DNA of 64,000 nucleotides from Thiobacillus sp. (GTDB taxonomy: Bacteria; Pseudomonadota; Gammaproteobacteria; Burkholderiales; Thiobacillaceae), in assembly GCA_019459325.1 (NCBI GenBank), contig JAIBFA010000005.1, positions 2,459-66,458 on the forward strand, given 5' to 3'. Position numbers and translations under genes: made by a program. The notes beneath the pieces were generated by a model. That model was not told where the DNA came from. It worked only from the letters and a program-made list of their open reading frames with translations, and did not search any database. Positions 1 to 64,000 of this stretch are shown one piece after another (position 1 is the first letter of the stretch; every line of letters starts with the position of its first letter).

Positions 1-26
1 CTTGCGCCTTCGATCTACCGCAAGCC

Positions 27-587
27 GTGAAAAAACCGCAGAGCGTCATCGAGATTTTCCTGCAGCCTGGAGAGCTGTGGTTCGGGGATGAGCAGACGCG
101 CATCCGCACCATCCTGGGCTCCTGCGTGGCGGTCACGCTCTGGCATCCCGGGCGCCGGATCGGCGGCATGTGCCATTACATGTTGCCGAGCCGTAGCGGG
201 CCGCGCGGTGCGAAGCCACTCGATGGCCGCTATGGCGACGAGGCGCTGGAGATGCTGTTGAAGGAAATACGTGCCAAGCAGGGACAGCCGGCCGAGTTCG
301 AGGCCAAGCTGTTCGGCGGCGGCTACATGTTCGACCGTCATGGCTGCCACGGAAAGGATTGCGCAGGACAGATTCAGGACCGCAATATTTCCGCCAGCCT
401 CGAACTGATGTCGCGCCATGGCTTCAAGGTCAAGGCCCAGCATCTCGGCGGGCACGGCCACCGTCAGGTTATTTTCGACATCTGGAGCGGGCATGTGTGG
501 ATGAAGCACACGCCCCTGCTGGCTGCCGAAAGCGTCCAGGCAGGGAAGGGCAGGCGCACCCACTCCTCGATCGAACTTTCAAAATGA
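27..587 (+). CDS. cheD: Chemoreceptor glutamine deamidase CheD
   Basis: [29 protein letters not shown] and LGGHGHR motifs of CheD; GTG start; ATGA overlap with cheB. Confidence 0.92.
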
Positions 588-1645
588 AGCTCATACGCGT
601 CATGCTCGTGGACGATTCCGCCACGGTGCGCCAGGTGCTCACTGGCGTCCTTTCCGCAGCGCCCGACATCCAGGTGATGGGGGCTGCCGCGGATCCCCTC
701 TTCGCGCTCGACAAGATGAATCGGGACTGGCCCGACGTGGTGGTGCTGGATGTGGAGATGCCGCGCATGGACGGCATCACTTTCCTGAAAAAGATCATGG
801 CCGAACGCCCCACGCCGGTGATCATCTGCTCGACCTTGACCGAGAAAGGCACGACCACCGCCATGCAGGCTTTGTCCGCCGGCGCGGTGAACATCGTCAC
901 CAAGCCGCGCATCGGACTGAAACAGTTCCTGACGGAATCGGGCCATGAAATCGTCTCGGCGGTGCGAGCAGCCGCCCAGGCGAAGGTTCGACATCTGGTG
1001 CCGGTGGCCGTCCCACCGCCTCGGTACGGACTGGATGCGATTCCGGCCAGCCCGCTCCTGTCCATGGCCGAAACGACCGACAAGGTGGTGGCCATCGGCG
1101 CTTCCACCGGCGGCACCCAGGCCTTGGAGGTCGTTCTGACCGCACTGCCGCGCGTTTGTCCCGGCATCGTCATCGTCCAGCACATGCCGGAGAAATTCAC
1201 CGCCGCCTTTGCCGCGCGTCTGGACAGCGTATGCGCCATCGAGGTGCGCGAGGCGAAGCACGGCGACCGGGTACGACCTGGCCTGGCACTGATCGCGCCG
1301 GGCGGACGCCATATGCAGCTCAGGCGTAGCGGTGCCCAGTATCACGTGGACGTGATCGACGGCCCGCCGGTAAACCGGCACCGCCCATCTGTGGATGTAC
1401 TGTTCCGATCCACCGCCCGTTGCGCAGGCGGCAACGCGCTGGGGATCATCATGACCGGCATGGGGGACGACGGCGCTCGCGGCATGAAGGAGATGCGGGA
1501 CACAGGCGCGGCCACCCTCGCCCAGGACGAGGCGAGCTGCGTGGTCTACGGCATGCCCAAGGAGGCGGTCAGGCTGGGCGGCGTGGGGCGTAGTCTGCCT
1601 CTCGCCTCCCTCCCCTGGGAAATCGCTAGGTATGGTGGCGAATGA
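584..1645 (+). CDS. cheB: Chemotaxis methylesterase CheB (REC + methylesterase)
   Basis: VDDS and LDVEMP receiver motifs; [28 protein letters not shown]; start reassigned to ATG 584. Confidence 0.95.
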
Positions 1646-1775
1646 GAAGAGCGGAGCTGCTCAGGGATGGCTACACAGCCGTGCGGTGCCGGCAGAGGCG
1701 TGCTTCAGGATGCTGGCAGGAGACGCTTCTGCGTAGAAGCGCCCGAAATGCTCAGGATGATGCGCCGCGGCAAGG

Positions 1776-2453
1776 CTAGCCCGCCACCACCGGCAGGATC
1801 CACAATTCGACCCGGCGATTGAGCGCGCGGCCGGCTTCGGTGCTATTGTCGGCGCGCGGCTCGGTCTCGCCTTTGCCATAGGATTCCAGGCGCAGCGGGT
1901 TCACGTTCTGTCCGGCAAAATAATCCAGCACGGACTGCGCGCGCCTTTCCGACAGGGTCTGGTTGTATGCATCCGAGCCGACGCTGTCGGTGTGGCCGAT
2001 TACGCTCACTGTCGTTTTCCCATATTTGTTCAGCACGCTGGCAATCTTGTTCAGCGTGGGCGTGTAGCCCGGCTTCAATACGGTGGAGTTTGTGTCGAAG
2101 CCGGTGCTGGAGGTCATGCTGACCAGCACGGCATTGTCGCTGGCGCGTTTTTCGACGCTGACTTCGCCGCGCTGGATCTCAGGCTGCAATTGCTTCAGCA
2201 AGTCCTTGGCCTGCGTGTCCATGTAGTAGCCCACGCCGGCGCCGGTCAGGCCGCCGCCGACCGCGCCGATCAGCGCGCCCTTGCCGCGGTTCTTGTGATT
2301 GATGACGGCGCCCAGCGCCGCACCGCTCACGGTGCCGATGATGGCGCCCGTCTGGGTTTTGCTCAGACCACGAGAGTCGCCCAGGTCGTTGGTTGTACAG
2401 GCGGAGAGTAGAAGGGTTGCCAGCAGGGGCAATGCAATGAGGGAGGTGCGCAT
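1776..2453 (-). CDS. OmpA-family outer membrane lipoprotein with glycine zipper
   Basis: Lipobox LSAC, Gly-zipper, GHTDS..YNQTLSERRA..NRRVE. Confidence 0.9.
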   Translation of the reverse strand: MRTSLIALPLLATLLLSACTTNDLGDSRGLSKTQTGAIIGTVSGAALGAVINHKNRGKGALIGAVGGGLTGAGVGYYMDTQAKDLLKQLQPEIQRGEVSVEKRASDNAVLVSMTSSTGFDTNSTVLKPGYTPTLNKIASVLNKYGKTTVSVIGHTDSVGSDAYNQTLSERRAQSVLDYFAGQNVNPLRLESYGKGETEPRADNSTEAGRALNRRVELWILPVVAG

Positions 2454-2553
2454 GGTGAGTCCTTTTGCTAGTTGATTTGCAGTCGCTTCGGGTCACGGCA
2501 GGATACGTGGGTTTGTCCGCTTTCAGCCGTTACGCAATTAATTTTAAGTCAGG

Positions 2554-2913
2554 TCAGTCTGCCGGATTGCGCTGAAAGTCCGGATCGGACGGGGCCTCGC
2601 TGTCCGGCGCGGGCGTCGGGGCGAGCGATCTGACCTTCAGGTGCAGTGCGGCCTTGGCGAGCAGGTGCGCGCTCACCGGCGCGGTGATGAAGAGGAACAG
2701 CGTGACCAGCACTTCGTGCACGCTGACGCCTTCGTCGCGCACGCTGAAATACAGGGCGGAGGCGATCAACAGGCAGCCGACGCCCAGCGTGGTCGCCTTG
2801 GTGGGGCCGTGCAGGCGGGTGTAGAAGTCGCGCAGGCGCGCCAGGCCGAGCGAGCCGATGAAGGTGAAAATCGCGCCGGTGAGAATCAGCAGGGAAAGCA
2901 GGATGTCGATCAT
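2554..2913 (-). CDS. phaG: Mrp/Pha Na+(K+)/H+ antiporter subunit G
   Basis: DFYTRLHGPTKATTLG, TAPVSAH; start ATG 2913 or GTG 2928. Confidence 0.9.
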   Translation of the reverse strand: MIDILLSLLILTGAIFTFIGSLGLARLRDFYTRLHGPTKATTLGVGCLLIASALYFSVRDEGVSVHEVLVTLFLFITAPVSAHLLAKAALHLKVRSLAPTPAPDSEAPSDPDFQRNPAD

Positions 2914-2924
2914 GGTGTTTTCGC

Positions 2925-3194
2925 TCACTCGATGATGTCGCCGCGCAGCAGGTATTTGCACAGCGCCACGGTGCCGACGAAACCCATCATGGCGATCAGC
3001 AGCGCGGCCTCGAAATAGATGGCGCTGCCGAGATGGATGCCGAGCAGCACCAGCAGCGCGATGGTGTTCACATACAGCGTGTCGAGCGCGAGGATGCGGT
3101 CGGGGGCGTCGGGGCCGCGCAGCAGGCGCCAGAAGCTCAGTACAAGGGCCAGGCTGACCAATGCGTAGGCGATCGGGATGACGGTGCTCAGCAT
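2925..3194 (-). CDS. phaF: Mrp/Pha antiporter subunit F
   Basis: RGPDAPDRILALD motif, 89 aa hydrophobic protein, operon position. Confidence 0.9.
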   Translation of the reverse strand: MLSTVIPIAYALVSLALVLSFWRLLRGPDAPDRILALDTLYVNTIALLVLLGIHLGSAIYFEAALLIAMMGFVGTVALCKYLLRGDIIE

Positions 3195-3691
3195 GATTCG
3201 TCTGCCTCCTCGAAGATTTTTTTCAGCGGGACCTCATAGCGCTGCTTGATTTCAGCGACCAGCGCCTCGGCGTCGCCCGTATCCAGGGTGTGCACGATCA
3301 GCGTTCGCTTGTCCGCGCTCAGGTGGGCCGACACGGTTCCCGGCGTCAGCGAGATGGTGTTGGCCAGCAGGCTGATGGCGAGATCGGTCTTGAGCGCCAG
3401 TGGCACCTCGACGAAAACCGGGCGCAGGCGGGCCGGCCCCCGCAGGATCAGGCGCGCGACGTGGAAGCTGCCGCGCACGATGTCGAGGATCAGGATGCCG
3501 AGGTAGTGCAGCAGGGTGAGCGGATGGCGGATGCGGATCTGTTCCGGCCAGAAAGGCGAGGTGACGAAGGGGATGAGCCAGCCGAGCAACGCGCCCAACA
3601 CGAGATGGCCGGCGGACAGCTGGTTGACCAGCAGCAGCCACAGAATGACCAGCGTGAGGGTCAGCAGGGGATGCGGCAGCAAACGTCTCAT
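3188..3691 (-). CDS. phaE: Mrp/Pha antiporter subunit E
   Basis: LLANTISLTPGT motif. Confidence 0.9.
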   Translation of the reverse strand: MRRLLPHPLLTLTLVILWLLLVNQLSAGHLVLGALLGWLIPFVTSPFWPEQIRIRHPLTLLHYLGILILDIVRGSFHVARLILRGPARLRPVFVEVPLALKTDLAISLLANTISLTPGTVSAHLSADKRTLIVHTLDTGDAEALVAEIKQRYEVPLKKIFEEADESC

Positions 3692-5202
3692 GGCGCGGTT
3701 CCCAGCACGGCCTCGATGTACTGCTGCGGCGCAAGCAGTTGCGCCGCGGTGGCGCTGGCGTAATCGGACAGCGGCCCGGCCCAGACCACCATGCCAGCGA
3801 CCAGCAGCAGGAGGCCGGCGACGGGCGCCAGCGCGGCCACTGTCGGCGCTGTCTGCGAGGCCGGGTCATGAGCGGAATGGGTGCGATAGAACAGCAGGCT
3901 GCCGCTGCGGGCCAGCACGATCACGCCCACCAGGCCGGTGGCGAGCACGATGCTCCACACCCACGGCAGCAGCGGCGAGTCGAGCGCGGCTTTCAGCAGC
4001 ATGAACTTGCCAAGAAAGCCCGACAGCGGCGGCAGTCCGGCGAGGGCCACGGCAACGACGAAGAACAGTCCGCCCAGCACGCGCGCGCCGGGCATCGCGG
4101 GTCCGGACTCGAAGCGGTCGGCGATTCCGCCGCGCGCGCGGCTGATCGAATCGGCCAGCAGGAACAGCGCAGCGGTGGCGAAGGTGGTGTGCGGCAGGTA
4201 ATACAGGCCGGCCGCGATCGAATCGGTGCTGCCGAGTCCGAAAGCCAGCAGCAAGGTGCCGATCGAGGCCACCATCAGATAGGCCGCCTGTTGCCGCAGT
4301 GTGGTGCTGGCCGCCGCGCCGAGTATGCCGAGCACGAGCGTGGCGAGCGCCAGCGGCGCCAACCAGGCGTCGAGCAGGTTGGACACCGGCCCTGCATCGT
4401 CGCCGAACATCAGCGTGTAGACGCGCAGGATGCTGTAGGCGCCGACCTTGGTCATGACGGCGAACAGGGCCGCCACAGGCGCGCTGGTGTGCGCGTAGGC
4501 CGCGGGCAACCACAGGTAGAGCGGCAGCAGCGCGGCCTTCAGAGCGAACACGCCGAACAGCAGCAGGCCGGCGGATTGCACTAGCGCCAGGTTGTCCGGC
4601 GGCGTGGCCGCGAGCTTCACCGCCAGGTCGGCCATGTTGAGCGTGCCGACCACGCCGTACAGGGTGCCGACGGCGAACAGGAACAGCGTCGAGCCGACCA
4701 GGTTGATGACGACGTAATGCAGCCCCGCCTTCACGCGCAGCCGGCCGCCGCCGTGCAGCAGGAGGCCGTAGGAGGCCAGCAGCAGGATTTCGAAGAAGAC
4801 GAAGAGGTTGAACAGGTCGCCGGTGAGGAAAGCGCCGTTCAGCCCGAACAGCTGCAACTGGAACAGCACATGGAAGTGGCGGCCTTCGGTGTCGCCGCCC
4901 CGGAGCGCGACCAGCAGGGCGAAGGCCGCAAGCAGGGATGTCGTCAGCAGCATCCACGCCGCCAGCCGGTCGACCACCAGCACGATGCCATAGGGCGCCA
5001 CCCAGTTGCCCAGCGCATAGACAAGATGGGTGCCGTCGGCGGTCGTCTGAATCAGGGTTGCGGCCAGCGGAATCAGCGCCAGCACGGCGGCGAGGCTGAT
5101 GCCGCGCTGCAAGGCCGGGCTGCGGTTGCGCAATGCCAGCAGCACGATGCCGGCAATGAGCGGCAGCACCACCGGCAGGATGGGGAGATGGGCGGCGCTC
5201 AT
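3688..5202 (-). CDS. phaD: Mrp/Pha antiporter subunit D
   Basis: TGDLFNLFVFFEILL, WLPAAY, TKVG, GLPPLSGFLGK (NuoM/N-like). Confidence 0.93.
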   Translation of the reverse strand: MSAAHLPILPVVLPLIAGIVLLALRNRSPALQRGISLAAVLALIPLAATLIQTTADGTHLVYALGNWVAPYGIVLVVDRLAAWMLLTTSLLAAFALLVALRGGDTEGRHFHVLFQLQLFGLNGAFLTGDLFNLFVFFEILLLASYGLLLHGGGRLRVKAGLHYVVINLVGSTLFLFAVGTLYGVVGTLNMADLAVKLAATPPDNLALVQSAGLLLFGVFALKAALLPLYLWLPAAYAHTSAPVAALFAVMTKVGAYSILRVYTLMFGDDAGPVSNLLDAWLAPLALATLVLGILGAAASTTLRQQAAYLMVASIGTLLLAFGLGSTDSIAAGLYYLPHTTFATAALFLLADSISRARGGIADRFESGPAMPGARVLGGLFFVVAVALAGLPPLSGFLGKFMLLKAALDSPLLPWVWSIVLATGLVGVIVLARSGSLLFYRTHSAHDPASQTAPTVAALAPVAGLLLLVAGMVVWAGPLSDYASATAAQLLAPQQYIEAVLGTAP

Positions 5203-5543
5203 TCGTGCCGGTCCTCCTCGCGCTCCAGGCCGTCGACATGGTCGTTGCCGAGCTCGGCGCGCGCCTTCAGCGACAGCACGATGACGAAGGCCGTCATGCC
5301 GAAGCTGATGACGATGGCGGTGAGCACCAGCGCCTGCGGCAGCGGGTCGGTGTAGCCAAAGGCCGCGTCGCTGATGACCGGCGGCACGCCGATGGCGAGC
5401 CGGCCCATGACGAACAGGAACAGGTTGACGGCGTAGGACATGAGGGTGAGTCCCAGCACCACCGGAAAGGTCTGGCCGCGCAGCGCGAGAAACACGCCGC
5501 CCGCGGTCAGCACGCCGATGACGAGTGCGATGAGGGCTTCCAT
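5199..5543 (-). CDS. phaC: Mrp/Pha antiporter subunit C
   Basis: MEALIALV start, DPLPQALVLTAIVISF; only the last 114 aa of the 685 aa ORF are real. Confidence 0.9.
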   Translation of the reverse strand: MEALIALVIGVLTAGGVFLALRGQTFPVVLGLTLMSYAVNLFLFVMGRLAIGVPPVISDAAFGYTDPLPQALVLTAIVISFGMTAFVIVLSLKARAELGNDHVDGLEREEDRHE

Positions 5544-8338
5544 CAAGGGCCCCGCTTTCTGGTCGGTGCGCGATGCAGGCCGCCGAGCTGCAGCAGGATC
5601 ATCAGCGTGGCACCGACGACGACGAGGAACACGCCGAGGTCGAACGCCATCGCCGACGCCAGTTCGAACTCGCCGACGACGGGCCAGTTCAGGTGGCCGT
5701 AAGTCGAAGTGAGGTAGGGGTAGCCGAACAGCCAGCTTGCCAGCCCGGTGCAGGCGGCGATCGCCAGTCCCCACGCGATCAGCGGGTGGCTGTCGGACGC
5801 CATGCGCTGGTGGGTCCACTGCGCACCGTTGGCGAGGTACTGCACGATCAGCGCCACCGCCGTGATCAGCCCGGCGATGAAGCCGCCGCCCGGCTGGTTG
5901 TGGCCGCGCAGGAGGATGAACACCGCAACCAGCAGCGCCAGCGGCAGCAGGATGCGGGTCAGCGTCGCCATGATCGCCGGGTGGGCGTCGGCATCCCAGT
6001 TCCGCCCGGCGTCGTCGCGACTCGGCGCGGGCAGTTTCAGGCCCTGCAGCATCGCCACGATGCCGAGCCCGGCCAGCGCCAGCACGGTGATTTCGCCCAG
6101 CGTGTCGTAGCCGCGGAAGTCGACCAGGATCACGTTCACCACATTGCTGCCGCCGCCGCCCGGCACGCTGTTGGCAAGGAAGTAGCCGGCGATGGTGTCG
6201 TAGGGCCGCGTCAGCACCGCCCACGCCAGGCCCGCAGTGCCGGCGCCCGCCAGCAAGGCGATCACGCCGTCGCGCCAGAGGCGCGCCGGTTCGGGCTCGG
6301 GTGCGGCGCGCTGCGGCAGGAAGTAGAGCGCCAGCAGCAGCAAAACAATCGTGACGATCTCGACCGACAGCTGGGTCAGCGCGAGGTCGGGCGCCGAGAA
6401 TTTGACGAAGATGAGCGACACCACCAGGCCGACCACGCCGATGGTGATGAGCGCGGTGAAACGCTGCCGATGCAGCCACACGGTGGCGAGCGTGGCGACG
6501 ATCAGCGCGCTGGCGGCCGTCAGGCTGACGGCGTCGAGCGGCAGGCCTACTCGGTTGCCCGCCAGCGGCGTGTCGCCCGCCAGCCAGGGTGCGATGCCCA
6601 GCACCAGTGCCGCGACCAGAAAGACAAATACCTGGCGTTGCAGCGAGCCGGTGTCGATCAGTTGGGTGATGCCACGCGCCAGCGCGAACAGCCCATTCTG
6701 CAGCGTGTTGTAGACGATGCGCGCATCGAGCAGACCGATGCTGCGGTCGTGCCAGGCGGACAGCGGACGGCGTGCGAGGTAAATCAGCGCGCCGCCGGCC
6801 AGCGCGACGAAGCTCATGAGCAGCGCCGGGTTGGCGCCGTGCCACAGCGCTAGGTGGTACTCGGGCAGCGGCGCCTGCAGCGTGTCGCTTGCTGCCACTG
6901 CCAGCAGCGGGGCGACGGTGAACGCGGGCGCGATGCCGACCACCAGACACAGCACCACCAGGATTTCCACCGGTACCTTCATCCAGCGCGGCGGTTCGTG
7001 CGGCGTACGCGGCAGGTCCACCGGTTCGCCGTTGAAGAACACGTCGTGAATGAAGCGAAGCGAGTAGGCCACCGCCAGCGCGCCGGCCAGCGTCACCAGC
7101 GCCGGCAGCACCCAGCCGCCGGCATGACCGGCGGAAATCTGCATCGCTTCGGCGAAGAACATTTCCTTGGAGAGAAAACCGTTCAGCAGCGGCACCCCGG
7201 CCATCGCCGCCGCGGCCACCATCGCCAGCGTCGCGGTGTAGGGCATGAACTTCCACAGGCCGTGCAGCCGCCGCATGTCGCGGGTACCGGTCTCGTGGTC
7301 GATGATGCCGGCTGCCATGAACAGCGAGGCCTTGAAGGTGGCGTGGTTGATGATGTGGAATACGCCGGCCACCGCGGCCAGCGGCGTCGACATGCCGAAC
7401 AGCAGGGTGATCAGACCGAGGTGGCTGATGGTCGAATAAGCGAGCAGACCCTTGAGGTCATGCTTGAACAGCGCGACGTAGGCGCCGAGCAGCAGCGTGG
7501 CCAGCCCCGCACCGCTGACCAGCCAGAACCATTCCGGCGTGCCGGACAGCGCCGGGTAGAGCCGCGCCAGCAGAAACACGCCAGCCTTCACCATGGTCGC
7601 CGAATGCAGGTAGGCCGACACCGGCGTGGGGGCGGCCATTGCGTGCGGCAGCCAGAAATGGAAGGGGAACTGCGCCGACTTGGTGAACACGCCGAGCAGG
7701 ATCAGTACCAGCGTCGGCACATAGAGCGGGTGCTCGCGGATCAGGTCGCCGGAGGCGAACACGTCGGACAGCTCGTAGCTGCCGACGATGTGTCCCAGCA
7801 ACAGAAATCCGCCCAGCATTGCGAAGCCGCCCAGGCCGGTGACCGCCAGCGCCATGCGCGCGCCCTGGCGCGCTTCCTCGCGATGCTGCCAGTAGCTGAT
7901 CAGCAGGAAGGACGACAGGCTGGTCAGCTCCCAGAAGACCAGCAGCTGGATCAGGTTTTCCGACAGCACGATGCCGAGCATCGAGCCCATGAACAGCATG
8001 AGATAGGAATAGAAGCGCCCCATGCTGTCGCGCTCGGACAGATAGTAGCGGGCGTAGAGAACGATCAAGAGACCGATACCGAGGATCAATCCGGCGAACA
8101 GCAGGGCCAGGCCGTCGAGGCGGAAAGCGAGATTGAGCCCCAGCGCGGGGATCCAGTCGTGCTGCTGGATCAGGGTGACGCCGTCGAACGGCAAGGGGGA
8201 CGAAGGCGCCAGCCACAGCAACGCGGCCAGCGTGACTGCGCCCGCCGCCCAGGCGGAATGCGAACGTCCGAGACGGGACGCCAGCGCAACCAGGGCTGCG
8301 CCCACGAACGGGGTCAGTACAGCAAAAAACAGCGTCAT
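5543..8338 (-). CDS. phaA: Mrp/Pha antiporter fused subunit A/B (group 2)
   Basis: FWELTSLSSFLLI, WLPHAMAAPTPVSAYLHSATMVKAG, DFRGYDTLGE, RGHNQPGGGFI. Confidence 0.95.
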   Translation of the reverse strand: MTLFFAVLTPFVGAALVALASRLGRSHSAWAAGAVTLAALLWLAPSSPLPFDGVTLIQQHDWIPALGLNLAFRLDGLALLFAGLILGIGLLIVLYARYYLSERDSMGRFYSYLMLFMGSMLGIVLSENLIQLLVFWELTSLSSFLLISYWQHREEARQGARMALAVTGLGGFAMLGGFLLLGHIVGSYELSDVFASGDLIREHPLYVPTLVLILLGVFTKSAQFPFHFWLPHAMAAPTPVSAYLHSATMVKAGVFLLARLYPALSGTPEWFWLVSGAGLATLLLGAYVALFKHDLKGLLAYSTISHLGLITLLFGMSTPLAAVAGVFHIINHATFKASLFMAAGIIDHETGTRDMRRLHGLWKFMPYTATLAMVAAAAMAGVPLLNGFLSKEMFFAEAMQISAGHAGGWVLPALVTLAGALAVAYSLRFIHDVFFNGEPVDLPRTPHEPPRWMKVPVEILVVLCLVVGIAPAFTVAPLLAVAASDTLQAPLPEYHLALWHGANPALLMSFVALAGGALIYLARRPLSAWHDRSIGLLDARIVYNTLQNGLFALARGITQLIDTGSLQRQVFVFLVAALVLGIAPWLAGDTPLAGNRVGLPLDAVSLTAASALIVATLATVWLHRQRFTALITIGVVGLVVSLIFVKFSAPDLALTQLSVEIVTIVLLLLALYFLPQRAAPEPEPARLWRDGVIALLAGAGTAGLAWAVLTRPYDTIAGYFLANSVPGGGGSNVVNVILVDFRGYDTLGEITVLALAGLGIVAMLQGLKLPAPSRDDAGRNWDADAHPAIMATLTRILLPLALLVAVFILLRGHNQPGGGFIAGLITAVALIVQYLANGAQWTHQRMASDSHPLIAWGLAIAACTGLASWLFGYPYLTSTYGHLNWPVVGEFELASAMAFDLGVFLVVVGATLMILLQLGGLHRAPTRKRGP

Positions 8339-8387
8339 CAATCGGGAGTCGGGATACGGACCGGCTTGTGGCCGGAAGACGTGGTCA

Positions 8388-8416
8388 TTCTAACTGGACT
8401 TGCTGACGCGCTGAAC
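8388..8416 (-). promoter_or_regulatory. Putative sigma70 promoter of the pha operon
   Basis: Minus strand TTCAGC-17 nt-TAGAAT, about 50 nt upstream of the phaA start. Confidence 0.4.
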
Positions 8417-8580
8417 CCGTGACCGGTTGTGCGCCGGGGATTGGGGCTGCGTGTCTTGCCGGAGAATCGGGCCATTCACCGAATCGGGTCAGCTTTGAGA
8501 CCCGGGTAATCCGGCTTCCCGTCCTCTCGCATCGCCGACAACATACTGAGTCGATTGGGGGGCGCACGTCCAGGCCGAGC

Positions 8581-8606
8581 TTGCACAACAAAATAGTTTT
8601 GTGCAA
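8581..8606. promoter_or_regulatory. Palindromic operator-like site
   Basis: TTGCACAA-N10-TTGTGCAA in an AT-rich patch of the divergent intergenic region. Confidence 0.45.
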
Positions 8607-8939
8607 ATATAAAAAACCTTTCGCCCTCATTCAGATCGAGTTTGGGGTTGCCCGGCGAATACGCGTCCTAGTGCGGCCCGTGTGTCGCTTTTCCCGTTCA
8701 TCCGTCAGTCTGTCCGGGCGTCCACACGGCGTGCGGCTGGCGGTCATCGGTCGTAGCCGGGAAAGGAATATTGAAACGATCCATTCCGAAAATTGCCGTG
8801 ACAGGCAAGTTGGCCGACCGTACCGATAGGGCGCTTCATTTCGGGCTGGACTACACACATTGACACCGGTGGGAGGTCCCCGACCCACCGGTTTGCCGGT
8901 ATTTACTATTGTACAAATTGATTATTGGGAGCAGTCATC

Positions 8940-9914
8940 ATGAATATGTCGAGCCCGGGGGTCGCGATGCGACCGCCTGAAGAGGCGGACTCTGCGGCCG
9001 CCCAAACCGTGATTGCCTTTGGCGAAACCCTGGTCGATCAGTTTCGCGACCGCAATGTGCTGGGCGGCGCGCCCTTCAATGTGGCGTGCCATCTCGGCGC
9101 GCTGGGGGCGCATCCGGTGCTGGTGACGCGGGCCGGCAAGGATGTGCCGGGCGAGCAACTGCTGCAGGCGATGAGCGAGCGCGGACTGGACCTGCGTGGC
9201 GTGCAGCGCGACCCGGTGCGCCCGACCGGCCGGGTCAAGGTGACCGAGACCGCGCGCGGCCATGCCTTCGATATCCTGTCAGACCAGGCCTACGACCACA
9301 TCCACCCCAGTCTGGCACGCATGGTGGGCCTGTCCTCACATCCGCAAATTGTCTACTTCGGTACGCTGTCTCAACGCAGCGATTCGCGCCGCGCGCTGCA
9401 TGCCTTGCTGGGCACGGTTGAAGCCCAGGCGTTTCTGGATGTCAATCTGCGTGACCCTTGGGTGGACGCCGACACGCTGCGCTGGTCGCTGCAACAGGCC
9501 AGCGTGGTCAAGCTGAACGAGGATGAACTGGCCCGCATTGCCGCGCTCTTCACGCTCGACGGTGCCACCCCGCACGCCCGGGCTGCGGTTCTGGTGTCGG
9601 GCTTCAACTTGCGGCGAGTGGTGGTGACCTGCGGAGCGGACGGCGCCTGGACTCTCGACGGCGCGGGCCGCATCGAATCGGTGACAGGCGTGGCACTGCC
9701 GCATGTCGTCGATACCGTGGGCGCGGGCGACGGGTTCGCCGCCGTGTTCATCCTCGGCATGTTGCGCCGCTGGCCGCTCGCCCTGCGACTGGCGCGCGCC
9801 GATGCGTTTGCCCGTGCGCTATGCCAGATCCGCGGCGCGGTGCCGTCGTCGCAGGATTTCTACGTTCCATTCATCCGTGAATGGAAACTCGAAACGGAGA
9901 GAGCAAGTGCGTGA
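8940..9914 (+). CDS. PfkB-family carbohydrate kinase (fructokinase)
   Basis: GGAPFNVA, DVNLR, VKLNEDE, VVDTVGAGDGF; adjacent to sps/sus; start uncertain. Confidence 0.88.
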   Translation: MNMSSPGVAMRPPEEADSAAAQTVIAFGETLVDQFRDRNVLGGAPFNVACHLGALGAHPVLVTRAGKDVPGEQLLQAMSERGLDLRGVQRDPVRPTGRVKVTETARGHAFDILSDQAYDHIHPSLARMVGLSSHPQIVYFGTLSQRSDSRRALHALLGTVEAQAFLDVNLRDPWVDADTLRWSLQQASVVKLNEDELARIAALFTLDGATPHARAAVLVSGFNLRRVVVTCGADGAWTLDGAGRIESVTGVALPHVVDTVGAGDGFAAVFILGMLRRWPLALRLARADAFARALCQIRGAVPSSQDFYVPFIREWKLETERASA

Positions 9915-12069
9915 TCTTTATGTGCTGATGTTGAGCGTGCATGGCCTGATGCGTGGCAATGACCTGGAACTGGGCCGCGATGCCGACACCGGCGGACAGA
10001 CCCTCTACGTGATCGAACTGGCGAAGGCGCTGGGGCGGCATCCGCGGGTCGAGCAGGTCGACGTGCTGACCCGACTGGTCGACGACCCTGCGGTATCTCC
10101 CGACTATGCCGTACCCGTCGAGCCGCTGGGCGAGCAGGCCCGCCTGGTGCGACTGCCGTGCGGCCCACGGCGCTATCTGCGCAAGGAAAGCCTGTGGAAC
10201 CATCTCGATCAGCTGGTCGATCGCACCATCAGCTACCTGCGCCAGCAGCCACGCCTGCCCGACGTCATCCACAGTCATTACGCCGACGCCGGCTATGTCG
10301 GCGTGCAGCTGTCGCAACTGCTCGGCATCCCGCTGGTGCACACCGGCCATTCGCTTGGACGCTGCAAGCGCCAGCGCCTGCTCGACCACGGCCGCAAGGC
10401 CCAGGCGATCGACCGCCAGTTCAATTTTCCCCGCCGCATCACCGCCGAGGAGGATGTCCTGGCGCACGCCATGCTGGTGGTCACCAGCACGGCGCAGGAA
10501 AGCAGCGAGCAGTACGGCCTGTACGACAATCACCAGCCGGCGCACGCACTGGTGATTCCGCCCGGTACCGACACCTCGCGCTTTGCGCCGCCCGGACGCG
10601 AACCGATCCCGCCGCACGTGCCGGCCCTGGTGGACCGCTTTTTCACGCAACCGAAAAAACCCCTCATCCTCACCATCTGCCGCCCCGAAATGCGCAAGAA
10701 TCTGCGCCGGCTGGTGGCGGCCTTCGGCGAGTCGCCCGTGCTGCGCGAACGCGCCAATCTGGCCATCGTGGCCGGCAGTCGAGACGACATCCGCAGCATG
10801 GACGAAGCGCAGGCGGACGTGCTGACCGATCTGCTGCTCGACGTCGACCGCTACGATCTGTGGGGCAGCGTTGCGCTGCCCAAGCAGCATCAGTCGGACG
10901 ACATTCCGGCGCTGTACCGGCTGGCGGCGCAGCGCCACGGCGTGTTCGTCAATCCGGCGCTGACCGAGCCGTTCGGCCTCACCCTGATCGAGGCGGCAGC
11001 GAGCGGCCTGCCGGTGGTGGCAACCCACGATGGCGGCCCGCGCGACATCCTCGCGCACTGCGAAAACGGCGTGCTGGTCGACCCGCTCGACAGTGACGCC
11101 ATCGCCCGCGGCCTGCTCGCCGTGATGTCGGATGGCCGCACCTGGCAGCGCTATGCGCGCCGGGGCATCAGCGGCGTGGCGCGTCACTACACCTGGGACG
11201 CCCACGTCGAGAAATATCTGAAGGCGGTTGCCCGTGTGGTCCACCGCACCCGCAAGCAGGTCAGGCGCGAACGCGTGGTGCAGCGTCCTCTGCGCCACCC
11301 CATGCCCTATGTGCATCGCATGCTGGTGAGCGACATCGACAACACCTTGATCGGCGACCGCGGCGGGCTCGCCACCCTGATTCGCGTGCTGCGTGAACGG
11401 CCGCGCGGTTACGGGTTCGGTGTGGCCACCGGGCGCCATCTGCCGAGTGCGCTCGAGGTGTTGCGGCAGGCGCGGGTGCCGCTGCCCGATGTGCTGATCA
11501 CCGCGGTCGGCAGCGAAATCCATTATGGCCCTGACATTCGTCCCGATGCCGGCTGGCGTCGCCACATCCAGCACCTGTGGCGACGCGATGCGCTGGCCGC
11601 GCTGTTCGAAGGCGTGGCCGGGCTGACGCTGCAATCAGACGACCAGCAGAGCGAATTCAAGCTGAGCTTCAATGTCGACCGGCAGTCCGCGCCGAGCCTG
11701 CGCGAGCTCGAGGCGCGACTGCGTCAGGCGCGGCTGCATGCCAACCTGATCCACTCGCACGATGCCTATCTCGACGTGCTGCCGGTCCGTGCGTCCAAGG
11801 GCCAGGCCATCCGTTATCTGGCCTATAAATGGGGTTTGCCGCTGCGCGCCTTTCTGGTGGCGGGCGACTCCGGCAATGATCTGGAAATGCTGGTCGGCGA
11901 CACCCAGGCAGTGGTGGTGTCCAATCACAGTGCCGAGCTGGAAAACCTGCGCGGGATGGAGCAGGTGTATTTCGCCGGAACGCCATGCGCATCTGGCATC
12001 CTCGAAGGAATGACGCACTACGGTTTTGCCTGGCAACCGGCGCCGACGTTGCAGCGGGAGGCCGCATGA
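9907..12069 (+). CDS. sps: Sucrose-phosphate synthase with C-terminal HAD (SPP-like) domain
   Basis: [40 protein letters not shown]; HAD motifs SDIDNTL and AGDSGND; GTG 9907 with GGAGA RBS. Confidence 0.92.
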
Positions 12070-14453
12070 TCGATGCCCTGAAAACCTGGACGGCCGACCA
12101 TCGCGATCCGGTGGATGCCTTTCTGCGTCGCTGCTTTGCCGAAAATCGGGTGCTTTTGCTGCAAAGCGACCTGTGCCGGGTGCTCGATGTCCTGGCAGCC
12201 GAATCCGCCAGCTCGCTCGAAGGCACGCCGCTGCAGCAGGCGGTTCGGCATTTCCAGGAGGGCGTGTTTCAAAGTCCGTGGGCCTATTTCGCGCAGCGCG
12301 AAGGCGCCGGTCGCTGGCGCTACCTGCGCATGCACCAGGAACAGCTCTTGCCGGAACGCGTGTCGGTGAGCGAATTCCTCGCCTTCAAGGAACAGTTCGT
12401 GAAACCCGCGGAGGAGGGCGGCAGCGTGCTCGAAATCGATTTCGAGCCGTTTGGCCGCCATGTGCCGCGCTTGCAGGAAACGCGCTCGATCGGGCAGGGG
12501 GTGCTGCATCTCAACCGGGCGCTGGCGAGCGCGATGTTCACCCGGCCCGACGCGGGGCAGGCCAAACTGCTGAACTTTCTGCGCATGCACACGATAGACG
12601 GCCAGCCGCTGATGCTCGCGCCCCACATCGGCGAGGTGCCGGCGTTGCAGGACGCCTTGCGCGAGGCGCTGCGGCAGCTCGAAGCGCTCGATCCCGAGAC
12701 GCCGTGGACGGCGTTTGCCGCCAGCCTCGGGGGTCTGGGCTTCGAGCCCGGCTGGGGTGCCACGGCGGCGCGGACGAGCGAGACCATGGGGATGCTGGTC
12801 GACATCCTGGAGGCGCCGTCGCCGGCCGTGCTGGAGGCCTTTCTCGCGCGCATTCCGATGATCTCGCGCCTGCTGATCCTGTCGCCGCACGGCTATTTCG
12901 GCCAGGACAACGTGCTGGGTCGCCCCGATACCGGTGGCCAAGTGGTCTACATCCTCGACCAGGTGCGCGCGCTGGAGCACGAGATGCGCGACCGCATGGT
13001 GATCCAGGGCGTGCAGGTCGACCCGCACATCATCGTCGTTACCCGGCTGATTCCCGACGCCGACGGCACTACCTGCAACCAGCCGCTGGAAAAGATCCAG
13101 GGCACCGACCATGCCTGGATCGTGCGCGTGCCTTTCCATCACCCCAACGGCGAGATCGTGCGGCAGTGGATTTCGCGCTTCGAGATCTGGCCCTATCTGG
13201 AAACCTTCGCGACCCATGTCGAACGCGAGGCGCTGGCCAGACTGGGCGGGCGGCCCGACCTCATCATCGGCAACTATTCCGACGGCAACCTGGTGGCCAG
13301 CCTGCTGTCGTCGCGGCTGGGCGTGACCCAGTGCAACATCGCCCACGCGCTGGAGCAGACCAAATACCTGCACTCGGCGCTGTACTGGGAAGCCAACGAT
13401 CCGACCTATCACTTCGCCTGTCAGTACACCGCCGACCTCATCGGCATGAACCAGGCCGACTTCATCATCACCAGCACCTATCAGGAAATCGCCGGTACCG
13501 CAGACAGCATCGGCCAGTACGAGAGCTACCGCGCATTTACCCTGCCCGGGCTGTATCGGGTGGTCAACGGCATCGACCTGTTCGACCCCAAGTTCAACAT
13601 CGTGTCGCCGGGTGCCGATGCGGACATCTATTTCCCCTATACCGACACGGGGCGGCGCCTGCATTCGCTGATGCCCGACATCGAGCGCATGCTCTACGCG
13701 CCCGACCCCGGGGTGCCGCATCGGGGGCAGTTCGACGATCCCGACAAGCCGCTGCTCTTCACCATGGCGCGGCTCGACCGCATCAAGAATCTGTCCGGGC
13801 TGACCGAATGGTTCGGCGCCTCTGAACGCCTGACCGAATCCGCCAATCTGCTGGTGATCGGCGGTCACGTCGACGCGGCCGCCTCCGGGGACGAGGAGGA
13901 AAGGGCGGAGATCGAGCGCATGCATGCGCTGATGGACCAGTACCGGCTGGACGGCCGCATGCGCTGGCTCGGCGCCCGGCTCGACAAGAATCTCGCGGGC
14001 GAACTCTATCGCCATGTCGCCGACCGCCGCGGCGTGTTCGTCCAGCCCGCGCTGTTCGAGGCCTTCGGCCTCACCCTGATCGAAGCCATGGCTTCCGGCC
14101 TGCCGGTGTTCGCCACCCGTTACGGCGGGCCGCTCGAGATCATCCAGCAGGGGGTGTCTGGATTTCACATCGACCCCAACGACGGCGCCGCAGCCGCCAC
14201 GGCGATCGCCGACTTCCTGCAGCAGTGCGCGAGCGAGCCGGCGAAGTGGCAGCGCATTTCCGCCGCCGCGCTGGCGCGGGTGGCGGCCCGCTACACCTGG
14301 AAGCTGTATGCCGAACGCATGATGACGCTGTCGCGCATCTATGGCTTCTGGAAGTTCGTCAGCAATCTGGAGCGCGAGGAAGCCGGCCGCTACCTGCAAC
14401 TGTTTCATCACCTGCAATTCCGCCCATTGGCGCGCGCCGTGGGCGAGCATTGA
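12066..14453 (+). CDS. sus: Sucrose synthase
   Basis: [59 protein letters not shown]; ATGA overlap with sps. Confidence 0.95.
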
Positions 14454-14464
14454 AAGGAAGGCCC

Positions 14465-15367
14465 ATGGAGTATCTGGATTTCCTGCAAACCCATATCGGC
14501 GAATGGCAGGCCCTCGTCGTGACCGCGCTGCACGTCGCCATCATTCTGGGGCTGACCTGGCTGGCGCTGCGGCTGTCGCGCAAGGCACTGGCCCGGTTGC
14601 GGCTGCACATGCAGCAGGACCTCAGCGACCGCGAGCGGATCAAGCGCCTGGATACGCTGGAACGCGTGTTCCGCTATGTCGCCACCGTCATCATCACGCT
14701 GGTCGGCGCCATGCTGGTGCTGAGTGAGGTCGGTATTTCCATCGCACCCATTCTCGCCACCGCCGGGGTGCTCGGCATTGCCATCGGCTTCGGCGCACAA
14801 AGCCTGGTCAAGGACTATTTCAACGGCTTTTTCCTGCTGCTGGAAAACCAGGTGCGCCAGGGCGACGTGGTCGAGGTGTCGGGCAAGGGCGGCCTGGTCG
14901 AGGAAATGACCTTGCGCTATATCCGGCTGCGCGACTATGAAGGCAGCGTGCATTACATCCCCAACGGCACGATCGACACCGTAACCAACCGCAGCCGTGG
15001 TTTCGCGTACGCCGTGATCGACGTCAGCGTGGCCTATCGTGAAGACATCGATGGGGTCTATGCCGTGATGCGCGATGTGGCCGCCGAACTGCGCACCGAT
15101 CCGGAGATCGCCGACGAGATCGAGGACGACCTCGAAATCGCCGGCGTCGATAACTGGGCGGATTCGGCCGTGGTGATCCGCTGCCGCTTCAAGGTCAAGC
15201 CGCTGGAGCAGTGGGGGGTGCGGCGCGCCTTTCTGCATCGGCTGAAAAAGGCCTTCGACGCCGCCGGCATCGAGATTCCCTATCCGCACCTCACGGTGTA
15301 TGCCGGACAGGACAAGGAGGGGCACGCCGCACCCTTGCCCCTGGTGCTGCAGCGCCGGGCCGCCTGA
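14465..15367 (+). CDS. Small-conductance mechanosensitive channel (MscS family)
   Basis: AIGFGAQSLVKD, GDVV, IPNG, GIEIPYP; start ATG 14465 after RBS. Confidence 0.9.
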   Translation: MEYLDFLQTHIGEWQALVVTALHVAIILGLTWLALRLSRKALARLRLHMQQDLSDRERIKRLDTLERVFRYVATVIITLVGAMLVLSEVGISIAPILATAGVLGIAIGFGAQSLVKDYFNGFFLLLENQVRQGDVVEVSGKGGLVEEMTLRYIRLRDYEGSVHYIPNGTIDTVTNRSRGFAYAVIDVSVAYREDIDGVYAVMRDVAAELRTDPEIADEIEDDLEIAGVDNWADSAVVIRCRFKVKPLEQWGVRRAFLHRLKKAFDAAGIEIPYPHLTVYAGQDKEGHAAPLPLVLQRRAA

Positions 15368-15375
15368 CGACGACC

Positions 15376-16464
15376 CTAGCGCACGGGCGCGGCGATCGGC
15401 TCGTCGGCATAGCGCCAGATGTTCACGTCCAGTCCGGCTTCGCGGATGTGCTCGGTCTTGGCGGCGAGGAAACGCTGGAAACTGGGTTCCTTGCGATAAG
15501 ACCCTGATTCGACATAGTCGAACATGCCCAGGGTGTGGAACACGCGGAAGGACGATTCCCAGCGGATGACTTCCTTTCCGCCGGCGTCGAACAGCACGAT
15601 GCCGGGGGCGTAATTGACGCCGAGCTGGCGCACCCAGTCGCGCACCGGCATGCGCTTGCCATCGGGCGTGGTGATCATGTCGCGCGACCACATGTCGAGC
15701 TGCACGTTGTCGAACTTCGCGATCACGGCGCGGGTGTCCGGGTCGGCCAGCACGCGCCGGTGCAGCACCTCGCAGTCGGGGCAATCCTTCTGCTCGAAGA
15801 ACACGGCGAGCGGCCGGGCCGGCTTGCCGCGGCGGCGCAGGTCGGTGGCATTTTTCAGGAAAAAATCCTGCTTGATCATCTCGCCCGAGGCCTGCTTCGG
15901 CACTTCGCGCGCGGCGACGAAATCGCGGAAGGCCATGGTGTTTTCATGGCGACCGCCCACCCAGTCGAGCGCGGCCTGCAGGCGCGCTGGCGGCACATAG
16001 CCGTTGAGCCGCAGCACAGTTTTGCCGGTCTCGTCGAAGAACACCAGACTGGGGGTGAACTGGACTTTCTGCGCGGCGCTGTAGGTCTTTTCCGTATAGG
16101 TCTTGCCGTCCAGCCCGACCAACTCCTTGTCGCCCCAGATGTTGATCGCGACGACGTCGAAGTTTTTCCTCATCGTGGCCTCGATCTCGCGCTGCGACAG
16201 ATTGCGCTCGACCAGCGCCGAGCAATACGGGCAGCCATCCTGGGTGAACATGAGGATGACGCGCTTGCCGCTTTTACGCGCCTCGTCGATGTCCTCCTTC
16301 AGGTGCAGAAAACTGTCCTTGAACCAGGCGGGATACTCGGTGGCCCTGGCGCCGTAATACGCGCCCATCGGGGCCGCCGGGGCCGGCTCCGCGGCGTGCA
16401 GGTGAAAAACCGGGAGCAGGGCAAGCAGGACAGTCAGCGAGCGAATATCCATGGCGGTCTCCAT
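15376..16464 (-). CDS. Exported tandem thioredoxin-fold protein (SoxW-like)
   Basis: Signal peptide; two domains with CPYC and CPDC; FTP and YAP cis-Pro loops. Confidence 0.8.
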   Translation of the reverse strand: METAMDIRSLTVLLALLPVFHLHAAEPAPAAPMGAYYGARATEYPAWFKDSFLHLKEDIDEARKSGKRVILMFTQDGCPYCSALVERNLSQREIEATMRKNFDVVAINIWGDKELVGLDGKTYTEKTYSAAQKVQFTPSLVFFDETGKTVLRLNGYVPPARLQAALDWVGGRHENTMAFRDFVAAREVPKQASGEMIKQDFFLKNATDLRRRGKPARPLAVFFEQKDCPDCEVLHRRVLADPDTRAVIAKFDNVQLDMWSRDMITTPDGKRMPVRDWVRQLGVNYAPGIVLFDAGGKEVIRWESSFRVFHTLGMFDYVESGSYRKEPSFQRFLAAKTEHIREAGLDVNIWRYADEPIAAPVR

Positions 16465-16524
16465 CCATTGTCATCAGGGTTGCAGCCATCGTAGCAGCTG
16501 CCCGGCCGGGTTGTGTCGACCGGC

Positions 16525-17418
16525 CTAGTCCGTGATCTGGCCGGCGATGAAGACGTCGCTGCTCGAATGGGCCAGCACATGTTTGGTGACGCTGCCGAGC
16601 AGGAGTTCCTCCATCACCGACTGGCCGTGCTTGCCCATCACGATCAGGTCGGCGTCCATCGTCTGCTCGTGTTCGAGGATACGCAGGGTGGCGGCGCCAT
16701 GCACGAACTGGCGCGTTACCTGGTTGGCCGGTACCCGCAGCTTGCTGACGAAAGACTCCATCGCCTGCTGCGCGGCGTCGCGTGCCAGGATGCGGTATTC
16801 ATGAATCTGGCTGTCGTCCATGCCGGCGAGCCGGAAGGTGGACTCCAGCTCCACCTCGAACGCATGCAGCAGCACGAAGTCGGCATCGGGCAGCCAGCCG
16901 TGGGCGGCGTTGATCGCAGCGGCGGCGTGATCGGAGAAATCGACCGGCGCGAGGATGCGTCGGTACGGCGTGTGCGGGCGCTGCTTGACTGCGAGCATAG
17001 GGCGGCGTGACTTGCGCAGCACCCGCTCGGTAGTCGAACCGAGCAGCAGTTCGCGCACGAAATGCGCGCCACGCGCGCCCATGACCATCAGGTCGATCTG
17101 GCGTGTCTCGACGAGCTCGACCAACGCGTTGAGCACCGATCCCTGCGCCAGCACGGTATCGATGTCGCAGGCATGGCGCGCCGCCAGGTTGGTCGCCAGT
17201 TCGGCCAGGTTTTTTTCCGCCTGGGCGAGCAGCTGCGCTTCCAGTGCGACGGCGTCGCCGGGCAGCATGCGGCGCAGGGTGTCGAGCGCGGAACCGCTGA
17301 CGATATGGGCGAGCGTGAGACGGGCGTCGGAATGGGTTTGCGCAAGCATCGCGGCACGCTCCAGCGCATGGCGGGCGGGTGCGGAAAAGTCGGTGGCGGC
17401 GAGCACGGTGCGGGTCAT
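16525..17418 (-). CDS. Universal stress protein, two Usp domains
   Basis: ATDFS and PVDFS; twice D-L-x-VMG...LLGS motifs. Confidence 0.9.
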   Translation of the reverse strand: MTRTVLAATDFSAPARHALERAAMLAQTHSDARLTLAHIVSGSALDTLRRMLPGDAVALEAQLLAQAEKNLAELATNLAARHACDIDTVLAQGSVLNALVELVETRQIDLMVMGARGAHFVRELLLGSTTERVLRKSRRPMLAVKQRPHTPYRRILAPVDFSDHAAAAINAAHGWLPDADFVLLHAFEVELESTFRLAGMDDSQIHEYRILARDAAQQAMESFVSKLRVPANQVTRQFVHGAATLRILEHEQTMDADLIVMGKHGQSVMEELLLGSVTKHVLAHSSSDVFIAGQITD

Positions 17419-19088
17419 GGCGACTCCTTCTCAGGGGACAGTTCGGCGGAAGCGATGCGGGCGGCCAGGTCGAGCGCGGCAAAATCGGCAGCCTGGTTGA
17501 ACGGATGAATAATTTCGACCTGGTCGAGATGGGCCAGCCGGGCCGCTTCCGCTTCGTCGCGCGCCACGATGGCGATATGGCCCTTGAAATGGTTCAGGCT
17601 CAGCGCATGCAGCAGAGCGGAGTTGGACGGGTAGTCGGGCAGGGTGCTGACGACCCAGGGAACGCCCGCAAGCGGCAGGCTCTCTACAAAGTCCGGCGCT
17701 TCTCCGTCGCCGAAGCGCGCGTTCATTCCGTGATGTTGTTGTGCCCTGACCACCTCAGGATCGAAATCGACTCCCAGAACATGGATGCCCTGTTGCACCA
17801 GCGCGTGCGCCAGACGGCTGCCGTAGCGGCCGAGGCCGAAAACGACGACATCGGCACGCACGCCGTCGCGTTGCGCATGCTCGACCGCGAGTTCGCGGAA
17901 GGGATGCCGCCGTTCGAACACGCCCAGCCAGGGCGCCAGCCAGGCGTACAGACGATGCGAATACAGGATCATGTAGGACGACAGCGCGATCGTGATGAGG
18001 CCGACCAGCGTGGTCAACCCCAGCGCGCCGGAATCGACGTGGCCGAGGCTGATGCCCATGGCGACGAAGATGATGGAGAACTCCGAGATCTGCGCCACCG
18101 TGAGTCCGGCGAGAAAGCCGGTGCGCTTGCGATAGCCCATGTATCCCATGATCGCCATCACGATCAGCGGGTTGCCGATCAGCACGAACAGCGACAGCAC
18201 GATGGAGGTGCCGATCTCGTCGCCGAGCGTGGAGAAATCGAGCTTGGAGCCGAGGTCGATGAAGAAGAACAGCAGCAGGAAGTCGCGGATGCTGGACAGG
18301 CGCGCGCTGATCGCTTCCCTGTACGCAGTCGAGGCGAGTGAGAAGCCGGCGATGAAGGCGCCCGCCTCCTTGCTGAAGCCGACGTATTCGCCGAGCGCCG
18401 CCAGCGTGGTGCCCCAGGCGATGGCGAAGATCAGCAGCAGTTCCTGCGAGCGCGCCAGGGTGTCGACGATGCGCGGCAGTACGTAGCGCATCAACACGAA
18501 CAGCAGCAGCGCCGCGCCACCCAGGCGCGCCAGCAGGGCCATCGCGAGGGTGAGACCACCGACCGCCTCGCCACCCATGCCGCCGAGCCCGCTCATGATC
18601 ATCATCGCGACTACCACGGCGAGGTCCTGCACGATGAGGAAGCCGACCGCGATGCGGCCGTGCAGCGAATCGAGCTCGCGCTTGTCGGACAAGAGCTTGA
18701 CGATGATGATGGTGCTGGAAAAGGTCAGCGCGACCGCCACGTACAGCGCTTCGAGCCAGCCCTTGCCGAGCGCGAGGATGATGAAGAAGCCGAACAGGAT
18801 GGTAAAGGTCAATTGACCGAGACCGGTGGCGAGCGCGACCGGGCCGATGTGACGGATGTGGTGCAGGTCGAGCTTCAGGCCCACCACGAACAGCAGTACC
18901 GTGATGCCGATCTGCGCCAGCAGGTCGATCTGGTCGTGCGCCCCGACCCAGCCGAACACCGCCGGGCCGACCACGATGCCGACGATGATGTAGGCCACCA
19001 GCAGGGGCTGGCGCAGCCGCACCGCCACGGCGCCGACCAGGGCCGACACCATCAGCAGCAGGGCGAACTCGTGATAGATGCTGTCCAT
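17415..19088 (-). CDS. CPA2/Kef-type cation:proton antiporter with TrkA-N domain
   Basis: LLFVVGL, FSSTIII, LIVQD, QISEFS; GLGRYG nucleotide-binding domain. Confidence 0.88.
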   Translation of the reverse strand: MDSIYHEFALLLMVSALVGAVAVRLRQPLLVAYIIVGIVVGPAVFGWVGAHDQIDLLAQIGITVLLFVVGLKLDLHHIRHIGPVALATGLGQLTFTILFGFFIILALGKGWLEALYVAVALTFSSTIIIVKLLSDKRELDSLHGRIAVGFLIVQDLAVVVAMMIMSGLGGMGGEAVGGLTLAMALLARLGGAALLLFVLMRYVLPRIVDTLARSQELLLIFAIAWGTTLAALGEYVGFSKEAGAFIAGFSLASTAYREAISARLSSIRDFLLLFFFIDLGSKLDFSTLGDEIGTSIVLSLFVLIGNPLIVMAIMGYMGYRKRTGFLAGLTVAQISEFSIIFVAMGISLGHVDSGALGLTTLVGLITIALSSYMILYSHRLYAWLAPWLGVFERRHPFRELAVEHAQRDGVRADVVVFGLGRYGSRLAHALVQQGIHVLGVDFDPEVVRAQQHHGMNARFGDGEAPDFVESLPLAGVPWVVSTLPDYPSNSALLHALSLNHFKGHIAIVARDEAEAARLAHLDQVEIIHPFNQAADFAALDLAARIASAELSPEKESP

Positions 19089-19092
19089 CGCG

Positions 19093-21834
19093 TTAAGGGG
19101 AAGCAGGCTTGTGATTGCGGCGGATCACGGCCTTCTCGATTTCAACCACGCTGTAGACGACGATCCCGAACAGGAAGATGCGACCCCAGGCGGCGAGGTC
19201 GAGCGCGGCGGTGGAAAACAGCGTCTGTAGCAGGGGCAGGTAGGTGAACAAACCCTGCAGTACGACCAGGATGCCGATAGCGATCAGCACGGCCCGGTTG
19301 CCGAAGAAGCCCGACCAGCCGACGACCGGCGCGGTGAGGCGACGGCAGTTGAAGAGATAGAAGATCTCGCCCATCACCAGGGCGTTGATGGCTGCAGTAC
19401 GGGCGATCTCGATCGGCACGCCGCGTTCCATTTCCCACAGGAACAGGCTGAGTGATCCGGTCACCAGAACCACCGTGACGAACGCGATGCGCCACAACAT
19501 GAAGCGCGTCAGCAGCGGCTCGTTCGGGTTGCGCGGCGGCTGGCGCTTGGCTTCGGGCTCGGGGCGCTCTAAGGCCAGCGCCAGCGCCAGCGTGACCGCC
19601 GTCACCATGTTGACCCACAGGATCTGCACCGGGGTAATCGGCAGGGTGAGCCCGAGCAGGATTGCGATCAGCACCATGCCGGCCTGGGCCATGTTGGTGG
19701 GCAGGATGAACACGATGGCCTTCTTCAGGTTGCCGTAGACGGTGCGGCCTTCCTCCACCGCGTGCGCGATCGAAGCGAAATTGTCGTCGGCCAGCACCAT
19801 TTCCGCCGCTTCCTTGGCGGCCTCGGTCCCCTTCTTGCCCATAGCCACGCCGACGTCGGCGCGCCGCAGTGCCGGCGCGTCGTTGACGCCGTCGCCGGTC
19901 ATCGCGGTGACGTGCCCCAGGCTTTGGAGGGCTTCGACCAGACGCAGCTTATGTTCCGGACTGGCTCGGGCGAAGATGTCGGTCTCGGCCACCACCTCGC
20001 GCAGGCGATCGTCATCGAGGGCCTCGATCTCGGCGCCGGTTACGGCGCGTCCCGATGCGCTGAGCCCGAGCTGGTTGCCGATGGCCTGCGCCGTGGCGGC
20101 GTGGTCGCCGGTGATCATCTTGACCCGGATGCCGGCGGCGCGGCAGGTGGCGACCGCCTGGATGGCTTCCTCGCGCGGCGGGTCGGCCAGCCCCAGCACC
20201 GCCAGCAGGGTGAAGCCGCCGTCCTCGATATCGGAAAAATTCAGCGTCGTCGTGGTTTCGTGCCGCACCGCCAGCGCCAGCAGCCGCATGCCCTGGGCGG
20301 CGGCTTCCTCCATGCGCGCATGCCAGAAACCGGGATCGAGCGGCGCCTCGCCGTCCGTGCTGCGCTGCGTCTCGCACAGCGCGAGCACCCGCTCCGGCGC
20401 GCCCTTGAGATAAATGAAGCCGCGCCCGGCGTGGTCGTGGTTGAGCGTGGCCATGAACCGGTGCTCGGACTCGAACGGGATGACGTCGCTGCGCGGCAGC
20501 GCTTCGCGGGTCTGGCGCGGGTCGAGCCCGGCCTTCATCGCCAGAGTCAGCAGCGCTCCTTCGGTGGGGTCGCCGGCCAGCTGCCAGCCGGCGTCGGTAT
20601 CGCGCAGCTCGGCGTCGTTGCACAGCAGGGCGGCGTGCGCCACGTCCTGCAGCAGGGGGGGCTCGAGGTCGATCGGCTCGCCGTCGCGGCTGAAGCCGCC
20701 TTCGGGCGCGTAACCGCTGCCCGACACCTCGAACACGCCGTCGGCGCCGATGACGGTCTGCACCGTCATTTCGTTGCGCGTGAGAGTGCCGGTCTTGTCC
20801 GAGCAGATGACGCTGACCGCGCCCAGCGTTTCCACCGCGGGCAGGCGGCGGATGATGGCGTGGCGGTGCGCCATGCGGGTGACGCCGATGGCGAGCGTGA
20901 TGGTCATGATCGCCGGCAGGCCTTCGGGGATCGCGGCTACCGCAAGACCCACCGCGGCGAGGAACATGTCGCTCGCCGGGTATTCGCGCACCCATACGCC
21001 GAAGCCGAAGATCAGCACCGACAGCAGAACGATCACGCCAGCCAGCCACTGGCCGAAGCGCGTCATCAGCTTCAGGAGCGGCGTGGTGAGCTTCTCGACC
21101 GTCGCCAGGAGCGTGCTGATGCGTCCCAGCTCGGTTCCGGTGCCGGTGGCCGTCACCACGCCGGCGCCCTGGCCGTAGGTGACCAGCGTGCCCGACCAGG
21201 CCATGCTGGCACGGTCGCCGAGTGCTGCGTCTTCCGCCACCGCATCGACCTGCTTGTCGACTGCGAGCGATTCGCCGGTCAGCGCGGCTTCCATCACCCG
21301 CAGGCTCTTGACGTCGATGAGTCGAATATCGGCGGGCACGCGGTCGCCCGAAGCCAGGTGCACGATGTCGCCCGGCACCAGCTCCTCGGCGGGGATCTCG
21401 TGGCGCTCGCCGGCGCGGGTGACGATGGCGTGCGGCGACAGCATGCTGCGGATGGCGTCGAGCGCTTCTTCGGCGCGGCCCTCCTGGATGAAGCCGATCA
21501 CCGCGTTGATGATGACCACGCCGAAGATCACGCCGGAATCGAGCCAGTGGCCGAGCAGGGCGGTGATCACGCCGGCGGCCAACAGCACATAAATCAGCAC
21601 ATTGTGGAACTGCAGCAGCAGGCGCTGCCAGGCAGGCTGGCGCTGTGGCGGCGGCAGGCGATTGTCGCCGTATTGCGCGCGCCGGGTCTCGACGGCGTCC
21701 GGAGTCAGGCCTGTGCGCGGCACCTCCAGCCGGGTCAGGGTGGCGCTGGCGGACAGGCTGTGCCAGCGCGGCGGATGTTCGTTTGTTTGCAAGCGAGGCT
21801 CCGTTCGGTCGGCGTACCAGTAGAATTCTGGCAC
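19093..21834 (-). CDS. P-type (IIA-like) cation-transporting ATPase
   Basis: TGES, PEGL, DKTGTLT, KGAPE, TGD, GDGVND; start uncertain. Confidence 0.93.
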   Translation of the reverse strand: MPEFYWYADRTEPRLQTNEHPPRWHSLSASATLTRLEVPRTGLTPDAVETRRAQYGDNRLPPPQRQPAWQRLLLQFHNVLIYVLLAAGVITALLGHWLDSGVIFGVVIINAVIGFIQEGRAEEALDAIRSMLSPHAIVTRAGERHEIPAEELVPGDIVHLASGDRVPADIRLIDVKSLRVMEAALTGESLAVDKQVDAVAEDAALGDRASMAWSGTLVTYGQGAGVVTATGTGTELGRISTLLATVEKLTTPLLKLMTRFGQWLAGVIVLLSVLIFGFGVWVREYPASDMFLAAVGLAVAAIPEGLPAIMTITLAIGVTRMAHRHAIIRRLPAVETLGAVSVICSDKTGTLTRNEMTVQTVIGADGVFEVSGSGYAPEGGFSRDGEPIDLEPPLLQDVAHAALLCNDAELRDTDAGWQLAGDPTEGALLTLAMKAGLDPRQTREALPRSDVIPFESEHRFMATLNHDHAGRGFIYLKGAPERVLALCETQRSTDGEAPLDPGFWHARMEEAAAQGMRLLALAVRHETTTTLNFSDIEDGGFTLLAVLGLADPPREEAIQAVATCRAAGIRVKMITGDHAATAQAIGNQLGLSASGRAVTGAEIEALDDDRLREVVAETDIFARASPEHKLRLVEALQSLGHVTAMTGDGVNDAPALRRADVGVAMGKKGTEAAKEAAEMVLADDNFASIAHAVEEGRTVYGNLKKAIVFILPTNMAQAGMVLIAILLGLTLPITPVQILWVNMVTAVTLALALALERPEPEAKRQPPRNPNEPLLTRFMLWRIAFVTVVLVTGSLSLFLWEMERGVPIEIARTAAINALVMGEIFYLFNCRRLTAPVVGWSGFFGNRAVLIAIGILVVLQGLFTYLPLLQTLFSTAALDLAAWGRIFLFGIVVYSVVEIEKAVIRRNHKPASP

Positions 21835-22024
21835 ACCTCAATGACATGGTAACGCGATGCCTGTTCCTTCCCTTCCCGGCTCGGCCATGCTGAACACCCG
21901 TCCTGCAGCACGGCGCACGCATGGGTCGATGGGGAGAGCGACCTTGCAGGGATTAAACTTTTCGGCCGATCAGGCCGTCATCCGAAAAGAACCGTACTCC
22001 GATTCCGCTACCTGACACGACCTG

Positions 22025-22576
22025 ATGCCGCCCGAGCGTTTCCGCCGTTTTCTTCCCGACCCGCACGCCCTGCGTGAACACCGTGCGCTGCGCTGGATGG
22101 GGCCGACGCTGCATCATCCCCGGCTATGGCATGTCAACCGCCGCGGCATCGCCATGGGCCTGGCCATCGGCGTGTTCTTCGGACTGCTGATCCCGGTGGC
22201 GCAGATATTCTTCGCCGCGGTGACGGCGCTATTGCTGCGCGCAAACATTCCGGCTGCGGTCGGCAGCACGCTCATCACCAATCCCATAACCTTCGCGCCG
22301 GTGTACTACGCGGCCTATCATCTGGGGGCCTGGATGCTGGGGAGCGCCGATGTGCCTGTGGCCGAGGTCAACCTCGACAGGGTCGCGGCCAGGACGGCAA
22401 CCGGGCTGGCGTTGTGGATGGACCGCCTGACCACGGTGGGCGCGCCGCTGGCGATGGGGTTGCTGACCCTGGCGGTGAGTCTGTCGGTGCTGATCTATTT
22501 TGCCGTGCACTGGACCTGGCGGCTGCGCATCGTGCGCGCCTGGCAGCGTCGCAAGACCTCCCGTCGCAAGCGCTGA
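22025..22576 (+). CDS. DUF2062-family membrane protein
   Basis: LWHVNRRGIAMGLAIGVF, RANIP, TLITNPITF. Confidence 0.8.
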   Translation: MPPERFRRFLPDPHALREHRALRWMGPTLHHPRLWHVNRRGIAMGLAIGVFFGLLIPVAQIFFAAVTALLLRANIPAAVGSTLITNPITFAPVYYAAYHLGAWMLGSADVPVAEVNLDRVAARTATGLALWMDRLTTVGAPLAMGLLTLAVSLSVLIYFAVHWTWRLRIVRAWQRRKTSRRKR

Positions 22577-22764
22577 TACGCACGGCAGCCCCAGCCGGCA
22601 AGCGCAGGTTCTATCTCCGCGCGTTCACCGCAGAGTGTGCTGCAACGCTTGCATCCTTTCGCGTGCGCCTTCAGCATGCGCCTAGTCTCGCTGTTTCTAT
22701 TGTGTTCGTGGAGTTCAAGCGTGCGCCCAAGGCGCGCGGATCGGGAGCCGCATTTCCATCCACC

Positions 22765-23781
22765 ATGCAGAACCTCGCAGCCATCTGGCTTTCTCTGCTC
22801 GCCTGTCTTGCCGTGATCGGCGTTGCGGGGGTGCGGCTCTCGCGCTACGGCGACATCATCGCCGAGAAGAGCGGCATGAGCCGTGGATGGGTGGGGTTGA
22901 TCCTGCTGGCCACGGTGACGTCGCTTCCTGAACTGGTCACCGGCCTGTCTGCGGTGACGGTCGCCAAGGTGCCGGATATCGCGGTGGGCGACATCATGGG
23001 AAGCTGCGTATTCAACCTGCTCATTATCGTGGTGCTGGATTTTCTCTACCGCAAGGAATCCGTCTACACGCGTGCGCGTCAGGGTAACGTGCTGTCTGCC
23101 GGTTATGGCATCGCCCTGATCGGTTTCGCCGGTTTCAACCTGCTGCTGTATCGCGCAGGGGCGTTTCCTTCCCTCGGCCATGTCGGACTCTACACGCCTG
23201 TCATCCTGCTGCTGTACGGGCTGGCCATGCGCTCGCTCTACCGTTACGAGCAGGCGCAGGTCAGCGAGTATGTGGAAGATCGCGTCGAGCTTTATCCGGA
23301 TACGACCCTGAAACAGGCGGTGCAGGGCTACACCATGGCCGCAGTTGCAGTGGTGGCAGCCGGCATCTGGCTGCCCTTTATCGCCAGGGATCTGGCCGTG
23401 GCCATGGCCTGGCAACAAAGCTTCGTGGGCACGACGTTTGTCGCCGCAATCACCTCCGCCCCAGAGGTCGTGGTGACGGTGTCCGCCCTGCGCATCGGCG
23501 CAGTTGATCTGGCTATCGGCAACCTGTTTGGCAGCAACCTGTTCAATATCGCCATTCTCGCGATCGACGATCTGGCGTATCTGCCCGGTCCGCTGCTGGC
23601 CGATGTCTCGCTTACCCACGCAACCTCGGCCTTCTCCGCCATGATGATGAGTGGCCTGGCGGTGGTCGGTCTGGTGCTGCGGCCGCCTTCCCGCGTCTTT
23701 CGTACAGTCAGCTGGATCAGCCTGCTTCTGCTCGTCATCTACCTGCTGAACATCCTGTTCCTCTATCTCTATGGCAACTGA
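22765..23781 (+). CDS. Sodium:calcium exchanger (CaCA family)
   Basis: Alpha repeats TSLPE..GDIMGSCVFN and TSAPE..GNLFGSNLFN; start MQNL at 22765. Confidence 0.88.
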   Translation: MQNLAAIWLSLLACLAVIGVAGVRLSRYGDIIAEKSGMSRGWVGLILLATVTSLPELVTGLSAVTVAKVPDIAVGDIMGSCVFNLLIIVVLDFLYRKESVYTRARQGNVLSAGYGIALIGFAGFNLLLYRAGAFPSLGHVGLYTPVILLLYGLAMRSLYRYEQAQVSEYVEDRVELYPDTTLKQAVQGYTMAAVAVVAAGIWLPFIARDLAVAMAWQQSFVGTTFVAAITSAPEVVVTVSALRIGAVDLAIGNLFGSNLFNIAILAIDDLAYLPGPLLADVSLTHATSAFSAMMMSGLAVVGLVLRPPSRVFRTVSWISLLLLVIYLLNILFLYLYGN

Positions 23782-26458
23782 GCGCAGCGAACAGCACTGG
23801 CATTGCCTCGACAGCGCGGCGGCCGCTGCGCAACTGGAGAGCGATCTCAAGGCGGGGCTGACCGCCGATGCGGCTGCAAGGCGGCTTGAAGAGGCCGGTC
23901 CCAACGCGCTGCTGGAGGCCGGCCGGCGCCATCCGCTCGCCATGCTGGCGTCGCAGTTCACCGCTTTCATGATCCTGGTGCTGATCGCCGCCGCGGTCAT
24001 CGCCGGCATCATCGGCGAGCCGCAGGACACCATCGCCATCGTGGTCATCGTGTTTCTCAATGGCATCATCGGCTTCATCCAGGAATACCGTGCCGAACGC
24101 GCGATGGCGGCGCTGAAGCAGATGGCCAGCCCGCAGGCCCGCGTGATCCGCGGCGGGCAGCCCGGCATGATCGACGCGACGGGGCTGGTGCCCGGCGACC
24201 TGGTGGAACTGGAAGCCGGCAATATCCTGCCGGCCGACCTGCGACTGACCGAACTGGCCTCGCTCAAGGTCGACGAGTCCGCGCTCACCGGCGAATCGCA
24301 GCCCGTCGACAAGCAGCTCACACCGTTGTCAGAGACCGATCTGCCACTCGGTGACCGCCTCAACCTCGCCTACAAGGGAACCATCGTGACTTACGGCCGT
24401 GCGCGCGGGCTGGTGGTGGCGACCGGCATGCGGACCGAGCTGGGTAAAATCGCCGCGCTGCTGTCAGGGGAATCAGGCAAGACGCCGCTGCAAAAGCGCC
24501 TGGCCCGCTTCGGCCAGCATCTGGCGGTGGTGGTGCTGGCGATCTGCGCGATCATTTTCGCCGCCGGCTGGCTGCGCGGCGAACCGCCGCTGGTGATGCT
24601 GCTCACCGCCATCAGCCTGGCCGTGGCCGCCATTCCCGAAGCGCTACCCGCGGTGGTTACCATTTCGCTCGCGCTGGGGGCCGCGCGCCTGGTGAAGCAG
24701 AACGTGCTGATCCGTCGCCTGCCCGCAGTGGAAACGCTGGGTTCGGTGACCTTCATCTGTTCCGACAAGACCGGCACGCTGACGCAAAACCGCATGCATG
24801 TCGATTGCGTGCTGGCCGCCGGAGAAACCCGATCCGGCCTGCAGGACATATACGATTCCACACGCACTTCAGCGCGTAGTGGATCGGAGTCCTATAGGGC
24901 GACGGCATCGCCCTGGCGTGAACTCGGCATGGCGATGGCGCTGTGCAACGATGCCGTCGCCGACGCAGACGGAAAGCTGAGCGGCGACCCCACCGAGACC
25001 GCCTTGCTCGAAGCCGCACAGGCGGCCGGATTCAGCAAGACCGAATGGCAGGAAACCCTGCCGCGCCAGGCCGAACTTCCTTTCGATTCCGAGCGTGCGC
25101 GCATGAGCACACTGCATCGCGAGGGCGAGGCGGTGCTGATGCTGGTGAAGGGCGCACCCGAGGGCGTGCTGTCGCTGTGCGTCGATCAGCTGGTCGCTGA
25201 TGGCGTGAAACCGATCGACCAGGCGGCGCTGCAGGACACAGCCGAACACCTGGCCGCGCAGGGCCTGCGCGTGCTGGCTTTCGCACTGAAGCGGCTGCCG
25301 CGCATGCCGGACACGCTCGATGCCGCTGCGCTGGAGGATGGACTCACCTTCATCGGGCTCGCCGGCCTGATCGATCCGCCTCGCCCCGAGGCTGCGGAGT
25401 CGGTCGCTGCCTGCAAGGCAGCCGGCATCATCCCGGTGATGATCACCGGCGACCATCCGGCCACTGCGCGCGCCATCGCAAGCCGATTGGGCATCATCGA
25501 AGACGGCGGCAAGGTGCTGACCGGCAGCGAGCTTGCGCAGCTGTCGCTTGAGGCATTCGAACGCGAGGTGGAATCGGTACGGGTGTATGCGCGCATCAAC
25601 CCGGAACAGAAGATCAAGATCGTGCAGGCGCTGCAGGACAACGGTGAATTCGTCGCCATGACCGGCGACGGCGTGAACGACGCGCCGGCGCTGAAAATGG
25701 CCGACATCGGCGTCGCCATGGGCAAGGGGGGCACCGACGTCGCGCGCGAGGCGGCGCACATGACGCTGCTGGACGACAACTTTGCCACCATCGTGACGGC
25801 CGTGCGCGAAGGCCGCCGCATCTTCGACAACATCCGCAAGTTCGTCAAATACACGATGACGAGCAACTCGGGCGAGATCTGGACCATCTTCCTCGCGCCC
25901 TTCCTCGGCCTGCCGATCCCGCTGCTGCCGATTCACATTTTGTGGATCAACCTGGTCACCGACGGCCTGCCGGGGCTGGCACTTGCCGGCGAGCGCGCCG
26001 AGCGCAACGTCATGCAGCGGCCGCCGCGCCCGCCGAAGGAAAGCATCTTTGCCCACGGCATGTGGCAGCACATCCTGTGGGTCGGGCTCCTGATGGGCGG
26101 CGTCACCTTGCTGACGCAGGCGTGGGCGCTCCACACCGGTTCCGCGCACTGGCAGAGCATGGTGTTCACCGTGCTCACGCTGTCGCAGCTGGGCCACGTG
26201 CTGGCGATCCGCTCCGAGCGCGAATCGCTGTTCGCCCTGGGCGTGCTGTCCAACTGGCTGCTGATCGGTGCCCTGCTGCTGACCTTTGCGCTGCAAATGG
26301 CCGTGCTTTACGTGCCCTGGCTCAACCCCATCTTCAGGACCGAGCCCTTGAGCCTGGGCGAACTGGCCGCGTGCCTGGCCCTGTCCTCGGTGGTGTTTTT
26401 CGGGGTGGAATTCGAGAAGTGGATGGTGCGGCGCGGCTGGCTGTACAACAGCCGCTAG
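23771..26458 (+). CDS. Ca2+-type P-type IIA ATPase carrying an in-frame repeat-derived peptide
   Basis: TGES, PEAL, DKTGTLT, KGAPE, GDGVND, TSNSGE, INLVTDGLP. Confidence 0.93.
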   Translation: MATERSEQHWHCLDSAAAAAQLESDLKAGLTADAAARRLEEAGPNALLEAGRRHPLAMLASQFTAFMILVLIAAAVIAGIIGEPQDTIAIVVIVFLNGIIGFIQEYRAERAMAALKQMASPQARVIRGGQPGMIDATGLVPGDLVELEAGNILPADLRLTELASLKVDESALTGESQPVDKQLTPLSETDLPLGDRLNLAYKGTIVTYGRARGLVVATGMRTELGKIAALLSGESGKTPLQKRLARFGQHLAVVVLAICAIIFAAGWLRGEPPLVMLLTAISLAVAAIPEALPAVVTISLALGAARLVKQNVLIRRLPAVETLGSVTFICSDKTGTLTQNRMHVDCVLAAGETRSGLQDIYDSTRTSARSGSESYRATASPWRELGMAMALCNDAVADADGKLSGDPTETALLEAAQAAGFSKTEWQETLPRQAELPFDSERARMSTLHREGEAVLMLVKGAPEGVLSLCVDQLVADGVKPIDQAALQDTAEHLAAQGLRVLAFALKRLPRMPDTLDAAALEDGLTFIGLAGLIDPPRPEAAESVAACKAAGIIPVMITGDHPATARAIASRLGIIEDGGKVLTGSELAQLSLEAFEREVESVRVYARINPEQKIKIVQALQDNGEFVAMTGDGVNDAPALKMADIGVAMGKGGTDVAREAAHMTLLDDNFATIVTAVREGRRIFDNIRKFVKYTMTSNSGEIWTIFLAPFLGLPIPLLPIHILWINLVTDGLPGLALAGERAERNVMQRPPRPPKESIFAHGMWQHILWVGLLMGGVTLLTQAWALHTGSAHWQSMVFTVLTLSQLGHVLAIRSERESLFALGVLSNWLLIGALLLTFALQMAVLYVPWLNPIFRTEPLSLGELAACLALSSVVFFGVEFEKWMVRRGWLYNSR
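24850..24899 (+). repeat. Intragenic palindromic element, copy 1
   Basis: 42/50 nt identical, ungapped, to 36914..36963; hairpin CCAC-ACGCAC-TTCA-GCGCGT-A-GTGG. Confidence 0.85.
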
Positions 26459-26492
26459 CGTGCGGCTACACACGCGGCGCATGGAGACCCGG

Positions 26493-26966
26493 TCAGAGTT
26501 CAGACAGCGGTTTTTGTGCATCCTGGATATCGACGGCCCCCATGTGCGCGATCAGCACCGCCAGATCCTGGTTCAGGCGCGTCAGCGCATCGTCGGGCAG
26601 TTGGCCGAGTGCATGCGTCAGGATGCCGGTCAGCGGCTGGGGCGCATTTTCGAGGGCTTTTTCTCCGGCCGCGGTGAGATACAACTGGACCACGCGCTGG
26701 TCGACATGGTTGCGCTCGCGCCGGATCAGCCCCGATTTCTCGATCTTGTCGAGCAGGTTGCTGGCAGTCGACGCATGGATCGACAGGGCCTGCGCCAGCT
26801 CCGAGACTTTCATGCCGGGCATCTGACGCAGCGCGGCCATCGCCCAGATTTGCGCGCCGCTGACGCCGCAGGCCTTTTCCACTGTCTGGAAATGCTGGCG
26901 CACCGCGCCAAAAATCACGCGAAACTGACGTAGGGCTTCCCTCGCTGCGCTGGCGTTCGAACTCAA
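26493..26966 (-). CDS. MarR-family transcriptional regulator
   Basis: wHTH VSELAQAL..STASNLLDKIEKSGLIRR..DQRVV..LT; TTG start with GGAG RBS. Confidence 0.87.
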   Translation of the reverse strand: MSSNASAAREALRQFRVIFGAVRQHFQTVEKACGVSGAQIWAMAALRQMPGMKVSELAQALSIHASTASNLLDKIEKSGLIRRERNHVDQRVVQLYLTAAGEKALENAPQPLTGILTHALGQLPDDALTRLNQDLAVLIAHMGAVDIQDAQKPLSEL

Positions 26967-27011
26967 AATGCGATCTCCGGATACGGAAAAGCCTTAATCA
27001 TGGCAGGAATT

Positions 27012-29705
27012 TCAGCTTGCTGCGTCCATCACCCGCGCCCACAGGGCCTTGACGGCTTCGCGGATCGTCTCCACGGCGGGCGGCGGCACCCGGGCATATT
27101 CCGCACCGCTGAGCTTGATTGCATGCTGCTGGCGGCGCAGTTCCCGGTAGGCATCGGCGGCGGCCTGGGCGAGCTCGGGCGGGACCAGTCCGGCCGCGCC
27201 AGCACGCAGCAAGAGCGCGATGTTGCCGACGTTGTCGGCCAGTTCGGGGTGCGCAGGGCAATGCCGCAGCACCAGATACTGCACGCAGAACTCGACGTCG
27301 ACGATGCCGCCGCTGTCGTGCTTGAGGTCGAACAGATCCGTATCGTTGACGTGGCCGGCGTGCATTTTTTCGCGCATCGCCAGGACTTCCTCGCGCAGCT
27401 TTTCGCTGTCGCGCGGGATGCACAGCACCTCGCGGCGCAAGGCCTCGAAGCTTTCACCAATCGCTGCGTCACCGCACACAAAACGCGCGCGCGTCAGCGC
27501 CTGGTGTTCCCACAGCCAGGCGTGATGCAGCTGGTAGTCGCGGAAGGCCTCGGTCGAGCTCACCAGCAGGCCCGAGGCGCCGTCCGGGCGCAGGCGCAGG
27601 TCGGTTTCATAGAGCATGCCCGCCGGCGTGAGGGTGCCGAGCCAGGTGTTGATGCGCTGCGCCAGCCGCGCGTAGGTTTCCTGCGCGCGCTCGTCGGCGT
27701 CGTCGTAGAGAAATACCAGGTCGAGGTCGGACGCGTAGCCGAGCTCCTTGCCGCCGAGCTTGCCGTAGCCGATGACGGAAAAGCGCGGTTCGTCGCGGTG
27801 GCGCGTTTTCAGTCCGGCCCAGCAGCGCGTGAGCGTTTCGTTCAACAAGGTGTCGGCGAGATACGAGAGGTGATCGGACAGCGCTTCCAGCGTCAGCCGT
27901 CCCGCCACGTCCTGCGCCAGCAGGCGCAGCGTCTGCACGTGCTTGAAGCGGCGCAGCGCATCCATCTGCGCCTCGGTGTCGCCGGGGTGGGCGTCGAGTT
28001 CGTCGTGCAATTGCGTGGCGAGTTGCGTCCAGTCCGGAACGCTCATCAGGTGCTGCGGCGCAATCAATTCGTCCAGCAATTGCGGCTGCCGCGTGATCAT
28101 CTGTGCTGCCCACGGGCTCGCTGCCAAGAGGCGTACCAGTTGGCGCAGCGCCGCCGGGTATTCGGCGAGCAGCGCCAGATAGGTGGAACGGCGCGCAACG
28201 GCCTGCACCAGCGCGGAAAAGCGTTCCAGCGTGGCGGCCGGATCGGGCTGGCTGCCGATGACTTCAAGCGCGGGCGGCAGCAGCGCATTGAGCATGAGCT
28301 GCGTCGATTCGGCCAGCCGCGCGGTGTTCTGGCGCAAGGTATCGAGCGTGGCCAGCACGCGGAGCGGATCGTCGTAGCCGGCGTTTTCCAGTAGCGCGTG
28401 CGTGGTGGCGGCATCCGCCGTGCCGCAGCACACGGCGGTCAGCGGATGGCTGTTCTGGTCGGTTTGCGGCGCGGCGAACATCTGCTCGAAATGGCGGGTG
28501 ACCTTGTTGCGATGCTTGTCGAGCGTGACGATCAGCGCGGCATAGTCGGAAAAATCCATCGCCTCGGCGAGCATCGCCTGCGATTCGGCGTCGTCCGGCA
28601 GCAGCTGGGTCTGCGCGTCGTCGAGGTACTGGATGCGGTGTTCCAGCCGCCGCAAAAAATCGTAGGCGGCGACGAGTTCCTGCCTCGCCTCCCCGGTCAT
28701 CAGGCCGCTTTTCACCAGTTCGTCCAGCACCCTCAGCGTCGGCCGCTGCTGCAGCGTGGCGATCTGGCCGCCGCGGATAAGCTGAAACACCTGCGCCGTG
28801 AATTCGATCTCGCGGATGCCGCCCGGCCCGAGTTTGACGTTGTGCGCCATTTCACGGCGTGCGACCTCGCGCTGGATCTGCACATGCAGGTCGCGGATCG
28901 CGGCAAACGCGCCGAAGTCGAGGTATTTGCGGAACACGAAGGGCCGCACGATTTGCGCCAGTTCGTCGTGGCGCTCGCCGGTGAGGGGACGCGCCTTGAT
29001 CCAGGCATAGCGCTCCCATGGCCGCCCCTGCGCGACCAGATAGTCCTCCAGCATGGCAAAGCCCATCGCAAACGGGCCGGACTCGCCCCACGGGCGCAGC
29101 CGCAGGTCGACGCGGAAGACATAGCCGTCGGCCGTGGCTTCCGACAGCGCGGCAGCCAGCTTGCGTCCGAGCCGGATGAAGAATTCGTGGTTGCTGATCG
29201 AGCGAATCGGGGTGGCAGGGTCGTCGGCTGCGGTGTCGCCTTCGTCGGGGTAGAGATAAATGAGATCGATGTCGGACGATACGTTGAGCTCGCCGCCGCC
29301 GAGCTTGCCCATGCCGACCACGACCATCTGCTGCGGTCGGCCCTGCTCGTCGCGCGGTTCACCGTGGCGCGCGGCGAGCGCAGCGTGGTGAAATGCCAGC
29401 GCGGCGGCGATGCACACCTCGGCCAACGTGCTGTAGGCGCCCGTCACTTCGGCCAGGTCGGCGCTGCCGGCCAGATCGCGCGCGGTGACGACGAGCCAGA
29501 CCTGCTGGCGCAGTTGCCGCACGCGCTGATGCAGTGCGGCTTCGTCGGCACACGGCGGTTCATCAAGGAAGGCCTGCATCGCTTCGCGGCTGAAGGCCTG
29601 GCCGAGTTGTCCGGCCACGGCTTCCGCCAGCTGCGGCTGTGCCGCCAGCAGGTGGCGGCCAAAACGGGAACAGCGGGCAACGCGGTCGAGTGCGGGATTG
29701 CTCAT
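27012..29705 (-). CDS. glnE: Glutamine synthetase adenylyltransferase/deadenylase
   Basis: Two NT domains: GKLGGGELNVSSDIDL and GKLGGKELGYASDLDL; DLRLRP twice. Confidence 0.96.
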   Translation of the reverse strand: MSNPALDRVARCSRFGRHLLAAQPQLAEAVAGQLGQAFSREAMQAFLDEPPCADEAALHQRVRQLRQQVWLVVTARDLAGSADLAEVTGAYSTLAEVCIAAALAFHHAALAARHGEPRDEQGRPQQMVVVGMGKLGGGELNVSSDIDLIYLYPDEGDTAADDPATPIRSISNHEFFIRLGRKLAAALSEATADGYVFRVDLRLRPWGESGPFAMGFAMLEDYLVAQGRPWERYAWIKARPLTGERHDELAQIVRPFVFRKYLDFGAFAAIRDLHVQIQREVARREMAHNVKLGPGGIREIEFTAQVFQLIRGGQIATLQQRPTLRVLDELVKSGLMTGEARQELVAAYDFLRRLEHRIQYLDDAQTQLLPDDAESQAMLAEAMDFSDYAALIVTLDKHRNKVTRHFEQMFAAPQTDQNSHPLTAVCCGTADAATTHALLENAGYDDPLRVLATLDTLRQNTARLAESTQLMLNALLPPALEVIGSQPDPAATLERFSALVQAVARRSTYLALLAEYPAALRQLVRLLAASPWAAQMITRQPQLLDELIAPQHLMSVPDWTQLATQLHDELDAHPGDTEAQMDALRRFKHVQTLRLLAQDVAGRLTLEALSDHLSYLADTLLNETLTRCWAGLKTRHRDEPRFSVIGYGKLGGKELGYASDLDLVFLYDDADERAQETYARLAQRINTWLGTLTPAGMLYETDLRLRPDGASGLLVSSTEAFRDYQLHHAWLWEHQALTRARFVCGDAAIGESFEALRREVLCIPRDSEKLREEVLAMREKMHAGHVNDTDLFDLKHDSGGIVDVEFCVQYLVLRHCPAHPELADNVGNIALLLRAGAAGLVPPELAQAAADAYRELRRQQHAIKLSGAEYARVPPPAVETIREAVKALWARVMDAAS

Positions 29706-29707
29706 GG

Positions 29708-29760
29708 CTTGGATTGGGCTGGTTTGAATTAGGCTGCTTTGAATTAGGCGCTTTGAATTA
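29708..29760. repeat. Tandem 14-15 bp repeat in the glnE/acs divergent region
   Basis: TTTGAATTA(GGC) at 29723, 29738 and 29752, plus degenerate CTTGGATTGGGC at 29708. Confidence 0.75.
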
Positions 29761-29802
29761 AAATCGTGCGGTTATCAAACACTCTATCAGTGGAGAGACT
29801 GT

Positions 29803-31770
<1,968 letters not shown>

Positions 31771-31864
31771 TGCTGGAAGGCCGGCCGACCACTCAGGCCG
31801 GTATTCACCCGTCTGCCCGGACTCAATCGAACGTTTTTTATTTTGTTTCTCTGAAAGGAACCGT

Positions 31865-32254
31865 ATGTCGCACTACCACGCAGTCGTCTGGCTCGATCAC
31901 AACGAAGCCCGTGTCATGCACATCAGCCCGGCCGATGTTGAAAAGTCGATCGTTCATCCGGCCAGCCCGGCCCGTCACCTGCAGCGCAAGCGGGGTTCGG
32001 TCAGCGGCAGCCGCCAGCCTGAAGACCAGCACTACTACCACGAGGTCGTGGAGGCCCTGAGCGGCGCCGAGGAAGTCCTGATCGTCGGTCCGGGACACGC
32101 CAAACTCGAACTGATCAAGCATATCCACGCGCACGACCCCAATCTGGTCGCCAAGGTGGTGGGGGTGGAAACGGTGGATCACCCCGGCGACGGCCAGCTC
32201 GTTGCCTACGCCCGCAAGTACTTCGTGGCCAAGGACAGGATGCTTTCGCAGTAA
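31865..32254 (+). CDS. Small eRF1 domain-2-like / host-attachment-like protein
   Basis: AVVWLDHNEARV, VLIVGPGHAK, VVGVETVDHP pattern; RBS AAAGGA. Confidence 0.7.
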   Translation: MSHYHAVVWLDHNEARVMHISPADVEKSIVHPASPARHLQRKRGSVSGSRQPEDQHYYHEVVEALSGAEEVLIVGPGHAKLELIKHIHAHDPNLVAKVVGVETVDHPGDGQLVAYARKYFVAKDRMLSQ

Positions 32255-32316
32255 ACACGTCCGGCTTCAGCTTGCAGCGAGACAGGACCATGCGATGAGC
32301 AACACGACATCGGATT

Positions 32317-32344
32317 AACAAAGCCCCCGGATGGGGGCTTTGTT
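32317..32344. terminator. Intrinsic terminator, probably bidirectional
   Basis: AACAAAGCCCCC-GGAT-GGGGGCTTTGTT followed by TT. Confidence 0.8.
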
Positions 32345-32530
32345 TTGGGCGCACACCGGACGGCTTGCTGACGGGTTTTCCCCAAGCGCTTGATAAATAG
32401 AAAAATATTTTCGAGATGATGTATGCTGGCGGCTAAAGTCCGTCGAGAATTCGTCGTTACTGTTGATGATCTGGACAGAAGCAAACCCGTCGCGTGCCAT
32501 GATTCAAGCGGTTTTAACCTAGGAGCTGTC

Positions 32531-32740
32531 ATGTCGAACCAATGCCCATTCCCCGTCCGCTCAACCGACAGCCGCTGCAGTTACCGAACCGGGAGTGCTC
32601 CGGGATTCACCCTGGCTCTGGCCTTGGTGGCGGTTTTGTCCGTGTATGCCGGCGTCAGCCACGCTGCTCCGCCCGCAAACGCTCAGGGGAATGCCCCGAC
32701 AGTCGTGCTCTCCATCGCTTCCGACTCAAGCCACCTGTAA
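32531..32740 (+). CDS. Putative small exported protein (69 aa)
   Basis: AGGAG RBS, ATG, hydrophobic stretch ending VSHA, downstream terminator. Confidence 0.45.
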   Translation: MSNQCPFPVRSTDSRCSYRTGSAPGFTLALALVAVLSVYAGVSHAAPPANAQGNAPTVVLSIASDSSHL

Positions 32741-32826
32741 ATTTCTGCCCGCCAGCCGCTCCTGCCGGACGCGGGCCTGGCGGCTAGCGCATCGCCGCAC
32801 GCTTGTTTGATAATCCGGAACGCCAG

Positions 32827-32855
32827 AAAAAGCGCCGTCAATCGGCGCTTTTTTT
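32827..32855. terminator. Bidirectional intrinsic terminator
   Basis: AAAAAGCGCCG-TCAAT-CGGCGCTTTTTTT between convergent ORFs. Confidence 0.85.
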
Positions 32856-32859
32856 GTGC

Positions 32860-33435
32860 TCAGTCTTCCGGACGACAGAGTGCCTGGGTGGTATTGACCA
32901 GCTCCAGCACCAGGGTGTGCAGCCGCGCCGGCGATTTCAGCGCGCCGTTTTCCGCGTCAAACGCTTGGTCGGCGTGCGCGAGCGAGAACTGGCCCGGCAG
33001 AACCAGCACGCCCAGCGTGTTCAGGATCTGCCGCAGGTGCGGCAGCATGCGCATGCCGCCAAACGTGCCCGGCGAGGCAGCCAGGATGGCTGCGACCTTG
33101 TTCTGGTAGGGCAGCAATCCCGATTCGCCCTGCCATTCGCGCGATATCCAGTCGAGGGTGTTTTTCAGCAGCGGTGGAATCGAGCTGTTGTATTCCGGGC
33201 TGGCGATCAGCAAGCCGTCGTGCTCCTTGAACAGGGCCTTCAGGCGAAGCGCGTTGTCGGGCAGGCCGTCACGGTCCTCGAGGTCGCCGTTATAGAGTGG
33301 CAGCGGATAATCCGCCAGGTCGATCAGGGTGACGTCGCCGCCCGCGGCGCGGGTGGCGTCCACTGCAACCTGAATGAGTTTGCGGTTCCAGGAGTCACGG
33401 CGAATGCTGCCGGAAAAGGCGAGTATCTTGGGCAT
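32860..33435 (-). CDS. NADPH-dependent FMN reductase (ChrR/SsuE-like)
   Basis: ILAFSGSIRRDSWN, SPEYNSSIPPLLKNTLDW; start MPKI at 33435. Confidence 0.9.
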   Translation of the reverse strand: MPKILAFSGSIRRDSWNRKLIQVAVDATRAAGGDVTLIDLADYPLPLYNGDLEDRDGLPDNALRLKALFKEHDGLLIASPEYNSSIPPLLKNTLDWISREWQGESGLLPYQNKVAAILAASPGTFGGMRMLPHLRQILNTLGVLVLPGQFSLAHADQAFDAENGALKSPARLHTLVLELVNTTQALCRPED

Positions 33436-33580
33436 GGGCCTTCCTTCATGAAACAGCGGATTGTATCGGCACCCGGGCGATACGGCACTGCGGACGTGGT
33501 TTGGCGCGCGTAAACGCGGCACAATTCGGGCAATGCACTCGAGCGATTCGAATAGGACTTGACCTTCGCGGAGGGGGACG

Positions 33581-33979
33581 ATGTCGACTGAGAAAATGCC
33601 TGTAGACAGGATGCGGCTCGACAAATGGCTGTGGGCGGCGCGCTTTTTCAAGACGCGCAGCCTCGCCACCCAGGCCATCGAACATGGCCGGGTGAAACTG
33701 AACGGCGACCGCATCAAGCCTGCGCGCGAAGTGAAACCCGGCGACCGTCTGGATGTCCATGTCGGCGACGCCGACTGGACACTGACGGTGCGCGCGCTAT
33801 CGATGCAGCGCGGCCCGGCGCCCGTCGCGCAAGCACTGTATGAAGAAGACCCCGTCAGCCACGCGCGCCGCCAGCAACAGATGAGCGAGCGCAAGCTGGC
33901 GAGCAGCCCGGCGGAGGCGATCAAGGGCCGCCCCACCAAACGCGACCGGCGGCAGATACATCGCTTTACCGGTGAATGA
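33581..33979 (+). CDS. hslR: Ribosome-associated heat shock protein Hsp15 (S4 domain)
   Basis: RLDKWLWAARFFKTRSLA, GRPTKRDRR. Confidence 0.93.
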   Translation: MSTEKMPVDRMRLDKWLWAARFFKTRSLATQAIEHGRVKLNGDRIKPAREVKPGDRLDVHVGDADWTLTVRALSMQRGPAPVAQALYEEDPVSHARRQQQMSERKLASSPAEAIKGRPTKRDRRQIHRFTGE

Positions 33980-34058
33980 GACGCCGCAATTTCCTGCTGG
34001 GTTCCCCCGCAAGACGCGGGCAAACGCATAGAATCATGCTCTCAGTGAGCCCTCGTTT

Positions 34059-37000
34059 ATGACCGTTTCTCCAGCGCTTTCCCCGTTTCTGCGCCGCGCG
34101 TCGCGCTGGCTCGCAGCCGTGGCTGCGCTCGCTGCCCTGGGCTTTGCGACGGCTGCGGCACTGATGTTTTTCTGGGTGTTGCCGAATATTGCCGAGCACC
34201 GCGACACGGTGGCCAGCCTGATGTCGCGCGCGCTGGGACAGCGTGTGACGCTGGAAGCGGTGTCGGGGGTGTGGCAGCAGACGCGTCCTGAATTCCGCTT
34301 GCGGGGTGTGAGCCTGTATGACCGGCAGAATCGCCCGGCGCTTTATCTGCCGGAACTGAACGCGTCGTTTGCCTGGCGTTCGCTGCTGTTTCTGGAACCG
34401 CGTTTCAACCGCATCGAGTTGCAAGGGCTGACCTTGGGCGTGCGGCGCGCGCGCGATGGACATTTCTATGTCGGCGGCATCCCGATCAACCCGGCCGACC
34501 CTGACAGCGGTTTTTCCAGCTGGCTGCTGCGGCAGGGCCGGGTGCATGTTAGCCAGGCTGCGCTCACCTGGCAGGACGAGGTGCGCAATGCCCCGCCGCT
34601 GATTCTGACCGACGTCGATTTCACCCTGACCAATTCGCGCCGCAGTCATCGCCTGCAATTTCATGCGGTTCCGCCGGCCAGTCTGGCGCGACCGCTGGCG
34701 ATCGATGCGAAGCTGACCGCGCGCGATGTGGACGATATCGCGACCTGGAACGGCACCATCGGCACGACCGTTGCCGGGGTGTCGTTTTCGCGTCTCGCCA
34801 CCTGGCTGGCGGTGCCGTATCAGCCGCAACAGGGCTGGGGCACGTTGAATTTACAGTTCAGCGTGATGCGAGGCAGGTTTGCCGGGATGACAGCGGGAAT
34901 GGACCTGCGCGCGATTGAAACCGTTCTGGGCGACGGCCTGCCTGCCCTGCGGCTGGCGCGGGTACGCGGCCAGGCGGTGTGGGAGCGCGGTCCCGACCGT
35001 CAGCGTGTGGCGTTCGAAAACCTGCGCGTGGCGCGGCCGGGTGCCGCGTTGGGCGCCCCGTTCAATGCGGGCCTGGCGTGGAGCGCCACTTCGCGCGAAC
35101 TCAGGGCAAAGGCACTCAACCTGAGCGGCTGGCAATCGTTGCTGCCGAGCCTGCCGATGGATGCGGCCTTGCGCGTACGCCTGCACACCCTGCAACCGCA
35201 AGGGCGGTTCGACGACTTGATGTTGCGCTGGGTCGGGGCCGAGCCAGGCATCGACAACTTCAGCATTGCGGCCCGCTTCAGCGGCCTGGGCGTAACGGCA
35301 GCGGACAAGCAACCGGGGCTGGCCAACCTCAGCGGGCACATCGAGGGGGACGCGCGCGCGGGCGTGTTCGAAATCGATTCGAAACAGCTGGGCCTCAGTC
35401 TGCCCAACCTGTTCCGCGAACCGTCGTTCGGATTCGACAGCCTGCACGCGCGCGGCAGTTGGAAGAAAACCCCGCGCGGCCGCCGCGTGACGCTGGGCGA
35501 AATGAGTTTCGCCAACCAGGATGCGGCGGGCACCGCCAAGGGCCATTACGAACTGATCGCCGGCCACCCCGGCATCATCGATCTGACGGCGCATCTGAGC
35601 CGCGCCGAGGGTACCGCGGTGTACCGCTACTTCCCGAAGAAGATTGGCGACCATACCGTCAACTGGGTGAAGCGCGGCGTCGTGGCCGGGCAATCCGACA
35701 ATGTGCAGCTGAACCTGAAAGGCGATCTGACGCAATTCCCGTTCGAACACGGCAACGGGGTGTTTCGTGTCGATGCGCAGGTCCGGAATGGGGTGGTCGA
35801 CTACGTGCAGGACTGGCCGCGGATCGACGGCATTCAGGCACGCGTGCTGTTCCAGGGCAAGACCATGGAGATCACCTCCAGCCAGGCACGAATTTACGGC
35901 GTGGCGCTATCGCCGGTGAAAGCAGTCATTCCGGATCTGATCCATCACGAAGAGCTGTTGACTGTCGACGGCGAGGCCAACGGTCCGATCCAGGACTTCA
36001 TCCGCTTTGCCAACTTCAGCCCGGTGGGCGAACGCCTGCGCGGTTTCACCGATGCCCTGGACGGCAGCGGGCCGATGAAACTGGCCCTGAAACTGCAGGT
36101 TCCGCTGCGCCACAGCCACGACACCACCCTGACAGGCCGGCTGTCGTTTCTGGGCAATACCCTGTTTCCGCCCGGCCTGCCGCGGCTCGACCAGACGCGC
36201 GGCAACATCGATTTCACCGGCGACAGCCTCAATGCGAACAACCTGACCGCGCAGTTTCTCGGCGGCCCCTTGCGCATCGACGCTGACACGCGAAACGGCT
36301 CGGTGCAGATTCTGGCGCAGGGCCGCGCCACTGCGACGGGCATGACACCCTGGCTGGGGGCGGCGTGGGGCAAGCGCCTGTCGGGCCAGACAAGCTGGCG
36401 TGGCCAAGTTGATCTGGACTCTGCAGGAGATCGCATCCGCATCGAATCCGATCTGGTGGGGCTGGGCGCCAGCCTGCCGGCACCGCTGGCGAAGACCGCC
36501 GCGCAGCCGCTGCCGCTGCGCGTGAGCATCCAGCCGCAGGGTGATGGCCGGCAGCATGCGGTGCGGCTGGGCCAACCCGTCAGCGCCGTGTGGCGCAGCA
36601 GCGCGACAGGCGGCTTTGATCGCGGCGAAATCCGCTTTGGCGGGCAGGCGGTCATGCCGGCCGAGCCCGGCTTGCGGCTGTCCGGCAGCGGGCGCGGCCT
36701 GGACATTTCGGGCTGGACGGCGCTGCTGCCCAAGGGTGAAGACAAGGCGGCCTTGCCGTTGTCCTCCATCGATCTCGGCTTCGAGTCGTTTGATCTGATG
36801 GGGCGGCGCTATCAGGGGGTGCGTCTGCAGGGGCGCACCCGCAACGGCCTGTTGCGCACCCAGGTGACCGGGCGCGAACTGAACGGCGTGCTGACCTATC
36901 GGCCGGCCGGGGCATACGATTCCACCGGGGCTTCAGCCCGTAGTGGATCAGAGTCCTCCAGGGAGCAGCCCGCCCGCGTGTCGGCGCAGTTCAAGCAGCT

Positions 37001-37895
37001 GACCATCCCGGCTGCAGTACCTGCCACCGGTGCCGCGGAGGGTATCAACACCCTGACGGCCGAGGATTTCCCCACGCTGGATGTGACGGTGGAGGATTTC
37101 CGTCTGCAGGACCGTTCACTGGGGCGGCTGGAGGTGCTGGCGCACGGCGCGCCGCAAGGCCTGGTGATCGACAGCCTGCAGCTCACGCACCCGGACAGCG
37201 TGTTCCGCATGAGTGGCCTGTGGCGAGATGGCGCGCCGAGCGAAACCCGCGCCGAGCTGAATCTGAACGTGCTGGATGCGAGCAGGTTTCTGGCCCGCTT
37301 CGGCTACCCCGACACGCTCAAGCGCGGCAGTGCCGAGATCCGGGGCAACGCCACCTGGGTGGGCTCGCCTGCCGATTTCGCGTTCGACACGCTGGCGGGG
37401 GAGCTCGACTTCAAGGCCAAGGGGGGGCAGTTCCTCAAGATCAACCCCGGTGCGGGCAAGCTGCTCGGCGTGTTGAGCCTGCAATCGCTGCCGCGCCGGT
37501 TGAACTTCGATTTCCGTGATATCTTCAATCAAGGCTATGCCTTCGACGACATCAGCGCCACCCTGCGCATCGCGCGCGGCGTGGTCTACAGCGATGACTT
37601 CAGGATGCGCGGGCCGGCTGCCAAGGTGAACATGTCCGGAATGGCCGATCTCAATCAGGAAGCCGTGCAGCTGCGGGTGAAAGTGATCCCGAAACTGTCC
37701 GAAGGCGTCGCCGTGGCTGGCGCATTGCTTGGCGGGCCATTGGCAGGGGTAGGCGCGCTGGCTGCGCAAAAACTGCTGCGTGACCCGTTCGAGGAGGCGA
37801 TCAGCCGGGAATATATGGTGACCGGGGCGTGGCAGTCTCCCGACGTCAAAAAATTGAGCAAAACCAAAACCGAACCGCCGGTGTCTGAACCATGA
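34059..37895 (+). CDS. yhdP: AsmA-like phospholipid transport protein YhdP
   Basis: 1278 aa, N-terminal TM, C-terminal KLLGVLSLQSLPRRL.FDFRD; synteny with nit-tldD. Confidence 0.9.
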   Translation: MTVSPALSPFLRRASRWLAAVAALAALGFATAAALMFFWVLPNIAEHRDTVASLMSRALGQRVTLEAVSGVWQQTRPEFRLRGVSLYDRQNRPALYLPELNASFAWRSLLFLEPRFNRIELQGLTLGVRRARDGHFYVGGIPINPADPDSGFSSWLLRQGRVHVSQAALTWQDEVRNAPPLILTDVDFTLTNSRRSHRLQFHAVPPASLARPLAIDAKLTARDVDDIATWNGTIGTTVAGVSFSRLATWLAVPYQPQQGWGTLNLQFSVMRGRFAGMTAGMDLRAIETVLGDGLPALRLARVRGQAVWERGPDRQRVAFENLRVARPGAALGAPFNAGLAWSATSRELRAKALNLSGWQSLLPSLPMDAALRVRLHTLQPQGRFDDLMLRWVGAEPGIDNFSIAARFSGLGVTAADKQPGLANLSGHIEGDARAGVFEIDSKQLGLSLPNLFREPSFGFDSLHARGSWKKTPRGRRVTLGEMSFANQDAAGTAKGHYELIAGHPGIIDLTAHLSRAEGTAVYRYFPKKIGDHTVNWVKRGVVAGQSDNVQLNLKGDLTQFPFEHGNGVFRVDAQVRNGVVDYVQDWPRIDGIQARVLFQGKTMEITSSQARIYGVALSPVKAVIPDLIHHEELLTVDGEANGPIQDFIRFANFSPVGERLRGFTDALDGSGPMKLALKLQVPLRHSHDTTLTGRLSFLGNTLFPPGLPRLDQTRGNIDFTGDSLNANNLTAQFLGGPLRIDADTRNGSVQILAQGRATATGMTPWLGAAWGKRLSGQTSWRGQVDLDSAGDRIRIESDLVGLGASLPAPLAKTAAQPLPLRVSIQPQGDGRQHAVRLGQPVSAVWRSSATGGFDRGEIRFGGQAVMPAEPGLRLSGSGRGLDISGWTALLPKGEDKAALPLSSIDLGFESFDLMGRRYQGVRLQGRTRNGLLRTQVTGRELNGVLTYRPAGAYDSTGASARSGSESSREQPARVSAQFKQLTIPAAVPATGAAEGINTLTAEDFPTLDVTVEDFRLQDRSLGRLEVLAHGAPQGLVIDSLQLTHPDSVFRMSGLWRDGAPSETRAELNLNVLDASRFLARFGYPDTLKRGSAEIRGNATWVGSPADFAFDTLAGELDFKAKGGQFLKINPGAGKLLGVLSLQSLPRRLNFDFRDIFNQGYAFDDISATLRIARGVVYSDDFRMRGPAAKVNMSGMADLNQEAVQLRVKVIPKLSEGVAVAGALLGGPLAGVGALAAQKLLRDPFEEAISREYMVTGAWQSPDVKKLSKTKTEPPVSEP
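36914..36963 (+). repeat. Intragenic palindromic element, copy 2
   Basis: 42/50 nt identical to 24850..24899; hairpin CCAC-CGGGGC-TTCA-GCCCGT-A-GTGG. Confidence 0.85.
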
Positions 37896-37911
37896 TCGTG
37901 GAATCTGTTAC

Positions 37912-38859
37912 ATGACGACGAAAAAACCCGCAAAAACCACCGTTGCACGTTCCAAAGGTGCACAAGTCAAAAAACCCGCGCTGCAGGCCGGAACCGTGCG
38001 CGTGGCGGCGATCCAGATGGCGTCCGGCCCCAACGTGCCGGCCAACCTGGCCGAGACCGAACGGCTCATCGAGTTGGCGGTCGAAGGGGGCGCGCGCATG
38101 GTCGTGCTGCCGGAGTTTTTCTGCATCATGGGGCTCAAGGATGCCGATGTGGTGAAGGCACGCGAGGCCGAAGGCCATGGCCCGATCCAGGCCTTCCTGT
38201 CGCGCATGGCGAAGAAACACAAGATCTGGCTGATCGGCGGCTCGGTGCCGCTGGAGGCCAGCGTCGCCAACAAGGTGCGCAACAGCTGCCTGGTGTACGA
38301 CGAACGCGGCAAGCAGGTGGCGCGCTACGACAAAATCCACCTGTTCGGCCTCGACCTCGGCAACGAGCGCTACCAGGAAGCCAAGCTGATCGAGCCGGGC
38401 GACAAGGTCGTCGTCATCAACAGCCCGTTCGGCCGCATCGGCCTGTCGATCTGCTACGACCTGCGCTTCCCCGAGCTGTACCGGGCCATGCCCGAAGTTG
38501 ACATCATCGTGGTGCCGTCGGCCTTCACCGCCACCACCGGTCGTGCGCATTTCGAAACCCTGATCCGCGCGCGCGCGATCGAGAACCTCGCCTATGTGGT
38601 GGCCCCGGCGCAGGGCGGCTACCATCTTTCGGGCCGCGAAACCCACGGCGACAGCATGATCGTCGATCCCTGGGGCGTGGTGCTCGACCGCCTGCCGCGC
38701 GGCTCCGGCGTCGTCATCGCCAACATCAATCCGGCCTACCAGGCCAGCCTCAGAAAGAGTCTTCCCGCGCTGCAGCACCGCTTCATCCAGTGCCAGCAGA
38801 TCCAGGTCGACGTGATCGAACGCCGTTCAGTGGCCAAGCGCGAGCCCACCGCCAAATAA
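37912..38859 (+). CDS. Carbon-nitrogen hydrolase (Nit1-like deaminated glutathione amidase)
   Basis: LPE, YDKIHLF, ICYDLRFPE catalytic triad. Confidence 0.9.
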   Translation: MTTKKPAKTTVARSKGAQVKKPALQAGTVRVAAIQMASGPNVPANLAETERLIELAVEGGARMVVLPEFFCIMGLKDADVVKAREAEGHGPIQAFLSRMAKKHKIWLIGGSVPLEASVANKVRNSCLVYDERGKQVARYDKIHLFGLDLGNERYQEAKLIEPGDKVVVINSPFGRIGLSICYDLRFPELYRAMPEVDIIVVPSAFTATTGRAHFETLIRARAIENLAYVVAPAQGGYHLSGRETHGDSMIVDPWGVVLDRLPRGSGVVIANINPAYQASLRKSLPALQHRFIQCQQIQVDVIERRSVAKREPTAK

Positions 38860-38871
38860 ACAGGACACATC

Positions 38872-40344
38872 ATGAATCCCACCGACGCCTTCGTTCCCAT
38901 CCAGACTGCCGAACAGCTGTTCCATTCCGCCGAAGCCACGCTCTTGACGCCGAACGGGCTCGACGCCGACAAGCTCGCGCCGGTGTTCGGCCGCCTGCTC
39001 ACGCATGACGTCGACTACGCCGACCTGTATTTCCAGTATTCGCGTTCCGAAGGCTGGAGCCTGGAAGAAGGCCAGGTCAAGTCCGGCAGCTTCAACATCG
39101 ACCAGGGCGTCGGCGTGCGCGCGATCTCGGGCGAAAAAACCGCGTTCGCCTATTCCGACGACATCAGCCTCGATGCCTTGGGCGCGGCAGCCGACGCCAC
39201 CCGCGCGATCGCGCGCGCCGGGCAGAACCGCAGCTTCGGCGTGGTGCAGCGCGGCGAAGGCCGCCAGCTCTATAACGCGGTCGATCCCTTGGTGAGCCTG
39301 CAGGATGCCGACAAGGTCGCGCTGCTGGAGCGGCTGGAGAAGAAAGCCCGCGCCATGGACCCACGTGTCATCCAGGTGATGGCAAGCCTCGCCTCCGAAT
39401 ACGAGGTGATTTTCATCGCGCGTTCCGACGGCCACCTGGCCGCCGATGTGCGCCCGCTGGTGCGCCTGTCGCTGCAGGTCATCGCCGAGCAGGACGGCCG
39501 TCGCGAGCAGGGCAGCGGCGGCGGCGGCGGCCGCTTCGACTACAGCTACTTCACCGACGACATCCTGGAAAAATACGCGCGCCAGGCCGTGCACCAGGCC
39601 ATGGTCAACCTCGACGCCCGCCCCGCGCCCGCCGGCAGCATGACCGTCGTCCTCGGCTCCGGATGGCCCGGCATCCTGCTGCACGAAGCCATCGGCCACG
39701 GCCTCGAAGGCGACTTCAACCGCAAGGGCAGCTCGGCCTTCTCCGGCCGCATCGGCGAACGCGTCGCCGCGCCCGGCGTGACGGTGGTCGACGATGGCAC
39801 CATCCCGCTGCGCCGCGGCTCATTGAACGTCGACGACGAAGGCAACCCCACCCAGCGCACCATGCTGATCGAAGACGGCATCCTCACCGGCTACATGCAG
39901 GACATGATGAACGCCCGCCTGATGGGCATGCCGATCACCGGCAACGCACGGCGCGAATCGTTCGCGCATCTGACCATGCCGCGCATGACCAACACTCTCA
40001 TGCTCGGCGGCGACAAGGACCCGCACGAAATCATCGCCTCGGTGAAGAACGGCCTCTACGCCGTCAACTTCGGCGGCGGCCAGGTCGACATCACCAGCGG
40101 CAAATTCGTCTTCTCCGCCGCCGAGGCCTACATGATCGAGGACGGCAAGATCACCTACCCGGTGAAAGGCGCCACCCTCATCGGCAACGGCCCCGAAGTG
40201 CTGACGCGCGTCTCCATGATCGGCAACGACATGGAAATGGATTCCGGCGTGGGCACCTGTGGCAAGGAAGGCCAGAGCGTGCCGGTCGGCGTGGGACAGC
40301 CGACCTTGCGGATTGATGGGTTGACGGTGGGTGGGACGGCTTAG
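38872..40344 (+). CDS. tldD: Metalloprotease TldD
   Basis: [35 protein letters not shown]. Confidence 0.96.
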
Positions 40345-40388
40345 AGCGGACTTGTAGGGATGGGGAATTTGTATCCTTTCTAGCCTCT

Positions 40389-40931
40389 ATGAAGGTTCTA
40401 CCAATTGTCGATCGGCTTCCCGATGAGCATCTTGCCCTTATAGGGGAAGCGATTACTGCTTGGGCACTGCAGGAGCATGAGCTTCGACTTACGGTCTTTG
40501 CCCTTCTCCACCTTGATCCGAAGCGCGGCCGTGTGGCAGTACGTTCTACCCGGTCGAAAGACACGGTAGGAATGATTGGTGACCTGATGAGTCTCTCGGG
40601 CCTTACATCAAAGACAACAAATCTTCGGGAATTTGGAAAGCTTCTCGACGAAATCGAAAACCGAAGAAATGCCCTTGCACACAACATTTGGATGAGGGAC
40701 GACCAGGATGTTCTGCTTGTACAGAGTCTTGCTGGTGTTTGGCCCGAGAAAACAACTCACGGGAAGTTGAAACGTCGTGTCCAACCAGCGGGCATACCTA
40801 TTCCCGTGGAAAGCCTCCGGGATTTGATTTCTGCACTTCGGCAGATGATTCATCAAACTAGGATTTTGCGAGGCGAGATTGAGGCTAGCCTCAATGCAAG
40901 AGATTCCGAAGTGACTGCCAAAAAAGAATAG
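40389..40931 (+). CDS. Low-GC hypothetical protein with HEPN-like RNxxxH motif
   Basis: 180 aa ORF, visibly AT-richer than its neighbours, helical, RRNALAH. Confidence 0.65.
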   Translation: MKVLPIVDRLPDEHLALIGEAITAWALQEHELRLTVFALLHLDPKRGRVAVRSTRSKDTVGMIGDLMSLSGLTSKTTNLREFGKLLDEIENRRNALAHNIWMRDDQDVLLVQSLAGVWPEKTTHGKLKRRVQPAGIPIPVESLRDLISALRQMIHQTRILRGEIEASLNARDSEVTAKKE

Positions 40932-41022
40932 ACCTCATCTAGAGCTTGGCGTCGTTTCACAAGCACTCAAAAAATTTATTTGTCACCGCCCTGGTTTTGA
41001 CTTTCCTCCCCTCACAGCCCCG

Positions 41023-41233
41023 CCGAAAATCGAGCCTGACGGGCGGATCAGCGGCGAAGGTGTTTGAGCCCCGCCCACAAAAAACCAATTAAAAACAGCC
41101 AGGCGGGGCGAGTTCTTCGCCGCCCGTCCGGCAGGCTCGATTTTCGGGAATTCGGGGATGTCGGGGTCGCTTTCTTTTGGTTACTTTTCTTGGCGAGACA
41201 AGAAAAGTGACTAGCTGCCGGGCTACCTCCGGC
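41023..41233. repeat. Structured MITE/REP-like palindromic element
   Basis: 16-bp perfect IR CCGAAAATCGAGCCTG/CAGGCTCGATTTTCGG with nested stems, then a GTTACTTTTCTTG-GCGAGA-CAAGAAAAGTGAC hairpin. Confidence 0.7.
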
Positions 41234-41294
41234 CAACGGTCAGTAGATCTAAGAAGGACTCACTACTCGGTCGTGCTACGCGCCTAACTAGACT

Positions 41295-41327
41295 GGATTG
41301 CTTCGTTGCTGCGCGCCTCGCAATGAC
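41295..41327 (-). repeat. GTCATTGCGAG-type palindromic repeat unit (RPE/REP-like)
   Basis: Minus strand GTCATTGCGAGGCGCGCAGCAACGAAGCAATCC, a widespread repeat pattern recognised from memory. Confidence 0.6.
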
Positions 41328-41338
41328 GGAGCCAAGCC

Positions 41339-44300
41339 TCAGGCCAACGTATCCAGCGGCTTCGGCTCGCCGATCAGATACCCCTGCACACAATCCACCC
41401 CCATCTCCCCCAACTTCGCCAGCGTCTCCGCATCCTCCACAAACCCCGCCACCGTCTTGATCCCGAGGAAGCTGCCCGTTTCCAGGATCGACCGTACCAG
41501 CGCCTCGTCGATCATGCTGGTGCCGATCTCGCGCACCAGGGCGCGGTCGATCTTCAGGTAATCCAGCTTCATGCTCTTCAGGCTGGTGTAGGAACTGCTG
41601 CCGACGCCAAAATCGTCGAGCGTGAAGCGGCAGCCGTGGCGCTGAAGCTGGCGCATGAACAGCTGGGTCTGAGCGTGGCCGTCGACGGCGTCGGCTTCGC
41701 TGATCTCGAAAATCAGCTTGTCGCCGGGGATGTCGCCACGTGCCAGTTCGGCCAGCAGGAATTTCAGGAACAGCGGATTGGTGACCGACTGGCCCGACAG
41801 GTTGATCGAGAAGCCGCCAAGCAGGGCAAGCTTGTCGGCATGGTCGCGCATCCACTGCAGGACGTGCCTGACCACCCAGCGGTCGATTTCGGTGATGCGC
41901 TGCAGGCGCTCGGCGACCGCAATCAGGTCGCGCGTGGGAATGATGCGTTCGGCGTGGGCGGTCGGGTGCAGCAGCACTTCGAAATACAGGGGGGTACGCG
42001 CGGCGTCGGCTACGGCAACCACCGGCTGGCAATTTAGGCTGAGCAGGTTGTTGGCGAGGATGGCAGTCAGTTCGTGCGCCCAGTCCGCCAGTGCGAGCAC
42101 GCCGCTGTCGTCGCCTTCGCTGCCGTATTGGACAATGGGAATGCCGGATTCGCGCGCGCGGGCGCAGGCGGCGTTGGCATTGTCGTAATAGGTTTCGGGG
42201 CTGAGGCAGTCGCTGGCCCACATCAGGCCAGCTGCGGCCTGCACGCGGTAGCGGGTGCCGTTGATTTCCTGGGGTTGTGCAGCCACGCCGTGCAATAGAG
42301 CCTCGGCCTGCGCCTGCGCGGAGGCAGGGCCGGCCGCCTCGATCCAGAACGCAATGCCGGATTCGCCTGCCCGGGCGAGCAGGGCGTTGGGTGGCAGCAG
42401 GGTGGGCATGATCTGCGCGTATTCGCGCAGGATGGGAGTGCGGATTTCGGCCCCAACCGCTTCGCCTGCGGGATTACTGAAATCGAGCTGGATCACGCCA
42501 ATGGCGAAGCCACCGTCTGTCGCCTGGCTACGCAGCCAGTTGCGGCGGATGGCGCGGAAGAAGGTCTTGCGGTTGGCTAGCCCGGTGGCTGAGTCGTGCG
42601 AGGCCTGCCACAGCAAATCGCGCTGCATTTTCTGGATCATCGCGCTGTAGGAACGGTCCATCAGCGGCAGTTCCAGATCTTCGGTCCATTGCGCTCCGCC
42701 GTCTTCGAGCGATTGCAGCAGATCCTGGCGCTTGAGGTCGAGCTTCTTGATGCCGCGGTAGTTGGCGAACACATACACCGGCGGTTGGTCGCCGATCCAG
42801 ATCAGATTGAGCGGGGATTCCAGCGACTTGAACTGCAGCCAGTCGCCGACGCGCAGGCGTTCGGCGAGGGTGTCCTGTGCCTCGCTCAGGGGTTCGCTGG
42901 CCGCGTCGTCGAGGCGGGCGGCGACCGAGGTGTGCTGATGTTGGGATTTATCCTCGTCGAACAGCGCGGTGGCGAGCTGGTCGACGATGCGATCCTGCGC
43001 GAACTTGTCGGCACATACCAGGGTGAGTGCCTGGTCGATCCGCTGCAGCAGCGTCTGGATATCGGCCGCGGCAGGCGGCTCGGCGTGTTCCGGATCCAGC
43101 CATGCGCACAGTTGCTGCAACACCTGCCAGGCTTCGCGCGCTTCGTCGCTGTCGACACCGTGGCGCATTTCAGCCATCAAGAGCACATTGCGCCAGCCGC
43201 CGTTCAACAGCTCGATCACCGCATTGGGAACCGAGCGTTCGTCCAGGCGCCCCAGCAACTCGCGCAGGATGCGCTGCTTGGAGACTTCGGCGCTCTGGCG
43301 GCCCTCGCACATTTCCTGCAGGCGGAAGACGCGCGCGGCGCGCTCGTTCAAGAGCGGCTTGACCACCCGCTCAAGCTGGGTGCGCGCTTCTTCGAACACG
43401 CCCGGATTCTTGTCGGCCTCGGCGTTGATGCGGTCGGTCCAGCGGCTCATCAGCCGCAGCAGACGCGCATCGGTGATCTTGCCGTCGTCGCCCGCCACCA
43501 TGCTGATGCGGTCTAACGTGTTCAGCACCTTGTGCGCAGGGTGGGCGGGCGAACTGAGGAATTGCGGATCGGCCATCGCCAGCTTGATGAGGCTGGTTTC
43601 CAGCTGCTGGAAGAACGGCCGCATGCCTTCGCTGACCGATTTTTCGGCATGCATGGTGTCGAACAGCGCACCGAACATGTCGACCGAGCGCTGCATTTCG
43701 TGGGTGACGGCGGGCGGCAGCGCGCCGGCGGCGGCCAGGCGCTGCAGCACCGGCGAGTGCGCCACGCCGGGCGCGCCTGTCATCATGGGCTGGTTGCCGG
43801 GCGCACCGCCGCCGCCGGCCGTGCCCTGGGCGGCATGACCCGGCAGGGCGCTGCCGGGGGCGGATGCGCTGCCCAGCGGTGCCGACGCAGAAGGGCCGGC
43901 AGCCGGCTGGCCGCGGAAAAAGTCCAGCAGCGAGCCGGTCAGCCGGCCGAGGGTGCCTTGCGACGGCGCGGCTGTCGGCGCGGAAGACTCCGGCAGCGAG
44001 GGTTCCGCGGCAGCAGGCGCCGAGGGGGCGGCGGGCTGCGGCTGCGAGCCAGGGTGCTGCTGGCGTTCGACTTCGGCCTGCGAGACCGGCAACAAGGCCA
44101 GCAGTTCGGCATACAGCGCGGCGAGCTGGTCGGACAGCACGTCGCGCAGCGTGGCATACGCTACCTGGCGCGCGCGCGCCAGCACCGGCACATCCTGCAG
44201 GGCGCTGCGGTAGGCGTGGCCGATGACAGCGGGACCGAAGGGGTTGTTGTTGTGATCGCAGGCAAAGCCGAACAATTGCCCAATGCGCGGCTCGATGTCG

Positions 44301-45088
44301 GCGAGCTGTTCACGGAACTGCTCTTCCAGCTTGTTGGCCTCGGACGAGGTGGAAAGCCAGTCCTCGAAGTCGAGTTCATCGACCAGGGCCAGTCCGCCGT
44401 CCATGGTGTCGCGGGTGGCCTGGGTCTGCACCGGACGCGCCTGCTTCAGTGCATCCAGAACCTGCTGCACGAAGCGGGTTTGCATGGTTGCGGCGTGATT
44501 GCCGAATTCGTGCACGGCACTCAGCAGTCCGCTGTGCTCGGCAATGCCGGAGGCATGCAGGGCGGCCGCGCTGAGCTTGTCGCCGAGCAAACGCGTCACC
44601 TGGTCGTGGACCTGGAGCAGGGTTTCATTCAGCAGCGTGGTGCTGGCCTCGCGCAGATGCGGGTGTGCGCTGGAAGCGGGCAGGGCGGCCAGTTTTTGCC
44701 GGTGTTCGGCCATGCGCAGTTTTTGCAGTGCACGCAGCGCGTCGACCGGTTGCCGGGCAAACACAACGCCTACGCCGAGCGGGCTCAGGCGCTTGAGCTG
44801 CGCGGGCACGCGGAAGGTCTGGGTGGTGTTGAGCGATACCGGGGTGAAGACGATTTCCACCTCGGCGTCGGCGCGTTTGGCCAGCGAGGCGATCGCCGCT
44901 TCGGGGTTGGTGAACTTGAGGAATAGCCCGCCAAAACAGAAGTCGCGGATTTCGCAGGCGATTTCGGTATGGCCCGGCTGGGTGATGATGGCCGCCTGCG
45001 ACACCTGGAAGCGCTTGTCGCGCCGCATGTCCTGCGCCGCTTGCTGAATGTCTGTCTCGTTAGCCATGATTTCGACACTATTCTCCAT
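41339..45088 (-). CDS. PilZ + DUF1631-like + degenerate GGDEF + EAL protein
   Basis: RRDKR..DFCFGG PilZ; HDSATGLANR GGDEF entry; EVLL, SINLS, FEISE, LDDFG, KID, QGY; start uncertain (45067-45100). Confidence 0.85.
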   Translation of the reverse strand: MENSVEIMANETDIQQAAQDMRRDKRFQVSQAAIITQPGHTEIACEIRDFCFGGLFLKFTNPEAAIASLAKRADAEVEIVFTPVSLNTTQTFRVPAQLKRLSPLGVGVVFARQPVDALRALQKLRMAEHRQKLAALPASSAHPHLREASTTLLNETLLQVHDQVTRLLGDKLSAAALHASGIAEHSGLLSAVHEFGNHAATMQTRFVQQVLDALKQARPVQTQATRDTMDGGLALVDELDFEDWLSTSSEANKLEEQFREQLADIEPRIGQLFGFACDHNNNPFGPAVIGHAYRSALQDVPVLARARQVAYATLRDVLSDQLAALYAELLALLPVSQAEVERQQHPGSQPQPAAPSAPAAAEPSLPESSAPTAAPSQGTLGRLTGSLLDFFRGQPAAGPSASAPLGSASAPGSALPGHAAQGTAGGGGAPGNQPMMTGAPGVAHSPVLQRLAAAGALPPAVTHEMQRSVDMFGALFDTMHAEKSVSEGMRPFFQQLETSLIKLAMADPQFLSSPAHPAHKVLNTLDRISMVAGDDGKITDARLLRLMSRWTDRINAEADKNPGVFEEARTQLERVVKPLLNERAARVFRLQEMCEGRQSAEVSKQRILRELLGRLDERSVPNAVIELLNGGWRNVLLMAEMRHGVDSDEAREAWQVLQQLCAWLDPEHAEPPAAADIQTLLQRIDQALTLVCADKFAQDRIVDQLATALFDEDKSQHQHTSVAARLDDAASEPLSEAQDTLAERLRVGDWLQFKSLESPLNLIWIGDQPPVYVFANYRGIKKLDLKRQDLLQSLEDGGAQWTEDLELPLMDRSYSAMIQKMQRDLLWQASHDSATGLANRKTFFRAIRRNWLRSQATDGGFAIGVIQLDFSNPAGEAVGAEIRTPILREYAQIMPTLLPPNALLARAGESGIAFWIEAAGPASAQAQAEALLHGVAAQPQEINGTRYRVQAAAGLMWASDCLSPETYYDNANAACARARESGIPIVQYGSEGDDSGVLALADWAHELTAILANNLLSLNCQPVVAVADAARTPLYFEVLLHPTAHAERIIPTRDLIAVAERLQRITEIDRWVVRHVLQWMRDHADKLALLGGFSINLSGQSVTNPLFLKFLLAELARGDIPGDKLIFEISEADAVDGHAQTQLFMRQLQRHGCRFTLDDFGVGSSSYTSLKSMKLDYLKIDRALVREIGTSMIDEALVRSILETGSFLGIKTVAGFVEDAETLAKLGEMGVDCVQGYLIGEPKPLDTLA

Positions 45089-45206
45089 TGTTCGTACCAC
45101 CCGATTATTTGATTGAGCGTGATGGGTGCGGCGTTATGTTTGGCATGACCCCATTCCCATTAAAGGGCGCTTGGCGGGATTCTCCCTGTTTTGGTAGACT
45201 GTTTGC

Positions 45207-45275
45207 ATGATTCGTGCCGAAATGTTCTTTTTTTGCCGCTTTTATCCCACGCCGCAGGCGGTCGGGAGGCGCTGA
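45207..45275 (+). CDS. Phe/Tyr-rich attenuator leader peptide MIRAEMFFFCRFYPTPQAVGRR
   Basis: TTC TTT TTT TGC CGC TTT TAT control codons; TAGACT -10 six nt upstream; terminator downstream; precedes DAHP synthase. Confidence 0.75.
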   Translation: MIRAEMFFFCRFYPTPQAVGRR

Positions 45276-45297
45276 AACGAACAGCACAGCCTTCACG

Positions 45298-45324
45298 AAA
45301 CCGCCAGCCCGCTGGCGGTTTTTT
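45298..45324 (+). terminator. Attenuator terminator upstream of aroG
   Basis: AAACCGCCAGC-CC-GCTGGCGGTTTTTT, 42 nt before the aroG ATG. Confidence 0.85.
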
Positions 45325-45366
45325 GTTTAAGCCGCCGCCACGAACCTTAACGAACGGAACCTGATC

Positions 45367-46443
45367 ATGTCTGCCACCCGAACCGACGATACCCGCATCG
45401 AGCAAAGCGGCGAACTGCTCGCCCCGATGCAGATCATGCGTGAACTGCGCGCCAATGAAACCGTGCTGGCGCACGTGGCGCACGCGCGCAGCGCCATTCA
45501 CGACGTGCTGCGCGGGGCGGACGACCGCATGTTCATCGTTGTCGGCCCGTGTTCGATCCACGACCCGGCAGCGGCACTGGATTACGCCCGCAAGCTGAAG
45601 CCGCTGGCCGACGAACTGGCGCACGATCTCATCATCGTCATGCGGGTGTATTTCGAAAAGCCGCGCACCACGGTGGGCTGGAAGGGCCTGATCAACGATC
45701 CGCATCTGGACGAGAGCTTCGACATCAACGAAGGCCTGCGGCTGGCGCGGAAACTGTTGCTGGAGATCAACGAAATCGGCCTGCCGTGCGCCACCGAATT
45801 CCTTGACCTGATCTCGCCGCAGTACATCGCCGACCTGGTGAGCTGGGGCGCGATCGGCGCGCGCACCACCGAGTCGCAGTCGCATCGCCAGCTGGCGTCC
45901 GGCCTGTCGTGCCCGGTCGGCTTCAAGAACGGCACCGACGGCAGCCTGCGTATCGCGGTGGACGCGATCAAGGCAGCGTCGGCGCGTCACCACTTCATCT
46001 CCATCACCAAGTCGGGCCACGTCGGCGTGTTCAGCACCTCCGGCAACGAAGACACGCACGTCATTTTGCGCGGCGGCAAGGCGCCCAACTACGATGCGGC
46101 GAGCGTCAATCTGGCGTGCGGCGAACTGGCTGCCGCCGGCCTGCGCCAGCAGCTGATGATCGATTTTTCGCACGCCAATTCGAGCAAGCAGTACCAGCGC
46201 CAGATCGATGTCGGCGCCGAGGTGGCCGCCCAAGTGGCCGGCGGCGATGCGCGCATCATCGGCGCCATGGTCGAAAGCCACCTCAATGCGGGGCGCCAGG
46301 ACCTGGTTCCCGGACAGCCCTTGGAATATGCCAAGTCGATCACCGACCCCTGCATCGGCTGGGACGACACGATTCCGCTGCTGCGGATGCTGGCAGATGC
46401 GGTGAAAAAACGCCGCCTGACCGTGCCGGCAGATGAGGAATAA
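45367..46443 (+). CDS. aroG: Class I-alpha DAHP synthase
   Basis: GPCSIHD, RVYFEKPRTTVGWKG, IGARTTESQ, GFKNGTDG, IDFSHANS, SITDPC; isoenzyme specificity inferred. Confidence 0.93.
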   Translation: MSATRTDDTRIEQSGELLAPMQIMRELRANETVLAHVAHARSAIHDVLRGADDRMFIVVGPCSIHDPAAALDYARKLKPLADELAHDLIIVMRVYFEKPRTTVGWKGLINDPHLDESFDINEGLRLARKLLLEINEIGLPCATEFLDLISPQYIADLVSWGAIGARTTESQSHRQLASGLSCPVGFKNGTDGSLRIAVDAIKAASARHHFISITKSGHVGVFSTSGNEDTHVILRGGKAPNYDAASVNLACGELAAAGLRQQLMIDFSHANSSKQYQRQIDVGAEVAAQVAGGDARIIGAMVESHLNAGRQDLVPGQPLEYAKSITDPCIGWDDTIPLLRMLADAVKKRRLTVPADEE

Positions 46444-46469
46444 ACCGGCTTCCGGGTTAAAATGCACGC

Positions 46470-46563
46470 GGCGGGTCTCCCCGCATGGCTAAGTCGTGAA
46501 TCGGGTCAGGTCCGGAAGGAAGCAGCCCCAGCGACCGATTCCAGTGCCGGGGTAAGGCTCGCC
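46470..46563 (+). ncRNA. ffs: Signal recognition particle RNA (4.5S)
   Basis: GGTCAGGTCCGGAAGGAAGCAGCC domain IV; ends pair; TAAAAT -10 at 46458; upstream of dnaX. Confidence 0.93.
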
Positions 46564-46570
46564 ACTTTTC

Positions 46571-46676
46571 CAGGATTCAGGGGTCAGGATTCAGGGATCA
46601 GGGTGTAACGGTTTCGCCAGTGCGAGCCGTGAGCACATGGCTTTTTCCTGACCCTGAATCCTGACCCCTAGCCCCT
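46571..46676. repeat. Inverted arrays of heptamer repeats
   Basis: CAGGATT CAGGGGT CAGGATT CAGGGAT CAGGGTG ... CCTG ACCCTG AATCCTG ACCCCTA GCCCCT. Confidence 0.8.
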
Positions 46677-46681
46677 CAAAC

Positions 46682-48418
46682 ATGACTGATCTCTTCGGCG
46701 ACTCTGCATCCCCCGCACTTGCGCTGGCGCGCAAGTGGCGGCCGCGCGCGTTTGCCGACCTCAAGGGGCAGGAACATGTGGTGCAGGCGCTCTCCAACGC
46801 GCTGACGCAGGGCCGGCTGCACCATGCCTATCTGCTGACCGGCACGCGCGGGGTGGGCAAGACCACCCTGGCGCGGATTCTCGCCAAGTGCCTCAACTGC
46901 GAAACCGGCGTGACCGCCACCCCCTGCGGTACGTGCTCGGCCTGCACCCAGATCGACGCCGGGCGTTTTGTCGACCTGCTCGAGTTGGACGCCGCGTCGA
47001 ATACCGGCGTCGACAACATGCGCGAGGTGCTCGACAACGCGCAGTACGCGCCGACTGTAGGACGCTACAAGGTCTACATCATCGACGAAGTGCACATGCT
47101 GTCGAAACCGGCGTTCAATTCCATGCTGAAGACGCTGGAAGAGCCGCCCGCGCATGTGAAGTTCATTCTCGCCACCACCGACCCGCAGAAGATTCCGGTG
47201 ACGGTGCTGTCGCGCTGCCTGCAGTTCAACCTGAAACCGATGCCGCCCGCGCTGGTGTCGCAGCACTTGAGCGAGGTGCTGGAACAGGAAGGCGTCGCCA
47301 CTGAACCCTTGGCGCTGAATCTGCTGGCGCGCGCAGCCGCCGGCAGCATGCGCGACGCGCTGTCGCTGACCGACCAGGCGATCGCCTACGGCGGCGGCAA
47401 GGTGGAGGCAGCCGCTGTCGAGGCCATGCTCGGCACGGTACGGCGCGACTACCTGTTCGACCTGCTCGACGCGCTGGCGGCGCGCGACGGCGATGCGCTG
47501 CTCGATCAGGCGCGGCAGCTGGCCGAACGCGGCATCGCCTTCGATGCGACGCTGCAGGATCTGGGGACCCTGCTGACCCAGCTGGCGCTGCTGCTGCATG
47601 CGCCCCATGCAATTGAAAGCGGCGCAGTGGAAAACAGCCCCGATGTCGAACGGATGCAAGCTGCCGCTGCGCAGCTGGATGCCGAAACCGCGCAGCTGTA
47701 CTACCAGATCGCACTGAACGGTCGCCGCGACCTGCCGTATGCGCCGGACGAGTTTTCCGGCTTCTGCATGACGCTGCTGCGCATGCTGGCCTTTGCGCCA
47801 GGTTCCGGAAACACCGCGCCGCGTGGCGTGTCGGCGGATCGCCCGGTGCCGGCGCGTGCAGAACCGGCACCGCGTGCCGCTGCGCCGATGGCCGCGCCCA
47901 GCGCGCCGCCTGCACCCAAGCCGGCCGCTGTGCCGCGGGACGAGGCTGCGCCTGCCGAGCCGGTCGCGACCGCTGCATCGCCAGCGCCTTTCGCCGCTCC
48001 GCTGCATGCCCGCGAACCTTCGCCGCATGCCACATGGGACTGGCTCGCCGTCGTCGCCGAGTTGCGCCTCGGCGGCATGGCCAAGATGCTCGCCGATCAC
48101 TGCGAACTGGTGTCGCAGGAGGACGACGCGGTGAGCTTGCGCGTCGGCGAGGCGCACAAACATTTATTGGATCGCGCCTACCAGGACAAGCTGGTCTCGG
48201 CCCTGCACGACAAGTACGGCGCGACGCTCAAGGTCACGTTCGAGATCGGCGCAGCCGCCGAGCAGACGCCGCAGCAGGTGCGCACGCGCATCAAGGAAGC
48301 GCGCCAGGCCGAGGCCGTGGCCGCTATCGAAGCGGATCCATTCGTGCGTGAGCTGGTCGACCAGTTTGGTGGCCAGATCGACGCTACGTCCATACAGCCA
48401 CTAGGAGAATCGACATGA
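46682..48418 (+). CDS. dnaX: DNA polymerase III subunit gamma/tau
   Basis: [14 protein letters not shown], zinc Cys cluster, IIDEVH, SRC. Confidence 0.96.
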
Positions 48419-48741
48419 TGAAGGGCGGCATCGGTAACATGATGAAGCAGGTCCAGCAGGTGCAGGAGAACATGGCCAAGATGCAGGCCAAGCTGGCCGA
48501 AATCGAAATCGAGGGCGCCAGCGGTGCCGGCATGGTCAAGGTCACGATGACCTGCAAATATGACGTGCGCCGCGTCAGCATCGATCCCAGCCTGATGACG
48601 GACGACCGCGAAATGCTGGAAGACCTGGTGGCCGCAGCGGTGAACGATGCGGTGCGCAAGGTCGAATCGACCGTGCAGGAAAAAATGGGCAGCGTGACCG
48701 CAGGCCTGCCGATTCCGCCGGGGATGAAGCTGCCGTTCTGA
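48415..48741 (+). CDS. ybaB: Nucleoid-associated protein YbaB/EbfC
   Basis: [24 protein letters not shown]; between dnaX and recR. Confidence 0.93.
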
Positions 48742-48751
48742 GGCACCGTCC

Positions 48752-49324
48752 GTGCAACCTGCCGCGCTCGAAAATCTGATTGGCGCCTTGCGCGTGCTGC
48801 CCGGGGTCGGCCCCAAGTCGGCCGCACGCATGGCCTATCATCTGCTGCAGCGCGACCGGCGCGGTGCCGAGGCGCTGGCAGGGGCGTTGCATCACGCGCT
48901 GACGCACCTGCACCATTGCCGGCTGTGCAACAACTTTTCCGAGGCGGAGGTGTGCGAGGTCTGCGCCAGCCCGCGCCGCGACAAGCGGCAGCTTGCGGTG
49001 GTCGAAATGCCGGCCGACTTCAACATGATGGAGGCCACGCAGAGCTACAGCGGTTTGTATTTCGTGCTGATGGGACGCCTCTCCCCGCTCGACGGCATCG
49101 GCCCGCGCGAGATCCATCTCGACCGCCTGATCAACCGCGCGCTCGACGGAGTGGTCGAGGAGGTGATCCTGGCGACCAACTTCACGCCGGAAGGCGAAGC
49201 CACCGCACACACCATCGGCGAACTTCTGAAGGCGCGCGGTCTCAAGGTCAGCCGGCTGGCGCGCGGGGTGCCGGTGGGCGGCGAACTGGAATATGTGGAC
49301 AGCGGCACCCTGGCGCAGGCCGTA

Positions 49325-49345
<21 letters not shown>
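48752..49345 (+). CDS. recR: Recombination mediator RecR
   Basis: [10 protein letters not shown]4 zinc finger, Toprim [23 protein letters not shown]. Confidence 0.95.
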
Positions 49346-50798
<1,453 letters not shown>

Positions 50799-50852
50799 GA
50801 CGGTCTGAGTGAGCCGGGTTGATGCAAGCCAGCAGATTGAAGCGGAGCCCCC

Positions 50853-51695
50853 ATGTCTGAACATGACCTCGATGTCGGCCTGGCCGACTTTCCGCAACAC
50901 GTGCTCGAGGAGTCTAAGCGTCGCCCGGTGGTGGTCGATTTCTGGGCGCCCTGGTGTGGTCCGTGCAAATCGCTGAAGCCCGTTCTGGAGAAACTCGCGG
51001 CCGAATATGGCGGCAAGTTCTTGCTCGCCAAGATCAACTCGGACGAGAATCAGGAACTCGCTGCGCGCTACGGCGTGCGCGGCATTCCCAGCGTCAAGGC
51101 GTTCATCGACGGCGAGCCGGTCGACGAGTTTTCCGGCGCGCTGCCTGAAGGAGAGGTGCGTGCCTTCCTCGATCGCCTGATCCCCGGTCCGGCTGATGAA
51201 TTGCGCGCCCAGGCCGCCGAATTGCGTGTTGCGGGCGACCTGTCGGGGGCGCTGCAGAAGCTGGCCGATGCGTCGAGAATCGACCCCGCCCATATCGGGG
51301 TGCGGCTCGATGCGGCTGAAATCATGCTCGACCTGAATGAAGCGGACGAGGCGCAGCGTCTGATGGGAAGCCTGCCGGATGATGCCGACCCGCGCGTTCC
51401 GCAAATGAAGGCGCGCCTGCAATTCATGGGCACGGCGGGCGAGGACGTGGCGACGTTGACGCAGCGGGTGGCGGCGAATGAAAACGATCTGGAGGCGCGG
51501 CTGAAACTCGCCAACCTGCTGGTCGCCGCTGGGCAGTATGAAGCGGGCATGGACCAGTTGCTGGAAATCGTGCGCCGAGATCGCGGCTTCGGGGACGACA
51601 TCGGCCGCAAGACCCTGCTGGCGGTATTCAACCTGCTGGATGGCGACGAACGGGTGAGCCGCTACCGGCGCCTGCTGGCGAGCGCGTTGTACTGA
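50853..51695 (+). CDS. cnoX: Thioredoxin-TPR chaperedoxin (YbbN/CnoX)
   Basis: DFWAPWCGPC, TPR region, C-terminal YRRLLASALY. Confidence 0.88.
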   Translation: MSEHDLDVGLADFPQHVLEESKRRPVVVDFWAPWCGPCKSLKPVLEKLAAEYGGKFLLAKINSDENQELAARYGVRGIPSVKAFIDGEPVDEFSGALPEGEVRAFLDRLIPGPADELRAQAAELRVAGDLSGALQKLADASRIDPAHIGVRLDAAEIMLDLNEADEAQRLMGSLPDDADPRVPQMKARLQFMGTAGEDVATLTQRVAANENDLEARLKLANLLVAAGQYEAGMDQLLEIVRRDRGFGDDIGRKTLLAVFNLLDGDERVSRYRRLLASALY

Positions 51696-51703
51696 GTCTT
51701 CCT

Positions 51704-51728
51704 GCGTTCATGCCTTGCGCATGAACGC
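51704..51728. terminator. Hairpin between convergent genes
   Basis: GCGTTCATGC-CTTGC-GCATGAACGC; no clear U tract. Confidence 0.4.
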
Positions 51729-51743
51729 GCCCAGTCCCTTGTC

Positions 51744-52142
51744 TTACTCTCCGGTGTAGATCGACACCGCGGCGATTTCCGCATCGCTGAGGCCGGCCAC
51801 CGCCGCAGCCATTACCGCGGTTTGCGCGCCCGCAGCTTTGCCGGCGCGGTAGTCATGCAGTTTCTGCTGCATCGCTATGGGCGTCAGTCCCCTGAGGGCG
51901 GGATTCTTGGCGATTCCCTGTCCCAGGTTGCCATGGCAGGCCACACACTTGGCGGTATAGACATCCAGCCCGTAAGGCTGGGCCTCGGGCGGCAACGCGG
52001 CCAGAATGTCGGATGGATGGGTCAGGGCGGATGCGGCGGATTCCGCCTGCGGCGCGTTTTCGCTGGTGGGCGCAGTGGCGTCGCCACAGGCGGCAAGGGC
52101 CGCACACAACAACAGGATCAAGCCAGGATGGATGGGGTTCAT
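51744..52142 (-). CDS. Monoheme c-type cytochrome lipoprotein (c553-like)
   Basis: LAAC lipobox, CVACH, distal Met in VMAA. Confidence 0.85.
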   Translation of the reverse strand: MNPIHPGLILLLCAALAACGDATAPTSENAPQAESAASALTHPSDILAALPPEAQPYGLDVYTAKCVACHGNLGQGIAKNPALRGLTPIAMQQKLHDYRAGKAAGAQTAVMAAAVAGLSDAEIAAVSIYTGE

Positions 52143-52240
52143 GTGACCTCTTGAAATCGATCGGGCGGCGCGTGGTCACCGCATTGGAATTGATCGGGCG
52201 GGAAGCTGGCCCGCATCGGTCACAATTCTGTCACATTTTG

Positions 52241-52801
52241 TCAGTCGATGGCCTGATAGCGCACTTCGACGATTTCCACCTCGCGCCGGCCTTCAGGGGT
52301 CTGCACGCTGACGGTGTCGCCCTCGCGCGCCTTCAGCAGTGCGCGCGCCATGGGCGAAATCCAGGCGATGCGGCCGCGCCCGGCATCGGCCTCGTCGATC
52401 CCGACGATGGCGTAGGTGGATTCGTGGCCTTGCGGGTCCGCGACGGTGACCGTCGCACCGAAGAACACCTGATCGGTGTCCTCGCGAGTGGCGGGGTCGA
52501 CGACCTCGGCGTGCTCGAGCCGCTTGGACAGAAAGCGGATGCGGCGGTCGACTTCGCGCAGGCGCTTCTTGCCGTAGATGTAATCGCCGTTTTCCGAACG
52601 GTCGCCGTTGCTCGCCGCCCACGAGATGGTTTCCACCAGCTTGGGCCGCTCGACTTTCCACAGTTGATTGAATTCGGCATCGAGCTGCGCGTAGCCGGCC
52701 GGGGTCATGTAATTCTTCGACCCGGCGGGCAATGCCGGTGCCGCGACGTCATCCTCGTCGAGCTCGGGCGCATCGGATTCCTTGACGAAGGCTTTGTTCA
52801 T
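52241..52801 (-). CDS. greB: Transcription elongation factor GreB
   Basis: WAASNGDRSENGDYIYGKKRLRE, WISPMARAL. Confidence 0.94.
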   Translation of the reverse strand: MNKAFVKESDAPELDEDDVAAPALPAGSKNYMTPAGYAQLDAEFNQLWKVERPKLVETISWAASNGDRSENGDYIYGKKRLREVDRRIRFLSKRLEHAEVVDPATREDTDQVFFGATVTVADPQGHESTYAIVGIDEADAGRGRIAWISPMARALLKAREGDTVSVQTPEGRREVEIVEVRYQAID

Positions 52802-52998
52802 CGGCCAAATAAATACGCAAGCAGCGTGAGCAGTAGCGACATGAGAACGACGCTGGTGAAGGGGAAATAAAACGTGCCGCGCGCGCGCTTCACCCGCAGG
52901 TCACCCGGCAGCCGACCCAGCCCCAGGTGGTTGAGCCAGGGGGTGAGCAGTCCCAGCACCAGCAGGGCTGCAACGAGCGTGATCAGCCATTTCAGCAT
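52798..52998 (-). CDS. DUF2905-family small membrane protein
   Basis: LGRLPGD..FYFPFTS motif. Confidence 0.85.
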   Translation of the reverse strand: MLKWLITLVAALLVLGLLTPWLNHLGLGRLPGDLRVKRARGTFYFPFTSVVLMSLLLTLLAYLFGR

Positions 52999-53002
52999 GC
53001 GG

Positions 53003-53206
53003 CTATTGCTGCGCGGCCTCGTCCATTTGTTTGCGTTGCGCCTCCGCTGCTTCCTTCACCTGCCCTTCCACCGCACGCGCCTTTTCAATCGCCTGGATCT
53101 GCGTTTCGAAAACCGGGTTGGGTGGGCGTTCGGTTTCGGGCTGGGGCGGCGGACTGGGATCGCAGGCGGTCAGGATCAAGCCGAGGGGAATCAGGATCCG
53201 TTTCAT
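53003..53206 (-). CDS. Small hypothetical lipoprotein
   Basis: MKRILIPLGLILTAC lipobox, GGAGG RBS, ATGA overlap. Confidence 0.7.
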   Translation of the reverse strand: MKRILIPLGLILTACDPSPPPQPETERPPNPVFETQIQAIEKARAVEGQVKEAAEAQRKQMDEAAQQ

Positions 53207-53757
53207 CGTGCATCCTCCGTCATCAGTCCAGTGGGCAGGCCGTCGATGCTGACCTGGTTTTTCTCGCGCCAGTAATCGAGCAAGCCCACCGTGCCTTTCT
53301 TCTCGGCCCAGCGTGCCAGGGTGTCGCGCTCGCCCTGATAGGCATACTTCGGCACGGCGTAGCCGCACGAGGTTTGTACCGATTCGACGTCGAGCACGAT
53401 GATCTGGCGTTCGCCTGGGAGGGCGGGAAAATGACGGCGCAATTCGCCCCATTCGGCGTCCTGCCGGCGCACCGCACGGCCGCGTCCGTACAGGCGCAGG
53501 ATCAGCGGGTCGGCGTCGAAGCTGCACCACATCAGCGTCAGGCGGCCATCGTGTTTCAGGTGGGCGGCGGTCTCGTTGCCGCTGCCGGTGAGGTCGAGAT
53601 AGGCCACGCGTTTCGCATCGATGACGCGCAGGCTGTCCATGCCCTTGGGCGACAGGTTGAGCCGGCTGTCGGCGGTGCCGCTGGCCGTGAAAAAGAGTCT
53701 CTGCGCGGCGATGAAGTCGCGGTGCCTGGCTTCGAGTGCGGGATAGAAGCGTGCCAT
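53203..53757 (-). CDS. Pyridoxamine 5'-phosphate oxidase-family FMN-binding protein
   Basis: NLSPKG, YLDLTGSGNET, ILRLYGRG, QTSCGYAVP; start MARF at 53757. Confidence 0.85.
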   Translation of the reverse strand: MARFYPALEARHRDFIAAQRLFFTASGTADSRLNLSPKGMDSLRVIDAKRVAYLDLTGSGNETAAHLKHDGRLTLMWCSFDADPLILRLYGRGRAVRRQDAEWGELRRHFPALPGERQIIVLDVESVQTSCGYAVPKYAYQGERDTLARWAEKKGTVGLLDYWREKNQVSIDGLPTGLMTEDAR

Positions 53758-54335
53758 CAGTTGATCTGCTTTTTTAGGAATTCGGCGAGGATGCGCAGGC
53801 GCGTCACGCTGTCGTTCATTTCCAGCAGGTTTTGCTTGATGGAGAGTTTCAGCGGCAGCACCTCGGACAGCCTGTAGCCCACCCACACGGCATTGTCGAA
53901 TTCGTGCGGCGCGGGAAAATGCGCGTCGCCGTATTCGTCGATGATGTGGCGCAGGATTTCGACGGCAAGCTCGAGATCGTCGGGCACGGCTGTGGCGACT
54001 TCGCTGCTGACCGCCTCCACGGTGCCGATGAGCAGGCCGTTGGGTTCGGTACGGGTGCTGCGGACGACAAAGCGTTCCTGTGCGCGGGTGTCGATGTGCA
54101 GGATGCCGGTCTGCGGCATGTCCCAGTCGGTGACGCGCACGTGGGTGCCGACGGCGTAGGGGACGGCGAGGGTGCCGGTCTCTGCGCCTTCTTTAATGGC
54201 GCAGATGCCGAACGGCGTATTGTCGGCGATGGCCTGCTTGACCATGTCGAGATAACGCTGTTCGAAAATGCGCAGCGGCAACTGCCCGCCGGGAAACACC
54301 ACCGTATTGAGCGGAAAGAGCGGGAGGGCGGTCAT
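53757..54335 (-). CDS. LON peptidase N-terminal substrate-binding domain protein
   Basis: [27 protein letters not shown]. Confidence 0.88.
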
Positions 54336-54949
54336 CGGTCGTCACCCCACCGCGCCATCAGTTCGTGCCGAATGCCCAACTGGTCGAGTATGCGTGCGAC
54401 GATGAAATCGATGATGGCTTCGACCGATTGCGGACGATGATAGAAGCCGGGGTTGGCAGGCAGGATCACCGCATTCATCCTCGACAGCGTCAGCATGTTT
54501 TCCAGATGTAGCGTGGAAAACGGTGCTTCGCGCGGCACGAGGATGAGCTTCCTCTGCTCTTTCAGCATCACGTCGGCGGCGCGTTCGATCAGATTGTCCG
54601 ACAGGCCGTGGGCGATGGCGGCGAGCGTGCCCATCGAACACGGGCAGACGACCATGGCATCGGCCGGATTGGAGCCGGATGCGACCGGCGCATTCCAGTC
54701 CTCGCGGCCGAACACGCGCAGCTGTCCGTCGCGTGCGTTCAGCCCCTCGGACAATTGTGTTTCGAGGTCGCTGGCTCGGGCCGGCAGTGCGACGCCGAGC
54801 TCCTGCTTCGCGACGAGGTGGGCGGCCTGTGACACCAGCAGGTATACGCGCACGTCGGCGGCCAGCAGGCATTCGAGCAGACGCAGGCCATAGGCCATGC
54901 CGGAGGCGCCGGACAGCGCCAGAGTTACGGTGTGGATGGGGGAATGCAT
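54332..54949 (-). CDS. ubiX: Flavin prenyltransferase UbiX
   Basis: [37 protein letters not shown]; start MHSP at 54949. Confidence 0.93.
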
Positions 54950-55485
54950 GACGCGGATTGTCGCCCGGATGATGCAGGACCGGCAAGCAGACGCGCCACG
55001 ATCACGCCGTTCACCGCCCCGAAAATCAGGGCGGCTGCGGCAAACACCGGCAGCAGCGTGATCACTGCGGCACTGGGCAACAACCACCAGCCCGCCAGCG
55101 CGAGCTGCCCGCCGATATGGCCGAACGCGGCCACGACCGACAGGCTGACCGGCCCGAAATAACGGCTGGGCAGATGGCGCGCCAGCGCCAGGACCGCCAG
55201 GCTCGCAAGCGCACCGGCGGTCGACAGCCAGAAACCCGGAGCGAACAGGCTCCCTAACAGCAGACCGCCGCCCAACACGCGCAGGGCCGACACCCACGCC
55301 GCCGCGCGCCAGCCGTATTGCAGCAGCACCAGCAGGATGACGATGTTGGCGAGCCCCGGTTTCACCCCGGGAACGGGACTGGGAATCGCCGCTTCGGCCA
55401 GGGTCAGGCCGATTGCCAGCGCAGCCAGCCGCGCGATGCGGCGGTCGTCCGCGCTGACCGGCAATTCAATAGCCGAGCGTGTCAT
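54925..55485 (-). CDS. Gx transporter-family membrane protein (heptaprenyl diphosphate synthase component I-like)
   Basis: [28 protein letters not shown]. Confidence 0.82.
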
Positions 55486-55828
55486 AGGCAGACGTGCGAC
55501 CGCGGATTTCGAGGCTGACCTGATTCGGCAGGCACAGCGCCGCCTGGCCGGACCGGGTGAGCCAACCCTGCTTTACGCACAGCTGGCGGGCCGACGGGTC
55601 GGCGGACACGCGGGCGCGGCCGGGTTCGATTTCGATGTGCGTGGTGCCGAGCGGGCCGTCGACGGAAAACGATTGAGCGTGGGTGAGCGAGGTGGTTTTC
55701 ACGACCTGGCCGGCGGCGCGAATGACGGCGGTGTCGCCGTGCTGGCCGCCCCAGGCAAATACGCTCAGCCCGACGACGAGACCGCCCCCCGCCAGCAACA
55801 CGCCCACATCGCCGGCGCGCAGCAGCAT
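55466..55828 (-). CDS. NusG domain II (DUF1312) membrane-anchored protein
   Basis: N-terminal TM, GPLG, QLCVKQGW, LCLPNQV. Confidence 0.82.
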   Translation of the reverse strand: MLLRAGDVGVLLAGGGLVVGLSVFAWGGQHGDTAVIRAAGQVVKTTSLTHAQSFSVDGPLGTTHIEIEPGRARVSADPSARQLCVKQGWLTRSGQAALCLPNQVSLEIRGRTSAYDTLGY

Positions 55829-56664
55829 CAGGACAGTTCGCGGTGCCGCACCAGCACTTGCTCGCGATCGCGGAACGCGGCGGCCAGCGTTTCAGCGAAG
55901 TAGACGCTGCGGTGCTGGCCGCCGGTGCAGCCGATGGCGACCGTCAGATAGGCGCGGTGGTCGCGGATGAAGCACGGCAGCCAATTTTCGACAAAGCCGC
56001 GGATGTCGGCCAACAGTGCCATGGCATTGGGACTGGACTCGATGTAGTTTTTCACCGGCTGGTCACGCCCGGTGAGCGGGCGCAGCTCGGCGACATAGTG
56101 CGGATTGGGCAGGCAGCGCACATCGAACACCAGGTCGGCGTCGAGCGGAATGCCGTGCTTGAAGCCGAAGGACTCGAACAAGAGCGTGATGCGCGAGCGA
56201 TCTTGACCGACCAGATCCTTGATCCACAGGCGCAGGGCTGCGGCGGACAAATCGCTGGTGTCGATGCGGTGCGCCAGCAGCGCGATGTCGGCGAGCATGT
56301 CGCGTTCGAGCTGGATGGCTTCCTGCAGCGACACGCTGTCGCTGGACAGCGGATGCCGCCGCCGCGTCTCGGAAAAGCGCTTCACCAGGGTCAGCGTCTT
56401 GGCTTCGAGAAAGATCACCCTGAGGTCGGCCCCCTGTGCGCGCAGCGTCTCGGCTATCGTGGGCAGTTGCGTAAAACTCGCGCTGCTGCGCGCGTCGATG
56501 GCAATCGCGATACGCGTGTGGCCTTCGCGCGTCAGATAGTCGACCAGGGGTTGCAGCATGGCCAGCGGCAGATTGTCGACACAGTAATAGCCGATGTCTT
56601 CCAGCACCGCGATGGCGATGCTTTTGCCCGAGCCCGACAATCCGGAGACCAGAACGATCTGCAC
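55828..56664 (-). CDS. rapZ: RNase adapter RapZ
   Basis: [41 protein letters not shown]. Confidence 0.94.
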
Positions 56665-57615
56665 TCAGTCGCTCCCGTCGATGGCGGCCTGCTGGCGCTT
56701 GATGAACTGATCGAGCGGATTGATGCCGCGGCTTTTGAGGATGTGGTTGCGTACCGCCACTTCGACCAGCACGGCAAGGTTGCGACCGGCGGCGACCGGA
56801 ACACGCACCTTGGGGATGCCTACGCCGAGTATGGTTTCGGTCGATGCCACCATGTCGAGCCGGTTGAGGCCGACTTCGCCGATTTCCTGCGGATGCACCA
56901 GCTCGACGATGAGCTTGAGGTTCTTTTGCGGCTTCACCGCCATTTCACCAAACAGGAAACGGATGTTGAGGATGCCGAGGCCGCGCACTTCCAGAAAGTC
57001 TCGGATCAGCGACGGACAGCTGCCTTCCAGCGTGTCCGGCGCAACGTGTTTCAGCTCGACGATATCGTCGGCGATCAGGCGGTGGCCGCGCGTGATGAGT
57101 TCCAGTGCCAGTTCGCTCTTGCCGACGCCGGCATCGCCCTTGATGAGCACGCCGGTACCGAGGACTTCCAGAAACACACCGTGCAGCGAAGTGGCCTCGG
57201 CCAGGCTCTGCGTCAGGTAATGCCCCAGATAGGACATCAGGATGGGACTTGCAAGCGTTGACTTGAACAAGGGCGTTTGGGTGCGCTCGGCCGCGTCGAG
57301 TAAAACCGCCGGAACGCTTTCGCCGTTGGCAACGGCGATGGCGGCCAGTTCGGTTGAAAACAGGTGGTCGATGGCGTCCTGCAGAGCGGATTCGGTCAGG
57401 CCGCGCAGATAGTCCATTTCGGCGCAGCCCAGCACCTGGACCCGGTTGGGGTGAACAAAATTCAGGTGGCCGATGAGCGCCAGGGCCGGTTGCTGGATGG
57501 TCTCGGAGGACAGGGTGCGATGGCCGCCAGTGCGCCCGGCCACCCATTGCAGGCCGAGCTGTTCTGCCAGGTCGTGGAACAGGGTTTCGACCGAAACGTT
57601 GCTGATCGCGTCCAT
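56665..57615 (-). CDS. hprK: HPr kinase/phosphorylase
   Basis: LHGVF, GDAGVGKSE, LIADD, LEVRGLGI, AAGRNL; start MDAI at 57615. Confidence 0.93.
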   Translation of the reverse strand: MDAISNVSVETLFHDLAEQLGLQWVAGRTGGHRTLSSETIQQPALALIGHLNFVHPNRVQVLGCAEMDYLRGLTESALQDAIDHLFSTELAAIAVANGESVPAVLLDAAERTQTPLFKSTLASPILMSYLGHYLTQSLAEATSLHGVFLEVLGTGVLIKGDAGVGKSELALELITRGHRLIADDIVELKHVAPDTLEGSCPSLIRDFLEVRGLGILNIRFLFGEMAVKPQKNLKLIVELVHPQEIGEVGLNRLDMVASTETILGVGIPKVRVPVAAGRNLAVLVEVAVRNHILKSRGINPLDQFIKRQQAAIDGSD

Positions 57616-57631
57616 GCGCCGGACAGTGCCC

Positions 57632-58087
57632 CTAGCTTGACCATGCGCCGAGCAGCGCAATCAGATCGGCCGGGGTGGCGGCGTCCAGCATCCTGGTTCG
57701 CATCGCCTCGTCTCCGAACAGCTGTGCCAGTTCGCCCAGAATCTGCAGATGGCGCTCGTTGGCATCCTTGGGAACCAGCAAAATGAAGCACAAGCGCACC
57801 GGCTGGTTGTCGGGCGCATCGAATTCGAGGGGGTTTTTCAGCCGGTAAAACGCGCCGCAGGCATCCTTCAGGCCCTTGATGCGGCCGTGCGGGATGGCAA
57901 TGCCATAGCCCAGTGCAGTCGAGCCCAGGCGTTCGCGTTCGAACAGGCTGGTGAAAATGTCGGTGGATTTGAGACCGTGGGTCTGGGCGAACAAGTCGGC
58001 TGCATGTTCGAACAGTTTTTTCTTGCTGGAAAAGCTCAGGTCCAGCAAGGTGGTGTCGGGGGTGATGAGGGGGGCGATTAGGTTCAT
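57632..58087 (-). CDS. ptsN: PTS nitrogen-regulatory EIIA
   Basis: RERLGST, IAIPHGR, FDAPD; start MNLI at 58087. Confidence 0.92.
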   Translation of the reverse strand: MNLIAPLITPDTTLLDLSFSSKKKLFEHAADLFAQTHGLKSTDIFTSLFERERLGSTALGYGIAIPHGRIKGLKDACGAFYRLKNPLEFDAPDNQPVRLCFILLVPKDANERHLQILGELAQLFGDEAMRTRMLDAATPADLIALLGAWSS

Positions 58088-58182
58088 GCCGGTTGCAAAG
58101 CCGGGGGAGGGGAGCCGGCGCTTGCGCAAATTATACGCCCGGAGTCTCTCCGGGCGGGCTGGTCAATTGGTACGGCTCGGCG

Positions 58183-58518
58183 TCAGGCAGCGCTTTCCGT
58201 CGGTTGATGCTTCAGACCGCCGCTGATCTGATGGACATCCGAGGTTTTTTCCTTGTGTCGGACAATCTGGCGATCCAGCTTGTCGGCCAGAAGGTCGATC
58301 GCGGCATACATGTTGCCGTCTTCGCTGTGCGCATGGAAATCATGGCCCTTGACGTGCAGCGTGGCTTCCACCTTGTGTACCAGTTTTTCCACCTGCATGA
58401 TGACCGTCACGTTGATGACGTGGTCGAAGTGGCGTTTGACGCGGTCGAGTTTCTCGGAAACGTAGTCGCGGATGGCTGGGGTCACTTCCAGGTGATGACC
58501 GGAAATCGTCAAATTCAT
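58183..58518 (-). CDS. hpf: Ribosome hibernation promoting factor
   Basis: ISGHHLEVTPA, MYAAID...KLDRQ; downstream of rpoN. Confidence 0.93.
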   Translation of the reverse strand: MNLTISGHHLEVTPAIRDYVSEKLDRVKRHFDHVINVTVIMQVEKLVHKVEATLHVKGHDFHAHSEDGNMYAAIDLLADKLDRQIVRHKEKTSDVHQISGGLKHQPTESAA

Positions 58519-58674
58519 AGAGCCTCCTAAGTCTGCTTGATAAAACTGAAAACTGGCTTTCTGTCCCGTCTCAGGAGCGACAACTTGCGCTCGATTTCAT
58601 TGTGAGACGAAAGTAGGGCACATTCAAGCGTGGCGCGGCCTTTTGGCCGGCAGGGCGGGGAAAAGCGTTTGCGA

Positions 58675-60108
58675 TCAAAGTGCGCGGCGCATGTTGGCGG
58701 GTGGAATTTGCAGCAATTCGCGATACTTCGCGACGGTGCGACGCGCCACCACGATGCCCTGCTGGCCGAGCACTTCGGCCAGCTGGCCATCGGACAGCGG
58801 TTTTTTGCTGCTTTCGGCGGCGATCAGCTGTTTGATCAGCGCCCGGATGGCGGTGGACGAGCAGGCGCCGCCGTTATCGGTGGAGACATGGCTGCCGAAG
58901 AAATACTTCAGTTCGTACAGCCCGCGCGGCGTCATCATGTATTTTTGCGTGGTGACGCGCGAAATGGTCGACTCGTGCAGCTCCACCGCGTCGGCGATTT
59001 CGCGCAGCACCAGCGGGCGCATCGCCACTTCGCCATGCTCGAAGAAATGCTTCTGGCGGTCGACGATGGCCTGCGAAACGCGCAGGATGGTGTCGAAGCG
59101 CTGCTGCACGTTTTTGATCAGCCAGCGTGCTTCCTGCAGCTGGCTGGCCAGTTGATTGCCGCCGCTTTCACGGTGGCGCGCCAGGATGTCGGCATAGACG
59201 CGGTTGACGCGCAGCTTGGGCATGGCATCGGCGTTGAGGCTGGCGATCCACATGCCCTTGACCTTGCGTACATAGACGTCGGGAATGACGTAGTGCGTTT
59301 CGTCGACGCCAAAGGCCGCGCCGGGACGGGGGTTCAGGGACAGGATCAGGGCACGCGCAGCGCGCAGCGCGGGGTCGTCGATGCCGAGCATTTTTTTCAG
59401 CTTGCCCACATCGCGCGCGGCGAGCAGATCGAGATAATGCGCAGTCAGCCGCATGGCGGCGTCGCGCGCCGGGGTGTCGGGGGGCAGGGCGCGCAGTTGC
59501 AGGGTCAGGCATTCGGCCAGGTTGCGCGCGCCGACGCCGGTCGGATCCATGTTCTGCAGGTGCTTGAGCGCGGTTTCGACCTCTTCCGGCTCGAGCTCTT
59601 CGAGCTCGCTTTGCAGACCTGCGGTGATGTCTTCCAGCGGCTGGGTGAGGAAGCCGGCCTCGTCCAGGTCGTCGATCAGCGCGGCAACCAGGGTGCGGTC
59701 GCGCAGGGTGAGCGGGCTGACGATCAATTGGTTCAGCAGGTGTTCGCGCAGAGTCGAGCCCGATATCGAACCTTGCGCATAGTCGCTGTCTTCGTCATCG
59801 CCGCCGGCGGTGCTGTAGTCGTTCCAGTCGGCGTCATCGAGTGCGGTGGCCGGTTCGGATTCGGCACTCTCGGGCTGGGGCGTTTCCGTGCTCTGCGCTT
59901 CGGCCTCTGCGGTATGGGCCGGCGCCTCGGCCGCGGCGTAGCTCGCCTCGTCTTCGTCCTCGCGCTCCAGCAGCGGGTTGTCCTGCAGCATCTGCTCCAG
60001 CTCCTGGTTCAGCTCGAGCGTCGACAACTGCAGCAGCCGGATCGACTGCTGCAGTTGAGGCGTCAGGGTGAGGTGCTGACCGAGCTTGAGTTGGAGGCTG
60101 TGTTTCAT
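58675..60108 (-). CDS. rpoN: RNA polymerase sigma-54
   Basis: LTPQLQQSIRLLQL, HESTISR, RpoN box ARRTVAKYRE. Confidence 0.97.
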   Translation of the reverse strand: MKHSLQLKLGQHLTLTPQLQQSIRLLQLSTLELNQELEQMLQDNPLLEREDEDEASYAAAEAPAHTAEAEAQSTETPQPESAESEPATALDDADWNDYSTAGGDDEDSDYAQGSISGSTLREHLLNQLIVSPLTLRDRTLVAALIDDLDEAGFLTQPLEDITAGLQSELEELEPEEVETALKHLQNMDPTGVGARNLAECLTLQLRALPPDTPARDAAMRLTAHYLDLLAARDVGKLKKMLGIDDPALRAARALILSLNPRPGAAFGVDETHYVIPDVYVRKVKGMWIASLNADAMPKLRVNRVYADILARHRESGGNQLASQLQEARWLIKNVQQRFDTILRVSQAIVDRQKHFFEHGEVAMRPLVLREIADAVELHESTISRVTTQKYMMTPRGLYELKYFFGSHVSTDNGGACSSTAIRALIKQLIAAESSKKPLSDGQLAEVLGQQGIVVARRTVAKYRELLQIPPANMRRAL

Positions 60109-60179
60109 GAAACTTGACTACGGCAAAAAGCGTGCCGGCTTGAGCCCAGTTTAACGCGATTCACGCGTGAGGACAGCTT

Positions 60180-60902
60180 TTACAGGCGGAAATTTTCGCC
60201 CAGGTAGACCTTGCGGGCATTGTCGTCCTGGATGATGAGGTCGGGGGTGCCGGCAATCAGCACGCGGCCTTCATTGATGATGTAGGCGCGGTCGCAGATG
60301 CCCAGGGTTTCGCGCACATTGTGGTCGGTGATGAGCACGCCGATGTCGCGCTCAATCAAAAAATGCACCAGTTTCTGGATGTCGAGCACTGCAATGGGGT
60401 CGATTCCGGCGAAAGGTTCGTCGAGCAGGATGAAGCGCGGGTTGATCGCCAGGGCGCGCGCGATTTCCACGCGGCGGCGCTCGCCCCCGGACAGGCTGAC
60501 GGCGGACGCATCGCGCAGGTGGGCGATATGCAGGTCTTCCAGCAGGTTGTTGAGATGCTCTTCGAGTTCGTCCTTGCTGTAAGGTTTGAACTCGAGAATG
60601 GCGCGGATGTTTTCCTCCACCGTCATCTTGCGGAAGATCGACGGCTCCTGCGGCAGGTAGGACAGCCCCAGACGCGCGCGCTGGTGAATCGCCATGTGGG
60701 TGAGGTCGTGCGTATCCATCTGCACGCTGCCGCCGTCGGCCGCGACCAGCCCCACCACCATGTAGAAGCAGGTTGTCTTGCCGGCGCCGTTGGGGCCGAG
60801 CAGGCCGACCACTTCGCCGCTTTTGACTTCAAACGAGACGTCGTGCACCACGGTGCGTTTGCCATACGTCTTGCGCAGCTGCTGGGCGGAAATCTGGCTC
60901 AT
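60180..60902 (-). CDS. lptB: LPS export ABC ATPase
   Basis: GPNGAGKT, YLPQE, LSGGERRR, LLDEPFAG, TDHN, VYLGENF. Confidence 0.96.
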   Translation of the reverse strand: MSQISAQQLRKTYGKRTVVHDVSFEVKSGEVVGLLGPNGAGKTTCFYMVVGLVAADGGSVQMDTHDLTHMAIHQRARLGLSYLPQEPSIFRKMTVEENIRAILEFKPYSKDELEEHLNNLLEDLHIAHLRDASAVSLSGGERRRVEIARALAINPRFILLDEPFAGIDPIAVLDIQKLVHFLIERDIGVLITDHNVRETLGICDRAYIINEGRVLIAGTPDLIIQDDNARKVYLGENFRL

Positions 60903-61441
60903 GGTTGGGCGGCGGGCTGCACGGCGCGCGGTTTCGGACGGATGACGGCGCGCACGCGGCCGCTCGGGGTCTGAGCGTTGGGCTGGCCGACGACCTTGTA
61001 GAACTCGGTATTGGCGTTGTAGGAAATCTGCGCACCGCGCAACTCATCGCCGCCGCGCCGCAGCCGCGCCTGGCCGATCAATTCGAGCTGGCCGTTGACG
61101 CTGTCGAACTCGATACGGTCGGCAAAGCCCTCGATGAATTCTTCGCGGCCATCGACTTTCTGGCGGAACGCGACCGGGCGGCCGGTGGCGCTGATTTTGT
61201 CGAGTCCGCTCACATTCTGCGTCACCTGCACATGATCGGCGCGCAGCATCAGGGTGCCCTGATTCAGAATCACATTGCCCTGATAGACGCTGATTTTTTT
61301 GAGGTCGTCGAGGGTGACCGTATCCGCTTCGAGGTTGACCGGTTTGTCGCGGTCGGCTTTTTCGGCATGGGCGGGCGAAGCCAGCAGCGCGGCGCACAGC
61401 ACCGCATAAAAACCTGTTTTCAATGTTTGCATGGCGCTCAT
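60899..61441 (-). CDS. lptA: LPS transport periplasmic protein
   Basis: Signal peptide, AEKADRDKP, GNV..QGT, RVRAVI; synteny. Confidence 0.9.
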   Translation of the reverse strand: MSAMQTLKTGFYAVLCAALLASPAHAEKADRDKPVNLEADTVTLDDLKKISVYQGNVILNQGTLMLRADHVQVTQNVSGLDKISATGRPVAFRQKVDGREEFIEGFADRIEFDSVNGQLELIGQARLRRGGDELRGAQISYNANTEFYKVVGQPNAQTPSGRVRAVIRPKPRAVQPAAQP

Positions 61442-62010
61442 GTCTTTCCGGAAATATAACGGGCTTTCACCCGTCCTGTCAGTTTGATGGTGCGTCGCTT
61501 GGCATCGTATTCCATGGCCTCCGCACGCAAGGTCAGGATGTCGTCGTGCACGTCGACCGCACCCGGCGCGCGCAGCAGGTCACGTTCGGGAAACACCAGC
61601 AGCTGCGCCGTGCGCAGGGTCATGGCGGATTGCCCGAGGTGGGCGGCGCGTTCCACGACGACGTTGCCGTGCAGGTCCACTTCAGTGCCGTCGGGCGAGA
61701 CGGTGGCCTGGCGTGCCACTGCGCTCACTTGGCCGGCCACGGCGTCGAGCTGAACGAAGCGCGGCCATTCAAGTTCGGTGAGTTTGCTGCCGGAATAATG
61801 CTTGAGTTTTTTGGCGGACAGGCGGTAGTGCGGTGCGCCTGCCGAATCGGTGCGCAGCGCATCGAAATTTTCCATGATGCCTTCAGGATCGGTTTGGGCC
61901 GCCTGGCTGCCGCTGGGCGCCATCTGCACCGACTGCTCGATCCAGAAGCTGAGGGCGGCCAGCAGCAGCAAAATCGCCAGCGGCAGCCACAGCGAGCCCC
62001 GTGCGATCAT
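61438..62010 (-). CDS. lptC: LPS export protein LptC
   Basis: Single N-terminal TM and beta-rich domain; synteny kdsC-lptC-lptA. Confidence 0.87.
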   Translation of the reverse strand: MIARGSLWLPLAILLLLAALSFWIEQSVQMAPSGSQAAQTDPEGIMENFDALRTDSAGAPHYRLSAKKLKHYSGSKLTELEWPRFVQLDAVAGQVSAVARQATVSPDGTEVDLHGNVVVERAAHLGQSAMTLRTAQLLVFPERDLLRAPGAVDVHDDILTLRAEAMEYDAKRRTIKLTGRVKARYISGKT

Positions 62011-62047
62011 GCCGCCCCCGAACCAGCGACGTTCGACGCGAGCCCGG

Positions 62048-62575
62048 TCATTTCAGATACGGTGCGAGCGCAGCGTCCAGGGTGCCCTGCGCGCGCATCA
62101 GGAATTCGCAGGCCTCGCGCACCGCGCCGCGCCCGGCTTCGCGCGTGGTGGTGTAGTGGCTGTAGGCTTTTACCAGTTCGGGCGCGGCAGGCACGGTGAT
62201 CGCCAGGCCGGCGCGCCGCATCACCGGCAGGTCGACCACGTCGTCGCCCATGTAGGCGGTGGCCTCGCATTCGATGTTCAACTCGCGGCACAGCGCCTCG
62301 TACACGACCAGCTTGTCGTGTGCGCCTTGGTGCACAATTTCGATGCCGAGATTCCTGGCGCGGTTTTCCACCACGCGCGAGCTGCGGCCGGTGATGATGG
62401 CAAGTTCCACGCCGCTGCCCTTGAGCATTTTCAGGCCGTGGCCGTCGAGCGAATTGAAGCCCTTGTATTCCTGGCCGTCGTCGGCCAGAAACAGGGTGCC
62501 GTCGGTCATGATGCCATCGACGTCGAACGCGATCAGCCTGATTTTCTGCGCGCGGGCGATCAGGGATGCAGTCAT
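62048..62575 (-). CDS. kdsC: KDO 8-phosphate phosphatase
   Basis: FDVDG, IITGR, YMGDDVVD, GRGAVRE. Confidence 0.93.
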   Translation of the reverse strand: MTASLIARAQKIRLIAFDVDGIMTDGTLFLADDGQEYKGFNSLDGHGLKMLKGSGVELAIITGRSSRVVENRARNLGIEIVHQGAHDKLVVYEALCRELNIECEATAYMGDDVVDLPVMRRAGLAITVPAAPELVKAYSHYTTTREAGRGAVREACEFLMRAQGTLDAALAPYLK

Positions 62576-63561
62576 TACACCACTCCCGCTTTCAGCAGAT
62601 CGTGCATGTTGAGCGCCCCCACCAGGGTGTTGTCGGCGTCGACCACCAGCAGGCCGTTGATTTTCAGCGTGTCCATTTTTTCCACCGCCGCCACGGCGAG
62701 TTCGTCCGCGCGGATCGTTTTTGGATTCCGGGTCATGAGATCGGCGATCTTCGCCTGCTGCAGATCGAGCGCATGCTCCAGTGCGCGGCGCAGGTCGCCG
62801 TCGGTGAAGAGGCCGGCCACGCGGCCGGCGGCGTCGACCACGGCGGTCATGCCGAGTCCCTTCTTCGTCATTTCGAACAGGGCGGCCTTGAGCGTGGCAT
62901 CAATCCCGACTTGGGGCAGCGCATCGCCGGCGTGCATGACGTCGCTCACATGCACCAGCAGGCGCCGCCCGAGGCTGCCGCCGGGATGGGTGCGCGCGAA
63001 GTCGTCGGCCGAAAAGCCGCGCGCATCGAGCAGCGCCACCGCCAGCGCGTCGCCCAGCGCCAATGCCGCGGTGGTGCTGGCCGTCGGCGCCAGGTTGAGC
63101 GGGCAGGCTTCCTTGTCGACGGCGGCATTCAGGTGGGCGTCGGCCTCGCGCGCCAGGGTCGAGCTGGGGTTGCCGGTCATCGCGATGAGCTTGGCGCCGC
63201 GCCGCTTGATGAGAGGCACGATGCAGACGATTTCGTTGCTCTCGCCCGAGTTCGATAAAGCCAGCACCACGTCATTGGGCGCGATCATGCCGAGGTCGCC
63301 ATGGCTGGCCTCGCCCGGGTGCATGAAAAACGCTGGAGTCCCGGTGGACGCCAGGGTGGCGGCGATCTTGCCGCCGACGTGACCGGATTTGCCCATGCCC
63401 GACACCACCACACGACCACTGCAGTCGAGGATCAACTGCACGGCGTCGGCAAAGCCGATATCGAGGCGATCCGACAGCGCGCGCAGGGCGTCGGCTTCGA
63501 TGTCGAGCACCTGGCGTGCGAGTGAAAGCAAATGTTCGGGGGAAGTGGGTTGGGGTCGCAT
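62575..63561 (-). CDS. kdsD: Arabinose 5-phosphate isomerase (SIS + CBS)
   Basis: GMGKSGH, HPGEASHGDLG, APTAST, HPGGSLG, TDGDLRR; start MRPQ at 63561. Confidence 0.94.
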   Translation of the reverse strand: MRPQPTSPEHLLSLARQVLDIEADALRALSDRLDIGFADAVQLILDCSGRVVVSGMGKSGHVGGKIAATLASTGTPAFFMHPGEASHGDLGMIAPNDVVLALSNSGESNEIVCIVPLIKRRGAKLIAMTGNPSSTLAREADAHLNAAVDKEACPLNLAPTASTTAALALGDALAVALLDARGFSADDFARTHPGGSLGRRLLVHVSDVMHAGDALPQVGIDATLKAALFEMTKKGLGMTAVVDAAGRVAGLFTDGDLRRALEHALDLQQAKIADLMTRNPKTIRADELAVAAVEKMDTLKINGLLVVDADNTLVGALNMHDLLKAGVV

Positions 63562-63607
63562 GGTCGGCAAGTATACTAAAGCCTGATCGTTCGACTGCTT
63601 TTCCCCG

Positions 63608-64000
63608 ATGCACAGCAGCCTCCAGCTTGTCCTGATTTTGCTTGCGGTTGCCGTGCTGGTGGCTGCTGCCGCGCGCGCCCTGCGCCTGCCGACCATGCTT
63701 GGCTATCTGGTGACGGGGATTGCCATCGGCCCGTTCGCGCTGGGCTGGATCCCGGATAGCGAAGAAGCGCGTTATCTGGCCGAATTCGGCGTGGTGTTCC
63801 TGATGTTCTCCATCGGCCTGGAATTCAGCCTGCCGCGCCTGATGACCATGCGCATGACGGTATTCGGTTTCGGCGGCGCCCAGGTCGTGCTCACCATCGC
63901 GCTCACCGCGCTGATCGCCTGGTTGCTCGAGCTGCCGCTGCTGGCCGCCATTGCGCTGGGCGGCATCATGTCGATGTCGTCCACTGCCATCGTGTCGAAA
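63608..64000 (+). CDS. CPA2/Kef-type antiporter, 5' part (runs off the window)
   Basis: Read by hand: MHSSLQLVLILLAVAV..LGYLVTG..LAEFGVVFLMFSIGLEFS..MSSTAIVSK. Confidence 0.88.
   Translation, partial: MHSSLQLVLILLAVAVLVAAAARALRLPTMLGYLVTGIAIGPFALGWIPDSEEARYLAEFGVVFLMFSIGLEFSLPRLMTMRMTVFGFGGAQVVLTIALTALIAWLLELPLLAAIALGGIMSMSSTAIVSK

Follow-up and report, generated by a model that had tools for sequence, protein, structure and literature searches.

A family of short hairpin repeats found in frame within unrelated genes of Thiobacillus

How two unrelated proteins come to share a stretch of closely similar DNA, read in the same frame, is the question raised by the segment of a Thiobacillus genome analysed here (64,000 nucleotides in length, hereafter the window). 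The initial annotation had noticed the resemblance between position 24850, in a P-type ATPase gene, and position 36914, in yhdP, and had attributed it to a mobile repeat family; both copies are found where it placed them, identical at 42 of 50 bases in an ungapped alignment, in frame, and with the peptides that it had given.

Two in-frame copies in an ATPase and YhdP

The TAC of the shared segment opens codon 361 of the 895-aa ATPase and codon 953 of the 1278-aa YhdP (Table 1), and a 35-base pattern searched with up to three mismatches has no other match in the window (100 shuffles gave an expectation of 0.00). The codons, described as atypical for the host, are indeed so: the inserts have a GC3 of 47% (ATPase) and 53% (yhdP), whereas the remainder of these genes reaches 85% and 80%, respectively. 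Judging from the open frames, both inserts would be translated as part of their host proteins.

Table 1. Coordinates of the two repeat copies and of their host genes in the window
Feature	Position	Strand	Details
Copy 1 of the 51-base unit	24848..24898	+	In-frame IYDSTRTSARSGSESYR, ATPase residues 360-376; covariance model R1, 73.2 bits
Bulged hairpin of copy 1	24853..24886	+	TTCA loop; one A.C mismatch 24866/24873
Host gene 1, P-type cation ATPase (Ca-ATPase-like), 895 aa	23771..26458	+	Pfam
Copy 2 of the unit	36912..36962	+	In-frame AYDSTGASARSGSESSR, YhdP residues 952-968; covariance model R1, 64.7 bits
Host gene 2, yhdP, 1278 aa	34059..37895	+	Pfam YhdP, E 2.4e-270

The ATPase carries the Pfam domains Cation_ATPase_N, E1-E2_ATPase, Hydrolase, Cation_ATPase, and Cation_ATPase_C, and its closest solved relative is the Listeria Ca-ATPase LMCA1. 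Its insert begins 28 residues past D332 of the DKTGT motif and is probably a loop that the protein tolerates where the nucleotide-binding domain begins, and not a functional addition. An empty site does exist in relatives, as had been anticipated: all four same-genus orthologues examined have a gap of exactly 51 bases. Because these gaps span 24848-24898, the limits of the element are 51 bases and 17 codons (with a possible shift of 1-2 bases for this copy) and not the TA-bounded 42 nucleotides and 14 codons proposed earlier; neither a TA duplication nor a conserved terminal inverted repeat is seen. The metagenome contigs of relatives are likewise shorter by a net 51 bases at this site (six contig joints in three runs). 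The filled form was found in one contig with 0 differences, from a run that may itself be the source. Among the five same-genus orthologues compared, the copy is present only in this genome (G000), and it is 94% like another copy of the repeat.

Structure and distribution of the family

The repeat unit is 51 bases long (17 codons), with a 54-base variant, and 33 of 35 head-to-tail periods measure 51, 54 or 72 bases. Both window copies have the hairpin with a TTCA loop, and the outer CCAC/GTGG stem, that the initial annotation recognised, and the covarying pair that it pointed out (C24865-G24874 versus G36929-C36938) is confirmed when the sequences are read directly. Across the family, the hairpin comprises 14 bp, is bulged and closes on a TTCA loop; 93% of the cells in its 14 pairs are paired, compared with 28-36% in slid controls, and compensatory changes on both sides affect 8 of the 14 stem pairs, a number reached in 0 of 500 shuffles. 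A GTAG motif is conserved within the 3' arm, its T and G paired and its A forming the bulge. Whereas the stems covary, GCATACGA and TCGGAGTCC, both single-stranded, are constant. There is also a second mini-hairpin in the unit, and a 21-base module is nested in the tails of some copies. As DNA, copy 1 folds at -9.5 kcal/mol (z -3.1), and 13 YhdP copies have a median of -9.6 kcal/mol versus -11.9 to -15.8 kcal/mol (z -4.1 to -5.3) for three intergenic copies, a difference that gives a weak indication of hairpin decay in old gene copies.

The covariance model R1 recovers 24 copies in this genome, 18 of which went into building the model, and nhmmer finds 22 at E<1e-3. The claim of a very short multi-copy family lying in frame within unrelated proteins is supported. 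Of 61 genomes of the genus, 58 contain copies (829 in total, 0-63 each, median 9), and one of the three genomes without any is a closed single contig. A pattern scan returned at least 117 stretches in records named Thiobacillus, Sulfuricella, Sulfuriferula, and other betaproteobacteria. Copies lie inside genes in 19 of 119 cases in one set and 13 of 100 in a second (~13-16%), whereas most copies are intergenic; Pfam recognises each of the 12 host ORFs in the second set. In Pfam-recognisable genes the repeat is read in at least four frames and both orientations. The earlier suggestion that it writes Ser-rich peptides is thus right for one read-out and does not extend to the family, given the number of frames used in genes and the intergenic location of most copies.

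With covarying stems beside constant single-stranded stretches, as fits recognition by a protein or an RNA, and with the majority of its copies intergenic, the repeat could be seen as a structured RNA or a protein-binding site useful to the host (an mRNA stabiliser or a nucleoid-protein site) that spread by duplication and entered genes by accident. We regard this as very unlikely. No Rfam family matches the copies (five loci at E up to 1; whole window at the gathering score), orientation relative to flanking genes has no clear preference (a crude ORF/GC3 test, for which many loci are unscorable, gives 17 co-oriented to 13 anti-oriented), and genomes of a single genus contain anywhere between 0 and 63 copies, three of them having none. 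In addition, copies sit nested in other repeats and in tandem arrays, and no U-tract follows the hairpin.

Gain and loss in genes

Clean presence or absence of 51 or 54 bases was found at four gene loci: the ATPase, YhdP, PFOR (54 bases present in 2/6 and absent in 3/6), and PIN (insert present in 3/6). FlgJ is also variable, with gap lengths that differ among orthologues. Filled and empty junctions at YhdP, PFOR, and PIN share 1-3 G, with no longer target duplication.

The history of the YhdP site is the most detailed. Among 30 orthologues, including that of this genome, 16 are filled, 2 are partly deleted, and 12 are empty; two orthologues have lost 36 bases, in frame, between GCCCG repeats. 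A private stem mismatch common to the YhdP copies points to a single origin. On the YhdP gene tree, however, filled and empty states are scattered, requiring at least six changes on well-supported branches, and in the closest relative (G041) the YhdP, PFOR, and PIN sites are all empty. Such scattered presence suggests repeated seamless loss or recombination; exchange between species, instead of excision, could have produced it.

These distributions bear on whether the shared peptide might be a selected protein module, its coding motif having converged or been exchanged, or whether the match is an assembly artefact. In favour of this, a similar peptide does occur in the same frame in two proteins. 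We nonetheless find the idea scarcely credible, considering that most copies are intergenic, that those in genes use at least four different frames, that the GC3 of the inserts (47-53%) departs from that of their host genes (80-85%), that the filled ATPase form recurs without differences in a contig (although its run may be the source), and that this genome is one of 16, among 30 compared, with the YhdP insert.

The best explanation, which we consider likely, is that a small, non-autonomous mobile element brought the segment in. The 51 bases in the ATPase gene are one copy of a hairpin repeat family, absent from orthologous genes and read in frame as 17 additional residues; the element would insert, and probably also leave, without duplicating its target. 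It may be moved by a trans-acting enzyme that recognises the hairpin. Selection would presumably filter the copies that land in genes, only those with stop-free frames in tolerant loops surviving, and the divisibility of the unit lengths by three would help them to do so.

A repeat that is immobile now, or that never was enzyme-driven, would instead owe the making and removal of its copies to slippage, gene conversion, and between-species recombination. In its favour, YhdP has the 36-base deletion between GCCCG repeats, tandem arrays could come from slippage, no enzyme has been found, and identical copies within one genome mostly share larger flanking repeats, so that some of the spread may come from duplication of composite repeats. 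We hold this alternative to be quite unlikely, since new sites with unrelated flanks need a route of entry, as illustrated by the ATPase copy, which occurs in this genome only among the five same-genus orthologues compared and is nevertheless 94% like another copy, and since the recurrent exact loss of 51 bases flanked by repeats of only 1-3 bases is difficult to obtain by slippage.

Candidate enzymes and known repeat families

The search for the enzyme that might move the element covered several candidates. Hairpin repeats of the REPIN-RAYT type have been proposed to move as single-stranded DNA without target duplication. HUH Y1 enzymes (IS200/IS605) insert without target duplication and allow seamless loss. 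The initial annotation had hinted at a link of the repeat to GTAG-type REPs or REPINs mobilised by a RAYT (a Y1 tyrosine transposase), and several features agree with this: the GC-rich hairpin with its conserved GTAG, the occurrence of Y1_Tnp genes in 46 of the 61 genus genomes, and the absence of target duplication together with seamless loss at repeat sites, which fits HUH Y1 enzymes and likens the repeat to REPIN-RAYT systems. The link nevertheless fails on several counts and we judge it highly improbable. The GTAG lies within the 3' arm and is not the unpaired 5' tag defined in PMC3733652. Y1_Tnp is absent from this genome (87.8% complete), and over the 61 genomes the copy number does not co-vary with it (Spearman rho 0.014), nine genomes having at least 10 copies without Y1_Tnp and 11 having at most two copies with it. 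None of the six Y1_Tnp loci examined holds a copy of the repeat, and at the two RAYT loci inspected the flanking arrays consist of another GTAG repeat. Finally, unlike REPINs, the repeat forms head-to-tail tandems and not inverted doublets, as judged from the period count and from clustered copies in this genome, which are one-stranded.

A link with DUF559 was also rejected: this genome has 0 DUF559 genes (22 of the 61 genus genomes have them), and only one of 12 DUF559 loci has a copy of the repeat, on a single side at a distance of 1.3 kb. An IS-derived MITE is not supported either, as there are no family-wide terminal inverted repeats, the 6-base GACTCC/GGAGTC pair marking a single subtype and being missing from a CTTTC/GAAAG subtype, and as the 1-3 shared G at YhdP, PFOR, and PIN are no target-site duplication of the kind expected of a MITE. 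A single-strand mechanism might have produced an orientation bias. Measured against local GC skew, a rough proxy, the strand of the copies seemed biased in this genome (13 versus 4), but the bias, as in IS200/IS605-like transposition, was not reproduced in 88 clusters from other genomes (41 versus 47). Transposase domains were found in none of 135 ORFs flanking copies, plasmids, phages, and IMG/VR viral contigs contain no copies, and no transposition event was observed.

Among known systems, Rickettsia palindromic elements (RPE) are reported to occupy intergenic positions as well as in-frame positions within unrelated genes. RPE-1 is longer than 100 bases. The Thiobacillus family resembles their description in being palindromic, found between genes as well as in frame, and read as a peptide missing from orthologues (ATPase, YhdP, PFOR, PIN, and FlgJ); it differs by its 51/54-base unit, its head-to-tail tandems, and its free-living, GC-rich betaproteobacterial host. 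Cyanobacterial small dispersed repeats are likewise said to insert into genes and into one another, which recalls the 21-base module nested in the tails of Thiobacillus units, although the lineage and apparently the sequence differ.

Intragenic REPs of 20-40 bases tagged with GTAG/CGTC have been described by Di Nocera, De Gregorio, and Rocco (2013; PMC3733652). They too are small GC-rich covarying hairpins, mostly intergenic, with a minority translated within ORFs, and UvrD is among their hosts as it is among those of the Thiobacillus repeat. The Thiobacillus repeat differs in having its GTAG inside the 3' arm, no CGTC tag, and a longer unit with an additional mini-hairpin and the two constant stretches of single strand. 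The strings of the element are absent from the literature searched, and nothing on Thiobacillus repeats was found there (subscription journals lie outside this coverage). The initial annotation knew of no such family described in this lineage, and neither Rfam nor this literature yielded one. We conclude that this is a new family of a known general kind, that of intragenic REP/RPE-like elements.

A bolder possibility, in our opinion unlikely, is that the family exemplifies a new class of codon-phased mobile hairpin DNA, with 51/54-base units that are stop-free in up to four frames and that would pass seamlessly in and out of genes, without target duplication and by means of an enzyme unrelated to RAYT or DUF559, continually writing and erasing protein loops in a free-living bacterium.

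The family is a well-defined and, with a covariance model at hand, easily searched addition to the intragenic palindromic repeats. Its host genus consists of free-living, genetically tractable sulfur-oxidising denitrifiers, and it offers many dated presence/absence sites for study. Multiple-of-three lengths, recurrent exact loss at the same site, and the lack of connection with both of the enzyme families usually proposed (RAYT and DUF559) make it a usable system for studying the movement of such repeats and the tolerance of proteins to new loops. Annotators should expect low-complexity inserts of 17-18 residues in Thiobacillus proteins.

Anatomy and codon phase of the repeat

The two 50-base stretches singled out in the initial annotation, one in a P-type cation ATPase gene and one in yhdP, are present as described, agree at 42 of 50 positions and are read in the same frame in both ORFs (table). 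They are the only sites in the window that match the 35-base element pattern with up to three mismatches (0.00 expected from 100 shuffles). GC3 is 47% in the ATPase insert vs 85% in the remainder of that gene, and 53% vs 80% in yhdP. The genome that contains the window (G000; 3.07 Mb, 112 contigs, 63% GC, 87.8% complete) holds 22 matches at E<1e-3 (nhmmer) and 24 with a covariance model trained on 18 of the nhmmer copies.

From 5' to 3', the unit consists of a constant GCATACGA, a 14-bp stem with a TTCA loop and two single-base bulges, a constant TCGGAGTCC, and a mini-hairpin of 3–4 bp. Head-to-tail tandems set the unit length at 51 bases where the tail is CC-TTTA-GGG and at 54 where it is CCCC-TTGT-GGGG; a 21-base module (about ACCCACAAGGGGCATCGCGAT) nested in the tail lengthens some units to 72 bases, adding seven codons. 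Since 51 (14 cases), 54 (18) and 72 (one) dominate the periods of up to 72 bases, with 56 and 68 found once each, 33 of 35 are divisible by three.

In the 18-copy alignment, paired cells reach 93.1%, 8 of 14 stem pairs show changes on both sides, and none of 500 shuffles matched the observed structure values in four of five measures; with slid partners, pairing drops to 28–36%. Outer stems are exchanged wholesale among subfamilies (TCCAC/GTGGA, TCCGC/GCGGA and CTTTC/GAAAG). DNA folding recovers the structure, with -11.9 to -15.8 kcal/mol for three intergenic copies (z -4.1 to -5.3), -9.5 for the ATPase copy (z -3.1) and -6.7 for the YhdP copy (z -1.1). Some units are nested at a constant internal position in another palindromic repeat (GTCATTGCGAGC...GCGAAGC, unit, AATCCAG...), at the G000 loci tabulated and about ten others; other copies occupy the loop of CTCCCTTCTCCC...GGGAGAAGG hairpins.

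Features of the window and of compared loci (L, locus; C, contig of G000; other G numbers, further genomes of the genus)
Feature	Location	Strand	Remarks
P-type cation ATPase gene	window 23771-26458		895 aa, long ORF
First 50-base stretch	window 24850-24899
ATPase insert	window 24848-24898		ATA...AGG
YhdP gene	window 34059-37895		1278 aa, long ORF; Pfam E 2.4e-270
Second 50-base stretch	window 36914-36963
Paralogous P-type ATPase gene	window 19114-21780 (C59:21572-24238)	-	42% identical; just upstream of the ATPase gene, opposite strand
Small SRP RNA, bacterial	window 46470-46566	+	Rfam RF00169, 73.3 bits
Units with 21-base module	L160; C35 3414-3477 (L016); L099:210-282		L160 is yhdP of G011
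Nested copies	C14 18.5 kb (L014); C45 19.2 kb (L015); C54 17.1 kb (L019); C70 0.65 kb (L018)
PFOR element	L027:5000-5056
HI0933-like genes	L220:9143-10531; L249:9184-10530
Tandem copies, Peptidase_S13	L017:5001-5111 (C44); L068
RAYT-like Y1_Tnp genes	L183:1170-1938; L184:1278-2347

Filled and empty sites in host genes

All four same-genus ATPase orthologues compared (G009, G002, G015 and G005; 79–90% identical) lack 17 residues, and their DNA aligns with a single 51-base gap, which sets the limits of the insert and replaces the 42-base, TA-bounded element initially proposed. Six joints across this site, in contigs of related organisms from three runs, show a net loss of 51 bases; the filled form occurs without differences in one contig, whose source run is possibly that of the window DNA itself. 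The insert begins 28 residues past the phosphorylated Asp of DKTGT, in a stretch that varies among orthologues and is 14 residues shorter in the Listeria Ca-ATPase LMCA1, and probably forms a surface loop.

For YhdP, loci from 30 of the 58 matching genomes were compared: the 51 bases are present in 16 orthologues, two have a remnant 36 bases shorter, and 12 are empty. Filled (GG(C/G), GCATACGA...AGG, GAG) and empty (GGC, GAG) junctions limit the sequence common to both ends to at most 1–3 G. All YhdP copies have a private stem mismatch (AGGGGC vs GCCCGT) that other copies lack, which argues for their probable descent from one original insertion. On a tree of 30 rows and 215 flanking columns, with insert columns removed, the filled and empty states nevertheless require 8–9 changes, at least six of them forced by well-supported branches. 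G041, the closest relative as judged by PFOR (92%), FlgJ (96%) and YhdP (92%), is empty at the YhdP, PFOR and PIN sites. PFOR contains the 54-base insert in G000 and G009 but not in G041, G058 and G002. The PIN-domain gene is filled in G000, G058 and G005 and empty in G009, G041 and G002. This scattered presence reflects either recurrent exact loss or allele exchange by recombination. In PFOR of G005 (L187), an unrelated 54-base palindrome of CCCTCTCCC...GGGAGAGGG type occupies the codon position of the element; this position is an insertion hot spot or else belongs to a small set of tolerant loops. The FlgJ linker holds one to several copies, differing between species.

An ORF-plus-GC3 rule places inside genes 19 of 119 copies among the matches listed in the species scan, and 13 of 100 copies taken from 80 larger loci in the genus. 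Each of the 12 host ORFs in the latter set has a Pfam match, the lone submitted ORF without one being an alternative-strand ORF. Domains around or across inserts include RnfC-like, RsmE, PFOR, UvrD, VWA, Fmt, BioD, HI0933-like flavoprotein, ABC-F, GAF kinase, KdsB, GGDEF-EAL, FliF, CheA-like and methyltransferase. Four frames are read in genes (AYDSTRASARSGSESFR, HTTPHALQRVVDRSPLG, ALKDSDPLRAEARVESY and, for the 54-base form, PHKGTPTFYGLKPVKDRM), and direct reading places stops in the remaining ones; this usage is what would remain after random insertion followed by selection. The HI0933-like gene family was hit independently in two species and in opposite orientations: one species has two antisense copies, the second a single sense copy. 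In a Peptidase_S13 (D-Ala-D-Ala carboxypeptidase) gene, the open frame continues through two tandem copies at the 3' end, which appear to substitute for its C-terminus or lengthen it.

Distribution and possible mobilisation

Copies occur in 58 of 61 genomes of the genus (0 to 63 each, median 9, 829 in total) and, in a sample of the order, in 12 of 151 genomes including G000, with positives in five other families and none in the two other genera of its own family. A pattern scan across species, each represented by one genome, gave at least 117 stretches; titles among the matches listed were Thiobacillus, Sulfuricella, Sulfuriferula, Hydrogenophilales and unclassified proteobacterial records.

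The suggested link to RAYT is not supported: no RAYT gene was found in G000 (87.8% complete), Y1_Tnp, present in 46 of 61 genus genomes, shows a rho of 0.014 with copy number, and six RAYT loci searched contain no unit. Two RAYT-like Y1_Tnp genes of the genus show the classical REP-RAYT layout with another repeat (AAAGGGTAGCGTCCCCTTT), this one truly GTAG-tagged, whose arrays lie on either side of the gene. DUF559, also considered as mover, is absent from G000, occurs in 22 of 61 genus genomes and has a copy near one of 12 loci, 1.3 kb off. No transposase was found among 135 ORFs flanking copies, nor any match to the unit in the plasmids, phages and viral contigs searched, nor a strand bias relative to GC skew (41 vs 47). 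From the anatomy of the unit and its clean junctions alone, we infer a hairpin-recognising, duplication-free mobilisation.

Palindromic repeats inserted in frame are already known, among them RPEs and the intragenic GTAG/CGTC REPs reported by Di Nocera et al. (2013, PMC3733652). The Thiobacillus 51/54-base family differs from GTAG REP/RAYT systems and from MITEs in their defining tests, no Rfam family matches it, and no published description was found in the literature searched. We therefore file it as a new family within this known class, whose codon-phased unit lengths, apparent recurrent exact loss and lack of a tie to the usual enzymes are the features worth following.
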